A stretch of 64,000 nt of DNA, taken from positions 1,302-65,301 of the forward strand of contig CAWVJB010000010.1 of the NCBI GenBank assembly GCA_963929525.1. Reading direction: 5' to 3'. Each line of letters starts with the position of its first letter. The stretch's first letter is position 1. Positions 1 through 64,000 of the stretch are shown here, piece by piece. Source of the DNA: Bacillota bacterium. Its GTDB lineage: Bacteria > Bacillota > Clostridia > TANB77 > CAG-508. The notes beneath the pieces are model-generated. The model worked only from the letters and a program-made list of their open reading frames with translations, searched no databases and was not told the DNA's origin. A program made the translations under genes and the position numbers.

Positions 1-1224
1 TTTACTAGAAATTTCTATCTTTTAAATGATTTTGAATATGTATTTTTATCAAGAGATTCTGCTGAATTTTATGATAAAGATTTAAATAAAATAGATAAAA
101 AGACACAAAGTATTGAATGGGATGCTGCTAGTAGTGAGAAAAATGGCTATGAAGATTTTATGCTAAAAGAAATTCATGAGCAACCAACAGCCATTCGTGA
201 AACGATTGGTGCTAAGTTTAGCCAAAACTCAAAATGTGAATTTGATGAATTAAACTTCACAAAAGAATATTTATCAAGTTTAAATAAAATCTACATTGTT
301 GCTTGTGGTACAGCTATGCACGCTGGATTAGCAGGAAAAAATATTATGGAAAAACTTTGTAGAATTCCAACTGAAGTAGATATTGCTTCTGAATTTAGAT
401 ATAGAGATCCATTAATCGATGATAAAACATTATGCATCTTTATTTCTCAATCAGGAGAAACAGCAGATACCATTGCTGCATTGAAATTATCAAAACAAAA
501 AGGTGCAAAAACACTTGCTATTTCTAATGTTATTGGAAGTTCTATTACAAGAGAAGCAGATTATTCTATTTATACACATGCTGGACCAGAAATTGCAGTT
601 GCTTCTACAAAAGCATATACTTCACAAGTTGTTTTAATAGTTATATTAGCAATTTACTTTGCAGAAATACTAGAAAAAAATTCTGAAATGTTATATGAAT
701 TGAAAAAAGAAATTTTAGACTTACCAAGAAAAATTGAAGAATGTCTAAAATTAGAAAATGTTGTTAAACAATTTTCAAAGAGAATTTATCAAGAAAAAGA
801 TGTTTTCTTTATTGGTAGAGGTATTGATGAAACAGTTGCCAAAGAAGGTTCTTTAAAATTAAAAGAAATTTCCTATATTCATTCAGAAAGTTATGCAGCA
901 GGTGAATTAAAACATGGACCAATTGCTTTAATTGAAAAAGATGTAACCGTTGTAGGCATTATGACAGAACCTACTTTAGTTGAAAAAACAGTTAGTAATC
1001 TTCAAGAAGTGATCACTCGTGGAGCAAAAACTTTCATTATTACTAACCAAAAAATTGATAAATCTATGTTTGATACTGTACTAGAAATTCCAGAAACTAT
1101 CCCATATATCTCACCAATCTTATCAATTATTCCTTTGCAACTATTATCATACTATATTTCAAAGGAAAAAGGCTTAGATGTAGATAAACCAAGGAATTTG
1201 GCAAAATCTGTTACGGTGGAATAG
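1..1224 (+). CDS. glmS: glutamine--fructose-6-phosphate aminotransferase, C-terminal SIS domains (5' end outside window)
   Basis: Frame 1 is open from base 1, so the listed ORF starts at an internal Met. Motifs CGTAMHAG, SQSGETADT, GPEIAVASTKAYT and the C-terminal KPRNLAKSVTVE are typical of the GlmS isomerase domain. Confidence 0.9.
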   Translation, partial: FTRNFYLLNDFEYVFLSRDSAEFYDKDLNKIDKKTQSIEWDAASSEKNGYEDFMLKEIHEQPTAIRETIGAKFSQNSKCEFDELNFTKEYLSSLNKIYIVACGTAMHAGLAGKNIMEKLCRIPTEVDIASEFRYRDPLIDDKTLCIFISQSGETADTIAALKLSKQKGAKTLAISNVIGSSITREADYSIYTHAGPEIAVASTKAYTSQVVLIVILAIYFAEILEKNSEMLYELKKEILDLPRKIEECLKLENVVKQFSKRIYQEKDVFFIGRGIDETVAKEGSLKLKEISYIHSESYAAGELKHGPIALIEKDVTVVGIMTEPTLVEKTVSNLQEVITRGAKTFIITNQKIDKSMFDTVLEIPETIPYISPILSIIPLQLLSYYISKEKGLDVDKPRNLAKSVTVE

Positions 1225-1314
1225 ACCATAAAAATATACATAGAAAAAAGACCATTTTCAAATGATATCATAATCCTAAAAAATAGAAATTTTTGAATAC
1301 CAACTAATCAAATT

Positions 1315-1356
1315 AGGAATGAATATTGTATCATACAAGATTCATTCCTTTTTATT
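1315..1356 (+). terminator. Rho-independent terminator after glmS
   Basis: 10-bp stem AGGAATGAAT / ATTCATTCCT followed by TTTTATTT. Confidence 0.6.
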
Positions 1357-1419
1357 TGCTTTTTAACCTTGTGTGTTTATTAAATTTGTTTTGATTATGG
1401 TGATATTTTTGTTCATGCT

Positions 1420-1680
1420 TTATCCTATTAGTAATTTTACAATAATTAAACAAATCACTCCAGGTAATCCTAATAATCCTATTATGAGACTGTTAATAAT
1501 ATTTAAACCTATATGAAATCCAAAATTAGCACCAATTAAGTTAATCACATATATAACAAATCCTCCAATAATTGAATTCATAATAAGTTTAAAAATCTTT
1601 TTCAATGGGACAATGAAAATTCTTCCAATAATAAATATAAAACAGATACAAGCCAAATATGTAACTATATTTAAATCCAT
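1420..1680 (-). CDS. bofA: pro-sigmaK processing inhibitor BofA
   Basis: Small two-TM protein ending GLLGLPGVICLIIVKLLIG, colinear with B. subtilis BofA as I remember it. GGAGG lies 6 nt before the ATG at 1680, so the longer listed ORF (to 1767) is probably over-extended. Confidence 0.75.
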   Translation of the reverse strand: MDLNIVTYLACICFIFIIGRIFIVPLKKIFKLIMNSIIGGFVIYVINLIGANFGFHIGLNIINSLIIGLLGLPGVICLIIVKLLIG

Positions 1681-1747
1681 TTCTACCTCCAATTGATAAC
1701 ATATATATCTCTTACTCATTATTATGCTATCAATTGGACAAATAGAC

Positions 1748-2032
1748 CTATCCGACTTCTTCATCACTAGAAAGTCTATATTTTATATCATTAATCATAT
1801 CAACTGTAATTCCCTTCATTTTTGCTATTTTGATTAAATAATTTAATTTTGCTTGATTTGCTTTCATTTCATAAATATAATAATCTACTAAATCATCTTG
1901 TGCATACTCAAAATTTTTATCTACATTTTTTAATGCCTTTCGTGTTTTTATAATATTTTTAATCAATTCAATTTCCTTTTCTCTTTCCTCCATATCTTCT
2001 ATAAATGTTTCTTGAACAAAATTATCTTCCAT
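1748..2032 (-). CDS. DUF2508 family protein (YaaL-like)
   Basis: 94-aa helical protein directly upstream of bofA, as in the B. subtilis yaaL-bofA pair. GGGAGG RBS. Confidence 0.6.
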   Translation of the reverse strand: MEDNFVQETFIEDMEEREKEIELIKNIIKTRKALKNVDKNFEYAQDDLVDYYIYEMKANQAKLNYLIKIAKMKGITVDMINDIKYRLSSDEEVG

Positions 2033-2105
2033 AACTTTCCTCCCATTTTTCTTGTTCTAATAGTATATTCAATTATCTTGTTTTTTATACTAACTAAAAT
2101 TACCA

Positions 2106-2213
2106 AAGGTTGCCAAAAGGGACGTGTTAAAATGGCAACTTTAATACAATTTAAAAATTAATTATTTTTATTTATCAAAGTTGCCATTTTAACACGTCCC
2201 TTTTGGCAACCTT
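2106..2213. repeat. Rep-A inverted doublet (REPIN-like)
   Basis: Perfect 36-bp arms, AAGGTTGCCAAAAGGGACGTGTTAAAATGGCAACTT (2106-2141) and its reverse complement (2178-2213), around an AT-rich spacer. Each arm is itself a hairpin (GTTGCCA...TGGCAAC). A second copy lies at 13680-13797. Confidence 0.9.
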
Positions 2214-2317
2214 ACAACTATTAAAATTTAAACAAATTTCACTAAAACCCTTGTTTTTTTCAGTATTTTGTAGGATAATATATATGTATGATTTTAGATT
2301 TTGAAAGGATATTTTAA

Positions 2318-4645
2318 ATGAAGCTTATAGATAAATTTTTAAAGAAACTAAATGTAAATAGAAATACTTTTGCAACATATATTTTAACATTATTAACTGT
2401 ATATTTAGCAGTAGACCGAATTGTTGAAATGCTTTTGATGATATTTACAGGTGTATCTTATTCTTATTGGGGACCTATACAATATACATTAGCTTTGGCA
2501 TGTCCAATTTTTGCTTTCTTATTTTCAGGAAATTCCGAATTTGCGACTTCCAATATGAAAAAGGTTGCTATATTCTATGTATATGTCATTGGATTATATG
2601 TGATTGCCATTTCTATGTTTACACAATGGCTAAATATGGGTGCTTGGTTATTACTATTATCTGTTCCCGATTACGTAGAATTAATTACCGATTTTTCTGA
2701 TATTGTAAAACCTGCATTTATTAGTATTTCCCTTTATTTGCCACTAGTCACTATATTTCCATTATTCAAATGGTTATACTTTGGTATTAATGATAATTTA
2801 GATCAAATCCGTTCTATTTGGGACTATAAAGGAATTAACTTATCTGATCCAAACAAGGATAGAGGAATCTATACTTGTGAAGTTTTCTTATGTACAGATG
2901 ATGACTATGGAACAACAATCACCATTCCAGAAGTTTCTAGATATTTATCTTTATTCGTTTGTGGTGGCTCTGGAACAGGTAAAACTTCTTTAATATTTGA
3001 ACCAATGATTGCAAGAGATATTGAAAAAAAGTACTTTTTCAGAGAAGTTTCTAAAGAAATGGGATTTACTGCATTGAAAACAGGTATTGCACATTTGAAA
3101 AGACCATATGATAATGATTACTTAAATCAAAACTTTAAATTAGAAATGCTTGCACCATCTGAAGGTAAAGAAGCTGTTTTTAATGCTTATATGAAAAAAA
3201 TGATATTAGGCTCATTAAATGGAGAAAATGTATATAAAAATTTAGGATTAGAAATTATGTCTCCAGATTATGAATTGATTGACCATATGACACAAGTTTG
3301 CGATAATTATGGATTTAAATATAATATCATTGATCCATCAAATCCTAATTCTATGGGATTAAATCCTTTTGTATATGATGAACCTTCAAAAATAGCCGTT
3401 ACTATTTCTTCTGCTTTAAAAGCTATGTATAATAACGCTCATGAAGAAGTTGAAGATGCTTACAGAGAAGATTTTATTATTCAAGCAATTGAAAATTTAG
3501 CCATTTTATTAAAAGAAATGTATCCTAGAATGAACGAAGGTGCTCTTCCTAATATGGAAGATATGCTAAAAATGTTTACAAATTTTGAATTAGTCGAAAA
3601 AATGTGTGAAATTTTAGCACATGATGAAGAATTAAAAGAAAAATATGCTATACAACTTTCATACTTCAAAAAATGTTTTTATAAAAATGGTCCTGCCAGA
3701 GAGAGAACCGAAAAAGATATATATGCTGCAGTTACACAATTAGATAATCTTTTAAGATTACCTGGTGTAAAATCAATATTATGTAATCGATTTCATAATA
3801 TTGATTTTGATAAATCTCTTGCAAATGGTGATATTACTTTTGTATGTACCAGACGTGGTGATTTAGGCTCATCAACACATCAAGCATTTGGATTATTCTT
3901 CTTAATCTCAATGCAAAATGCGGTTTTAAGAAGACCTGGTGGAGAAAATTCAAGAGTTCCTAACTTCTTGTATGTTGATGAATTCCCTGACTTTATTTGT
4001 AAAGCAACAGAAGCCATGTTTACAATGTACAGAAAATATCGTGTTGGAAACATTATTTCTGCTCAAAATTTAGCACAATTAGATACACCTAAATCAAGAG
4101 AAAATTATAAAAATACAATTCTTGCAAATTGCTCAAATAAAGTATTTACAGGTAATGCTGTTATTGATGAATTAAAATGGTGGGTTGCAGAATTTGGTTC
4201 ACATAGAGAATGGACCTATAAGGTAGATTTAGATACAGATAAAATGTCTTATACAAATAAATTAGGTGATGCAAAATGGGCATATGTTGATTACTTTACA
4301 CCTGGAAAACTACAAGGAATGCTTACTGATAAAAAATGTGCTTATAAAGTAAAAGATATTGGTGGAAAATTAATGGTTGGACCTGGTAGATTTAATTACT
4401 TAGAATCTAAATATAAAGAAAAGCAAAAAATTAAAATATTTGACTTTGGTAAATATTCTGATGGCGTTACTACTGCAACAGAAGACGATACTTCTACTAA
4501 GAAAAAATTTGATTTAAAAAATCTTGATTTTAAAGATGAAAGAGATGAAATCAATCCAGTACAAACAGACACCACAGATTCAAGATATTTATTTAATAAC
4601 GATGATGCTGTTGTTATTAATTTTAAAAGAAGTGAAAAGAAATAG
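2318..4645 (+). CDS. membrane-anchored P-loop ATPase resembling type IV coupling proteins (VirD4/TraG/TraD-like)
   Basis: The N-terminal ~170 aa contain several hydrophobic helices. Walker A is FVCGGSGTGKTS (about 2955-2990). FLYVDEFPDF is followed by SAQNLAQL and ILANCSNKVF, the motif order of T4CP C-terminal modules. GAAAGGA RBS. The family call is from motif memory, not a search. Confidence 0.55.
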   Translation: MKLIDKFLKKLNVNRNTFATYILTLLTVYLAVDRIVEMLLMIFTGVSYSYWGPIQYTLALACPIFAFLFSGNSEFATSNMKKVAIFYVYVIGLYVIAISMFTQWLNMGAWLLLLSVPDYVELITDFSDIVKPAFISISLYLPLVTIFPLFKWLYFGINDNLDQIRSIWDYKGINLSDPNKDRGIYTCEVFLCTDDDYGTTITIPEVSRYLSLFVCGGSGTGKTSLIFEPMIARDIEKKYFFREVSKEMGFTALKTGIAHLKRPYDNDYLNQNFKLEMLAPSEGKEAVFNAYMKKMILGSLNGENVYKNLGLEIMSPDYELIDHMTQVCDNYGFKYNIIDPSNPNSMGLNPFVYDEPSKIAVTISSALKAMYNNAHEEVEDAYREDFIIQAIENLAILLKEMYPRMNEGALPNMEDMLKMFTNFELVEKMCEILAHDEELKEKYAIQLSYFKKCFYKNGPARERTEKDIYAAVTQLDNLLRLPGVKSILCNRFHNIDFDKSLANGDITFVCTRRGDLGSSTHQAFGLFFLISMQNAVLRRPGGENSRVPNFLYVDEFPDFICKATEAMFTMYRKYRVGNIISAQNLAQLDTPKSRENYKNTILANCSNKVFTGNAVIDELKWWVAEFGSHREWTYKVDLDTDKMSYTNKLGDAKWAYVDYFTPGKLQGMLTDKKCAYKVKDIGGKLMVGPGRFNYLESKYKEKQKIKIFDFGKYSDGVTTATEDDTSTKKKFDLKNLDFKDERDEINPVQTDTTDSRYLFNNDDAVVINFKRSEKK

Positions 4646-4734
4646 AACAATAGAAGGCTTTTTTAAACACTTTTCTGTTCATAACATTTTAAAGCGCGCA
4701 TCATTGTTCAGCACCAAATTTTACGTTATATATA
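4645..4734 (+). repeat. Rep-C module, truncated copy
   Basis: GAACAATAGAAGGC...ACATTTTAAAGCGCGCATCATTGTTCAGCACCAAATTTTAC aligns with the 5' half of the copies at 10380 and 19359. It starts on the stop codon of the preceding gene. Confidence 0.75.
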
Positions 4735-4832
4735 ATAAAAAAAGACTTACTTTTTGGTTTCCGTACAATTTTGTAAGTCTTTTTTATTCTTTTTGCTATG
4801 ACTTTATTTTAACAAGATATATTTAAAAATTA

Positions 4833-5687
4833 CTATATCGTTAATCCAATCACTTCTAATATAATACCAGATAATACACCAATTACATATAACAAAACTG
4901 TAATTTTTATATTTTCTTTGATTCCTTTATTAATTCTAAATAGCACAGCTAATCCAACTCCTGCACTAACTAATAAACCTGCAATCATCGTTCCAACAGA
5001 TATAATATCTTCTAAATACATTTGGGTAATAATAACTGATGAAGCACAATTTGGAATTAATCCAATGATTCCAGATATGATTGGTCCTAAAATTGGTCTA
5101 TTCAACATAAATCCCGCTATTGTTTCTTCCCCTATAAAATGAATAGCCAAATTAATGATAAATGTAATAATAACTATAAAAACAAATATGTTAACTGTAT
5201 GTTTTACTGCAGACTGAAATATTCCATGTTCACAATGACAATGTTCTTTCTCACACAAGTCAATGATTTTTTCCTTATCCTCTTTTTCCTTATGCTTTAA
5301 TCTTATAGCAAAATCTATCAAAAAACCTGCAATCATACCAATCGCTAATTTAATTGCTAATATCTTAATAATAACATCAATCTCTACTCCTTCTGATAAA
5401 AAAATAGGTAACATCTCATCTGAAGTAGATAAATAAACAGCTATTAATGTTCCCAATGTGATAACTCTTGCAGCATATAAATTAGTAGCAGAAACAGAAA
5501 ATCCACATTGAGGAACAATCCCCAGTAATGCACCAAAGAATGGACCAAATTTTCCCGATTTTTTAATCGTTTCTTTTGTTTTTTCTTTTGTCTTATGTTC
5601 TATGTATTCCATTAACAAATATGTTAAAAGTAAAAAAGGAATTAATCTTATACTATCTTCAATTGTATGTTCTAATATTTCTAACAT
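4833..5687 (-). CDS. multi-TM putative metal permease (ArsP_2 / putative manganese transporter-like)
   Basis: GALLGIVPQCGFSVSATNLYA and YLSTSDEMLPIF motifs, a central Cys/His cluster CEKEHCHCEHG, and a GGGAGG RBS. Confidence 0.55.
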   Translation of the reverse strand: MLEILEHTIEDSIRLIPFLLLTYLLMEYIEHKTKEKTKETIKKSGKFGPFFGALLGIVPQCGFSVSATNLYAARVITLGTLIAVYLSTSDEMLPIFLSEGVEIDVIIKILAIKLAIGMIAGFLIDFAIRLKHKEKEDKEKIIDLCEKEHCHCEHGIFQSAVKHTVNIFVFIVIITFIINLAIHFIGEETIAGFMLNRPILGPIISGIIGLIPNCASSVIITQMYLEDIISVGTMIAGLLVSAGVGLAVLFRINKGIKENIKITVLLYVIGVLSGIILEVIGLTI

Positions 5688-5790
5688 CTTTACCTCCCTT
5701 TTGTATGATATATACTAACATAAATTTCATAAAATTTCAACTGAAATAAAGAAATTGAAAAGAATCCGAAATGATTGGAAATATTTTCCT

Positions 5791-6081
5791 TTTTGTCCAA
5801 TTGGGGACGTTTCTGTTTGGGACATTTTTTAATTATTAAATTTTTTAAAAGCTATTGTATTAAATTTTATTCATTACTCGGCTAGCATTGCAGAATAAAT
5901 AAATTCTAAAATTATTAAGCAGGCGCTTCTCAAAGAGAAATTTGAGATTTTCCTACTTAATAATTTTAGAATTTTTAATATTCTTCCATTTGCATTCGTA
6001 ATATCATAAATTTAATACCTTTTTTTAAAAACTGATTTGCATAAAAATGTCCCAAACAGAAACGTCCCCAATTGGACAAAA
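5791..6081. repeat. Rep-B inverted doublet with long structured spacer
   Basis: Arms are TTTTGTCCAATTGGGGACGTTTCTGTTTGGGACATTTTT (5791-5829) and its reverse complement (6043-6081). The spacer contains a further palindrome, AAATTCTAAAATTATTAAG...CTTAATAATTTTAGAATTT. A second copy lies at 56221-56317. Confidence 0.9.
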
Positions 6082-6726
6082 TTATCTTCTTCTATATCTT
6101 CCACAAAAGCAACCTGTTCTCCCATTATTTGCATTATTAGGAACAACATTAATTTTAGTTGTTATTTCATCCCTATTACAAGAACTGTTGCCATTGTTAT
6201 TAACAATTCTGATAACACCATTAATTGTATTAGCTGTATTTATATTATTATTGTTATTACATTCAAAACCATAATTGTTATCATCATTACAACAATAATT
6301 TCTTCCATTGTTATCACTACTAATAGTAAGTAAATTAGTGGTATTTTGATTTGCACCACTACTATTGATTGTCAATAAATCACCATTTGCATTATTCGAG
6401 CAATTACTACTGATTGTTAGTAAATTATTTTCGTTAGTATTATCATTGTTATTACAGCAATAATTTCTTCTACAACCATTATGATTATCATTTTTACCAT
6501 ATCTACATATAAAATCAATAAGCCATGCTGTTATATAACTAATGAATGTATATACCAATGTGGCTACTAAAGCAATCAGATTTCCGATAATAAAAGTAAT
6601 CAGCACACCTATTACAAATATAATACCTGCCACTAATGCTGGACATTTTAAAATTTTTTGTAATGCGATGGAAAATATGATAACGGCTAATGGTATTGCA
6701 AAAAATATGAGTAAAATTGTATTCAT
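6082..6726 (-). CDS. membrane protein with Asn/Cys-rich repetitive C-terminal domain
   Basis: AAGGAG RBS 8 nt before the ATG. Three hydrophobic helices are followed by about 140 aa rich in N and C, with repeats NLLTISS / DLLTINSS / NLLTISSD and RNYCCN twice. No family recognised. Confidence 0.6.
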   Translation of the reverse strand: MNTILLIFFAIPLAVIIFSIALQKILKCPALVAGIIFVIGVLITFIIGNLIALVATLVYTFISYITAWLIDFICRYGKNDNHNGCRRNYCCNNNDNTNENNLLTISSNCSNNANGDLLTINSSGANQNTTNLLTISSDNNGRNYCCNDDNNYGFECNNNNNINTANTINGVIRIVNNNGNSSCNRDEITTKINVVPNNANNGRTGCFCGRYRRR

Positions 6727-6818
6727 AGATTTTTCTCCTTTTTCTTTTTACTATATTTTATGCATAATCCATCTGGTTTGTTCATACAATAACTGACTTT
6801 TTACTATTATAGATAATA

Positions 6819-7610
6819 TTATGTAATTTGTTTTTCATTTTCATATTCTACTTTAACTAGATATAATCCTTGTGGTGGCAATGTTTTTCCAGCATTTTCC
6901 CTTTTTTTAGATTCTATGATAGTTTTTATTTCTCTAGGTTCTATTTTTTCTAATCCTACGTCTACAAGTGTTCCTGCCATAATTCTTACCATATTATACA
7001 AAAATCCATTTCCTGTTAATTCTATATAAATTCTTTCATTTTCGGCAAGTATTACTTGAGCTTTATAAATTGTTCTTACACTACTTTTACTACTTGTTCC
7101 ACTTGCTTTAAAAGCTTTAAAATCATGTTCTCCTTCAAAATATTTCACTGCTTCCTGCATTTTTTCTATATTTAATTTGAGCGGTATATGGGTCTCCAAA
7201 TTTCTATAAATTGCTGTTCCATATGTGGAATTATTAATAATATATCGATATGTTTTTCTTTTACAATTTAATCTACTATGAAAACTGTCTTCTACCTCTT
7301 CTGCTGATTTTATAATAATCGACTTTTTTAAATTAGCATTTAAAGCTATTGGAAATTTTTTAATTGGTAAATTCGAATTGGTTTTAAAATTAGCAACTTG
7401 TCCAAGAGCATGAACACCTGCATCTGTTCTTCCTGATGCTATTAAATCTACCTCTTCTCCTGTTATTTGTTTAATTGCTTTTTCAATTTCTCCTTGAATA
7501 TTTAATTTTGTTGGTTGTTTTTGCCAACCATTAAAATCTTTTCCATCATATTCAATAACTAATTTTATATTTCTCATAACTGAATTTTCCTTTCTTAAGT
7601 TCTCACTCAT
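6819..7610 (-). CDS. truA: tRNA pseudouridine(38-40) synthase TruA
   Basis: IEYDGKDFNGWQKQ and GRTDAGVHALGQV motifs. The real start is probably the Met at 7577 (MRNIKL), which has an AAAGGAAA RBS. Confidence 0.9.
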   Translation of the reverse strand: MSENLRKENSVMRNIKLVIEYDGKDFNGWQKQPTKLNIQGEIEKAIKQITGEEVDLIASGRTDAGVHALGQVANFKTNSNLPIKKFPIALNANLKKSIIIKSAEEVEDSFHSRLNCKRKTYRYIINNSTYGTAIYRNLETHIPLKLNIEKMQEAVKYFEGEHDFKAFKASGTSSKSSVRTIYKAQVILAENERIYIELTGNGFLYNMVRIMAGTLVDVGLEKIEPREIKTIIESKKRENAGKTLPPQGLYLVKVEYENEKQIT

Positions 7611-7725
7611 TTTTATAACTGCTAATGGTTCCTTAGATTTTGTAAATTTGAATTTTAGTATGATTCATTATTTCATGTTAAATATTACCCATAATATATT
7701 AATAAAAGTCGCTATATTGCGACTT

Positions 7726-8673
7726 TTATTTCTTCTTTTCTTCCTCTTCTTTTGCTTTTACTTCTTGTTTTTCTTTATGTAATTTTTCTCTTATTTCTTT
7801 TATTTTATTTCTTCTTTCTCTTTTTTCAACTGCAAATCTTTTCGTCACAACATTACTGATTAATATTTTTTTCAAAGCATCTTCACTAACATCTGCAATC
7901 AATGTACCATCTTTTGCAATAGAAATTTTTCCAGTTTCTTCTGATATAACGATTACGATACTATCAGACTCTTTTGATATTCCAATTGCGGCTCTATGCC
8001 TTGTTCCTAATTCTTTAGCTATATCATTATCATCAGCAAGTGGTAATACACAAGCTGCAGCTGCTATTTTATTTCCTGATATAATAACAGCTCCATCATG
8101 TAAAGGTGTTTTTGGTTCAAATATATTAACCAATAATTGAGGAGATACATCAGCATTCATTGGTATTCCACTGGCAATAACATCTTGAATTTTAATATCT
8201 CTTTCAATCACAATTAAGGCACCTATTTTGCTTTTTGACAATTCTACTGCTGCAATCACAATTTTATAAATATCTTCTTTTGTTTTGGTTGCTAAATCTT
8301 TATCAATTCCAAAAAACTTTGTGAATTTATTTGTTCCTAATTGTTCTAGTCCTCTCCTTAATTCTGGTTGGAATATAACAATAATGGCAATTACTCCCAG
8401 ATTCATAATACCTGTCAAAATCCAATTTAAAATTTGTAAATTAAACAACCCACTAAACCAAGTAATGACAATTAATAATACAATTCCTTTTATTAATTGC
8501 CATGCTCTAGATCCTTTTACAATTTTAAAAAAAGAATATATTAAAAAAAAGACAATTGCCAAATCAATGATTAATGTTATTAGCTCAAATGGATTTTCTT
8601 GCAACGATTTTATGTATCCTACAATATTATCTGTATAAAAATTTTCCCAATTCATTCCAAAATCAATTATCAT
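7726..8673 (-). CDS. cdaA: diadenylate cyclase CdaA (DisA_N domain), three N-terminal TM helices
   Basis: GALIVIERD, PLHDGAVII and GTRHRAAIGISEx motifs, with a Lys/Glu-rich C-terminal tail. Confidence 0.9.
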   Translation of the reverse strand: MIIDFGMNWENFYTDNIVGYIKSLQENPFELITLIIDLAIVFFLIYSFFKIVKGSRAWQLIKGIVLLIVITWFSGLFNLQILNWILTGIMNLGVIAIIVIFQPELRRGLEQLGTNKFTKFFGIDKDLATKTKEDIYKIVIAAVELSKSKIGALIVIERDIKIQDVIASGIPMNADVSPQLLVNIFEPKTPLHDGAVIISGNKIAAAACVLPLADDNDIAKELGTRHRAAIGISKESDSIVIVISEETGKISIAKDGTLIADVSEDALKKILISNVVTKRFAVEKRERRNKIKEIREKLHKEKQEVKAKEEEEKKK

Positions 8674-8692
8674 ATTTTTACCTCTTTTTTTA

Positions 8693-8836
8693 CTATATCA
8701 TTAATGAATAAATTAATGTTGAAGCTGTCGCAAGTATCATTAGTATTGCTAGAACTCCAGCCATAACTTTTACAAAAATTTGTCCTTTATCATAATTTTT
8801 TGTTTTTTTTACTTTCTCTTTGTTTTCTTTTTTCAT
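8693..8836 (-). CDS. 47-aa small membrane protein (not in ORF track)
   Basis: Sequence MKKENKEKVKKTKNYDKGQIFVKVMAGVLAILMILATASTLIYSLMI. AAAGGAAG RBS 9 nt upstream. A basic N-terminus precedes one TM helix. Confidence 0.45.
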   Translation of the reverse strand: MKKENKEKVKKTKNYDKGQIFVKVMAGVLAILMILATASTLIYSLMI

Positions 8837-9042
8837 TTTCAATTCTTCCTTTCTCATATAATATGGAAAATCTTTTTCAAATCTTGATTTTCTTTATTAA
8901 TATTTTACACAATCTTAAATTTAAAAGCTTACCTATATATTATATCATTATTTTCTTGTTTTTTGTATAGTTTTTGATAAAAATTTTATTTTCTATCATA
9001 TTTTTGGTTAAGTCTGAACTGTAACTATTTTTGTCTACTTAT

Positions 9043-10347
9043 TTATTGTATCACCTCTAATATCATTTTTGGTTTTTCAATTTTCTTATTTTTTATTTTT
9101 ATAACTTCTAATATTTTTTTCTTTGCTTCTTCTAATTTTTCTTTTGAATTTGCATAAACAGTAACTAATTCTTCTCCTATTTCCACCTTATCTGAAACTT
9201 TTTTATTTAATACAATTCCAACAGCATAATCTATTGGATCTTCTTTTCGAATTCTTCCTGCCCCCAAATGACATACAATTTTTCCAATTTCTTTTGCATT
9301 TATACTTTCAATATATCCACTTTGTTGACTATATATTTTTTCTATATAATTTGCCTTTACAAATAAATTCGTATCCTTTATATATGAAGAATCTCCGCCT
9401 TGATTTTCTACTAATTGGATAAATTTATCATATCCTTTTTTGTTTTGTATATTTTCCAATAATTTTTCTTTGTTCTTTATCAGATTATCTCCTTTTCCTG
9501 CAAGTTTTATCATATAAGCACCTAATTCTAAAACCACTTCCTTGATATCTTCTGGCATATCCCCTTTTAAAAATTGTATTGCTTCTATCACTTCTAAAGA
9601 ATTTCCTACTGCATATCCTAATGGTTCATTCATATTTGTCAATATGCATACAGTTTCTCTATTAGCTAATTTTCCAATTTCAATCATTTCATTTGCTAAT
9701 TCTTCTGCTCTCGCTTTAGAATGCATAAAAGCTCCTAAACCACAAGTTACATCTAGTACAATTTTTTGTGCACCACTTGCAATTTTTTTACTCATAATAC
9801 TAGATGCAATCAAAGGAATACTTTCTACACAGGAAATACTATCTCTCAAACTATATATTTTTTTATCAGCTGGTGCTAAATTGAAGGTTTGTGTCATGAT
9901 ACTAATTCCTATTCTTTTCACATTTTCTATAAAGTTCTGGATATCAATATTGGTTTGATACCCTGGAATTGCATCCAATTTATCTGCCGTTCCACCTGTA
10001 AATCCTAAACCTCTACCTGACATTTTAGCTACTGGTACATCTAAAGAAGCAATTAACGGCAACAAAATTAATGATATTTTATCTCCAACCCCTCCTGTGG
10101 AATGTTTATCTACAATTACTTCATTTAAAATCGATAAATCTAAAGTTTGTCCAGAATTTGCCATTGCCATAGTCAAATCTGTTGTTTCTTGACTTGTCAT
10201 TCCATTTAAATATATTGCCATCATCAATGCTGCTGCTTGATAATCTTCTATTTTTCCTTGTGTATATCCTTTCACAAAATACTCAATTTCTTCTTTTGAT
10301 AATCCTTTTTTATCTCTCTTTTTTTCTATAATCTCTAAAATATCCAT
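9043..10347 (-). CDS. pdp: pyrimidine-nucleoside (thymidine) phosphorylase
   Basis: 434 aa with the HSTGGVGDK and SGRGLGFTGGTADKL motifs. Confidence 0.9.
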   Translation of the reverse strand: MDILEIIEKKRDKKGLSKEEIEYFVKGYTQGKIEDYQAAALMMAIYLNGMTSQETTDLTMAMANSGQTLDLSILNEVIVDKHSTGGVGDKISLILLPLIASLDVPVAKMSGRGLGFTGGTADKLDAIPGYQTNIDIQNFIENVKRIGISIMTQTFNLAPADKKIYSLRDSISCVESIPLIASSIMSKKIASGAQKIVLDVTCGLGAFMHSKARAEELANEMIEIGKLANRETVCILTNMNEPLGYAVGNSLEVIEAIQFLKGDMPEDIKEVVLELGAYMIKLAGKGDNLIKNKEKLLENIQNKKGYDKFIQLVENQGGDSSYIKDTNLFVKANYIEKIYSQQSGYIESINAKEIGKIVCHLGAGRIRKEDPIDYAVGIVLNKKVSDKVEIGEELVTVYANSKEKLEEAKKKILEVIKIKNKKIEKPKMILEVIQ

Positions 10348-10379
10348 GTTTTATCCTTCCTTGTCTAGCTGCAATTGTT

Positions 10380-10560
10380 AAACAATAGCAGATTTTCTTA
10401 AACTTTTTTCTGTTTATAATATTTTAAAGCTAGCATCTTTGTTCGATACCAAATTTTACATTACTAAAATTTGTGTGCAATCGTTAGAGCAAAGCAACGT
10501 TCTTGTATAGGAAAAGCTCAATTTTTCTTTTGAAAATAAAATGTTAAATTTTATTTTCAC
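10380..10560 (+). repeat. Rep-C module, full-length copy
   Basis: AACAATAGC...ATTTTAAAGCTAGCATCTTTGTTCGATACCAAATTTTACATTACTAAAATTTGTGTGCAATCGTTAGAGCAAAGCAACGTT plus terminal hairpins. It aligns with 19359-19516 in the same orientation. Confidence 0.8.
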
Positions 10561-10663
10561 TTTGAATTACTAAATTTAAAGTTTCATATTGTTTCCTTTA
10601 AAATGAAAAAGCCATACTCTACTATGAAAAACATTATTTTTATAAGTAAATTGTTCTTTTATC

Positions 10664-11299
10664 TTATACAAAATTTTTAATAAATGTTTTTCTATGTATA
10701 GGACATGGACCATATTCTTTTAATGCATCTATATGTTTTTTAGTTCCATATCCCTTATGATTGATAAAACCATATTGTGGATAAACTTCATCCCATTCAC
10801 GCATAATTCTATCTCTTGTTACTTTTGCTATAATCGATGCAGCTGCTATGTTATAACATGTTGCATCACCTTTAATAATAGAATCATAAGGAATACCTTT
10901 CGTATCAATATTTGTTAAAGCATCTACTAATATTAAATTTGGTGTTACATCTAATTCTTTTACTACTTTTGTAACCCCTTGTTTAGTTGCATTTAAAATA
11001 TTAATGTCATCTATAACATCTTGTCCAACAATTGCAACAGAATAGCTAATGGCTTCTGCTAAAATGATTTCATATAGCTTTTCTCTTTTCTTTTCCGATA
11101 CTTTTTTTGAATCGTTAACTCCTTCTATCATAGAATCTTTAGGCATAATTACACCTGCAACAACAACAGGACCAGCTAATGGTCCTCTTCCTGCCTCGTC
11201 TATTCCACAAATATATTTAAATCCTTTTTCATACAAATTTTTTTCCATATCTTTTAAAATGGTTAATCTTTCTATTTCTTTTTGTTTGATTGTCTTCAC
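10664..11299 (-). CDS. rnhB: ribonuclease HII
   Basis: GIDEAGRGPLAGPVV motif and typical length. Confidence 0.9.
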   Translation of the reverse strand: MKTIKQKEIERLTILKDMEKNLYEKGFKYICGIDEAGRGPLAGPVVVAGVIMPKDSMIEGVNDSKKVSEKKREKLYEIILAEAISYSVAIVGQDVIDDINILNATKQGVTKVVKELDVTPNLILVDALTNIDTKGIPYDSIIKGDATCYNIAAASIIAKVTRDRIMREWDEVYPQYGFINHKGYGTKKHIDALKEYGPCPIHRKTFIKNFV

Positions 11300-11367
11300 T
11301 CTTCTTTCTTTATTGTTTCATATATTTTTATTTCTTAACTTTTCGTAAATTTTTTTGTAAATGTGCC

Positions 11368-11895
11368 TTACATTTCAAATTCTTTAATATCTGTCAAAGA
11401 ATATTTTCCTTCATATCCTTTGGTATTATATATTTCAGCTGTCGCATTTTCTAAATTATATAGGATAATATACCATCCGTCTTCATCATTAGAGTTTACA
11501 TGTTGAATCCCCATATTCTGTAAATTTTCTGTTGTTAATTTATATACTTTTCCTTTTTCTATATCTTCTTGTTCTATTCCAATCTCTAGTAATGTTTTCA
11601 CAATTTCATCATCTACTGTAACAACAGTGCCTTTTTCTTCTCCTATTAAATTTTCTTTAGCTTTTTCATACATCGTATCTACATTAGGATTTATTCCTAA
11701 TTTAAAATTAGCATTTTCAACATATTCTTTTGCCTTTGTTTCTATTAATAACATATTTGTTTTTAGACCTTCGAGGTCTGCTTTTTTTATAGACTCTTTT
11801 CCTGTATAAAAGACTATACTTGCTAAGATAATTAAAATAATAATGGTTATGCTTAATGTAATTAAAGTAATTCCTTTTTGTTGATTTTTTTTCAT
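11368..11895 (-). CDS. prepilin-type N-terminal domain protein (pseudopilin-like), orphan
   Basis: MKKNQQKG/ITLITLSITIIILIILASIVF resembles a class III signal peptide, but Thr sits where Glu+5 is expected. AGGAGA RBS. No pilus assembly genes nearby. Confidence 0.45.
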   Translation of the reverse strand: MKKNQQKGITLITLSITIIILIILASIVFYTGKESIKKADLEGLKTNMLLIETKAKEYVENANFKLGINPNVDTMYEKAKENLIGEEKGTVVTVDDEIVKTLLEIGIEQEDIEKGKVYKLTTENLQNMGIQHVNSNDEDGWYIILYNLENATAEIYNTKGYEGKYSLTDIKEFEM

Positions 11896-12056
11896 TTTAT
11901 TTTTCTCCTAATATACCAAAATCATGCATGATTACTTTATGATAAGGAAATCACACATTTTTATTTTTTATGTATATGACTCTTTTCTATTATATCCTTT
12001 AATTTGCTTTTTTTCAATAAAATTTAGATGAAATTTCTTTTTTATTGTTATAGTGT

Positions 12057-12091
12057 GTTACAATTCACAGCTTAATAAAAGACAGTAAAAG
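12057..12091. repeat. solo, decayed MITE-D terminal arm
   Basis: GTTACAATTCACAGCTTAATAAAAGACAGTAAAAG resembles the arm GTTACAATTCACAGCCCAATAAAGGACAGGGAAAG of the element at 19524-19765. Confidence 0.5.
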
Positions 12092-12225
12092 ATGATATTG
12101 TTCAAACATCTAAAATAAACATAAATATCTGTAAAAAAACCTATTTTCTTCACAAAAAATTCACAAACCTGTTGTATTATAAGTTAAAAATAGGTTAATA
12201 TATATAATCATAGGAGGTAATATAA

Positions 12226-13497
12226 ATGGAAAATCATGATGATGAAAATAAAATAAACCATGAAAACAAATCAACTTTTAAAACTGTTTCAAATCCAGAT
12301 AATTATAAAACTGTTTATGAAATCAACAATACATCAAAAACAAAATCAAACTTTGGAAAAAATGTTTTATTACCATTTTTTAGTGGAGTAGTTGGATGTG
12401 CAGTTGTACTAGGTACTTGTTTTAGTATCCCAGCAATTAAAAATCAAATCTTAGGAAATTCTAATACTTCTAATTTTTCTACAAATACACAAACAACAGG
12501 ATATGTGGATCAAGTTTCCCTATCTAATTATTCAGATACAGCTGTTTATGCAGCCAACAAAATTTTACCATCAATTGTTGGTATCCAAATCGAATATAAT
12601 GTAACTTCCATGTTTTCTATTTTTGGTGGAAGTCAAACATCTACTGCTACTGCAACAGGTTCAGGTATTATCATTAGTGACGATGGATATATTTTAACAA
12701 ATAATCATGTTGTTTCTTCTAGTGAGGCAGAAGCATATTATCAAGTATCTGAAGCTACAAAAATTACTGTTACTTTATTTAATGATGAAAAACAATATGA
12801 GGCAAAAATTGTTGGTACTGATGAAGAAACTGATTTAGCCGTTATAAAAATTGAAGCAACTGGTTTAACAAAAGCTGAATTTGCAGACTCAGATTCTATC
12901 AAAGTAGGTGAATTTGCAATGGCTGTTGGTAGCCCTTTGGGTTTACAAAGTACAATTACTTGTGGTGTTGTTAGTGCTGTAAACAGAGAAGTGACAGATA
13001 CAGATGGAAAAACATATACTTTAATTCAAACTGATGCAGCAATCAATGCTGGTAACAGTGGTGGTGCTTTAGTAAATAGTGAAGGAAAAGTAATAGGTGT
13101 AAATACATTAAAATTAACTGGTAATGATGTCGAAGGTATGGGATTTGCTATACCAATCAATTCCACAACAGATATAACTTCGCAATTAATTCAATATAGT
13201 AAAGTAAGAAGACCTTATATCGGTGTTACAGGAATGGATTTAGATGCTGAAACTGCTAAGAAAAATAATTTAGTAGAAGGTATCTATGTAAAAGATATTG
13301 AAACATTTTCAGCCGCTGAAAAAGGTGGAATAAAAATTGGAGATGTCATTATAAAAGCAGATGGAAAAGATATTAAAACAATGGATGAATTAAATGAAAT
13401 CAAAAATTCTCATAATATTGGTGACCAAATGACAATTACAGTTAATAGAGAAGGAGAAGAAAAAGAATTAACCATTACTTTAGGCGAACAACCTTAG
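12226..13497 (+). CDS. HtrA/DegP-like S1C serine protease with PDZ domain, membrane anchored
   Basis: Catalytic motifs TNNHVV, DLAVIK and GNSGGALVN, with a C-terminal PDZ-like segment. Confidence 0.85.
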   Translation: MENHDDENKINHENKSTFKTVSNPDNYKTVYEINNTSKTKSNFGKNVLLPFFSGVVGCAVVLGTCFSIPAIKNQILGNSNTSNFSTNTQTTGYVDQVSLSNYSDTAVYAANKILPSIVGIQIEYNVTSMFSIFGGSQTSTATATGSGIIISDDGYILTNNHVVSSSEAEAYYQVSEATKITVTLFNDEKQYEAKIVGTDEETDLAVIKIEATGLTKAEFADSDSIKVGEFAMAVGSPLGLQSTITCGVVSAVNREVTDTDGKTYTLIQTDAAINAGNSGGALVNSEGKVIGVNTLKLTGNDVEGMGFAIPINSTTDITSQLIQYSKVRRPYIGVTGMDLDAETAKKNNLVEGIYVKDIETFSAAEKGGIKIGDVIIKADGKDIKTMDELNEIKNSHNIGDQMTITVNREGEEKELTITLGEQP

Positions 13498-13642
13498 TCT
13501 ATTTTATTTAATCTAGCATTTTAATAATTACTACATTTTCACTTTCAGTTCACAAAATGGACAAATTTACAATTTATAATGCAAATATAATCAGTAATGA
13601 ATTACTGATTGAAATAAAAAAACATCCCCTTTTATTTTCAAA

Positions 13643-13672
13643 AGAGAAGCCTTCGAAGCTTCTCTTTTTTTA
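13643..13672 (+). terminator. Rho-independent terminator
   Basis: AGAGAAGC...GCTTCTCT stem followed by a T run. Confidence 0.55.
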
Positions 13673-13679
13673 TCAAAAA

Positions 13680-13797
13680 AAGGTTGCCAAAGGGGACGTG
13701 TTAAAATGGCAACTTGTTAAATAATAAAATCAAGTATTTATATAATATAAAATAAATAAAAAAGTTGCCATTTTAACACGTCCCCTTTGGCAACCTT
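13680..13797. repeat. Rep-A inverted doublet, second copy
   Basis: Arms AAGGTTGCCAAAGGGGACGTGTTAAAATGGCAACTT (13680-13715) and its reverse complement (13762-13797). Confidence 0.9.
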
Positions 13798-13806
13798 TTT
13801 ACTCAA

Positions 13807-14664
13807 CTATATAATTACTAAATCCATTTCAGTTGTTAGCTCTTCATTTCCATAGGCATATATAATATAAATATTTCCATCTTTTACAAAAAACTCTTGC
13901 GAATTTTTTATTTTATACATATCATTTTCTGGATTTCTCTCAAAAATTTTATACCCTAAACTTCTTAAATCTTCCACTCTTTTATACTCTATCTGTATTT
14001 CCTCATCTATTTTATTTTGTACTTCTACTAAATTTAATTGCTTTAAATTTAAAAATTCCTCTAATGTGATTTCTTTATGATTTCTTAAATCATAATTAAA
14101 AGTTTGAATAATTAATCTTTGTGCATTGGCACCTTCTTTTAAATTTACTTTAATAATTAAAGACAGTATATCATTTTCTATTGTAGCCTCATATTGAAGT
14201 GTATAAATAATATTTTCATTTTCTGTTTGCAATATTTCTTCTGATTTTTCTTCATATGTTTGTTTGATTTCTTCATTATATGTTGCTATTGTTTCATTAT
14301 CAATATTAATATATGGAATATTTAAATTCATATCATAGCTATTTTTCTTGTTTTCATCTTTTGTATAGTATGTATACACCAAATCTTGTGCTCCATCTAT
14401 TTTTTTTATATAAATATCTGTGTTATATTCTTCTAAATGATTTTGAAATAGATTGTCAAAATTTGATTCTAATAGTTGATACTCTTCATCTTTTTTCGTT
14501 AAACTTGATCCGCCTATTGTGATTAATCTATCTAGTTCATCACTTCCATAATAGATTGACAATCCTATAATAATAATAGCTATAACACAAGTAATGATGG
14601 AACTTGTGTATATAATAACAGCTTTTGCACTGATTTTCTCCTTCTTTGGTAAATTTATTTTCAT
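13807..14664 (-). CDS. membrane-anchored hypothetical protein
   Basis: AAGAGG RBS before the Met at 14664 (MKINLPKK). One TM helix is followed by an extracytoplasmic domain. The listed ORF extends to 14727. Confidence 0.55.
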   Translation of the reverse strand: MKINLPKKEKISAKAVIIYTSSIITCVIAIIIIGLSIYYGSDELDRLITIGGSSLTKKDEEYQLLESNFDNLFQNHLEEYNTDIYIKKIDGAQDLVYTYYTKDENKKNSYDMNLNIPYINIDNETIATYNEEIKQTYEEKSEEILQTENENIIYTLQYEATIENDILSLIIKVNLKEGANAQRLIIQTFNYDLRNHKEITLEEFLNLKQLNLVEVQNKIDEEIQIEYKRVEDLRSLGYKIFERNPENDMYKIKNSQEFFVKDGNIYIIYAYGNEELTTEMDLVII

Positions 14665-14812
14665 ATAAAAACCTCTTACACTATACTCTAATCTCATTAT
14701 AGCATTTCTATATAAATATTTCAACATGAATATGACTAAATTTATTGACTATTCGTGGAATTTGGGGTATGATATATATTGTATATTTATATAGAAATGA
14801 GGAGTTTAAAGT

Positions 14813-17176
14813 ATGTTATGTTCAGAATGTAATAAAAACCCAGCTATACTTTTTTATAAAAAAATAGAAAATGGTAAAGAATCTTTAGAAGGATATTGTT
14901 ATGATTGTGCAAAAGCTAAAGGCATTAATCCTAATGAAGTATTATATAGACAAAATGAAATTTTATCTAAAGACCCTGTAAATTTAAATGATATGACCAA
15001 ACAATTTGAAACTATTTTTAAAGATTTAGCTGAAAATATTAACTTAGAAGATATCGAAAATATTGATGGTGCCATTACGTTTGAAAATGCTGGAGATGAA
15101 AATGGTGATGATGCAGGAAAAATCTCTGGTGCAGCCATTCCACTAAGTTCATTATTCTCTAATATGTTTGGAAATTCAAATAACAATAATGGTAATAATG
15201 AACAAGAATTAAATAATGGTAGAAAAAAAGTAAAAGTAGAAAAAAAGAAAAATACAAAACAAAATAAAAAGAAAAAATTCTTAGATACTTATGGTACGAA
15301 TCTAACTGCAAAAGCCAAAAACAATGAATTAGATATTGTTATTGGAAGAGATAATGAAATTAAAAGGATTATCCAAATTTTAAATAGACGTTCTAAAAAT
15401 AATCCTTGCTTAATTGGTGAACCAGGTGTTGGTAAAACAGCTATTGCTCAAGGATTAGCAATTCGTATTGCTAATCAAAATGTACCTGCAAAATTATTAA
15501 ATAAAGAAGTTTATCTTTTAGATATGACAGCTGTGATTGCAGGAACACAATTTAGAGGACAATTTGAATCTAGAATGAAAGGAATCATTGATGAATGTAA
15601 AGAATATGGAAATATCATTTTAGTCATTGATGAAATCCACAATATCATTGGTGCTGGTGATGGTGAACATTCTATGAATGCTGCCAACATCTTAAAGCCA
15701 GCCCTTTCAAATGGTGAAATTCAATTAATTGGTACAACTACTTTAAAAGAATATAGAAAATATATTGAAAAAGACTCTGCTTTGGAAAGGAGATTCCAAC
15801 AAGTTTTAGTTGAAGAACCAACGATTGATGATTCTATCGGTATTTTGGAAGGTATCAAAAAATATTATGAAGAATATCATAAAGTCAAAATTTCTTTAGA
15901 TGTTATTAGACAAGCAGTTATTATGTCTGAAAAATATATTCATGATAGATTTTTACCAGACAAAGCAATTGATATCTTGGATGAAGCTTGTTCAAGAATT
16001 AATTTGGAGAATAAAGAATTATTTACTTTAGAAAAACTAAAACAAGAATTAGAACAAGTACAAGCTGAAAAAGAAGAAGTGATTGCAGCAGATTCTACTG
16101 AAGATTACCAAAGAGCAGCTGATTTAAAAACTCGTGAATGTCAATTAATTGAACAAATTGATAAATTAAATAAAACCATGAAACCTAGACAATTAACCGT
16201 TCAAGATATTGCCAATGTTATTGAAAGTTGGACAAAAATACCTGTACAAAAAATCACAGAAGCAGAAACACAAAAATTATTAAATCTAGAAACCAATCTT
16301 CATAAAAGAATTATTGGGCAAGATGAAGCTGTAAGCGCTGTTGCAAGAGCTATTCGTAGAAATAGAGCTGGTTTAAAATCAACCAAAAGACCACCTTCAT
16401 TTATCTTTGTTGGTCCTACTGGTGTAGGTAAAACAGAACTTGCTAAAAGTTTAGCTTATGAAATGTTTGGATCTGAAGATTCTATTATCAGAATCGACAT
16501 GTCAGAATATATGGAGAGTCACTCTACTTCTAAATTAATTGGTGCCCCTCCAGGATATGTTGGTTATGATGATGCAGGACAATTAACAGATAAGGTAAAA
16601 AGAAAACCATATTCTATTATTTTGTTGGATGAAATTGAGAAAGCACATCCAGATGTATTTAATATTTTATTACAAGTATTAGATGATGGAATCTTAACAG
16701 ATAGTCAAGGAAACTCTGTAAGTTTTTCAAATACGATTATCATCATGACATCTAATGCAGGTTCTAACTTAAATAATAATTCTATTGGATTTGGAAATTC
16801 TATGGTGAACAAAAACAAAATCATGGACAGTCTAAAAGATGTGTTTAGACCTGAATTCTTAAATAGAGTTGATGAAATTGTGACTTTTGACCCACTAACA
16901 AATGAACAATTATTGCAAATTGTTGATTTAATGTTAAATGATACAATAAAAGCCTTATCAGATAAAGATATCAAAATGACTATGACAAAAGAAGCCAAAA
17001 ACTATATTTTAGAAAAAGGCACAGATATTAAATTTGGTGCTAGACCATTAAGAAGAGCTATTCAAAGATATGTGGAAGATGAATTGTCTGAAATGATTTT
17101 AAGACAACAATTATTAGATGGTCAAACTGTCAATATTGATTTTGTCGATGGAAATTTAAAATTTGAAATAAAATAG
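14813..17176 (+). CDS. clpE: ATP-dependent Clp protease ATP-binding subunit, ClpE type
   Basis: N-terminal zinc-ribbon-like MLCSECN...CYDC, two AAA+ modules (GEPGVGKT, GPTGVGKT) and a UVR-like linker. Confidence 0.85.
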   Translation: MLCSECNKNPAILFYKKIENGKESLEGYCYDCAKAKGINPNEVLYRQNEILSKDPVNLNDMTKQFETIFKDLAENINLEDIENIDGAITFENAGDENGDDAGKISGAAIPLSSLFSNMFGNSNNNNGNNEQELNNGRKKVKVEKKKNTKQNKKKKFLDTYGTNLTAKAKNNELDIVIGRDNEIKRIIQILNRRSKNNPCLIGEPGVGKTAIAQGLAIRIANQNVPAKLLNKEVYLLDMTAVIAGTQFRGQFESRMKGIIDECKEYGNIILVIDEIHNIIGAGDGEHSMNAANILKPALSNGEIQLIGTTTLKEYRKYIEKDSALERRFQQVLVEEPTIDDSIGILEGIKKYYEEYHKVKISLDVIRQAVIMSEKYIHDRFLPDKAIDILDEACSRINLENKELFTLEKLKQELEQVQAEKEEVIAADSTEDYQRAADLKTRECQLIEQIDKLNKTMKPRQLTVQDIANVIESWTKIPVQKITEAETQKLLNLETNLHKRIIGQDEAVSAVARAIRRNRAGLKSTKRPPSFIFVGPTGVGKTELAKSLAYEMFGSEDSIIRIDMSEYMESHSTSKLIGAPPGYVGYDDAGQLTDKVKRKPYSIILLDEIEKAHPDVFNILLQVLDDGILTDSQGNSVSFSNTIIIMTSNAGSNLNNNSIGFGNSMVNKNKIMDSLKDVFRPEFLNRVDEIVTFDPLTNEQLLQIVDLMLNDTIKALSDKDIKMTMTKEAKNYILEKGTDIKFGARPLRRAIQRYVEDELSEMILRQQLLDGQTVNIDFVDGNLKFEIK

Positions 17177-17185
17177 GAGATTTTT

Positions 17186-17800
17186 ATGTTAAAACATGTA
17201 CCAAACGCACTAACCATTATTCGATTTTTATTGATACCATTTATTGTAGTAAATATTTTTAATGGAAATTATATCCTTGCCTTCATATTCTTCACAGTAT
17301 CTGGTGTCACAGATATTGCGGATGGATGTATTGCAAGAAAATTTAATTTAATATCAAACTTTGGAAAATTAATGGATCCTTTAGCAGATAAATTAACACA
17401 AATTGCAACACTTGCCTCTTTAACTTTAATCCATATTATTCCTATTTGGATATTAGCAGTTGTGTTATTAAAGGAATTAATTATGATTTCAGGTGCATCT
17501 TTCCTTTATGGTAAAGATGTTGTGGTATATAGCAAATGGTATGGAAAGTTAGCAACTGTGCTTTTCTATGTTGCCATTGTATGTTCATTATTAATTAACC
17601 AATTTAACTTAGATTCTATATGGTCTAATTTAGATTTATGGTTATTCTACTTAGCTTTATTTGCTACTGTGTTTTCTTTAGTTATGTATGTAAAAGATGT
17701 TTATAAAAAAGGATTTATTGATAAAGAAGATTTAAATAAAGAAGTTACCATTGATAAAAAAGAGAAAAGGGATAGAAAAAAAAATGGAAACGCCCGCTAG
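17186..17800 (+). CDS. pgsA: CDP-diacylglycerol--glycerol-3-phosphate 3-phosphatidyltransferase
   Basis: CDP-alcohol phosphatidyltransferase motif DGCIARKFNLISNFGKLMDPLADK. Confidence 0.85.
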   Translation: MLKHVPNALTIIRFLLIPFIVVNIFNGNYILAFIFFTVSGVTDIADGCIARKFNLISNFGKLMDPLADKLTQIATLASLTLIHIIPIWILAVVLLKELIMISGASFLYGKDVVVYSKWYGKLATVLFYVAIVCSLLINQFNLDSIWSNLDLWLFYLALFATVFSLVMYVKDVYKKGFIDKEDLNKEVTIDKKEKRDRKKNGNAR

Positions 17801-17899
17801 AGGCGTTTCCTTAAGGCTTGGTAGATTCTACCAAGCCCGTTGCAATTCCTACCTTAAGTAGGAATTGCCCCCACTCTGCTTGGCACACTAAGGTGCCAA
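17786..17899. other. cluster of four different perfect GC-rich hairpins between convergent genes
   Basis: The four hairpins are GGAAACGCC-7-GGCGTTTCC, GGCTTGGTAG-4-TACCAAGCC (9 pairs plus an unpaired G, or a 2-nt loop), GCAATTCCTAC-5-GTAGGAATTGC and TTGGCAC-6-GTGCCAA. The first overlaps the pgsA stop codon. Confidence 0.7.
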
Positions 17900-17906
17900 A
17901 CCACAT

Positions 17907-18513
17907 TTACTCATAGTCTTCAATTAATTGATTTAATTCCACTCTTCCATTTGCTTCAATACCATTTTGTAATTCAATTCTATCTGTTTCTGTTAAGAAT
18001 TCTGTTGCGATATCTGTTTCTTCCACTAATTCTTCTGTATCTCCTGTTCTCAAATATACAACCACTTTTCCATCTTTCTCTCTTAAGACATAATGTTCTC
18101 CACATTCACTATCAAAGTCTCTATATAAAATAATCTGATTTCGTGAGAATTCTTCAACTGTCCACCCTTGATATTGTTCTTGCAAATCCTCCTCTGTTTT
18201 ATTTACCAATTCTGTTGGAATACTAGAATATTGTTCAATCGTATGCCCGACAATCATTGTAATGTCTTCTAAATATGATAGAACAATTGGGAGATATTTT
18301 TTCACCTTCTGAGCTTGTCTCCTCTACTAATGTGTTACCTCGTACCATTTCTTCATATTCATCTGTACATTCATCATAAATTTCTTCTTGATTTTGTTCT
18401 GCTATTTCTGTTTTCTCTTTTTCTTCTGAAAAATTCTTTATTAAAATAGCACCAATGACGATTCCTAAGATAAATAATACGATACTAGCTGAAATGATTA
18501 TACTTTTTTTCAT
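17907..18513 (-). pseudogene. BofC-like membrane-anchored protein, reading frame broken by 1 nt
   Basis: ORF 18513-18235 (TM anchor ...IIFRRHYNDC) and ORF 18305-17907 (...GHTIEQYSSIPTELVN...ECGEHYVLREKDGKVVVY...LIEDYE) overlap in different frames. Removing one base near 18246-18250 joins them as ...YNDCGHTIEQY. Confidence 0.5.
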
Positions 18514-18658
18514 TTTCTTACATTCCTTTCCAAAGATTAAATTGATTTAAAGTCCTTATAATTATCAATTTTACCTTTTCTCACCTTTTATAGTATTATT
18601 TACCTTTTTTTCTCCTTTATACATTTTTGTGTATTTTTAACAATAAAGACACAAAAAA

Positions 18659-18691
18659 AGTTGCCAAAATGGCACGTCCCTTTTGGCAACA
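18659..18691. repeat. collapsed Rep-A remnant
   Basis: AAGTTGCCAAAATGGCACGTCCCTTTTGGCAAC keeps the GTTGCCAAAA / TTTTGGCAAC stem and the ACGTCCC core. Confidence 0.6.
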
Positions 18692-18696
18692 AATTT

Positions 18697-19038
18697 TTAA
18701 TTTGCTTTTAAATAAGCAATAACAGCTTGTTTTATCAATTCATTAATAGAAATATTTTTTTCAACGGATTTCATTTTTGCTTTGTTATGAAGTTCTATAC
18801 CTAATCTTACATTCAAAGATCCTTTTGCTTGTTTCTCTGGTTTCCAATGATTTGCCTCACATACACTTAAATAATGGTCTATGGCATCTTTGAAATCTTT
18901 TTTTAATTCTTGAACGGTTTCTCCTTCAAATGAAATACTATCATTTTTTAACCCTTCTATTTCTCCACAAAAACATTCATCTTCATCACTATATTTGATT
19001 TCTGCCCAGTATCCTCGATATTTCATAATATTTTTCAT
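18697..19038 (-). CDS. hicB: HicB family antitoxin
   Basis: The N-terminal HicB fold segment (YRGYWAEIKYSDEDECFCGEIEG) is followed by a C-terminal RHH-like NVRLGIELHNKAK...SINELIKQAV. The start abuts the hicA stop. Confidence 0.75.
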   Translation of the reverse strand: MKNIMKYRGYWAEIKYSDEDECFCGEIEGLKNDSISFEGETVQELKKDFKDAIDHYLSVCEANHWKPEKQAKGSLNVRLGIELHNKAKMKSVEKNISINELIKQAVIAYLKAN

Positions 19039-19341
19039 TTATATTACCTCCCATTCTTTTAAATTATCTAATATTATTTTTATCTGATATGGTTTTAATA
19101 TGTTACTTGGATGCGGTTTATGTATTTCGATTTTTTGAATTTTCTCATTACAAAATTCTACTCTCGAACCAGAAGTTCTTCCTTTATTATTTTCATAAAA
19201 TCCTAATTTATTTAATAATGTTTTTGCTTCTTCATATGTATAATCTTTTGGTTTTGCTTTTAGTCTTTCTATTTCTTTTTCTAATTTACCTATTTTATTA
19301 TACTCCCTTCTTTTATATTTTGCAACTATTTTTAGTTGCAT
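19039..19341 (-). CDS. hicA: HicA family mRNA interferase toxin
   Basis: EEAKTLLNKLGF...GRTSGSRVEF...IHKPHP matches the HicA core pattern. Confidence 0.7.
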   Translation of the reverse strand: MQLKIVAKYKRREYNKIGKLEKEIERLKAKPKDYTYEEAKTLLNKLGFYENNKGRTSGSRVEFCNEKIQKIEIHKPHPSNILKPYQIKIILDNLKEWEVI

Positions 19342-19358
19342 TTCTTTGTAAACTATCT

Positions 19359-19516
19359 GAACAATAGCGGGCTTTTTTTAATATTTTCTCTGCTCTTAAC
19401 ATTTTAAAGCCCGCGTTATTGTTCGGCGCCAAATTTTGCATTAGTAAAATTTGTGTGCAATCGTTAGAGCGAAGCGACGTTGTTGAATAGGAAAAACTCG
19501 ATTTTTCCTATTCAAC
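19359..19516 (+). repeat. Rep-C module, full-length and best-preserved copy
   Basis: Four successive hairpins: GAACAATAGCGGGC-loop-GCCCGCGTTATTGTTC, then CAAATTTT-8-AAAATTTG, then CAATCGT...ACGTTG, then TTGAATAGGAAAAA-4-TTTTTCCTATTCAA. Confidence 0.85.
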
Positions 19517-19523
19517 AACAATA

Positions 19524-19765
19524 GTTACAATTTACAGCCCAATAAAGGACAGGGAAAGGTTATGTTATTCTATATTGAATGAATTTCGAATGTGATTGGA
19601 ATACTTGTAGCCTTTCTTAATTTAAAACAAATGAGGAAGCGGGAATAGCGAGAGGCTCGTTTATTTTAGATTTAGAAAGGCTAAAGTATGCATTGAGCCG
19701 AGAAATTTATGAAATATAGAATAACATAACCTTTCCCTGTCCTTTATTGGGCTGTGAATTGTAAC
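19524..19765. mobile_element. MITE-D copy A (242 bp, about 52-bp terminal inverted repeats)
   Basis: The TIR is GTTACAATTTACAGCCCAATAAAGGACAGGGAAAGGTTATGTTATTCTATAT paired with its reverse complement. A nested inner hairpin is present. Flanking AACAATA occurs on both sides (19517-19523 and 19767-19773). Confidence 0.8.
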
Positions 19766-19901
19766 GAACAATAAAAAATATCATTTATATATCATTTAAA
19801 ACTTTAACCTTAACGCAAACTTTCAGTTTTCTATAAATTTTCTCACGCAACCCCTTCCTTTATGATTAACATTTATGCTAATTTCTCCATTTTTATCTGT
19901 T

Positions 19902-22550
19902 CTAAATATCTGCATACCGAAATGATTGTAATCTTTCTAAAACGGCATTGCTTGGATGTCCAAACATATTATTTTCTCCTACACCAATGATTGCTACTTT
20001 ACTATTCACCGCTTTTAAAAATTCTTCTGTTGATGAACTTTTAGAACCATGATGTGCTACTTTTAATACCGTTGCTTTTAATATATCTAAATCATTTTCA
20101 TAAGTATTTAACATCTTTTTTTCTGCCACTTCTTCTATATCACCAGTAAATAGCATACTAAAATCTTTATATTGTAATTTCATTACCATAGCATTATTAT
20201 TTAATTGATTTTCTTCTATTTGTTTTTCGATTGGCCATAATATATGGAAGGTAACATCTCCTATTGTAATTTTGTCACCTGCTTTTACTTCTCGTACTTG
20301 TAAATTTTTTTTCTTTACTTCTCCTAAAAATTCCTCATAATTGTCACTGGTTTCTTCCTGTTTACTAATAAATATTTGTCCTATTTTCAATTCTTCTAAT
20401 AGTGATAATACTCCACCTACATGGTCTTGATCAAAATGAGAAATAAATATATAGTCTATCTTTGTATATCCTCTATCTAATAAATAAGGAAGGAGTGTAT
20501 CTTTTCCCACATCAAATGTATTTGATGTACTTCCTCCTCCATCAATTAAAATGGTTTCATGATTTGGTGTAATGATAAAACAAGAATCTCCTTGTCCTAC
20601 ATCTAAGAAGTGAATTGCTAAATCTTTAGGAAATTGATACATTCCTATCAAGAAAATAACTAAAAAAATTACTTTGTACGTCTTGATAAGAAATGCCTTT
20701 CCATTTTTTTCTTGGAAAATTTTCTGATATATTTTCTTTGTTTTCTTCTTTTTCTCATATAATTTATATTTCATCAGTGCTATTAGATTTTTTACTCTTC
20801 TTTTTGTATTATTCAAATATTTGTTAGCATAAATCATGTATATCTGATTTCCCACCAAAATTATAATATAATAGATAATAATAAATAAAACACTTGGTGT
20901 AGGAACATATATTTTTGAAAATGGTAAATTGGCTAAATTAGAAATTTGTATTAAACATTTGATGCCTAATGATAAAAAAATAGAAATGAACTGTGAAATT
21001 TGTGAATGAATAAATGAACTAAAAATAAATAAAATAGATAAAAACATAATGGGACCAATAATCATACTAGCTAAAATATTGGTTAGCACAAAATATATTC
21101 CTATCATATTAAAATGATAAAGCATAATCGGAAGAATCATAATTTGTGCCGAAAGTGTAACAGATATCATATCTTTTAGATTTTCTATAATTTTAGAAAT
21201 TCGTTTACTTCTTCTTATTTGGATATTATCTTTTATCCATTTTATATTATCCAAATATTGCTTTATGTTTTTATGAAATAAGATAATCCCAATCGTACCT
21301 AAATATGATAATTGTAATCCTACACCTGTAATGGCATATGGATTTTGTATTAATATAATTCCTAATGAAATAGCAATCGATGTCCAAATATCATTTTTTC
21401 TATACGCTAAAAAAGCTACTATATTCATTATTCCCATAATACCTGCTCTTACAATCGAACTTGTAAAACCTGTTATACTCATATAGAATATTAATCCGAT
21501 GATAACAACATATTTTACACGTCTTTTTCCTAACCATTTCTTAAAAACGATTTCTATTCCTATAACAATGTATATTATATGCATACCAGACACTGCTAAA
21601 ACATGAGAAATATTCGCTATTTGAAATTTCTCTTTTAGTTCTTCTTCTAAAGCTGTGGTATCACCTAAGATTAATCCTTTTACAATTTGTTCTTCTTCTC
21701 TACTTAATATTTTTTCAATATTTTCTGTAATGGTTAACTTGATTTGATGAATACTTTTTTCAATCTTACTTAGATTGTCCGAAGATATTTTTTGATAACT
21801 TTCAACTTTCAATGTACCATATATATTGATAGATTTTAAATATAGCTGATAATCAAATCCACCTGTATTTCTTTGTTCACTTCCTTTTCGAAATTCTCCT
21901 TGTAATCGTACTTTGTCACCATAGTCAAATTGGATATCTTTTTTTACTTCTATATAAATTTGTGTAGATTGATATTTATGAGAATCATTTACTGTTAATA
22001 CCTTTACCTTATAGCGATTTTTATATTCTCTTTCTTCTGAATTACTAACAATAATCCCTTCTACCACCATATTTTCTTCTGGATATAAATGTTTATAACG
22101 ATTTTCTTGAATCATAACAATTGTATTAGAAATCATAGAACTAATGATAATAAAAAAAATAACTTGTTTTGTAAAAATTAATTTGAAATATCGAACATAT
22201 CGATGGATAGAAAATAATTGAAATGATGTTTCCTGTTTCCTTTTTAAACATTTTTTTTCAAGACTGAATAAAATTGGCATTATTGATTGTTTTTGTTTCT
22301 TTGCTTGTGTGCCTATTTTACGCAAATTTGCGTAAATAATATAATAAATTTTACAAATTATTTTAACAATTTGTGTATAAAATAAAAAAGCTATAAAGAT
22401 ATATAAAAAGACTATACTAAAATCAAAGTATAGCCCCCATATAATTCCAATGATATATCCTATAACCATAACGACAATTGGTCTTTTCAAATATGTTATC
22501 ATTCCTTTCCTAATGTAGAATCTTGGTTGGAAAAGAATCAAATTTTTCAA
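19902..22550 (-). CDS. comEC: DNA internalization competence protein ComEC/Rec2 (competence domain plus metallo-beta-lactamase domain)
   Basis: ISHVLAVSGMHI, HFLDVGQGDS, SHFDQDHVGG and VAHHGS motifs. The expected C-terminal end (FGMQIFRTDKNGEISI...) continues in the +1 frame to 19823, so the 3' end appears frameshifted. The start codon is uncertain. Confidence 0.85.
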   Translation of the reverse strand: MKNLILFQPRFYIRKGMITYLKRPIVVMVIGYIIGIIWGLYFDFSIVFLYIFIAFLFYTQIVKIICKIYYIIYANLRKIGTQAKKQKQSIMPILFSLEKKCLKRKQETSFQLFSIHRYVRYFKLIFTKQVIFFIIISSMISNTIVMIQENRYKHLYPEENMVVEGIIVSNSEEREYKNRYKVKVLTVNDSHKYQSTQIYIEVKKDIQFDYGDKVRLQGEFRKGSEQRNTGGFDYQLYLKSINIYGTLKVESYQKISSDNLSKIEKSIHQIKLTITENIEKILSREEEQIVKGLILGDTTALEEELKEKFQIANISHVLAVSGMHIIYIVIGIEIVFKKWLGKRRVKYVVIIGLIFYMSITGFTSSIVRAGIMGIMNIVAFLAYRKNDIWTSIAISLGIILIQNPYAITGVGLQLSYLGTIGIILFHKNIKQYLDNIKWIKDNIQIRRSKRISKIIENLKDMISVTLSAQIMILPIMLYHFNMIGIYFVLTNILASMIIGPIMFLSILFIFSSFIHSQISQFISIFLSLGIKCLIQISNLANLPFSKIYVPTPSVLFIIIYYIIILVGNQIYMIYANKYLNNTKRRVKNLIALMKYKLYEKKKKTKKIYQKIFQEKNGKAFLIKTYKVIFLVIFLIGMYQFPKDLAIHFLDVGQGDSCFIITPNHETILIDGGGSTSNTFDVGKDTLLPYLLDRGYTKIDYIFISHFDQDHVGGVLSLLEELKIGQIFISKQEETSDNYEEFLGEVKKKNLQVREVKAGDKITIGDVTFHILWPIEKQIEENQLNNNAMVMKLQYKDFSMLFTGDIEEVAEKKMLNTYENDLDILKATVLKVAHHGSKSSSTEEFLKAVNSKVAIIGVGENNMFGHPSNAVLERLQSFRYADI

Positions 22551-22569
22551 CCTATCTCCTCCAATTTCA

Positions 22570-23886
22570 TTATAGTATTCTTCTTGCCCCTACATAATTA
22601 TTATTATAATATCCTGTGCTTAAAGAATCAATTCTAACTCCTGTTGCTGGAGTTGATGCGTGGATAATCTGTCCTCCACCGATATATATTGCCACATGAT
22701 TAATTCCAGATTTTCCAAACATAACTAAGTCACCTGGTTGTAAGTTTGCTCTACTAACAGCAACACCATTGCTATATTGTCCAGCAGCAGTTCTATTTAA
22801 AGATTTTCCATGTTGTCTAAATACATATGAAGTAAATCCAGAACAGTCAAATCCTGTACTTGGTGAACTTCCCCCATAAGTATATTTATATCCTAAATAT
22901 TTTTTTGCTGTTGCTACAATTGATGAACCATTACCAGATGCTGGTACATTCGTTGTTTGTGTTGTTGCTTGACTTGTCGTATTTGTGGTTGTTTTTGTAC
23001 TACTTGTTCTTCTAGAAGTTCTTTGACCTCTTGATGTTTCTTGTTTCGTATTGGATAATAATGAAGATGAAATATATCCTTCTACATTATTTACTTTTAC
23101 TTTACTCCATCCATTTGCTTCACTATAAACTTGAACTTCTGTATTTAAAGCTACAGTTGTTACAATTGTACTAGAAGTATTTGCTTCTTGCCTTACATTA
23201 ACTGTTGTAGAATTGACATATTGCGTTTTGATTGGTGTTTCTTGAGCTGGTGCTTCTTCTGGAGTTTCTTCTACTGCTGATTCTTCTACTACTTCTTGCA
23301 CTGGCTTGTCTTTTTTCAATTTATCTTTTCTTAACCAACCTTTTGTTGTTTGTGTTTCTACACATGCCCATCCGTTCATCATGTCTGTGACAGTAACTGT
23401 TTCATCTGTTTTTAATTCTATCACATCTGTTGCATTAATTGATGGGATTAATTTTAGTCTCGTATTTTCTGAAATTTTATATTCTCCCAATGTTATCTCT
23501 TCTGTACTGTCTGGTTCAGTACTTTTGTCTGTCGTATTTTCTGTTGTTTTATTGCTTTCTTGTGTACTATTTTCATTTACTGTATTATTATTTTCTGTAG
23601 GTTCTGGATTTGAATTTACTGTAACTAGTTCTTTACTGACATATCCTGTAATTTGATTATATGTCACTTGATACCAGTCACCTTCTTCTCCGATAATTTC
23701 CACTTCTTGATTCAAAGTAATTTGTTCCAAGATGGTACTTTCAGCATCTGCTGTCTTCCTTAAATTAGCAACCTCTACATTAATTGTTCCAGTATTTGCT
23801 GCTAAACTGATATTTATAAAAAGCAAACTAGCTAATGATATAATTGCCATAACAAAAATGCTTTTTATATTCATTTTACTTTTCAT
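22570..23886 (-). CDS. secreted cell-wall hydrolase: SH3-type repeats plus C-terminal NlpC/P60 (C40) peptidase
   Basis: Signal peptide, repeated GWxxV..N...GYI segments, and the catalytic region GFDCSGFTSYVF...INHVAIYIG. Confidence 0.85.
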   Translation of the reverse strand: MKSKMNIKSIFVMAIISLASLLFINISLAANTGTINVEVANLRKTADAESTILEQITLNQEVEIIGEEGDWYQVTYNQITGYVSKELVTVNSNPEPTENNNTVNENSTQESNKTTENTTDKSTEPDSTEEITLGEYKISENTRLKLIPSINATDVIELKTDETVTVTDMMNGWACVETQTTKGWLRKDKLKKDKPVQEVVEESAVEETPEEAPAQETPIKTQYVNSTTVNVRQEANTSSTIVTTVALNTEVQVYSEANGWSKVKVNNVEGYISSSLLSNTKQETSRGQRTSRRTSSTKTTTNTTSQATTQTTNVPASGNGSSIVATAKKYLGYKYTYGGSSPSTGFDCSGFTSYVFRQHGKSLNRTAAGQYSNGVAVSRANLQPGDLVMFGKSGINHVAIYIGGGQIIHASTPATGVRIDSLSTGYYNNNYVGARRIL

Positions 23887-24054
23887 TGTAATCCTTCTCC
23901 TTAAATATTTTATATTTTAAAAAAAGTAGTACCGAAATAGTATACTATAAATCTAAAAAAAAGTCAAATTTTTGACTTTTTTCCAAAAATTGCTAATTTT
24001 TTTATTCTGAACTAGATATATTCGTGACAGTTTAGACTTCTATACGTATATTGC

Positions 24055-24387
24055 TCATACCACTTGATTTTTTATCAATAGTTTCACCATATGATATATA
24101 AATTTTTGTTTTTCCATATTACATCGAATAATTAATTCATACAAATCTTTATCCATATAACCTATTATATTTTCACTTTTTTCATTTAGAACATCGTAAA
24201 TAGAAATATTTAAGAAATCACATATCCTCATAAATGTTTTTAAATCTATTTTCGTTCTTCCATGTTCCAATTTACTCACATAATTTAAAGATAATCCTAA
24301 AAATTCTGCCATTTCTTTTTGAGTTATTTTATTGTTTATTCTCGTTGCTTGTATCCTTTTACCAATATTAGAAAAATTCATATTCAT
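24055..24387 (-). CDS. XRE-family helix-turn-helix regulator
   Basis: ITQKEMAEFLGLSLNYVSKLEHGRT HTH_3 pattern. Confidence 0.75.
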   Translation of the reverse strand: MNMNFSNIGKRIQATRINNKITQKEMAEFLGLSLNYVSKLEHGRTKIDLKTFMRICDFLNISIYDVLNEKSENIIGYMDKDLYELIIRCNMEKQKFIYHMVKLLIKNQVV

Positions 24388-24465
24388 ATTATCACTTCTC
24401 CTTTATTGGTAAATATAACATTATAGGTTTTATTTGTCAATACATTTTTTACATAATAGTAAAAA

Positions 24466-25485
24466 TTAATTTTCTATACTTTGGATGGCATACATATTAT
24501 TAACTACTTTATCATATGGTGCTGGATTTTCTAATTCTCCAGCCAATGTCATAACTTCTTGAAGCCTATCAAAACTTTCTTTTTCTAATACCGGTGTTTC
24601 ATTCCATGCATCAATATCTTTATATGTTTGTATTGCTTGTGTTAACATATCTATACTTGTGTCTGGGAAAAAATCTTGTATAACAGTAGCAATTTCTTCC
24701 GCGGTATGTTCTTTTACCCAAGTTTGCCCTTCATAAATGGCATCTGTAAAGTTTTGAATGATTTCTTTATTTGCTTCTATATAACTCTTTTTAGCAAAAT
24801 AAGCTGTATATGGTATTTCTCCTGCTTCTTCTCCTACTGATGCCACTACATATCCTTTTTCTTCTTGTTCTGTTAAAGATGCTGTTGGTTCAAATAAAGT
24901 TACATAGTCTGCATTTCCAGCAGCAAATGCTCCTGCCATTAGGTCAAATTTGATGCTATCATCTAATACGACATCTGTTTCTGGATTGATTCCATTCTTT
25001 TTTAATACATATTCCAAAGTCATATATGGTACGCCACCTTTTCTGCCTGGAATCACTGTTTTACCTTTTAAATTTTCCCAACGAAAATTCTCTTCATTTG
25101 TTCTAGAAACTAATAATGATCCATCTTTTTTCGTTAATTGTGCAAATACCTCTGTATAATCTTCTTTTCCTTCATTATATACATAGATAGACGCTTCTGG
25201 ACCTGCAAATCCAATTTCTACTTGATTTGCTAATACACTTGTCATAACAGCATCTGCCCCTTGACCAGTCGATAATTCAATTTCAAGTCCCTTTTCCTCA
25301 AAATATCCATTGTTAATGGCAACATATTGTGGTGCATAAAAGACAGAACGTGTTACTTCACTAACATTGATGGTTTGTAAGGTATTTTGATGATTTCCTT
25401 TTTGGGATTTTATAATAACAATAGCAAGAACAACGGCTATGAACACAATCATTACCACTAGTGTAATTTTTCTTTTTTTACTCAT
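24466..25485 (-). CDS. ABC transporter substrate-binding protein (NMT1/THI5-like, NitT/TauT family)
   Basis: N-terminal anchor, an SBP-like sequence, and an operon with the permease and ATPase. Confidence 0.7.
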   Translation of the reverse strand: MSKKRKITLVVMIVFIAVVLAIVIIKSQKGNHQNTLQTINVSEVTRSVFYAPQYVAINNGYFEEKGLEIELSTGQGADAVMTSVLANQVEIGFAGPEASIYVYNEGKEDYTEVFAQLTKKDGSLLVSRTNEENFRWENLKGKTVIPGRKGGVPYMTLEYVLKKNGINPETDVVLDDSIKFDLMAGAFAAGNADYVTLFEPTASLTEQEEKGYVVASVGEEAGEIPYTAYFAKKSYIEANKEIIQNFTDAIYEGQTWVKEHTAEEIATVIQDFFPDTSIDMLTQAIQTYKDIDAWNETPVLEKESFDRLQEVMTLAGELENPAPYDKVVNNMYAIQSIEN

Positions 25486-25598
25486 TTCACACCTCCTTAT
25501 GTTTTCTTCCTATATTTTATGTTGCTTATTATAATTTGTGAAATCTTAATTGCTTAGACTTAACAAAAAAGAACTACTATTTACATAGTAATTCTCCA

Positions 25599-26408
25599 TC
25601 ATTGAAACTTTTTAGATTTCAATATAATTTTCTCTAATAATAGCACAGCTAAATACATCAGTCCTGCCACAACACCAAGTATAATCACACTTGCCATAAC
25701 TAAATCTAATTTAAAGACTTGCCCACCATATACAATCAAATATCCTAAACCTGCTTTAGATACTAAGAACTCTCCAGAAATAACACCTACTAAAGAAAGC
25801 CCAATATTCACTTTTAAAGAATTGATAAAGGTAGAAATATTAGCTGGTATCACAATTTTCGTTAATATTTGAAATTTTGTAGCTTTAAATGTTTTTGCCA
25901 TTTTGATTAAATCTTTATCTGTTTTCATAAATCCATTTAAATTTTCTAATATGGTAACAACCAATGAAATCGCAACTGCCATCACAATAATAGCTGGTGT
26001 TCCTGCTCCTACCCAAATAATGATAACAGGTCCTAAAGCTACTTTTGGCAAACTATTTAACACAACTAAATAAGGTTCTAATACATCTGAAAGAAATTTA
26101 GACCACCATAACAAAATCGCAATGATTGTTCCTAAAATGGTTCCCAATAAAAATCCTATAACTGTTTCATAAACCGTCACTTTTATGTGCATTAGCAAAT
26201 CATTAGAGCCTAAATTGGTTAATGTTTCCCATATTCTACTCGGCTGACTCATAATAAAGCTATCAATTACATTCCTATTGGCTAATATTTCCCATATAGC
26301 TAAAAATCCGATGAATATTGCTACCTGTGTTACAAGTACCAATATTTTTCTTTTTCGGTTATGTTTGATATATTGTTTTCTTTCTTGTGATAAAACATTA
26401 TTCATCAC
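25599..26408 (-). CDS. ABC transporter permease (NitT/TauT family)
   Basis: About six TM helices with an EAA-like loop. Overlaps the ATPase gene by 11 nt. Confidence 0.8.
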   Translation of the reverse strand: MMNNVLSQERKQYIKHNRKRKILVLVTQVAIFIGFLAIWEILANRNVIDSFIMSQPSRIWETLTNLGSNDLLMHIKVTVYETVIGFLLGTILGTIIAILLWWSKFLSDVLEPYLVVLNSLPKVALGPVIIIWVGAGTPAIIVMAVAISLVVTILENLNGFMKTDKDLIKMAKTFKATKFQILTKIVIPANISTFINSLKVNIGLSLVGVISGEFLVSKAGLGYLIVYGGQVFKLDLVMASVIILGVVAGLMYLAVLLLEKIILKSKKFQ

Positions 26409-27165
26409 CCCCCAACTCCTTCCATAAAGTATTAAAATACCTACTAAATTTTGGACTTTCCCTTACATTAATCGGATTTCGATTTTCCATCTCAAAATCA
26501 ATTATATGAATATCTTTTACGCTTCCTGGTCTTTTGGTTAATACTATCACTCTATCAGACATACTGATAGCTTCCGAAATATCATGTGTAACAATGATGG
26601 CTGTCATATTTTCTTTTCTTAATATAGAATATATATCATTGGTTACCATGATTCTGGTTTGATAATCCAATGCTGAAAAGGCTTCATCTAATAATAAAAT
26701 TTTGGGTTTTGTTGCTAAAGTTCTAATCAAAGCTGCTCTTTGTCTCATTCCTCCAGATAGTTCAGATGGATATTTATTTTTAAAATCGTAAAGATTATAT
26801 TTTTTTAATAAATTCTCTACATATTGTTTGCTTGTTTCATCTAATTTTCCTTTTAGCTCTAATCCCAATATGCTATTACTCCATATGTTTCTCCATTCTA
26901 ATAGGCAATCTTTTTGTAACATATATCCCACATCTTCTGAAATTCCTTCTACTTTTTTATTTTCTATGTAGATTTCTCCTTTTGTCTTTTCTTCTAATCC
27001 ACTAATGATAGATAATAAAGTAGATTTTCCACATCCACTAGGACCTATAATAGATACAAACTCTCCTTCTTTTACTCGAAAATGAATATTATCTAGTGCT
27101 AAAATTTCCCCTTCTTTACTCTGATAGGTTTTACAAATATTTTTTATCTCTAATATCGTTTTCAT
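26398..27165 (-). CDS. ABC transporter ATP-binding protein
   Basis: Walker A GPSGCGKST, signature LSGGMRQR and Walker B ILLLDEAFSALD. Confidence 0.9.
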   Translation of the reverse strand: MKTILEIKNICKTYQSKEGEILALDNIHFRVKEGEFVSIIGPSGCGKSTLLSIISGLEEKTKGEIYIENKKVEGISEDVGYMLQKDCLLEWRNIWSNSILGLELKGKLDETSKQYVENLLKKYNLYDFKNKYPSELSGGMRQRAALIRTLATKPKILLLDEAFSALDYQTRIMVTNDIYSILRKENMTAIIVTHDISEAISMSDRVIVLTKRPGSVKDIHIIDFEMENRNPINVRESPKFSRYFNTLWKELGGDE

Positions 27166-27266
27166 GTAGCTTCATTCCTTTCTAATCTTTTAATACATTT
27201 TTCAGTTATTTTGTCATTAATATATTTTATGTAAAACAAAAAAAGATTGTGTCTTTATTATAATAT

Positions 27267-27487
27267 ACAACTAACCCTTACATGTATTGTTATAATTTTG
27301 AAACACCGCGTAAGCAACCAAACGAGCAATAGCGAGTGAGATTGGAGCAACCTTCACACATTGAAAAGTAAATTTTTAAATAGAATTAAATTTATTTAAG
27401 ACTATATAAAAATTTATCTTTCAACATAAGTGGTTGCTTTCGCACTAGGTGTTTCAAAATCATAACAATACATGTAAGGGTTAGTTG
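27267..27487. repeat. Pal-E long palindromic element (221 bp)
   Basis: The termini are CAACTAACCCTTACATGTATTGTTATAATTTTGAAACACC and its reverse complement. The interior pairs almost throughout, apart from a one-sided bulge containing GAGCAATAGCGAGTGAG. Confidence 0.8.
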
Positions 27488-27508
27488 CTATATAAAATTT
27501 GATATATT

Positions 27509-28135
27509 CTAATTTTCTATATATATCAAATCCTCTAATATGGTATTTTTCATATTAGGATGTTTTGAAAATTTTGATACATTCAATAAATTATATTTTA
27601 ACTCTAATATATGATTATCATATGTTGTCATCTGAAAACATTGCTTCATTTTTTTTCTATAATGATATGGATTTTCTTTAACATATATCACAATGGGAAT
27701 GATACTGATATTTTTGATATTTTTTTGCTTACAATTTTGAATGATTTTGATACATTCTTGTAAAACAACATATGGCAAATCAATAAAAATCTCTTGTTGA
27801 TATATAATCATATAAAAAATTTGTCTATCCAAATGCTTATATATGATTCTTATACCTTTCTGGCTTTTATAGAAATCCATATATACTAATTTTTCTTTTT
27901 CTATTTTTTCATAACTATCTGAAAAACAATTAAGAAAGGAACAAATTCTTTCTTTATCTTTAAATAGATATTCGATGATTTCTCTATATTTTATATTTAA
28001 ATTGTTTTCTTCAAAAACATGATATTTCTCGTTTTCTTCTTGTAAATTCAAATAATCATATTGTTTTACATTATGAATACATTGAATATAGTTTTTATAG
28101 GTAAACTGATATATGACTCTATCACCTCCTAACAA
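27509..28135 (-). CDS. degenerate Rpn/YhgA-like (PD-(D/E)XK putative transposase) family protein, possibly a pseudogene
   Basis: IFYMIIYQQEIFIDLPYVVLQECIKII...IIPIVIYV follows the Rpn core pattern, but the EHQS-type catalytic residues are replaced. The only in-frame start is a TTG without an RBS. An AGGAGG inside the ORF is followed 10 nt later by ATA, where an ATG would be expected. Confidence 0.4.
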   Translation of the reverse strand: MLGGDRVIYQFTYKNYIQCIHNVKQYDYLNLQEENEKYHVFEENNLNIKYREIIEYLFKDKERICSFLNCFSDSYEKIEKEKLVYMDFYKSQKGIRIIYKHLDRQIFYMIIYQQEIFIDLPYVVLQECIKIIQNCKQKNIKNISIIPIVIYVKENPYHYRKKMKQCFQMTTYDNHILELKYNLLNVSKFSKHPNMKNTILEDLIYIEN

Positions 28136-28294
28136 AATAAATTTTAAACTTACTTTTGGAATTCTTTTTGATATTAAAATATATGATAAAAATTAGACTA
28201 AAATATATAAATTAAAATTATGTATATTAAATCACAAAAATGTAAAAAATTCAAGTATTTTCTATCGACAATTTGTCGACATTTGAAATTATCG

Positions 28295-28527
28295 GTTACA
28301 ATTCAGACCTAAGTAATCTTCCAGGGGTGATATGTTATATTTTTAAGCGTTCGAATGCGACCAGAATAGTTTTACAAATTCTTAGGATAAAAGCACAAAG
28401 GGTTCTGTTTCCAGGTATTGTTGTGTTTTTATTCTTAGAATTTGTTAAACGGGAATTGGCAGGTAGCCGAGATCCTTAAAAATATAACATATCACCCCTG
28501 GAAGATTACTTAGGTCTGAATTATAAC
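28295..28527. mobile_element. MITE-D copy C (233 bp)
   Basis: The TIR is GTTACAATTCAGACCTAAGTAATCTTCCAGGGGTGATATGTTATATTTTTAAG paired with its reverse complement. The 8-bp direct repeat AAATTATC flanks it (28286-28293 and 28528-28535). Confidence 0.85.
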
Positions 28528-28592
28528 AAATTATCTGTAAAAGATGCTATTTCACTTCTTTCAATTGAAATAGCATCTTTTTCTTTTATATG

Positions 28593-47100: not shown

Positions 47101-50100
47101 CAATTTTTTCAAAATCTTCATCATCTTGCTCACCTTCAAAGTATTCTTCACTACTAGTTAGATCTTTTTCACTATTATTTTCATTTCCTATGTAACCATT
47201 ATCTGTTGAAATCAAATCATCTTTTGTAACATTTGGTTTTGTCCCTGGCTCAGAGTCTGTATCTGCATGCTCTTGAGTAGTGATTGTTATATCATCTTCT
47301 TCATCATATGCTTCTGATATCCAAGCCACATTTGTTAATATTTGATTTGTACTTCCTGCTTCTGCTGTAACGGTACATTCTATTTGTATTGTAATAGAAT
47401 CTAATACTTCTCCACTAAATGCTTGTAATAAATAGTCATTATTTGGTAATTCTGCATTTAAAGTTGCATCTATTAATTTTAATTTTAATAGATTATCTGT
47501 TTCTGAATAACTTTCTACTTCATAATATTCAGATATCAATCTTTCAAATTTTAGACCAGTTGGTAATTGATCTTCAATTTTTGTAGCCATTCCAGCTTTG
47601 GCTCCTTCATTATATATCGTTAGATTATATATAATTTTATCACCAGTATTGACAATGATTGGATTTTTTTTATGTTTGTATATAGCTGTTGTTACATTTC
47701 CATAGTTATTAGCTAATTCACTTATATCAATATTAGGAATTCTATTGGTAATATCTATATCTCCCACTTTGGTAATATATTTTCTTAAACTTAAATCAAA
47801 TGGTAAATGTATATTTGTAATGATATAATTATTTTCTGCACCTGCTAAGATTGCCGTTTCTCCATTCGTATCATTTGTACTATTTTGTGCTGGACTTTGT
47901 TCAGAAATGCTTCCTGCTATTGGATAATATCCTTGTGGCACATTTACCTCTACCACTGTATATTCAATATCCACTCCATTTTCTTTTACTGGTAAATTAT
48001 CAAAAGTTACTGTCCATGCAGGTCCTGTTAATGTTTTGATTTCTCCTGTTGCACTTCCATTCTTATATAGCTCAAATTGTACACTTTCTGGTCTTAATCC
48101 ATCTCGGTTATCAAAATCATACCACTCTTTTTTTGCAGTAATACTGGTTACTGTTGGTGTATGTGTATTAGTAATGGTAAAGTTATTGTTACTATTTTCT
48201 ACTTTATTTGTTGTATATCCTTCTGGCACACTAACTTCATCTACAGTATATTCAATTTCTTGTCCATTTTCATATTTTGCTAATCCTGTAAATATATAAC
48301 TCCAATTATTATTAGCATCTAATGTTACTGTTTGAAGAGTTTGCGTTCCTTTCTTTAAGGCAATCTGTATAGTTGTTGGTCTTATACCATCTTGATTATG
48401 ATTATCTGACCAAATTTTATTAACACTAACATTAATCGTTGCTGGTGTATGAGAATTTGTAATTGTATAACTTTTTCCTGTACTATCTGTCGTGGCATTT
48501 GTATTTGTTGTATAACCACTAATACTTGTCGTTTCTTTCACACTATATATAACTGTTTGTCCATTTTCTTTTATTGGTAAATTTTCGAATTTTCCTGACC
48601 ACCCATTTGCTTCGTTTAATGTCATTGTTTGACCTGTTGATTGTTCATTTTTTAATAATTCAACTGTAATTTCAGTTGCTCGAATGCCGTCTTGATTATT
48701 ATTGTCTTCCCAAACTTTACTAACTTCTACACTGGTCACTGCTCTTACAACTACTTTTTCAAAATCATCATCATCTTGTTGACCTTCAAAATAACTTTCT
48801 GAATTCATCAAATCTTTTCCTTGATTATGATCATTTCCAATATAACCATCATCTGTTGTAACTAAATCCTCTTTTGTTTGTGTAGTAATCGTTGAAGGTT
48901 CTGAATCCCTATCATCTCCCAGATTACTTGTAATAACTGTTCCATCTTCATCTATTTCTTCTGCTATCCAGGCAATATTCGTTAATATTTGATCAGACTC
49001 TCCTCCTGTTGCCGTTACTCTACATTTTATTTGAATCGTTTCAGAACTTACATTTCCTTTTTCATATGCTGATAAGTTTGTTGTGTTATTGACTTTCCTT
49101 GTTAAATAGATGGTATTGGTTTGCTCGTCATATGTTTGTACTTCAAAATTTCCACTAACTACTTCTACAAACTCCAATCCAGTTGGTAATTGATCTACAA
49201 TTTCTGTTGCTCTTCCTGCTTTTTCACCTTCATTGTATATAGTCATATTATAAGTAATGATATCATTATTTTTTACTTCTACTGGATCTTTTCTGTGTGT
49301 ATATGTAGCAGTTGTTCCATTTTCTAATGTACTTTCGTCTATGACAGGAACTCTACTACTTGTTAATGCTTCATCATTGATTGCTGTAATATATTTTCTG
49401 AATGATAAGTCAAATGTTCTTGGCACTTTATATACTTCCATAATTGGTTGTGCCTCTGCATCTTGATTAGAAGCATATACAGTTAATATGGTTTTTTCGT
49501 CATTTATACCTTTACTTGCATTGTTTCTAGCTGTATCAATTAAATACTGATACAATTTTACCATTTGTTGCTGTCTAAAGTATCCTGCTGTTGCACTTGT
49601 ATATGGGAAATTTGTTGGATTGTATGATGAAAAATTTTTATATTCCCCTTTTTCTTCACCATCTGTATACCAAATCCAGCTAGTTTCACCATATTTATCA
49701 TATCTTCCATTTTCTTCATAATTTGTAAAATACCATATTGCTGCCTGCTGGATAGCATCTATTTCATCATCTGTTATATAATATTCTGGTACTCCATTAA
49801 AATCACTCTTTTCAACTATATCATTTGCTCCAGAATCATCTAATAATTGTTGTCTTTCTGCTTGTGTAGATACCCCTTTTACATAAAGAAGATCTGCCAA
49901 TGCTAATAAATTTTCATATTGACCATCATTTACAAGATGATTTAATATATCATTTTGTGCAGCAATTTCTGTTTTCTCTGTTTTCATATTATAGCTTACA
50001 TCATATGTATCTGTTGAACCTGCACCTGCAAACCCCGTATTTGCTTTTATACAATATGCACTTACTTCTGTAGGATCATTATAACTGGTATTACTATATT

Positions 50101-50299
50101 GTACAATTTTCCAGATTTTTTCTGCGCCAGAATCTGGATCTCCCATAGCATATCCCATATTTGTTGTTGTTCTTATCTCTGCTATTCCAAAATACAATTT
50201 TTCACTCATTGGCGTAGCTTGTACTGTCTGATTTAGAAAAGCTGATATGAAACATACTATAAATATAATGAGAATAAATAAAATTTTTCTACTTTTCAT
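44144..50299 (-). CDS. 2051-aa surface adhesin: signal peptide, thioester domain, DUF11-type repeats, six Cna-B-type domains, hydrophobic C-terminal anchor
   Basis: Thioester signatures are SAYCIKAN (Cys83, 50053-50051) and IQQAAIWYFTN. The FDLSLRKYIT...IYNEGEKAG...DQLPTGL modules are DUF11-like. VSKVWEDNNNQDGIRA-type Cna-B repeats occur six times, in two blocks of three. The C-terminus is LLAVETGQERIYYILGFTVLGTLAGGLILIKKFVI. Confidence 0.85.
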   Translation of the reverse strand: MKSRKILFILIIFIVCFISAFLNQTVQATPMSEKLYFGIAEIRTTTNMGYAMGDPDSGAEKIWKIVQYSNTSYNDPTEVSAYCIKANTGFAGAGSTDTYDVSYNMKTEKTEIAAQNDILNHLVNDGQYENLLALADLLYVKGVSTQAERQQLLDDSGANDIVEKSDFNGVPEYYITDDEIDAIQQAAIWYFTNYEENGRYDKYGETSWIWYTDGEEKGEYKNFSSYNPTNFPYTSATAGYFRQQQMVKLYQYLIDTARNNASKGINDEKTILTVYASNQDAEAQPIMEVYKVPRTFDLSFRKYITAINDEALTSSRVPVIDESTLENGTTATYTHRKDPVEVKNNDIITYNMTIYNEGEKAGRATEIVDQLPTGLEFVEVVSGNFEVQTYDEQTNTIYLTRKVNNTTNLSAYEKGNVSSETIQIKCRVTATGGESDQILTNIAWIAEEIDEDGTVITSNLGDDRDSEPSTITTQTKEDLVTTDDGYIGNDHNQGKDLMNSESYFEGQQDDDDFEKVVVRAVTSVEVSKVWEDNNNQDGIRATEITVELLKNEQSTGQTMTLNEANGWSGKFENLPIKENGQTVIYSVKETTSISGYTTNTNATTDSTGKSYTITNSHTPATINVSVNKIWSDNHNQDGIRPTTIQIALKKGTQTLQTVTLDANNNWSYIFTGLAKYENGQEIEYTVDEVSVPEGYTTNKVENSNNNFTITNTHTPTVTSITAKKEWYDFDNRDGLRPESVQFELYKNGSATGEIKTLTGPAWTVTFDNLPVKENGVDIEYTVVEVNVPQGYYPIAGSISEQSPAQNSTNDTNGETAILAGAENNYIITNIHLPFDLSLRKYITKVGDIDITNRIPNIDISELANNYGNVTTAIYKHKKNPIIVNTGDKIIYNLTIYNEGAKAGMATKIEDQLPTGLKFERLISEYYEVESYSETDNLLKLKLIDATLNAELPNNDYLLQAFSGEVLDSITIQIECTVTAEAGSTNQILTNVAWISEAYDEEDDITITTQEHADTDSEPGTKPNVTKDDLISTDNGYIGNENNSEKDLTSSEEYFEGEQDDEDFEKIVVEAKTQITVTKQWEDNNDQDRKRPGEITLTLYAGEEATEHTASVSKNGNTWTYTFSNLPKYADGEEIVYTVRETVPDGYTASDEGIADSANNYTITNSYTPETTQIVVTKKWEDNDNQDGIRPPEIQVELIKNGEETGNTVTLNEGNNWAGTFENLAVNENGEKITYTIKEITVDGYAVLITQNSENNFTITNTHTPGTTSVTVNKVWNDKDNQDGLRPDSIQVQLIGTIENDDGTTITVVDKNITITKDEGWIGTFNDLPVNEDGQEIIYTVREMTQIDGYTSEVRENTESTNNTEDTENIASTDEVKTTTVTYNARSMVRATSKNIEPKNFTITNTHIVEEEFDLALRKFMIAISKDETIEESDILRNEDGSGYAREPVVDASKLNTLDEDGNTITTAIYHHTKEPVLVKKSDIIVYMLRVYNEGEQDGYAAEITDYLPPYLTFVDGEFNEQYGWKISENGRMVTTRYLENSVIAKPETDVNGNHTLSYVEVPIMCRVSDSASTNQNITNLADITEYQDKDKQPVEDRDSKEENVEIPTDEELPSYKDEEIKNPYVPGQEDDDDFEKVIIKNFDLSLRKFITKVDEEEVTTRVPEVSYHREEEKLTYNHTKDPVEVVTGNVVEYMIRVYNEGDMAGYAQEVTDDIPNGLKFLPENATNIEYRWVMYDAEGNVTENSEEAVEIKTDYLSKEQEETEGENLLQAFKQEEEIGEGNPDYRDIKVAFEVVEPNESDRIIINSAQITDDSDENGNPVEDIDSIPDEWNEGEDDQDKEYIKLTYFDLSLRKWVTEAIVVEDGKEAVTQTGHTAEMDPEPVVKVELYRKDTNHVTVKFRYKIRITNEGDIAGYAKDITDYIPEGLKFVAEDNPEWTDKGNNIISTKQLENTLLQPGETADVEVLLTWINGEDTMGVMTNIAEISEDDNEKGAPDKDSTPDNQVTGEDDIDDASVLLAVETGQERIYYILGFTVLGTLAGGLILIKKFVI

Positions 50300-50533
50300 A
50301 TACCTCTCTTCCTCTCTTTTCTATATAATATCATTATATTTCATTTTTTTTTATTTTCAATATGCTTTTTGCTTGAAATATTTACCTACTTTTTTTCGAG
50401 CTTTTTCTATTTACGGATACAGACAATCTACATATTTTGATATTTATTACAATTTTATTTCTTTTTGATAACATTTTCGTTTAATAAAATACAACGTTAC
50501 AATAGGAAAGAATGTCTTTCCTATTGTATGAAA

Positions 50534-50559
50534 AATAGGACATGTTTTCATGTCCTATT
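50534..50559 (-). terminator. Rho-independent terminator after the 1189-aa adhesin gene
   Basis: AATAGGACATG-4-CATGTCCTATT, followed on the minus strand by TTTTTC. A second hairpin lies at 50499-50527. Confidence 0.6.
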
Positions 50560-50598
50560 TAGAAGTCCATTTGAATTTAATTAAAATGAATCCTATCC

Positions 50599-53500
50599 CT
50601 AGATAACAAACTTCTTAATTAAAATTAATCCTCCTGCTAATGTTCCTAATACTGTAAATCCTAATACATAGTAAATTCTCTCTTGTCCTGTTTCCACTGC
50701 TAATAATACTGGTGCATCATCTATGTCATCTTCTCCTGGTACTTGATTATCTGGTGTTGAATCTCTATCTGGTGCTCCTTTTTCATTATCATCTTCTGAT
50801 ATTTCTGCTATATTTGTCATCTCTCCCATCGTGTCTTCTCCATTTATCCAGGTTAACAATACTTCTACCTCTGCTGTTTCTCCTGGTTGTAATAATGTAT
50901 TTTCCAATTGTCTTGTTGAGATGATATTGTTTCCTTCATCTGTCCATTCTGGATTATCCTCTGCTACAAATTTTAAACCTTCTGGTACATAATCTGTTAT
51001 CTCTTTTGCATATCCTGCAATATCTCCCTCATTTGTGATTCTGATTTTATATCTGAATTTCACAATTACATCATTGATATCTTTTCTATATAACTCTACT
51101 TTTACAACTGGCTCTGGATCCATCTCTGCTGTATGTCCTGTTTGAGTTATTGTTTCTTTTCCATCTTCTATCACAATTGCTTCTGTTACCCATTTTCTTA
51201 ATGCTAAATCAAAATAGGTCAATTTAATATATTCTTTATCTTGGTCATCTTCTCCTTCGTTCCATTCATCTGGTATAGAATCTATATCTTCTACTGGATT
51301 TCCATCCTCATCACTATCATCTGTAATTTGTGCTGAATTGACAATAATTCTATCTGATTCATTTGGTTCTACTACTTCAAAAGCTACTTTGATATCTCTA
51401 TAGTCTGGATTTCCTTCTCCAATGGCTTCTTCTGGGTTAAATGCTTGTAATAAGTTTGGATTTTCTGTTTCTTCTCCATTTTCTTCTGTAGTTCCTTCTT
51501 GTATATCTTGCGTTGTATCTCCTACTGTTGTTTCTTCCTCATTTAGTCTAGTTTCTCCTTGTTCTTTTGATAAGTAATCTGTTCTGATTTCTACTGCTTC
51601 TTCTACGTTGTCTGTTACATTTCCTTCTGCATCATACATAACCCATCTATACTCTATGTTTGTTGCATTTTCTGGTAAAAACTTTAATCCATCTGGTATA
51701 TCATCTGCTACTTCTTCTGCATAACCTGCAATATCTCCTTCATTATATACTCTAATCGTATATTCAACTACATTTCCTGTTACAACTTCTACTGGTTCTT
51801 TTGTATGATTGTATGTGATTTTTTCCTCTTCTCTTTGATAACTTACTTCTGGTATTCTTGTTGTAACTTCTTCTTCATTTACTTTTGTGATAAATTTTCT
51901 TAATGCTAAGTCAAAGTCTTGGATAATCACATTATCATAATCTTCATCATCTTCATATTTTACCCATTCTTCTGGTTTTGAATCTCTATCATCTACTGGG
52001 TTTCCTTCACTATCGGCATCTTCTGTGATAGCTGCTTCATTTCTAATAATTCCAATACTTGGATCATCTGTTACTACTTTAAAGATAACAGCTATTTCTT
52101 TATAGTCTGGATTTTTTTCTGTTTCTGTATCAGAATAAGGACTGTTTGGATCAAATGCTTTTATTAAATTGGCTCCTGGTGTTGTAATTTCTTCTCCTTT
52201 TCCTCTTCCTAAATAATCTGTTTTAATTTTGGTTGTATCACCTTCCACATAAGTCCATCCCATTGATGTATTAAATTCTACTGCAGCTAATTCTTCTTCA
52301 TCTGTAATTGGATTCATATTAGAATCTACTTCTGCACCAAGAAATTCTAAACCTTTTGGAATATCTTCAGTAATTTCTTCTGCATAACCATCTATTTCTC
52401 CCTCATTGTAAATTCTAAATGTATAAGTGATTAAATCTCCTGTTTGTACTGAAACTGGTTCTTTATTCATTTGATAATCTGCTGTTGTTTGTGTTCCATT
52501 CGCTAAGTTTGTAATATCAACACCTAATAATCTTTCTGGAATGTTTTCTCCATTTACTCCAGTAATTCTTTTAATTAATTTTAAGTCAAATTCTTTTTCT
52601 TCTGGAACATTAACAACTACTTTTTCAAAATCATCATCATCTTGCTCTCCTTCATAGAAATAATCTGAATCTCCTAAATCATCTTTGTTTTCTGTATTTC
52701 CTCGATAATCTTCCATGTTATCTTTATTGACATCTGGTGTTGTTCCTGGCTCTGAATCTCTATCTTCTCCTACTTCATCAATAACATTTCCATATTCATC
52801 TATTTCTTCTGCTATCCATGCAACATTTGTTAATATTTTTCCATTTTCACTTGCATCTACTATACATTCAATCTCTATTGTTTCTGAATCTAATTGTCCT
52901 TGTTGATATGCTGTTAAATTTTCTGTATTACTTTCTTCTCTGGTGATAGTTACTCTGTTTGTCTCTTCATCATATTGTGCTGTAAATCCTTCTGTTATGA
53001 TTTGTGAATATGTTAATCCACTTGGTAGTTGATCTATAATTTGTGTAGCTCTTCCGTCTACTTCGCCTTCATTATAGATGGTGATATGATATGTCACCTT
53101 ATCTCCATTTTCTACCATTACTGGATCTTTTCTATGCTGATATGTAGCTGTTGTTCCATTTTCTAATGTACTTTCATCTATGACTGGTACTCTCGTATTG
53201 GTAACAGGTTCTCCATTGATTTCTGTTATATATTTCCTTAAAGCTAAATCAAATTCTTGTGGTATTTTTTCTACTTTCATTAATGGTTGTGAATTTCCTG
53301 TTGCTGTCGTATATAATGTTAATTGATTTCTATGTTTTACATTAGGATCTTCATAATTTGCTGCTTGCTCTTTTGCTTCATCTATTAAATATTGATATAA
53401 TTTTACAGCTTGTTCTCTTCTTACAAATCCTACTGCTGGTGTTTTATCTGTTCCATATGATGATAATGGTTCATATTGTGTTCCATCTTCTGTATAATAT

Positions 53501-54168
53501 AACCATGCATCCTCATCATAAACATCATATTTTCCATTTTCTTCTCCATAGTTCGTAAAATACCATATTGCTGCTTGTTGTACGGCTTCTATTTCATCAT
53601 CTGTTATGTTATATTCTTCCCCTAAACCTGCATATTCTTGCTCTTGTAATGCTAAGACACCTGATTCTCTTAATAAAGTTTCTTTCTCAGCATCTGTTGA
53701 TTCTCCTGGTATATAGATTAAGTTAGCTATCGCTAATAACTCATTATAGTGACCACCATTTACTAGATTAGATAATACTTTATTTGTATTCGCATCTTGA
53801 TCTGCTATTTCTAACCTTTCTGTATACATGTCAAATTTCAAATTATATTCTTGTATTTCTTTTGTTCCTTGACCTTCTGTAAATCCAACACCTGCTTTCA
53901 CACAATATACATTTACTTCAGTAGGGTCATTTGTATTTTCTCCACTATATTGTACAATATTCCATATTTTTGCAGCACTTCCTGTTTCTTCACTGTTGGA
54001 ATCTGGATCTTTAATAGAATATCCCATTCCTGTTGCTTCTCTTAATTCTGTTATTCCAAAATACAATGGTGGTGTTTGTTCTGCAGCTCTTACAATATTA
54101 GGTATCATTGCTACACAAATCATTAATAATAGTACTATGAAAACTCTCATAATTTTATTAATACTCAT
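50599..54168 (-). CDS. 1189-aa surface adhesin paralog: signal peptide, thioester domain, DUF11-type repeats, same C-terminal anchor
   Basis: VYCVKAGVGF and VQQAAIWYFTN motifs. The C-terminal ~380 aa are nearly identical to those of the 2051-aa protein. Confidence 0.85.
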   Translation of the reverse strand: MSINKIMRVFIVLLLMICVAMIPNIVRAAEQTPPLYFGITELREATGMGYSIKDPDSNSEETGSAAKIWNIVQYSGENTNDPTEVNVYCVKAGVGFTEGQGTKEIQEYNLKFDMYTERLEIADQDANTNKVLSNLVNGGHYNELLAIANLIYIPGESTDAEKETLLRESGVLALQEQEYAGLGEEYNITDDEIEAVQQAAIWYFTNYGEENGKYDVYDEDAWLYYTEDGTQYEPLSSYGTDKTPAVGFVRREQAVKLYQYLIDEAKEQAANYEDPNVKHRNQLTLYTTATGNSQPLMKVEKIPQEFDLALRKYITEINGEPVTNTRVPVIDESTLENGTTATYQHRKDPVMVENGDKVTYHITIYNEGEVDGRATQIIDQLPSGLTYSQIITEGFTAQYDEETNRVTITREESNTENLTAYQQGQLDSETIEIECIVDASENGKILTNVAWIAEEIDEYGNVIDEVGEDRDSEPGTTPDVNKDNMEDYRGNTENKDDLGDSDYFYEGEQDDDDFEKVVVNVPEEKEFDLKLIKRITGVNGENIPERLLGVDITNLANGTQTTADYQMNKEPVSVQTGDLITYTFRIYNEGEIDGYAEEITEDIPKGLEFLGAEVDSNMNPITDEEELAAVEFNTSMGWTYVEGDTTKIKTDYLGRGKGEEITTPGANLIKAFDPNSPYSDTETEKNPDYKEIAVIFKVVTDDPSIGIIRNEAAITEDADSEGNPVDDRDSKPEEWVKYEDDEDYDNVIIQDFDLALRKFITKVNEEEVTTRIPEVSYQREEEKITYNHTKEPVEVVTGNVVEYTIRVYNEGDIAGYAEEVADDIPDGLKFLPENATNIEYRWVMYDAEGNVTDNVEEAVEIRTDYLSKEQGETRLNEEETTVGDTTQDIQEGTTEENGEETENPNLLQAFNPEEAIGEGNPDYRDIKVAFEVVEPNESDRIIVNSAQITDDSDEDGNPVEDIDSIPDEWNEGEDDQDKEYIKLTYFDLALRKWVTEAIVIEDGKETITQTGHTAEMDPEPVVKVELYRKDINDVIVKFRYKIRITNEGDIAGYAKEITDYVPEGLKFVAEDNPEWTDEGNNIISTRQLENTLLQPGETAEVEVLLTWINGEDTMGEMTNIAEISEDDNEKGAPDRDSTPDNQVPGEDDIDDAPVLLAVETGQERIYYVLGFTVLGTLAGGLILIKKFVI

Positions 54169-54478
54169 AGTTATCTCTCCTTATTATAAATCTTAATGTA
54201 CTTATATTTTATCGCATTTTTTTAATTAGTCAATAACATTTTTTCCCTGTTTTTTTTAATGCCAAAACGTAATGTTTTTTACCTTAGGGATATAAGTTTT
54301 TCAAGCTTGTCATATTCTTTATCTTCACATTACAATTATATTACATTTTCTTTATAAATTCAAGCTTTTATGTTAATTTGTGCTCATTTTTCTTATGTCC
54401 GTAACATTCTATCATTTTTATATCTATAGTTATATTTTTTTTGTGTGTTTCATATGCTTACTTTGAGGGTAATATTTT

Positions 54479-55756
54479 ATGAAACAATTTAAATTTTTTT
54501 ATAAAATCATGTTTTTATTTTTCCTAACACTATTTATCAGCAAATCTGTTTTGGCAGATGATTTACTCCCTATTGAAGATGATTTTGACATTTCAGAAAT
54601 AATGAATGTAGATAGTCTAGAAACCAATAGTAATCCTATACAAATGCCTACAATAAATTCTAGAGCCTATGTCGTAATTGATAGAAAGTCAAACACAATA
54701 CTTGTAGGAAAAAACGAAAATCAAAAGAAAAAAATGGCTTCTACCACGAAAATTATGACAGCACTTATTGTTATTGAACATACCAATTTATCTGATACTG
54801 TTGAAATTTCTAAAAAAGCAGCTAATACAGGTGGTTCTCGACTTGGCTTAAAAACTGGTGACAAAATAACCGTTTCTGATTTATTATATGGTCTTATGAT
54901 GCGTTCTGGTAATGATGCTGCTGTCGCTTTAGCAGAACATGTAGCAGGTTCTATTACTGATTTTGCTAACTTAATGAATGAAAAAGCCATCTCATTAGGA
55001 CTTTCTAATACGCATTTTGTTACACCTCATGGATTAGATGAAGATGAACATTATACTACTGCCTATGAATTAGCTTTACTTTCAAATTATGCTATGAATA
55101 ATGAAATTTTTGCCAAAATAGTTGGAACAAAAAATTATACGATTACAATTAATGGATATCCAAAAACACTGACAAATACGAATGAACTATTAGGAGCCTT
55201 AAATGGCGTTTATGGCATAAAAACTGGATTTACAAATGGTGCCAATCGATGTTTAGTCACATGTTGTAAGAGAAGCAATATGGATATAATTTGTGTAGTC
55301 CTTGGTGCTGATACAAAAAAATATCGAACAACTGATAGTATCAAATTGATTGAGTATGCTTTTCAAAATTTTACATGTGTCAATATTGAAGAAATCTTTT
55401 CTAATTATTTTGAAATTTGGAAAAAAGAAAACCTTCAAAATATCACTATCACTAAAGGAGTTTCAAATTATTTAGATATAACATTTGAGGAACTTCCCTA
55501 TTCTTCTATTCCTATAAGAAATGATTTAGTTGATAAGCTCCATGTATATATAAACTATGAATCTGTTTTAAAAGCTCCTATTACAAAAGGAACTTCTATT
55601 GGAAATATGACTTTAGAATTAGAAGGAAAAATAATCCATAGTAGTAATTTGTTTATCAATACAGAAATTGCGCACAAAAATACTTTTGATTACTTATATT
55701 ATTTTTATCAAAACTTATCAACAATTTTCAATACGATTCTTCAAATGGAACGATAG
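54479..55756 (+). CDS. serine-type D-Ala-D-Ala carboxypeptidase (peptidase S11, PBP5 family)
   Basis: Signal peptide and the motifs SxxK (ASTTKIM), SGN (RSGNDAA) and KTG (IKTGFT). Confidence 0.85.
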   Translation: MKQFKFFYKIMFLFFLTLFISKSVLADDLLPIEDDFDISEIMNVDSLETNSNPIQMPTINSRAYVVIDRKSNTILVGKNENQKKKMASTTKIMTALIVIEHTNLSDTVEISKKAANTGGSRLGLKTGDKITVSDLLYGLMMRSGNDAAVALAEHVAGSITDFANLMNEKAISLGLSNTHFVTPHGLDEDEHYTTAYELALLSNYAMNNEIFAKIVGTKNYTITINGYPKTLTNTNELLGALNGVYGIKTGFTNGANRCLVTCCKRSNMDIICVVLGADTKKYRTTDSIKLIEYAFQNFTCVNIEEIFSNYFEIWKKENLQNITITKGVSNYLDITFEELPYSSIPIRNDLVDKLHVYINYESVLKAPITKGTSIGNMTLELEGKIIHSSNLFINTEIAHKNTFDYLYYFYQNLSTIFNTILQMER

Positions 55757-55800
55757 GGACGTACCAAATCATTCCATTTCTTGTATTCTTGTATAGGAAA

Positions 55801-55832
55801 AACGGAACGATTTGGCGTCCCTATCGTTCCGT
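55801..55832. terminator. bidirectional terminator between convergent genes
   Basis: Perfect 11-bp stem AACGGAACGAT-10-ATCGTTCCGTT with T-rich runs on both strands. It overlaps a longer imperfect palindrome, GGGACGTACCAAATC...GATTTGGCGTCCC. Confidence 0.6.
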
Positions 55833-56075
55833 TTATTTTACGTTTTCTTTTATGTATTCAACAACATCTCCTACAGTAACAACTTTTTCTGCATCACTAT
55901 CAGGAATTTCAATATCAAATTCTTCTTCTAGTGCCATAACTAATTCAACAATATCTAATGAATCAGCTCCTAAATCATCTATAAAAGATGCTTCCATTGT
56001 AACTGCGTTTTCAGCTACACCTAATTGTTCTACAATGATTCCTTTTACTTTCTCTAAAACTTCTTCTGAACTCAT
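55833..56075 (-). CDS. acpP: acyl carrier protein
   Basis: [19 protein letters not shown] motif. GAGGAGGTGA RBS before the Met at 56075. The listed ORF (to 56174) is over-extended. Confidence 0.9.
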
Positions 56076-56220
56076 TTTCTCGAGTTCACCTCCTCTCAAG
56101 TTTGCAAACAATCTATACATTTGATATTTTGCTTCTACAGATTCATTTATATTATATGTTTGCATATTTGTCAAGTAAATTTGATAAATATTTTTCTTTT
56201 ATACAAGTAAGTCAATTTTC

Positions 56221-56317
56221 TTTTGTCCAATTGGGGACGTTTCTATTTGGGACATTTTCAATGCTTAATATATTATTTTCAAAAAATGTCCCAAATAAAA
56301 ACGTCCCCAATTGGACA
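56221..56317. repeat. Rep-B inverted doublet, compact copy
   Basis: TTTTGTCCAATTGGGGACGTTTCTATTTGGGACATTTT and its reverse complement, with a 23-bp spacer. It abuts the plsX stop codon. Confidence 0.9.

Positions 56318-64000: not shown

Follow-up and report, generated by a model that had tools for sequence, protein, structure and literature searches.

A GGGACG-loop hairpin repeat system with two candidate RAYT-type partner genes in an uncultured Clostridia genome

The inverted hairpin doublets of the Rep-A and Rep-B families are best explained as REP/REPIN-type non-autonomous elements whose partners are two RAYT-type HUH transposases encoded elsewhere in the same genome. Likened by published description, the enzymes would belong to TnpA-REP class 2 and resemble the TIRYT or subclass-2.1 proteins; we place the probability of this reading as a whole at roughly 85%. 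REP and REPIN–RAYT systems are textbook material for Proteobacteria. The genome considered here is a 1.88-Mb assembly (G000; 106 contigs, 27.8% GC), and the titles of related records give uncultured gut Clostridia or Bacillota MAGs. The window, by which we mean the whole 64,000-nucleotide stretch analysed, covers positions 1302–65301 of its contig C10.

Hairpin families in the window and across the genome

The hexamer GGGACG occurs 13 times in the window where dinucleotide shuffles predict 1.37, none of 100 shuffles reaches 13, and 12 of the 13 motifs fall inside the hairpin units listed below. An inverted-repeat search of the window recovers all named copies as inverted pairs (I3, I4, I7–I12 and I15). 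An Rfam search of the window returns one tRNA and nothing else, so that the hairpins are unexplained by any described RNA family.

2106–2213: Rep-A doublet (REPIN-like), units 2106–2141 (+) and 2178–2213 (-), between divergently transcribed genes
5791–6081: long Rep-B element, terminal units at about 5793–5828 (+) and about 6046–6081 (-), internal palindrome at 5901–5974
13677–13800: Rep-A doublet, units 13680–13715 (+) and 13762–13797 (-), fold z -15.6
18657–18691, minus strand: single intact Rep-A unit of the commonest subtype, GTTGCCAAAAGGGACGTGCCATTTTGGCAAC (C10 19976, minus)
55747–55830: family-E doublet, units 55747–55775 (+) and 55803–55830 (-), fold z -6.4
56221–56317: short Rep-B doublet, units 56223–56258 (+) and 56283–56317 (-), fold -35 kcal/mol, z -11.9
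57970–58004, minus strand: single family-D unit, TTCGGGATTTT-GGGGACGGACTC-AAAAATCCCGAA

The first-pass annotation of this DNA had named both Rep-B doublets, and they are found at its coordinates as inverted pairs; its two Rep-A doublets also stand, the second widened from 13680–13797. Two of its labels do not. The supposed Rep-A remnant at 18659–18691 is an intact unit of the commonest subtype, and the palindrome at 55756–55821, described as part of a terminator, does carry the shared core but is really a doublet of a separate family, E.

The elements crowd the ends of genes. The end of the long Rep-B element is 3 nt away from the stop of a minus-strand gene (6082–6726), and the short Rep-B doublet adjoins the stop codon of the minus-strand gene at 56318–57376. 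The second Rep-A doublet lies just 3′ of the intrinsic terminator of gene 12226–13497 and 10 nt from the stop of gene 13807–14727 (minus strand), and the family-D singleton is 20 nt downstream of the stop of gene 58025–59227 (minus strand). Gene 54479–55756 takes its final two codons and its TAG stop from the 5′ stem of the first family-E unit, GGAACGATAG at 55747–55756.

Throughout the genome GGGACG is present 338 times (about 71 expected) and GGGGACG 245 times (about 10 expected). Some 290 (289) of the 338 hexamers belong to five families with one layout: a stem of 7–9 bp, a loop of about 13 nt that opens with RGGGACG and the second stem arm. The families are:

Family A: GTTGCCAAA-GGGGACGTGCCAT-TTTGGCAAC; about 64 units, 57 by strict regex
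Family B: TGTCC(TTTT/AATT)GGGGACGTTTCTGTTTGGGACA; about 119 units, 104 by strict regex
Family C: GATGATTTT-GGGGACGGAGCAA-AAAATCATC; 74 strict units, 106 together with family D
Family D: AAGGGAATTT-GGGGACGGACTC-ATTTTTCCCTT; 15 strict units, included in the 106 above
Family E: GGAACGAT-AGGGACGTGTCAA-ATCGTTCC; at least 12 strict (regex) units

The copies first noticed in the window are thus members of families of high copy number. Indeed, the most abundant 16-mer repeats of the genome are those of Rep-B (97 copies), Rep-C (67) and Rep-A (55). The loop similarity that was first seen between Rep-A and Rep-B persists genome-wide with one correction: the invariant core is GGGACG rather than GGGACGT, with G as the next base in families C and D and T in the other three.

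Between 84 and 100% of the A–D units lie wholly outside ORFs of at least 100 aa, though such ORFs make up 83% of the genome. Units that appear intragenic are nearly all upstream of the real start codon, within stop-to-stop frames, and only the one in tilS is truly internal. Adjacent pairs are nearly all convergent (+/-), with 22 of 22 in family A, 25 of 25 in C and 24 of 28 in B, and the doublets are of uniform size (100–113 bp for A, 104–114 bp for C). Sequence variants match between the two arms in 19/22, 20/24 and 18/25 doublets, compared with 2–5 in shuffles. Conservation ends at the outer edges of the units: information content falls to about 0 within 1–3 nt, and the flanks show no conserved target sequence outside the units.

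The idea that each unit is itself a hairpin holds well for Rep-A and poorly for Rep-B. In DNA folding, units of families A, C and E are strong (z -3.3 to -4.5), D is moderate and B is weak; lone Rep-B units fold at -2.5 and -3.2 kcal/mol (z -0.35 and -2.3), and since the major Rep-B variants have a 5-bp stem only, Rep-B acts more like a terminal inverted repeat. Whole doublets fold into long hairpins (z -6 to -16), as exemplified by the Rep-A doublet at 2106–2213, which forms a single long DNA hairpin of -47.4 kcal/mol (z -14.6). The long form of Rep-B, with an interior of about 210 bp that contains its own palindrome, had been taken as a sign that doublets can carry cargo. The interior is real, but it is not captured DNA: its 160–200 bp are 76–90% identical in at least four other copies (C44, C21, C31 and C18), and the long form is therefore a recurrent composite subfamily of about 287 bp.

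Several other repeats and sequence features were seen along the way. The outer Rep-B end (…CCAAAAGGACAAAATG) often adjoins a start codon, giving an AAGGA Shine–Dalgarno-like box; an example on contig C4 (L001 892–910) lies upstream of an ORF starting MAKSKTIFVCSECG, which we take to be a RadA-like N-terminus. Other abundant 16-mers are unrelated to the GGGACG families, namely TAGAATTTCTTAAATG and TTCGATTCCCATTTAA at about 50 copies each and TTTTTAAGAATTCGAA at 44, and may represent some other dispersed family or a CRISPR repeat. Also in the window are a direct repeat of 83–150 nt (D15/D16), unrelated to the GGGACG hairpins, in three copies (4646–4728, 10381–10463 and 19361–19443), as well as further long inverted repeats (I1, I2 and I5, at 19524–19765, 27268–27487 and 28288–28534), some of which end in GTTACAATTCAG. 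On the minus strand, positions 44100–53300 form a large, internally repeated coding block with periods of about 290, 620–710 and 6455 bp, which may encode repetitive surface proteins.

Two RAYT-type genes framed by their own hairpins

A search of the whole genome with the Pfam Y1_Tnp model (PF01797) finds exactly two genes, scoring 59 and 43 bits and free of internal stops. Both encode 256 aa, and the proteins are 32% identical to each other. The gene on contig C4 (RAYT-B) is framed by Rep-B units, at L001 898–937 and 972–1008 (+) on one side and 1992–2030 (-) on the other; the gene on contig C15 (RAYT-A) is framed by inverted Rep-A units at L002 875–905 (+) and 1946–1977 (-). The organization of REP doublets mobilized by RAYT-type transposases, proposed from the doublets alone, therefore has its counterpart in two Y1 genes, each flanked by one family. 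Because the framing units belong to the gene's own family and are convergent like those of the dispersed doublets, a doublet resembles a RAYT element without its gene. Searches with 51 RAYT queries turned up no further RAYT genes or fragments, for instance ones that might serve families C, D and E, and the 106-contig assembly thus contains no RAYT for these families (about 100 units).

The assignment of the two proteins to the RAYT group draws on both sequence and fold. The HUH and class-2 Y---NP motifs are HVH (NNHVHLVV) and YIHQNP (RYIHQNP) in RAYT-B, and HTH (DNHTHIVV) and YIHDNP (DYIHDNP) in RAYT-A; residues H60, H62, Y119, N123 and P124 are invariant among 25 homologues. The NCBIfam REP_Tyr_transpos model (NF047646) matches at 60–62 bits, which is under the model's 80-bit cut-off, and the IS200 model (NF033573) at 15–22 bits. 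A profile built from the 25 sequences has a sole significant match in the PDB, the E. coli TnpA-REP structure 4ER8 (E = 8e-4), with the HUH and Y motifs aligned; the profile was needed, as a single-sequence phmmer search of RAYT-B against the PDB returned nothing at E ≤ 1. The AF2 model (pLDDT 92) gives 4er8_A as the best Foldseek match (E = 8e-7, TM 0.68 on the target), followed by the IS608, ISDra2 and IS200 transposases. In both sequence and fold, the proteins are thus nearer to RAYT than to IS200 TnpA. The C-terminal half of the 256-aa proteins is helical and confidently modelled; HTH_23 matches this region in 5 of 25 homologues and HTH_28 in 2 of 25, with no significant HTH match in RAYT-A and RAYT-B themselves. 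RAYT-B is under purifying selection, judged from a dN/dS of 0.14–0.20 against four orthologues.

The association between gene and hairpin extends well beyond this genome. Orthologues of RAYT-B in other uncultured Clostridia (96–53% identity) are flanked by the Rep-B unit or a relative of it, and in one at 71% identity both stem arms have changed (TGTCTCA...TGAGACA) while the loop GGGGACGTTTCT is kept. Among 61 genus genomes, 47 have between one and six RAYT-like genes. Inverted hairpins that have a stem of their own and a GGGAC(G/A) loop flank the gene at about 25 of the 30 genus loci fetched, and reversed motifs are almost never seen there, so the loop similarity also survives in this larger set of homologous gene flanks. 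In more distant Bacillota, too, inverted hairpins frame RAYT homologues; their stems differ but the loop is again GGGAC(G/A), and the GGGAC core is kept beside homologues down to about 31% identity. Hairpins of the family-E type frame RAYT genes in three genomes (G006, G058 and G068).

The RAYTs of the Rep-B type all have GGGACGTTTC and group in a single supported clade of a maximum-likelihood tree, and RAYT-A falls across the deepest split; the 3′ tails of the loops are clade-specific. It had been suggested that the loop motif common to Rep-A and Rep-B implies one recognizing protein. This is correct at the level of a protein family, but Rep-A and Rep-B have their own paralogues, and the 3′ part of the loop tracks the RAYT clades.

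The number of TGGGGACG motifs also follows the gene. Of 14 genus genomes without a RAYT, 13 have fewer than 20 (median 2, background), compared with at least 20 in 25 of the 46 that have one (median 27); the difference gives Fisher p = 0.002, a statistic that is overstated because related genomes are not independent. The roughly half of RAYT-positive genomes with few motifs include some that use GGGACA loops, which the count leaves out.

The RAYT-A gene lies between dnaB and tilS, and the same dnaB–RAYT–tilS order is found in six further genus genomes, with the wider neighbourhood dnaB–RAYT–tilS–ftsH conserved in all seven (L123–L128 and L133). Identities across these loci are 83–91% for DnaB, 36–51% for RAYT and 44–56% for TilS. 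The 3′ Rep-A unit of this gene (L002 875–905, equal to C15:3208–3238, outside the window) is in frame inside tilS and is translated as …SGGPDSMCLLEILRKLKQE-SCQNGTSPLAT-FDFVVAHVNH…. In five of the six other species (making six with G000), TilS carries a REP-derived insertion of its own at this position; the tilS fragment from G036 is too short to judge. The conserved gene order together with the TilS insertions points to long vertical residence, as has been described for RAYTs (PMC5581495). Because it lies inside tilS, the 3′ Rep-A flank may be a conserved relic and not an active end.

Occupied and empty sites, and other explanations for the hairpins

Comparison with congeners reveals empty sites at all three loci tested. 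The Rep-A doublet at 13677–13800 is cleanly absent in G010 and G018, the one at 2106–2213 is absent in G012, G001 and G014, and in G006 the place of the long Rep-B element (5791–6081) is taken by an ordinary terminator. In G010 the site corresponding to window 2100–2215 (L115, G010:C85) contains a short Rep-B-like doublet instead of Rep-A, which suggests that the same intergenic spot has been used repeatedly. Copy-number variation between strains had been put forward as a check; both Rep-A doublets compared between assemblies of the species are fixed, with no insertion polymorphism seen at either. The doublet at 2106–2213 is identical in nine of ten other assemblies, the tenth (L166) having five substitutions in the right-hand unit; the doublet at 13677–13800 is complete in one other assembly (L153). 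In other assemblies, several short contigs break off within the unit. The evidence consists of presence and absence between species and includes no observed event, so movement is documented at that level only. A Logan contig (SRR34436984_90628, L158) joins gene 13807–14727 to the spacer of another Rep-A doublet copy (C97:91368) and is probably an assembly chimera through the repeat.

The alternative that survives best is that the hairpins are host-selected elements (terminators, mRNA stabilizers, protein-binding sites or uptake-signal-like sequences) spread by recombination or selection, with the Y1 genes merely among them or using them in some other way. Such a role would fit the many copies that immediately follow stop codons or closely precede start codons, the unit that supplies a stop codon, the in-frame unit kept inside tilS in six species and the fixation of doublets within the species, and RAYTs are widely viewed as domesticated (PMC5581495). 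It does not account for the congener sites that are empty, with ordinary terminators doing the job there, or for the occupation of one site by different families in different species. Motif counts at background in genus members lacking a RAYT gene, and the framing of every RAYT paralogue by its own stem type, also argue against host selection as the source of the repeats, and a secondary function is in any case compatible with RAYT-driven spread. We therefore regard this explanation as improbable. If the elements are REP/REPIN-type, as we favor, secondary effects are likely: the many copies near stop and start codons can act as terminators or mRNA hairpins.

Could the doublets be ordinary MITEs that arose by deletion from a DDE-type insertion sequence, with GGGACG present in its terminal inverted repeats by chance? 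Rep-B, with its weak unit hairpin and its recurrent composite form of about 287 bp, does look like a pair of such repeats. However, there are no target-site duplications at the A, B and C doublets, where direct repeats of at least 3 bp occur in 0–9% of cases, the same as in shuffles. No DDE gene framed by these ends was found, as opposed to two framed Y1 genes, and in dozens of other genomes this core likewise frames Y1 genes. An origin of this kind is very hard to reconcile with these results, and we give it little weight. A chance or compositional origin of GGGACG in otherwise unrelated families can be dismissed almost entirely: the core is short (6–7 nt), but its excess over expectation, its concentration in five families of the same layout with a 13-nt loop, reverse-pattern controls at background and its conservation beside RAYT homologues to about 31% identity leave next to no room for coincidence.

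Relation to known systems and a proposed mechanism

Two questions arise in placing the REP/REPIN–RAYT reading among described systems: (i) which known type do the genes and hairpins most resemble and (ii) where do they depart from it. A literature search (REP, Clostridia, tyrosine transposase) retrieved no paper describing REP populations in Clostridia. The REP catalogue of Di Nocera et al. (2013, PMC3733652) spans eight phyla and includes no Firmicutes; that study also described TIRYT genes (TIR-associated tyrosine transposases, of elements named TIRtrons) framed by inverted repeats with a GGGGWSAS box, some of these repeats being moderately abundant families. Quentin et al. (2018, PMC6006769) found Y---NP to be common to all TnpA-REP, consider TIRYT probably the same as their subclass 2.1 and describe that subclass as the second most widespread of the TnpA-REP subclasses, consisting of long proteins with a C-terminal HTH domain of unexplained role and without REP-like structures beside the genes. 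In the classification of Bertels et al. (2017, PMC5581495), Group 1 is the only RAYT group that reaches Clostridia, and its association with 16-mers is weak (12 occurrences).

For the first question, the closest likeness is to TIRYT and subclass 2.1. Shared features are a long class-2 Y1 protein (about 256 aa), whose helical C-terminal half may be the HTH-like extension (Bac_DnaA_C, HTH_23 or HTH_28) of that subclass, HTH matches being found in homologues only, and inverted repeats with a G-rich box that frame the gene and are also dispersed as singletons, dimers and clusters. The presence of two genes with two cognate families in one genome parallels S. maltophilia K279a, which has two TIRYT genes and two repeat families (PMC3733652). 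The TIRYT box, GGGG[AT][CG]A[CG], matches the GGGGACG(T/G) found here at six of eight positions, and GGGGACAG of relatives fits it exactly. These features, in a Clostridia host, amount to a known kind of system, REP/REPIN–RAYT of the TIRYT type, in a new host group.

The differences from TIRYT and subclass 2.1 are that position 7 of the box is G and not A, that the host belongs to the Bacillota (Clostridia), that families A, C and E present the box in a well-formed hairpin loop, no REP-like structure being reported beside subclass-2.1 genes (PMC6006769), and that the copy number is high, with more than 260 units in 1.9 Mb and three extra families without a gene. The copy numbers also set this genome apart from RAYT Group 1, with 55–97 copies of the leading 16-mers here against 12 occurrences there. 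Well-formed hairpins, high copy number and a box placed in the loop characterize the system in this host.

The REPIN–RAYT systems of Pseudomonas and Enterobacteria (Bertels and Rainey 2011, PMC3116915; PMC5581495) share with the present one the inverted doublets of short palindromic units that form one long hairpin, their extragenic location and identical arms, and also a single-copy RAYT framed by its own units (families A and B only) at a syntenic, vertically inherited locus under purifying selection. They differ in the RAYT group and in the tag, which in those systems is GTAG at the stem's 5′ foot and here is GGGACG in the loop. The E. coli REPtron (TnpA-REP with REP/BIME; 4ER8, PMC3479197; Corneloup et al. 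2021, PMC8266576) provides the best profile and fold match, with HUH and Y---NP motifs, inverted hairpins around the gene and co-evolution of RAYT and REP. However, E. coli TnpA-REP is only about 16% identical over the core, has 165 aa and lacks the C-terminal HTH domain; its REPs combine a bulged stem with a small loop, and their GTAG precedes the stem on the 5′ side.

The GTAG and CGTC REP superfamilies are defined by an unpaired tag at the end of a 5–13 bp stem with a small loop (PMC3733652). Here GTAG is missing, and GACG/CGTC is located within the roughly 13-nt loop instead of at the stem foot; we rejected the CGTC superfamily because tag position and loop size differ. The IS200/IS605 elements (IS608 and ISDra2) share the HUH/Y1 fold, the lack of target duplications and, by analogy, a presumed recognition of single-stranded hairpins. 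Their end hairpins are both on the same strand and their gene is multi-copy, in contrast to the inverted ends, single-copy genes and IS200 model scores of 15–22 bits here.

How the enzymes would read and cut these hairpins is modelled on E. coli TnpA-REP and IS608 (PMC3479197, PMC8266576). On single-stranded DNA, such as the lagging-strand template, a unit or a whole doublet would fold so that the roughly 13-nt loop displays RGGGACG on its 5′ side. The RAYT would then bind the folded DNA, cut it by means of its catalytic tyrosine and rejoin it elsewhere. By the same analogy, the stem and the 3′ part of the loop may set the specificity for each RAYT paralogue, and the invariant GGGAC(G/A) may serve as a family-wide tag, the equivalent of GTAG in Proteobacteria and of GGGGWSAS in TIRYT systems. 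Families C, D and E could be relics of lost RAYTs, or they could be moved in trans via the shared loop. The loop box is common to all families, and the two RAYTs might on that account keep the orphan families, about 100 units, mobile in trans; of its 13 positions the family-E loop shares 9–10 with the Rep-A loop, the GTGCC variant reaching 10.

A more specific proposal can be put together from these elements, and we offer it tentatively, as something that may well prove wrong in one or another of its parts. RAYTs of the subclass-2.1/TIRYT type would read the loop heptamer RGGGACG, with stem and loop tail conferring paralogue specificity; the two RAYTs would keep C, D and E mobile in trans; and the RAYT-A copy would have stayed locked in the dnaB–tilS interval from a time before the genus diversified, one REP end being translated in TilS. 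Reading of a loop heptamer would differ from the recognition of GTAG at the stem foot that was solved for E. coli TnpA-REP.

The repeats have practical consequences for work on this gut lineage. They are the main cause of contig breaks in its assemblies, and their overlap with stop codons and their proximity to start codons and terminators matter for annotation. For the RAYT family, the genome supplies two clean candidate enzyme–substrate pairs and three orphan substrates with one loop box, so that recognition, the cut site and cross-family action are testable in vitro.

What the first reader, a model, noticed from the sequence alone, without database searches (positions are those of the whole stretch)
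28286..28535. MITE family with GTTACAATTCAG termini and 8-bp target-site duplications (copies at 19524, 28295 and 42952; solo arm at 12057)
Three elements share the termini GTTA(C/T)A(A/C)TT(T)CAG.CC.AA. Each is flanked by a direct duplication. The 233-bp copy has AAATTATC at 28286-28293 and 28528-28535. The 47-bp minimal copy has ATCTATTT at 42944-42951 and 42999-43006. The 242-bp copy has (C/G)AACAATA at 19516-19523 and 19766-19773. The long copies are almost perfect hairpins with further nested hairpins inside, and the short copy keeps only the outer ~20 bp of each end. No transposase is present in the window, so they would have to be mobilised in trans. Arm mismatches are mostly G:T when read on the + strand, which hints at RNA-level structure.
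Basis: seen in the sequence. Interest (0 to 1): 0.65.

Follow-up and report, generated by a model that had tools for sequence, protein, structure and literature searches.

The report
Hairpin MITE family with structured cargo
These are small non-coding jumping elements of uncultured gut Clostridia, shown by 8-bp target duplications and an empty site in a sister species, and their long copies carry a conserved, strand-specific folded module of unknown function.

Summary
All the reported copies exist at the stated coordinates, and I found a further 19-bp remnant at 9007-9025 with its own perfect 8-bp duplication.

The flanking repeats are true target-site duplications. A sister species (L028) has a single AAATTACC exactly where the window has AAATTATC-element-AAATTATC. 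Of 105 elements fetched from public genomes by their termini alone, 30 have perfect 8/8 flanking repeats and 20 have 7/8. Shifted controls give 1-2.

The shared terminus is only 12 bp, GTTAC(A/T)(G/A)TTCAG. Hosts are gut Clostridia and Lachnospiraceae. No transposase partner was found.

The long window copies are more than foldbacks. They carry a ~137-nt "Type-1 core" with conserved asymmetric internal loops (CGAATG.. facing ..GCCGAG). It shows strong covariation (92.8% paired against 64.8% shuffled), a G:T over A:C excess of 118:22 on one strand, and a 3:1 orientation bias. The same core sits inside unrelated hairpin shells, including window 5791-6081. Other cargo types ride the same termini.

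Rfam, plasmid and phage searches find nothing. The core's lower loop resembles the RNA-polymerase-binding RSB loop of ssoA plasmid origins, but with the arms swapped.

Verdict: a real MITE family, a new variant because of its modular structured cargo. Cargo function is unresolved.

The parts
28294..28527 (+). Full-length element (G + 233 bp), subfamily with termini GTTACAATTCAGACCTAAG
   Evidence: Inserted relative to the L028 empty site.
28286..28293 (.). Left copy of the 8-bp target-site duplication AAATTATC
   Evidence: L028 has a single AAATTACC at this position.
28528..28535 (.). Right copy of the 8-bp target-site duplication AAATTATC
28344..28479 (+). Type-1 structured core (cargo) of the 28295 copy
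   Evidence: Model R1 scores 116.9 bits on the + strand and 33.8 bits on the - strand.
19524..19765 (+). Full-length element, second subfamily (GTTACAATTTACAGCCCAATAAAGG). Flanks CAACAATA / GAACAATA at 19516-19523 and 19766-19773.
   Evidence: I1.
19579..19710 (+). Type-1 core of the 19524 copy. TAGCGA lies in the apical loop and GCATTGAGCCGAGAAATTTAT on the 3' arm.
   Evidence: R1 scores 100.3 bits. Similarity to the pT181 RSB.
42952..42998 (.). 47-bp minimal copy (two ~20-bp termini). TSD ATCTATTT at 42944-42951 and 42999-43006.
   Evidence: Present in all same-species contigs.
9007..9025 (-). 19-bp remnant (one terminus plus one base). TSD TATTTTTG at 8999-9006 and 9026-9033.
   Evidence: Fixed in same-species contigs.
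12057..12103 (+). Solo left arm of the 19524-type subfamily (truncated copy)
   Evidence: I6.
5791..6081 (-). Different hairpin shell (termini TTTTGTCCAATTGGGGACG) carrying the same Type-1 core at 5869-6006 on the minus strand
   Evidence: R1 scores 112.7 bits.
27268..27487 (-). Hairpin with other termini carrying 'Type-2' cargo. Elsewhere the same cargo sits inside GTTAC-ended MITEs.
   Evidence: Alignment A4: 85% mean column identity with L127, L135, L146 and L212.

Best explanation
The elements are non-autonomous transposons (MITEs). An unidentified transposase supplied in trans recognises a 12-bp terminal inverted repeat, GTTAC(A/T)(G/A)TTCAG. It inserts the element into AT-rich intergenic DNA through a staggered 8-bp cut, and repair of that cut duplicates the target. 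The TIRs and the duplication are shown. A DDE-type enzyme is inferred from them.

Copies then decay in place by internal deletion, down to 40-100-bp TIR-only forms, single arms and a 19-bp footprint.

The termini act as a vehicle for interchangeable cargo. In this clade the commonest cargo is a ~137-nt 'Type-1 core'. It folds on one strand only into a rod with two conserved purine-rich internal loops. Its sequence islands are 5' TTCGAATG(Y)GA(YYR)GAAT, the stem AAATTCT / AGAATTT, and 3' (G/T)AGCCGAGAA.

Because pairing is kept by compensatory changes and by G:T but not A:C, the core is selected as a folded single strand. My preferred reading, inferred and about 0.35 likely, is an RNA-polymerase-binding hairpin of the ssoA/RSB or single-strand-promoter kind. 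In that reading it fires outward through the 3' arm. A structured RNA is nearly as likely.
For: TIR and TSD
- Terminus enrichment: 6 matches against 0.07 expected.
- 30 perfect and 20 7/8 flanking repeats among 105 TIR-pattern hits, against 1-2 in shifted controls.
- Empty site in L028.
- Mini-copies with perfect TSDs, for example L061 9251-9290 with AAAAAATT.
- In-situ deletion derivative in L037.

Non-coding and trans mobilisation
- No transposase in the window, nor in about 2.4 Mb of related loci.

Cargo
- Model R1 finds 23 strand-specific cores in 1.41 Mb and 48 in 0.75 Mb.
- 92.8% of cells paired against 64.8% shuffled and 37-48% slid. 37 of 39 pairs show double changes.
- G:T 118 against A:C 22.
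- The same core occurs in other shells. Type-2 cargo is shared between shells.
- Orientation bias: 45:15 relative to GC skew, and 24-31:10 relative to co-directional flanking genes.

RSB likeness
- ATGCATTGA-GCCGAGAAA matches 17 of 19 positions of the pT181 RSB region. 3 of 300 shuffles score as high.
- The facing strand ATTGGAATA is shared with pT181 and pE194 palA.
- RSB and CS-6 sequences are from PMC4598088.
- -35/-10-like hexamers lie on the 3' arm.
Against: - No autonomous element with these termini was found, so the transposase family is unknown.
- All copies in the window are fixed in every same-species contig examined. There is therefore no sign of current activity in this species.
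- Palindromes can keep their arms complementary by DNA-level processes. L144 6849-7080 is a nearly perfect palindrome in which the 3' loop sequence has been replaced by the complement of the 5' one. Part of the 'covariation' may therefore not be selection.
- Outer-shell mismatches show no strand bias: 6 G:T against 7 A:C.
- Against the sso-like reading: the RSB-like strand is on the 3' arm, whereas in ssoA it is on the 5' arm. Model R1 does not score pT181 palA (7.7 bits). BLAST finds no plasmid or phage relatives. The loci are chromosomal.
Confidence: 0.75

Rival explanations
1. The Type-1 core is a structured non-coding RNA, either an sRNA or a cis-acting RNA element, carried around by MITEs. 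The hairpin matters in the transcript.
For: - Covariation and tolerance of G:U on one strand.
- Conserved unpaired purine-rich loops, typical of protein- or ligand-binding RNAs.
- Strand-specific model scores.
- The orientation bias could reflect selection against co-transcription with neighbouring genes.
Against: - No Rfam family matches.
- No conserved promoter lies upstream of the 5' half, because the shells differ between subfamilies.
- In most co-directional contexts the sense strand is antisense to the flanking genes: 24-31 against 10. Read-through transcripts would therefore mostly carry the wrong strand.
- The only recurrent promoter-like site lies inside the 3' half and points outward.
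Confidence: 0.3
2. The hairpins have no function of their own. They are foldback MITEs whose arms stay complementary through palindrome-homogenising DNA processes. The shared 'core' then only reflects common descent and recombination between elements.
For: - A nearly perfect palindromised copy exists, L144 6849-7080.
- Outer shells show no strand bias in mismatches.
- Copies decay by deletion and point mutation at orthologous sites, for example in L034, L035 and L037.
Against: - The asymmetric loops (CGAATG opposite GCCGAG) are conserved across subfamilies whose stems share no sequence. A homogenising process would erase them.
- G:T 118 against A:C 22.
- A 3:1 orientation bias is not expected for a symmetric, functionless insert.
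- The core recurs in several unrelated shells.
Confidence: 0.2
3. The flanking direct repeats are a preferred target sequence or chance AT-rich similarity, not duplications. The elements would then be REP-like or IS200/IS605-type palindromes moved by a tyrosine (HUH) enzyme.
For: - Flanks are AT-rich: 78% A+T in perfect TSDs.
- One copy, L002, has inverted rather than direct flanks.
Against: - The empty site holds one copy of the 8-mer.
- The TSD sequences differ from copy to copy, with no positional consensus.
- Shifted controls give 1-2 of 105 with at least 7/8, against 50 observed.
Confidence: 0.03

Closest known systems
Prokaryotic MITEs (e.g. Correia/NEMIS of Neisseria, RUP of Streptococcus, MITEAba12, Nezha)
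   Same: Small size (40-270 bp), non-coding and multi-copy. Terminal inverted repeats and a fixed-length target-site duplication. Intergenic location, hairpin-forming, mobilised in trans.
   Different: The conserved terminus is only 12 bp. The same termini carry several unrelated structured cargos, and the main cargo also occurs in shells with other termini. The cargo shows strand-specific covariation and an orientation bias. The family is not in the prokaryotic MITE review consulted, which has no Clostridia or 8-bp entries. No paper holds the terminal sequence.
IS families that make 8-bp duplications, especially IS66/ISBst12 (ends 5'-GTAA, 8-bp TSD; from my memory of ISfinder)
   Same: 8-bp TSD. 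The terminus starts with GT-A. These families occur in Bacillota.
   Different: The ends read GTTA, not GTAA. No transposase gene with these termini was found, so descent from any IS family is untested.
ssoA (palA) single-strand origins of rolling-circle plasmids pT181 and pE194
   Same: A strand-specific, 150-250-nt imperfect hairpin. It has an internal loop whose two strands read GCCGAGAAA (RSB) and ATTGGAATA. TAGCGA lies in the apical loop of the 19524-type copies.
   Different: The RSB-like strand is on the 3' arm instead of the 5' arm, an 'inside-out' topology. The elements are chromosomal, TIR-flanked and multi-copy. There is no significant model or BLAST similarity. CS-6 is absent from most subtypes.
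ERIC/IRU and BOX mosaic repeats
   Same: Imperfect palindromes, modular build, intergenic location, proposed to act as folded transcripts.
   Different: Those lack defined TIR + 8-bp TSD transposon signatures. There is no sequence similarity.

Membership tests
MITE (non-autonomous TIR transposon) | Terminal inverted repeats shared by all copies | tested here: met
   Consensus GTTAC(A/T)(G/A)TTCAG at both ends.
MITE (non-autonomous TIR transposon) | Target-site duplication of fixed length, absent from empty sites | tested here: met
   30 perfect and 20 7/8 of 105, against 1-2 in controls. The L028 empty site has one copy of the 8-mer.
MITE (non-autonomous TIR transposon) | Small size, no coding capacity, multiple copies per genome | tested here: met
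   Sizes 40-267 bp. Five copies or remnants in 64 kb. Several per MAG, for example CAMMWP01.
MITE (non-autonomous TIR transposon) | An autonomous IS with the same termini | tested here: inconclusive
   None in the window or in about 2.4 Mb of fetched loci. Collection patterns cannot span more than 600 nt, so IS-sized TIR pairs could not be scanned.
IS66/ISBst12-derived element | Ends 5'-GTAA and an 8-bp TSD, with a TnpC-type transposase | tested here: inconclusive
   The TSD length fits. The ends are GTTA, not GTAA. No transposase was found. The family features are from memory, not from a database.
ssoA-type single-strand origin | RSB sequence (TTATGCCGAGAAAATTT) in a basal internal loop | tested here: inconclusive
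   GCCGAG(A)AA is conserved. The 19524 copy matches pT181 at 17 of 19 positions, with 3 of 300 shuffles scoring as high. The facing strand ATTGGAATA is shared.
ssoA-type single-strand origin | RSB on the 5' arm, with CS-6 (TAGCGT/A) in the terminal loop downstream of it | tested here: not met
   The RSB-like strand is on the 3' arm. TAGCGA is present only in the 19524/L171 subtype.
ssoA-type single-strand origin | Resides on a rolling-circle replicon; overall sequence or structure similarity | tested here: not met
   Chromosomal housekeeping context. R1 scores 7.7 bits on pT181 palA. No plasmid or phage BLAST hits.
Any Rfam 15 RNA family | Score at or above the family gathering threshold | tested here: not met
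   Only a tRNA in the window. On the element, only generic long-hairpin miRNA models appear, far below threshold.
REP/BIME (RAYT) or IS200/IS605 palindrome-associated elements | No TSD; insertion next to a fixed tetra- or pentanucleotide; subterminal rather than whole-element hairpins | tested here: not met
   Variable 8-bp duplications with no consensus. True TIRs are present.
Integron attC site | 5'-RYYYAAC ... GTTRRRY-3' ends, cassette arrays, no TSD | tested here: not met
   The ends read 5'-GTTAC ... GTAAC-3' and carry a TSD. The copies are dispersed and solitary.

The most novel reading that the evidence does not exclude
The cargo modules are transposable single-strand initiation signals. 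In this reading MITEs spread an 'inside-out' relative of the ssoA/RSB RNA-polymerase-binding hairpin (Type-1), and possibly other sso-like cassettes (Type-2 contains AATAGCGAGTGAGATTGGAG). They would supply a portable ssDNA promoter or priming site to whatever replicon they land in. In the chromosome the active strand would be selected away from the lagging-strand template, which would explain the 3:1 orientation bias.
Probability: 0.25. Interest if true: 0.8.

Novelty: new variant of a known kind. Interest (0 to 1): 0.55.

Why it matters
As a MITE family this is ordinary biology in an unstudied clade of uncultured, AT-rich gut Clostridia and Lachnospiraceae.

It goes beyond that in three ways. 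A 12-bp terminus serves as a shuttle for several unrelated, highly structured, strand-specific modules. The dominant module is conserved by covariation. The same module also turns up inside other hairpin shells.

If the module is a functional RNA, it is a new, abundant ncRNA class, at roughly one copy per 20 kb in this window. If it is a folded-DNA signal related to plasmid single-strand origins, it would be the first transposable sso or ssDNA-promoter cassette. It would also give a direct handle on how host-specific lagging-strand origins move between replicons.

Either way, these elements should be masked or annotated in gut MAGs, where they probably break assemblies and seed spurious small ORFs.

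Tried and rejected
- **Rfam.** Gathering and E-value modes gave only a tRNA and generic miRNA-hairpin noise.
- **BLAST of both long copies and of the Type-2 hairpin against plasmids, and of an L112 copy against phages.** Only short chance or low-complexity hits.
- **First collection scan with a 19-nt subfamily terminus.** One real hit (L002) and five chance hits. This shows that the sequence beyond nt 12 is subfamily-specific.
- **Same-species contigs around three copies, looking for presence/absence polymorphism.** All were occupied.
- **Empty site for the 19524 copy.** Not obtainable. Its left flank is itself a repeat and its right flank is not conserved next to the element.
- **Autonomous partner.** No TIR pairs 300-6000 bp apart. 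A generic search for 600-3500-bp inverted repeats with a perfect 8-bp TSD found none. Solo termini next to ORFs turned up L192 4239, which is next to an antiporter, not a transposase. Proteins recurring across loci are ABC ATPases, PBPs and kinases.
- **Core pattern in viral contigs.** 25 hits, none confirmed by the model.
- **Hairpin ribozyme.** The apical GUCCUGUUU and ACCAGA(G)AA words recall the sTRSV hairpin ribozyme (from memory). The loop partners do not fit and the Rfam hairpin models do not score. Rejected.
- **K-turn reading of the lower loop.** The tandem G.A pairs are possible but the bulge arrangement is not canonical. Not pursued.
- **The neighbouring Rpn/YhgA-like ORF (27509-28135) as mobiliser.** Its upstream region is conserved in L028, which lacks the element. 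It is not a DDE enzyme.
- **Literature.** No paper holds the terminal sequence or describes such a family.

Full report
**Observation**

- The 233-bp copy at 28295-28527 has arms 93% complementary. The 242-bp copy at 19524-19765 has arms 94% complementary.
- The 28295 copy folds at -123.7 kcal/mol on the + strand (z = -17.7) and at -115.3 on the - strand.
- Flanking repeats are exact for 28295 (AAATTATC, with one extra G at 28294) and for 42952 (ATCTATTT). They match 7/8 for 19524.
- The terminus with up to 3 mismatches occurs 6 times against 0.07 expected.
- One of those hits is new: a 19-bp remnant at 9007-9025 flanked by exact TATTTTTG.

**Whose genome**

The window is a housekeeping chromosomal stretch carrying EF-Tu, EF-G, S12, MetRS, a Clp ATPase, PlsX, ComEC and two pseudouridine synthases.
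- It belongs to an uncultured, AT-rich gut Clostridia species.
- Identical proteins occur in many human and animal gut metagenome contigs.
- The nearest GTDB genomes are MAGs labelled uncultured Clostridia, Eubacteriales or Clostridium sp. Their RluB-like proteins are 70-95% identical.

**The flanking repeats are target-site duplications**

I scanned one genome per GTDB species for GTTAYNRTTYAG-N(200-230)-CTRAAYNRTAAC.
- Of 105 usable hits, 30 have identical 8-mers on both sides and 20 more match 7/8.
- When one flank is shifted by 8 nt, only 1-2 reach 7/8.
- The duplicated 8-mers are AT-rich (78% A+T) with no positional consensus, so they are not a recognition sequence.
- The decisive case is the window's own 28295 copy. 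Sister species L028 (RluB 94% identical) reads ...GTCGACGTTTG-AAATTACC-TGCAAAAGATGC... The window reads ...GTCGACATTTG-AAATTATC-G[element]-AAATTATC-TGTAAAAGATGC....
- Within the window's own species every contig examined is occupied at 28295, 42952 and 9007. These insertions are therefore old and fixed.

**Anatomy of the family**

- Among perfect-TSD copies the ends read GTTAC(A/T)(G/A)TTCAG. Nothing is conserved beyond position 12.
- Hosts of TSD-positive copies include the window's clade and also Lachnospiraceae MAGs and Lacrimispora.
- Many of those copies are not hairpins beyond the TIR and carry unrelated interiors.
- Sizes range from 40 to 267 bp. Mini-copies such as L061 9251-9290 (TSD AAAAAATT) consist of the two termini only.
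- L037 has a 102-bp version at the very site where L028 and L032 have 246 bp. The 5' half is deleted. Short copies therefore arise by internal deletion in place.
- The 47-bp copy, the 12057 arm and the 9007 footprint are further stages of that decay.

**The cargo**

The two long window copies share little sequence in their stems. They do share islands that face each other in an internal loop: TTCGAATG(C/T)GA..GGAAT on the 5' arm and (G/T)AGCCGAGA on the 3' arm. They also share an AAATTCT / AGAATTT stem.
- The same islands occur in relatives whose termini differ. In the window itself they occur inside the 5791-6081 hairpin, on the minus strand, whose ends are TTTTGTCCAATTGGGGACG.
- A covariance model of this 137-position 'Type-1 core' finds 23 copies in 1.41 Mb around the RluB loci and 48 in 0.75 Mb of TIR-pattern loci.
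- Scores are 57-131 bits on one strand. The other strand scores about 30-45 bits, and only over the symmetric middle.
- On 60 distinct sequences, 92.8% of cells pair, against 64.8% after shuffling and 37-48% with slid partners. 37 of 39 pairs show changes on both sides.
- At paired positions there are 118 G:T and 22 A:C.
- The window copies show the same tendency: 6:1 and 4:2, and 4:2 on the sense strand of 5791-6081.
- Apical parts fall into at least five variants. All keep a second purine-rich internal loop.
- The core sits in many different outer shells, including L055, L058, L061, L066 and L070.
- A second cargo ('Type-2') is shared, at 85% mean column identity, between the window hairpin 27268-27487 and GTTAC-ended MITEs L127, L135, L146 and L212.
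- A third cargo type is seen in L175 and L177.
- Termini and cargo are therefore separable modules.

**Orientation**

- Cores lie in intergenic DNA.
- Between co-directional genes the sense strand opposes the genes 31 times and agrees 10 times. After dropping orthologous copies the count is 24 against 10.
- Divergent gene junctions outnumber convergent ones 10 to 2.
- Relative to local GC skew, the sense strand is on the C-rich strand 45 times and on the G-rich strand 15 times.
- Gene direction and replication direction are confounded here. In the three cases where they disagree, the core follows the skew. That number is too small to count.
- A symmetric TIR element should insert in either orientation. 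The bias therefore implies strand-specific consequences after insertion.

**What the cargo might be**

- Rfam has nothing. The plasmid and phage collections give no similarity. Viral contigs hold no model-confirmed copy.
- One lead survives in part. The ssoA origins of rolling-circle plasmids are strand-specific hairpins of about 160 nt recognised by RNA polymerase (PMC5703833).
- Their conserved RSB is 5'-TTATGCCGAGAAAATTT and their CS-6 is TAGCGT (PMC4598088).
- In pT181 and pE194 the basal loop is formed by TTTATGCCGAGAAAAC on the 5' arm and GGAAATTGGAATAAA on the 3' arm. TAGCGA lies in the apical region.
- The 19524 copy has ATGCATTGAGCCGAGAAA, matching 17 of 19 positions of pT181. 3 of 300 shuffles score as high.
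- That copy also has GATTGGAATA facing the RSB-like strand and TAGCGA in its apical loop.
- Family-wide, GCCGAGAA and GGAAT are the conserved loop residues.
- But the arms are swapped. The RSB-like strand is on the 3' arm, so the loop points away from the apex, an 'inside-out' topology.
- The model does not score palA (7.7 bits).
- On the 3' arm a -35-like TTGAGC or TTGGCA, followed 16-18 nt later by TAGAAT, TAAAAT or AAAAAT, recurs across subfamilies and reads outward.
- I therefore rank the readings as follows:
  - an RNA-polymerase-binding hairpin (sso-like or single-strand-promoter-like, firing outward), about 0.35;
  - a structured RNA, about 0.3;
  - no function, about 0.2.
- The last has real support. 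L144 6849-7080 is a palindromised copy that has lost the asymmetric loop. Outer shells show no strand bias in mismatches, 6 G:T against 7 A:C.

**The missing partner**

- There is no DDE transposase in the window.
- No IS-sized TIR pair, TSD-flanked inverted repeat or recurrent transposase-like ORF turned up in about 2.4 Mb of fetched loci.
- The collection scanner cannot span IS lengths.
- From memory of ISfinder, 8-bp duplications with ends starting GT.A recall IS66/ISBst12 (GTAA). The ends here are GTTA, and nothing was tested.

**Verdict**

- It is a new MITE family, so a known kind of element.
- It is unusual in that a 12-bp terminus ferries interchangeable, strand-specific structured modules that also occur in other shells.
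- The nature of the main module, folded DNA signal or RNA, is the open and interesting question.

Noticed in passing
window 2105-2213, 13677-13800, 18657-18690: Another hairpin repeat family. Each arm is itself a ~31-nt palindrome, GTTGCCAAAAGGGACGTGTTAAAATGGCAAC. There are two full copies and one single arm, with no obvious TSD.
   Followed up: partly
window 56221-56317 (and the shell of 5791-6081): A 97-bp TIR-only copy of the TGTCCAATTGGGGACGTTTCT.TTTGGGACA shell. The same shell at 5791-6081 encloses a Type-1 core. It shares the GGGGACG word with the GTTGCC family. No clear TSD.
   Followed up: partly
window 4646-4728, 10381-10542, 19361-19522: Three copies of an 80-150-nt direct repeat, 71-82% identical. 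The third abuts the left end of the 19524 element. Copies also occur in L045, L031 and L047.
   Followed up: no
window 59547-59644 and 62419-62516: Two 98-nt repeats, 78% identical, each containing a hairpin. One overlaps the 3' end of the EF-G ORF (59671-61752, minus strand); the other lies just downstream of the ribosomal protein S12 ORF (62537-62950, minus strand). Possibly a shared 3'-end (terminator-like) or other regulatory element. Rfam is silent.
   Followed up: no
window 27509-28135 (-): A 208-aa ORF with a Pfam Transposase_31 (YhgA/Rpn-like nuclease) match of 25.4 bits against a cutoff of 21. It sits between the Type-2 hairpin and the 28295 element. Its upstream region is conserved in L028, which lacks the element, so it is probably unrelated to mobilisation.
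   Followed up: partly
window 34868-36418 (-), 37213-37285, 2318-4645: A large serine recombinase lies about 0.8 kb from a tRNA gene. A TraG/VirD4-like coupling protein is at the window start. These may be remnants of integrated conjugative or phage elements.
   Followed up: no
window 44144-54168 (-): Two giant repeat-rich surface proteins (2051 and 1189 aa, Cna_B/CLIPPER repeats) account for most of the direct-repeat families in the window.
   Followed up: no
L144 6849-7080: A GTTAC-ended copy whose Type-1 core has become an almost perfect palindrome. The 3' loop sequence is replaced by the complement of the 5' CGAATGCGACCAGAAT. It scores on both strands (90 and 66 bits), which suggests arm-to-arm conversion.
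   Followed up: partly
L002 310-583: This copy's flanks are inverted, not direct (GGGATTTAAGAGA / TCTCTTAAATCCC). The hairpin therefore extends beyond the TIRs. It may have inserted into a pre-existing palindrome or lie nested in another element.
   Followed up: no
L066 10856-11007 and L070 7984-8138: More distant species (RluB 77-78% identical) carry a degenerate Type-1 core in a non-GTTAC shell just downstream of the RluB gene. This is the same intergenic position and orientation as the window's 28295 copy. It is either a hot spot or an older occupant.
   Followed up: partly
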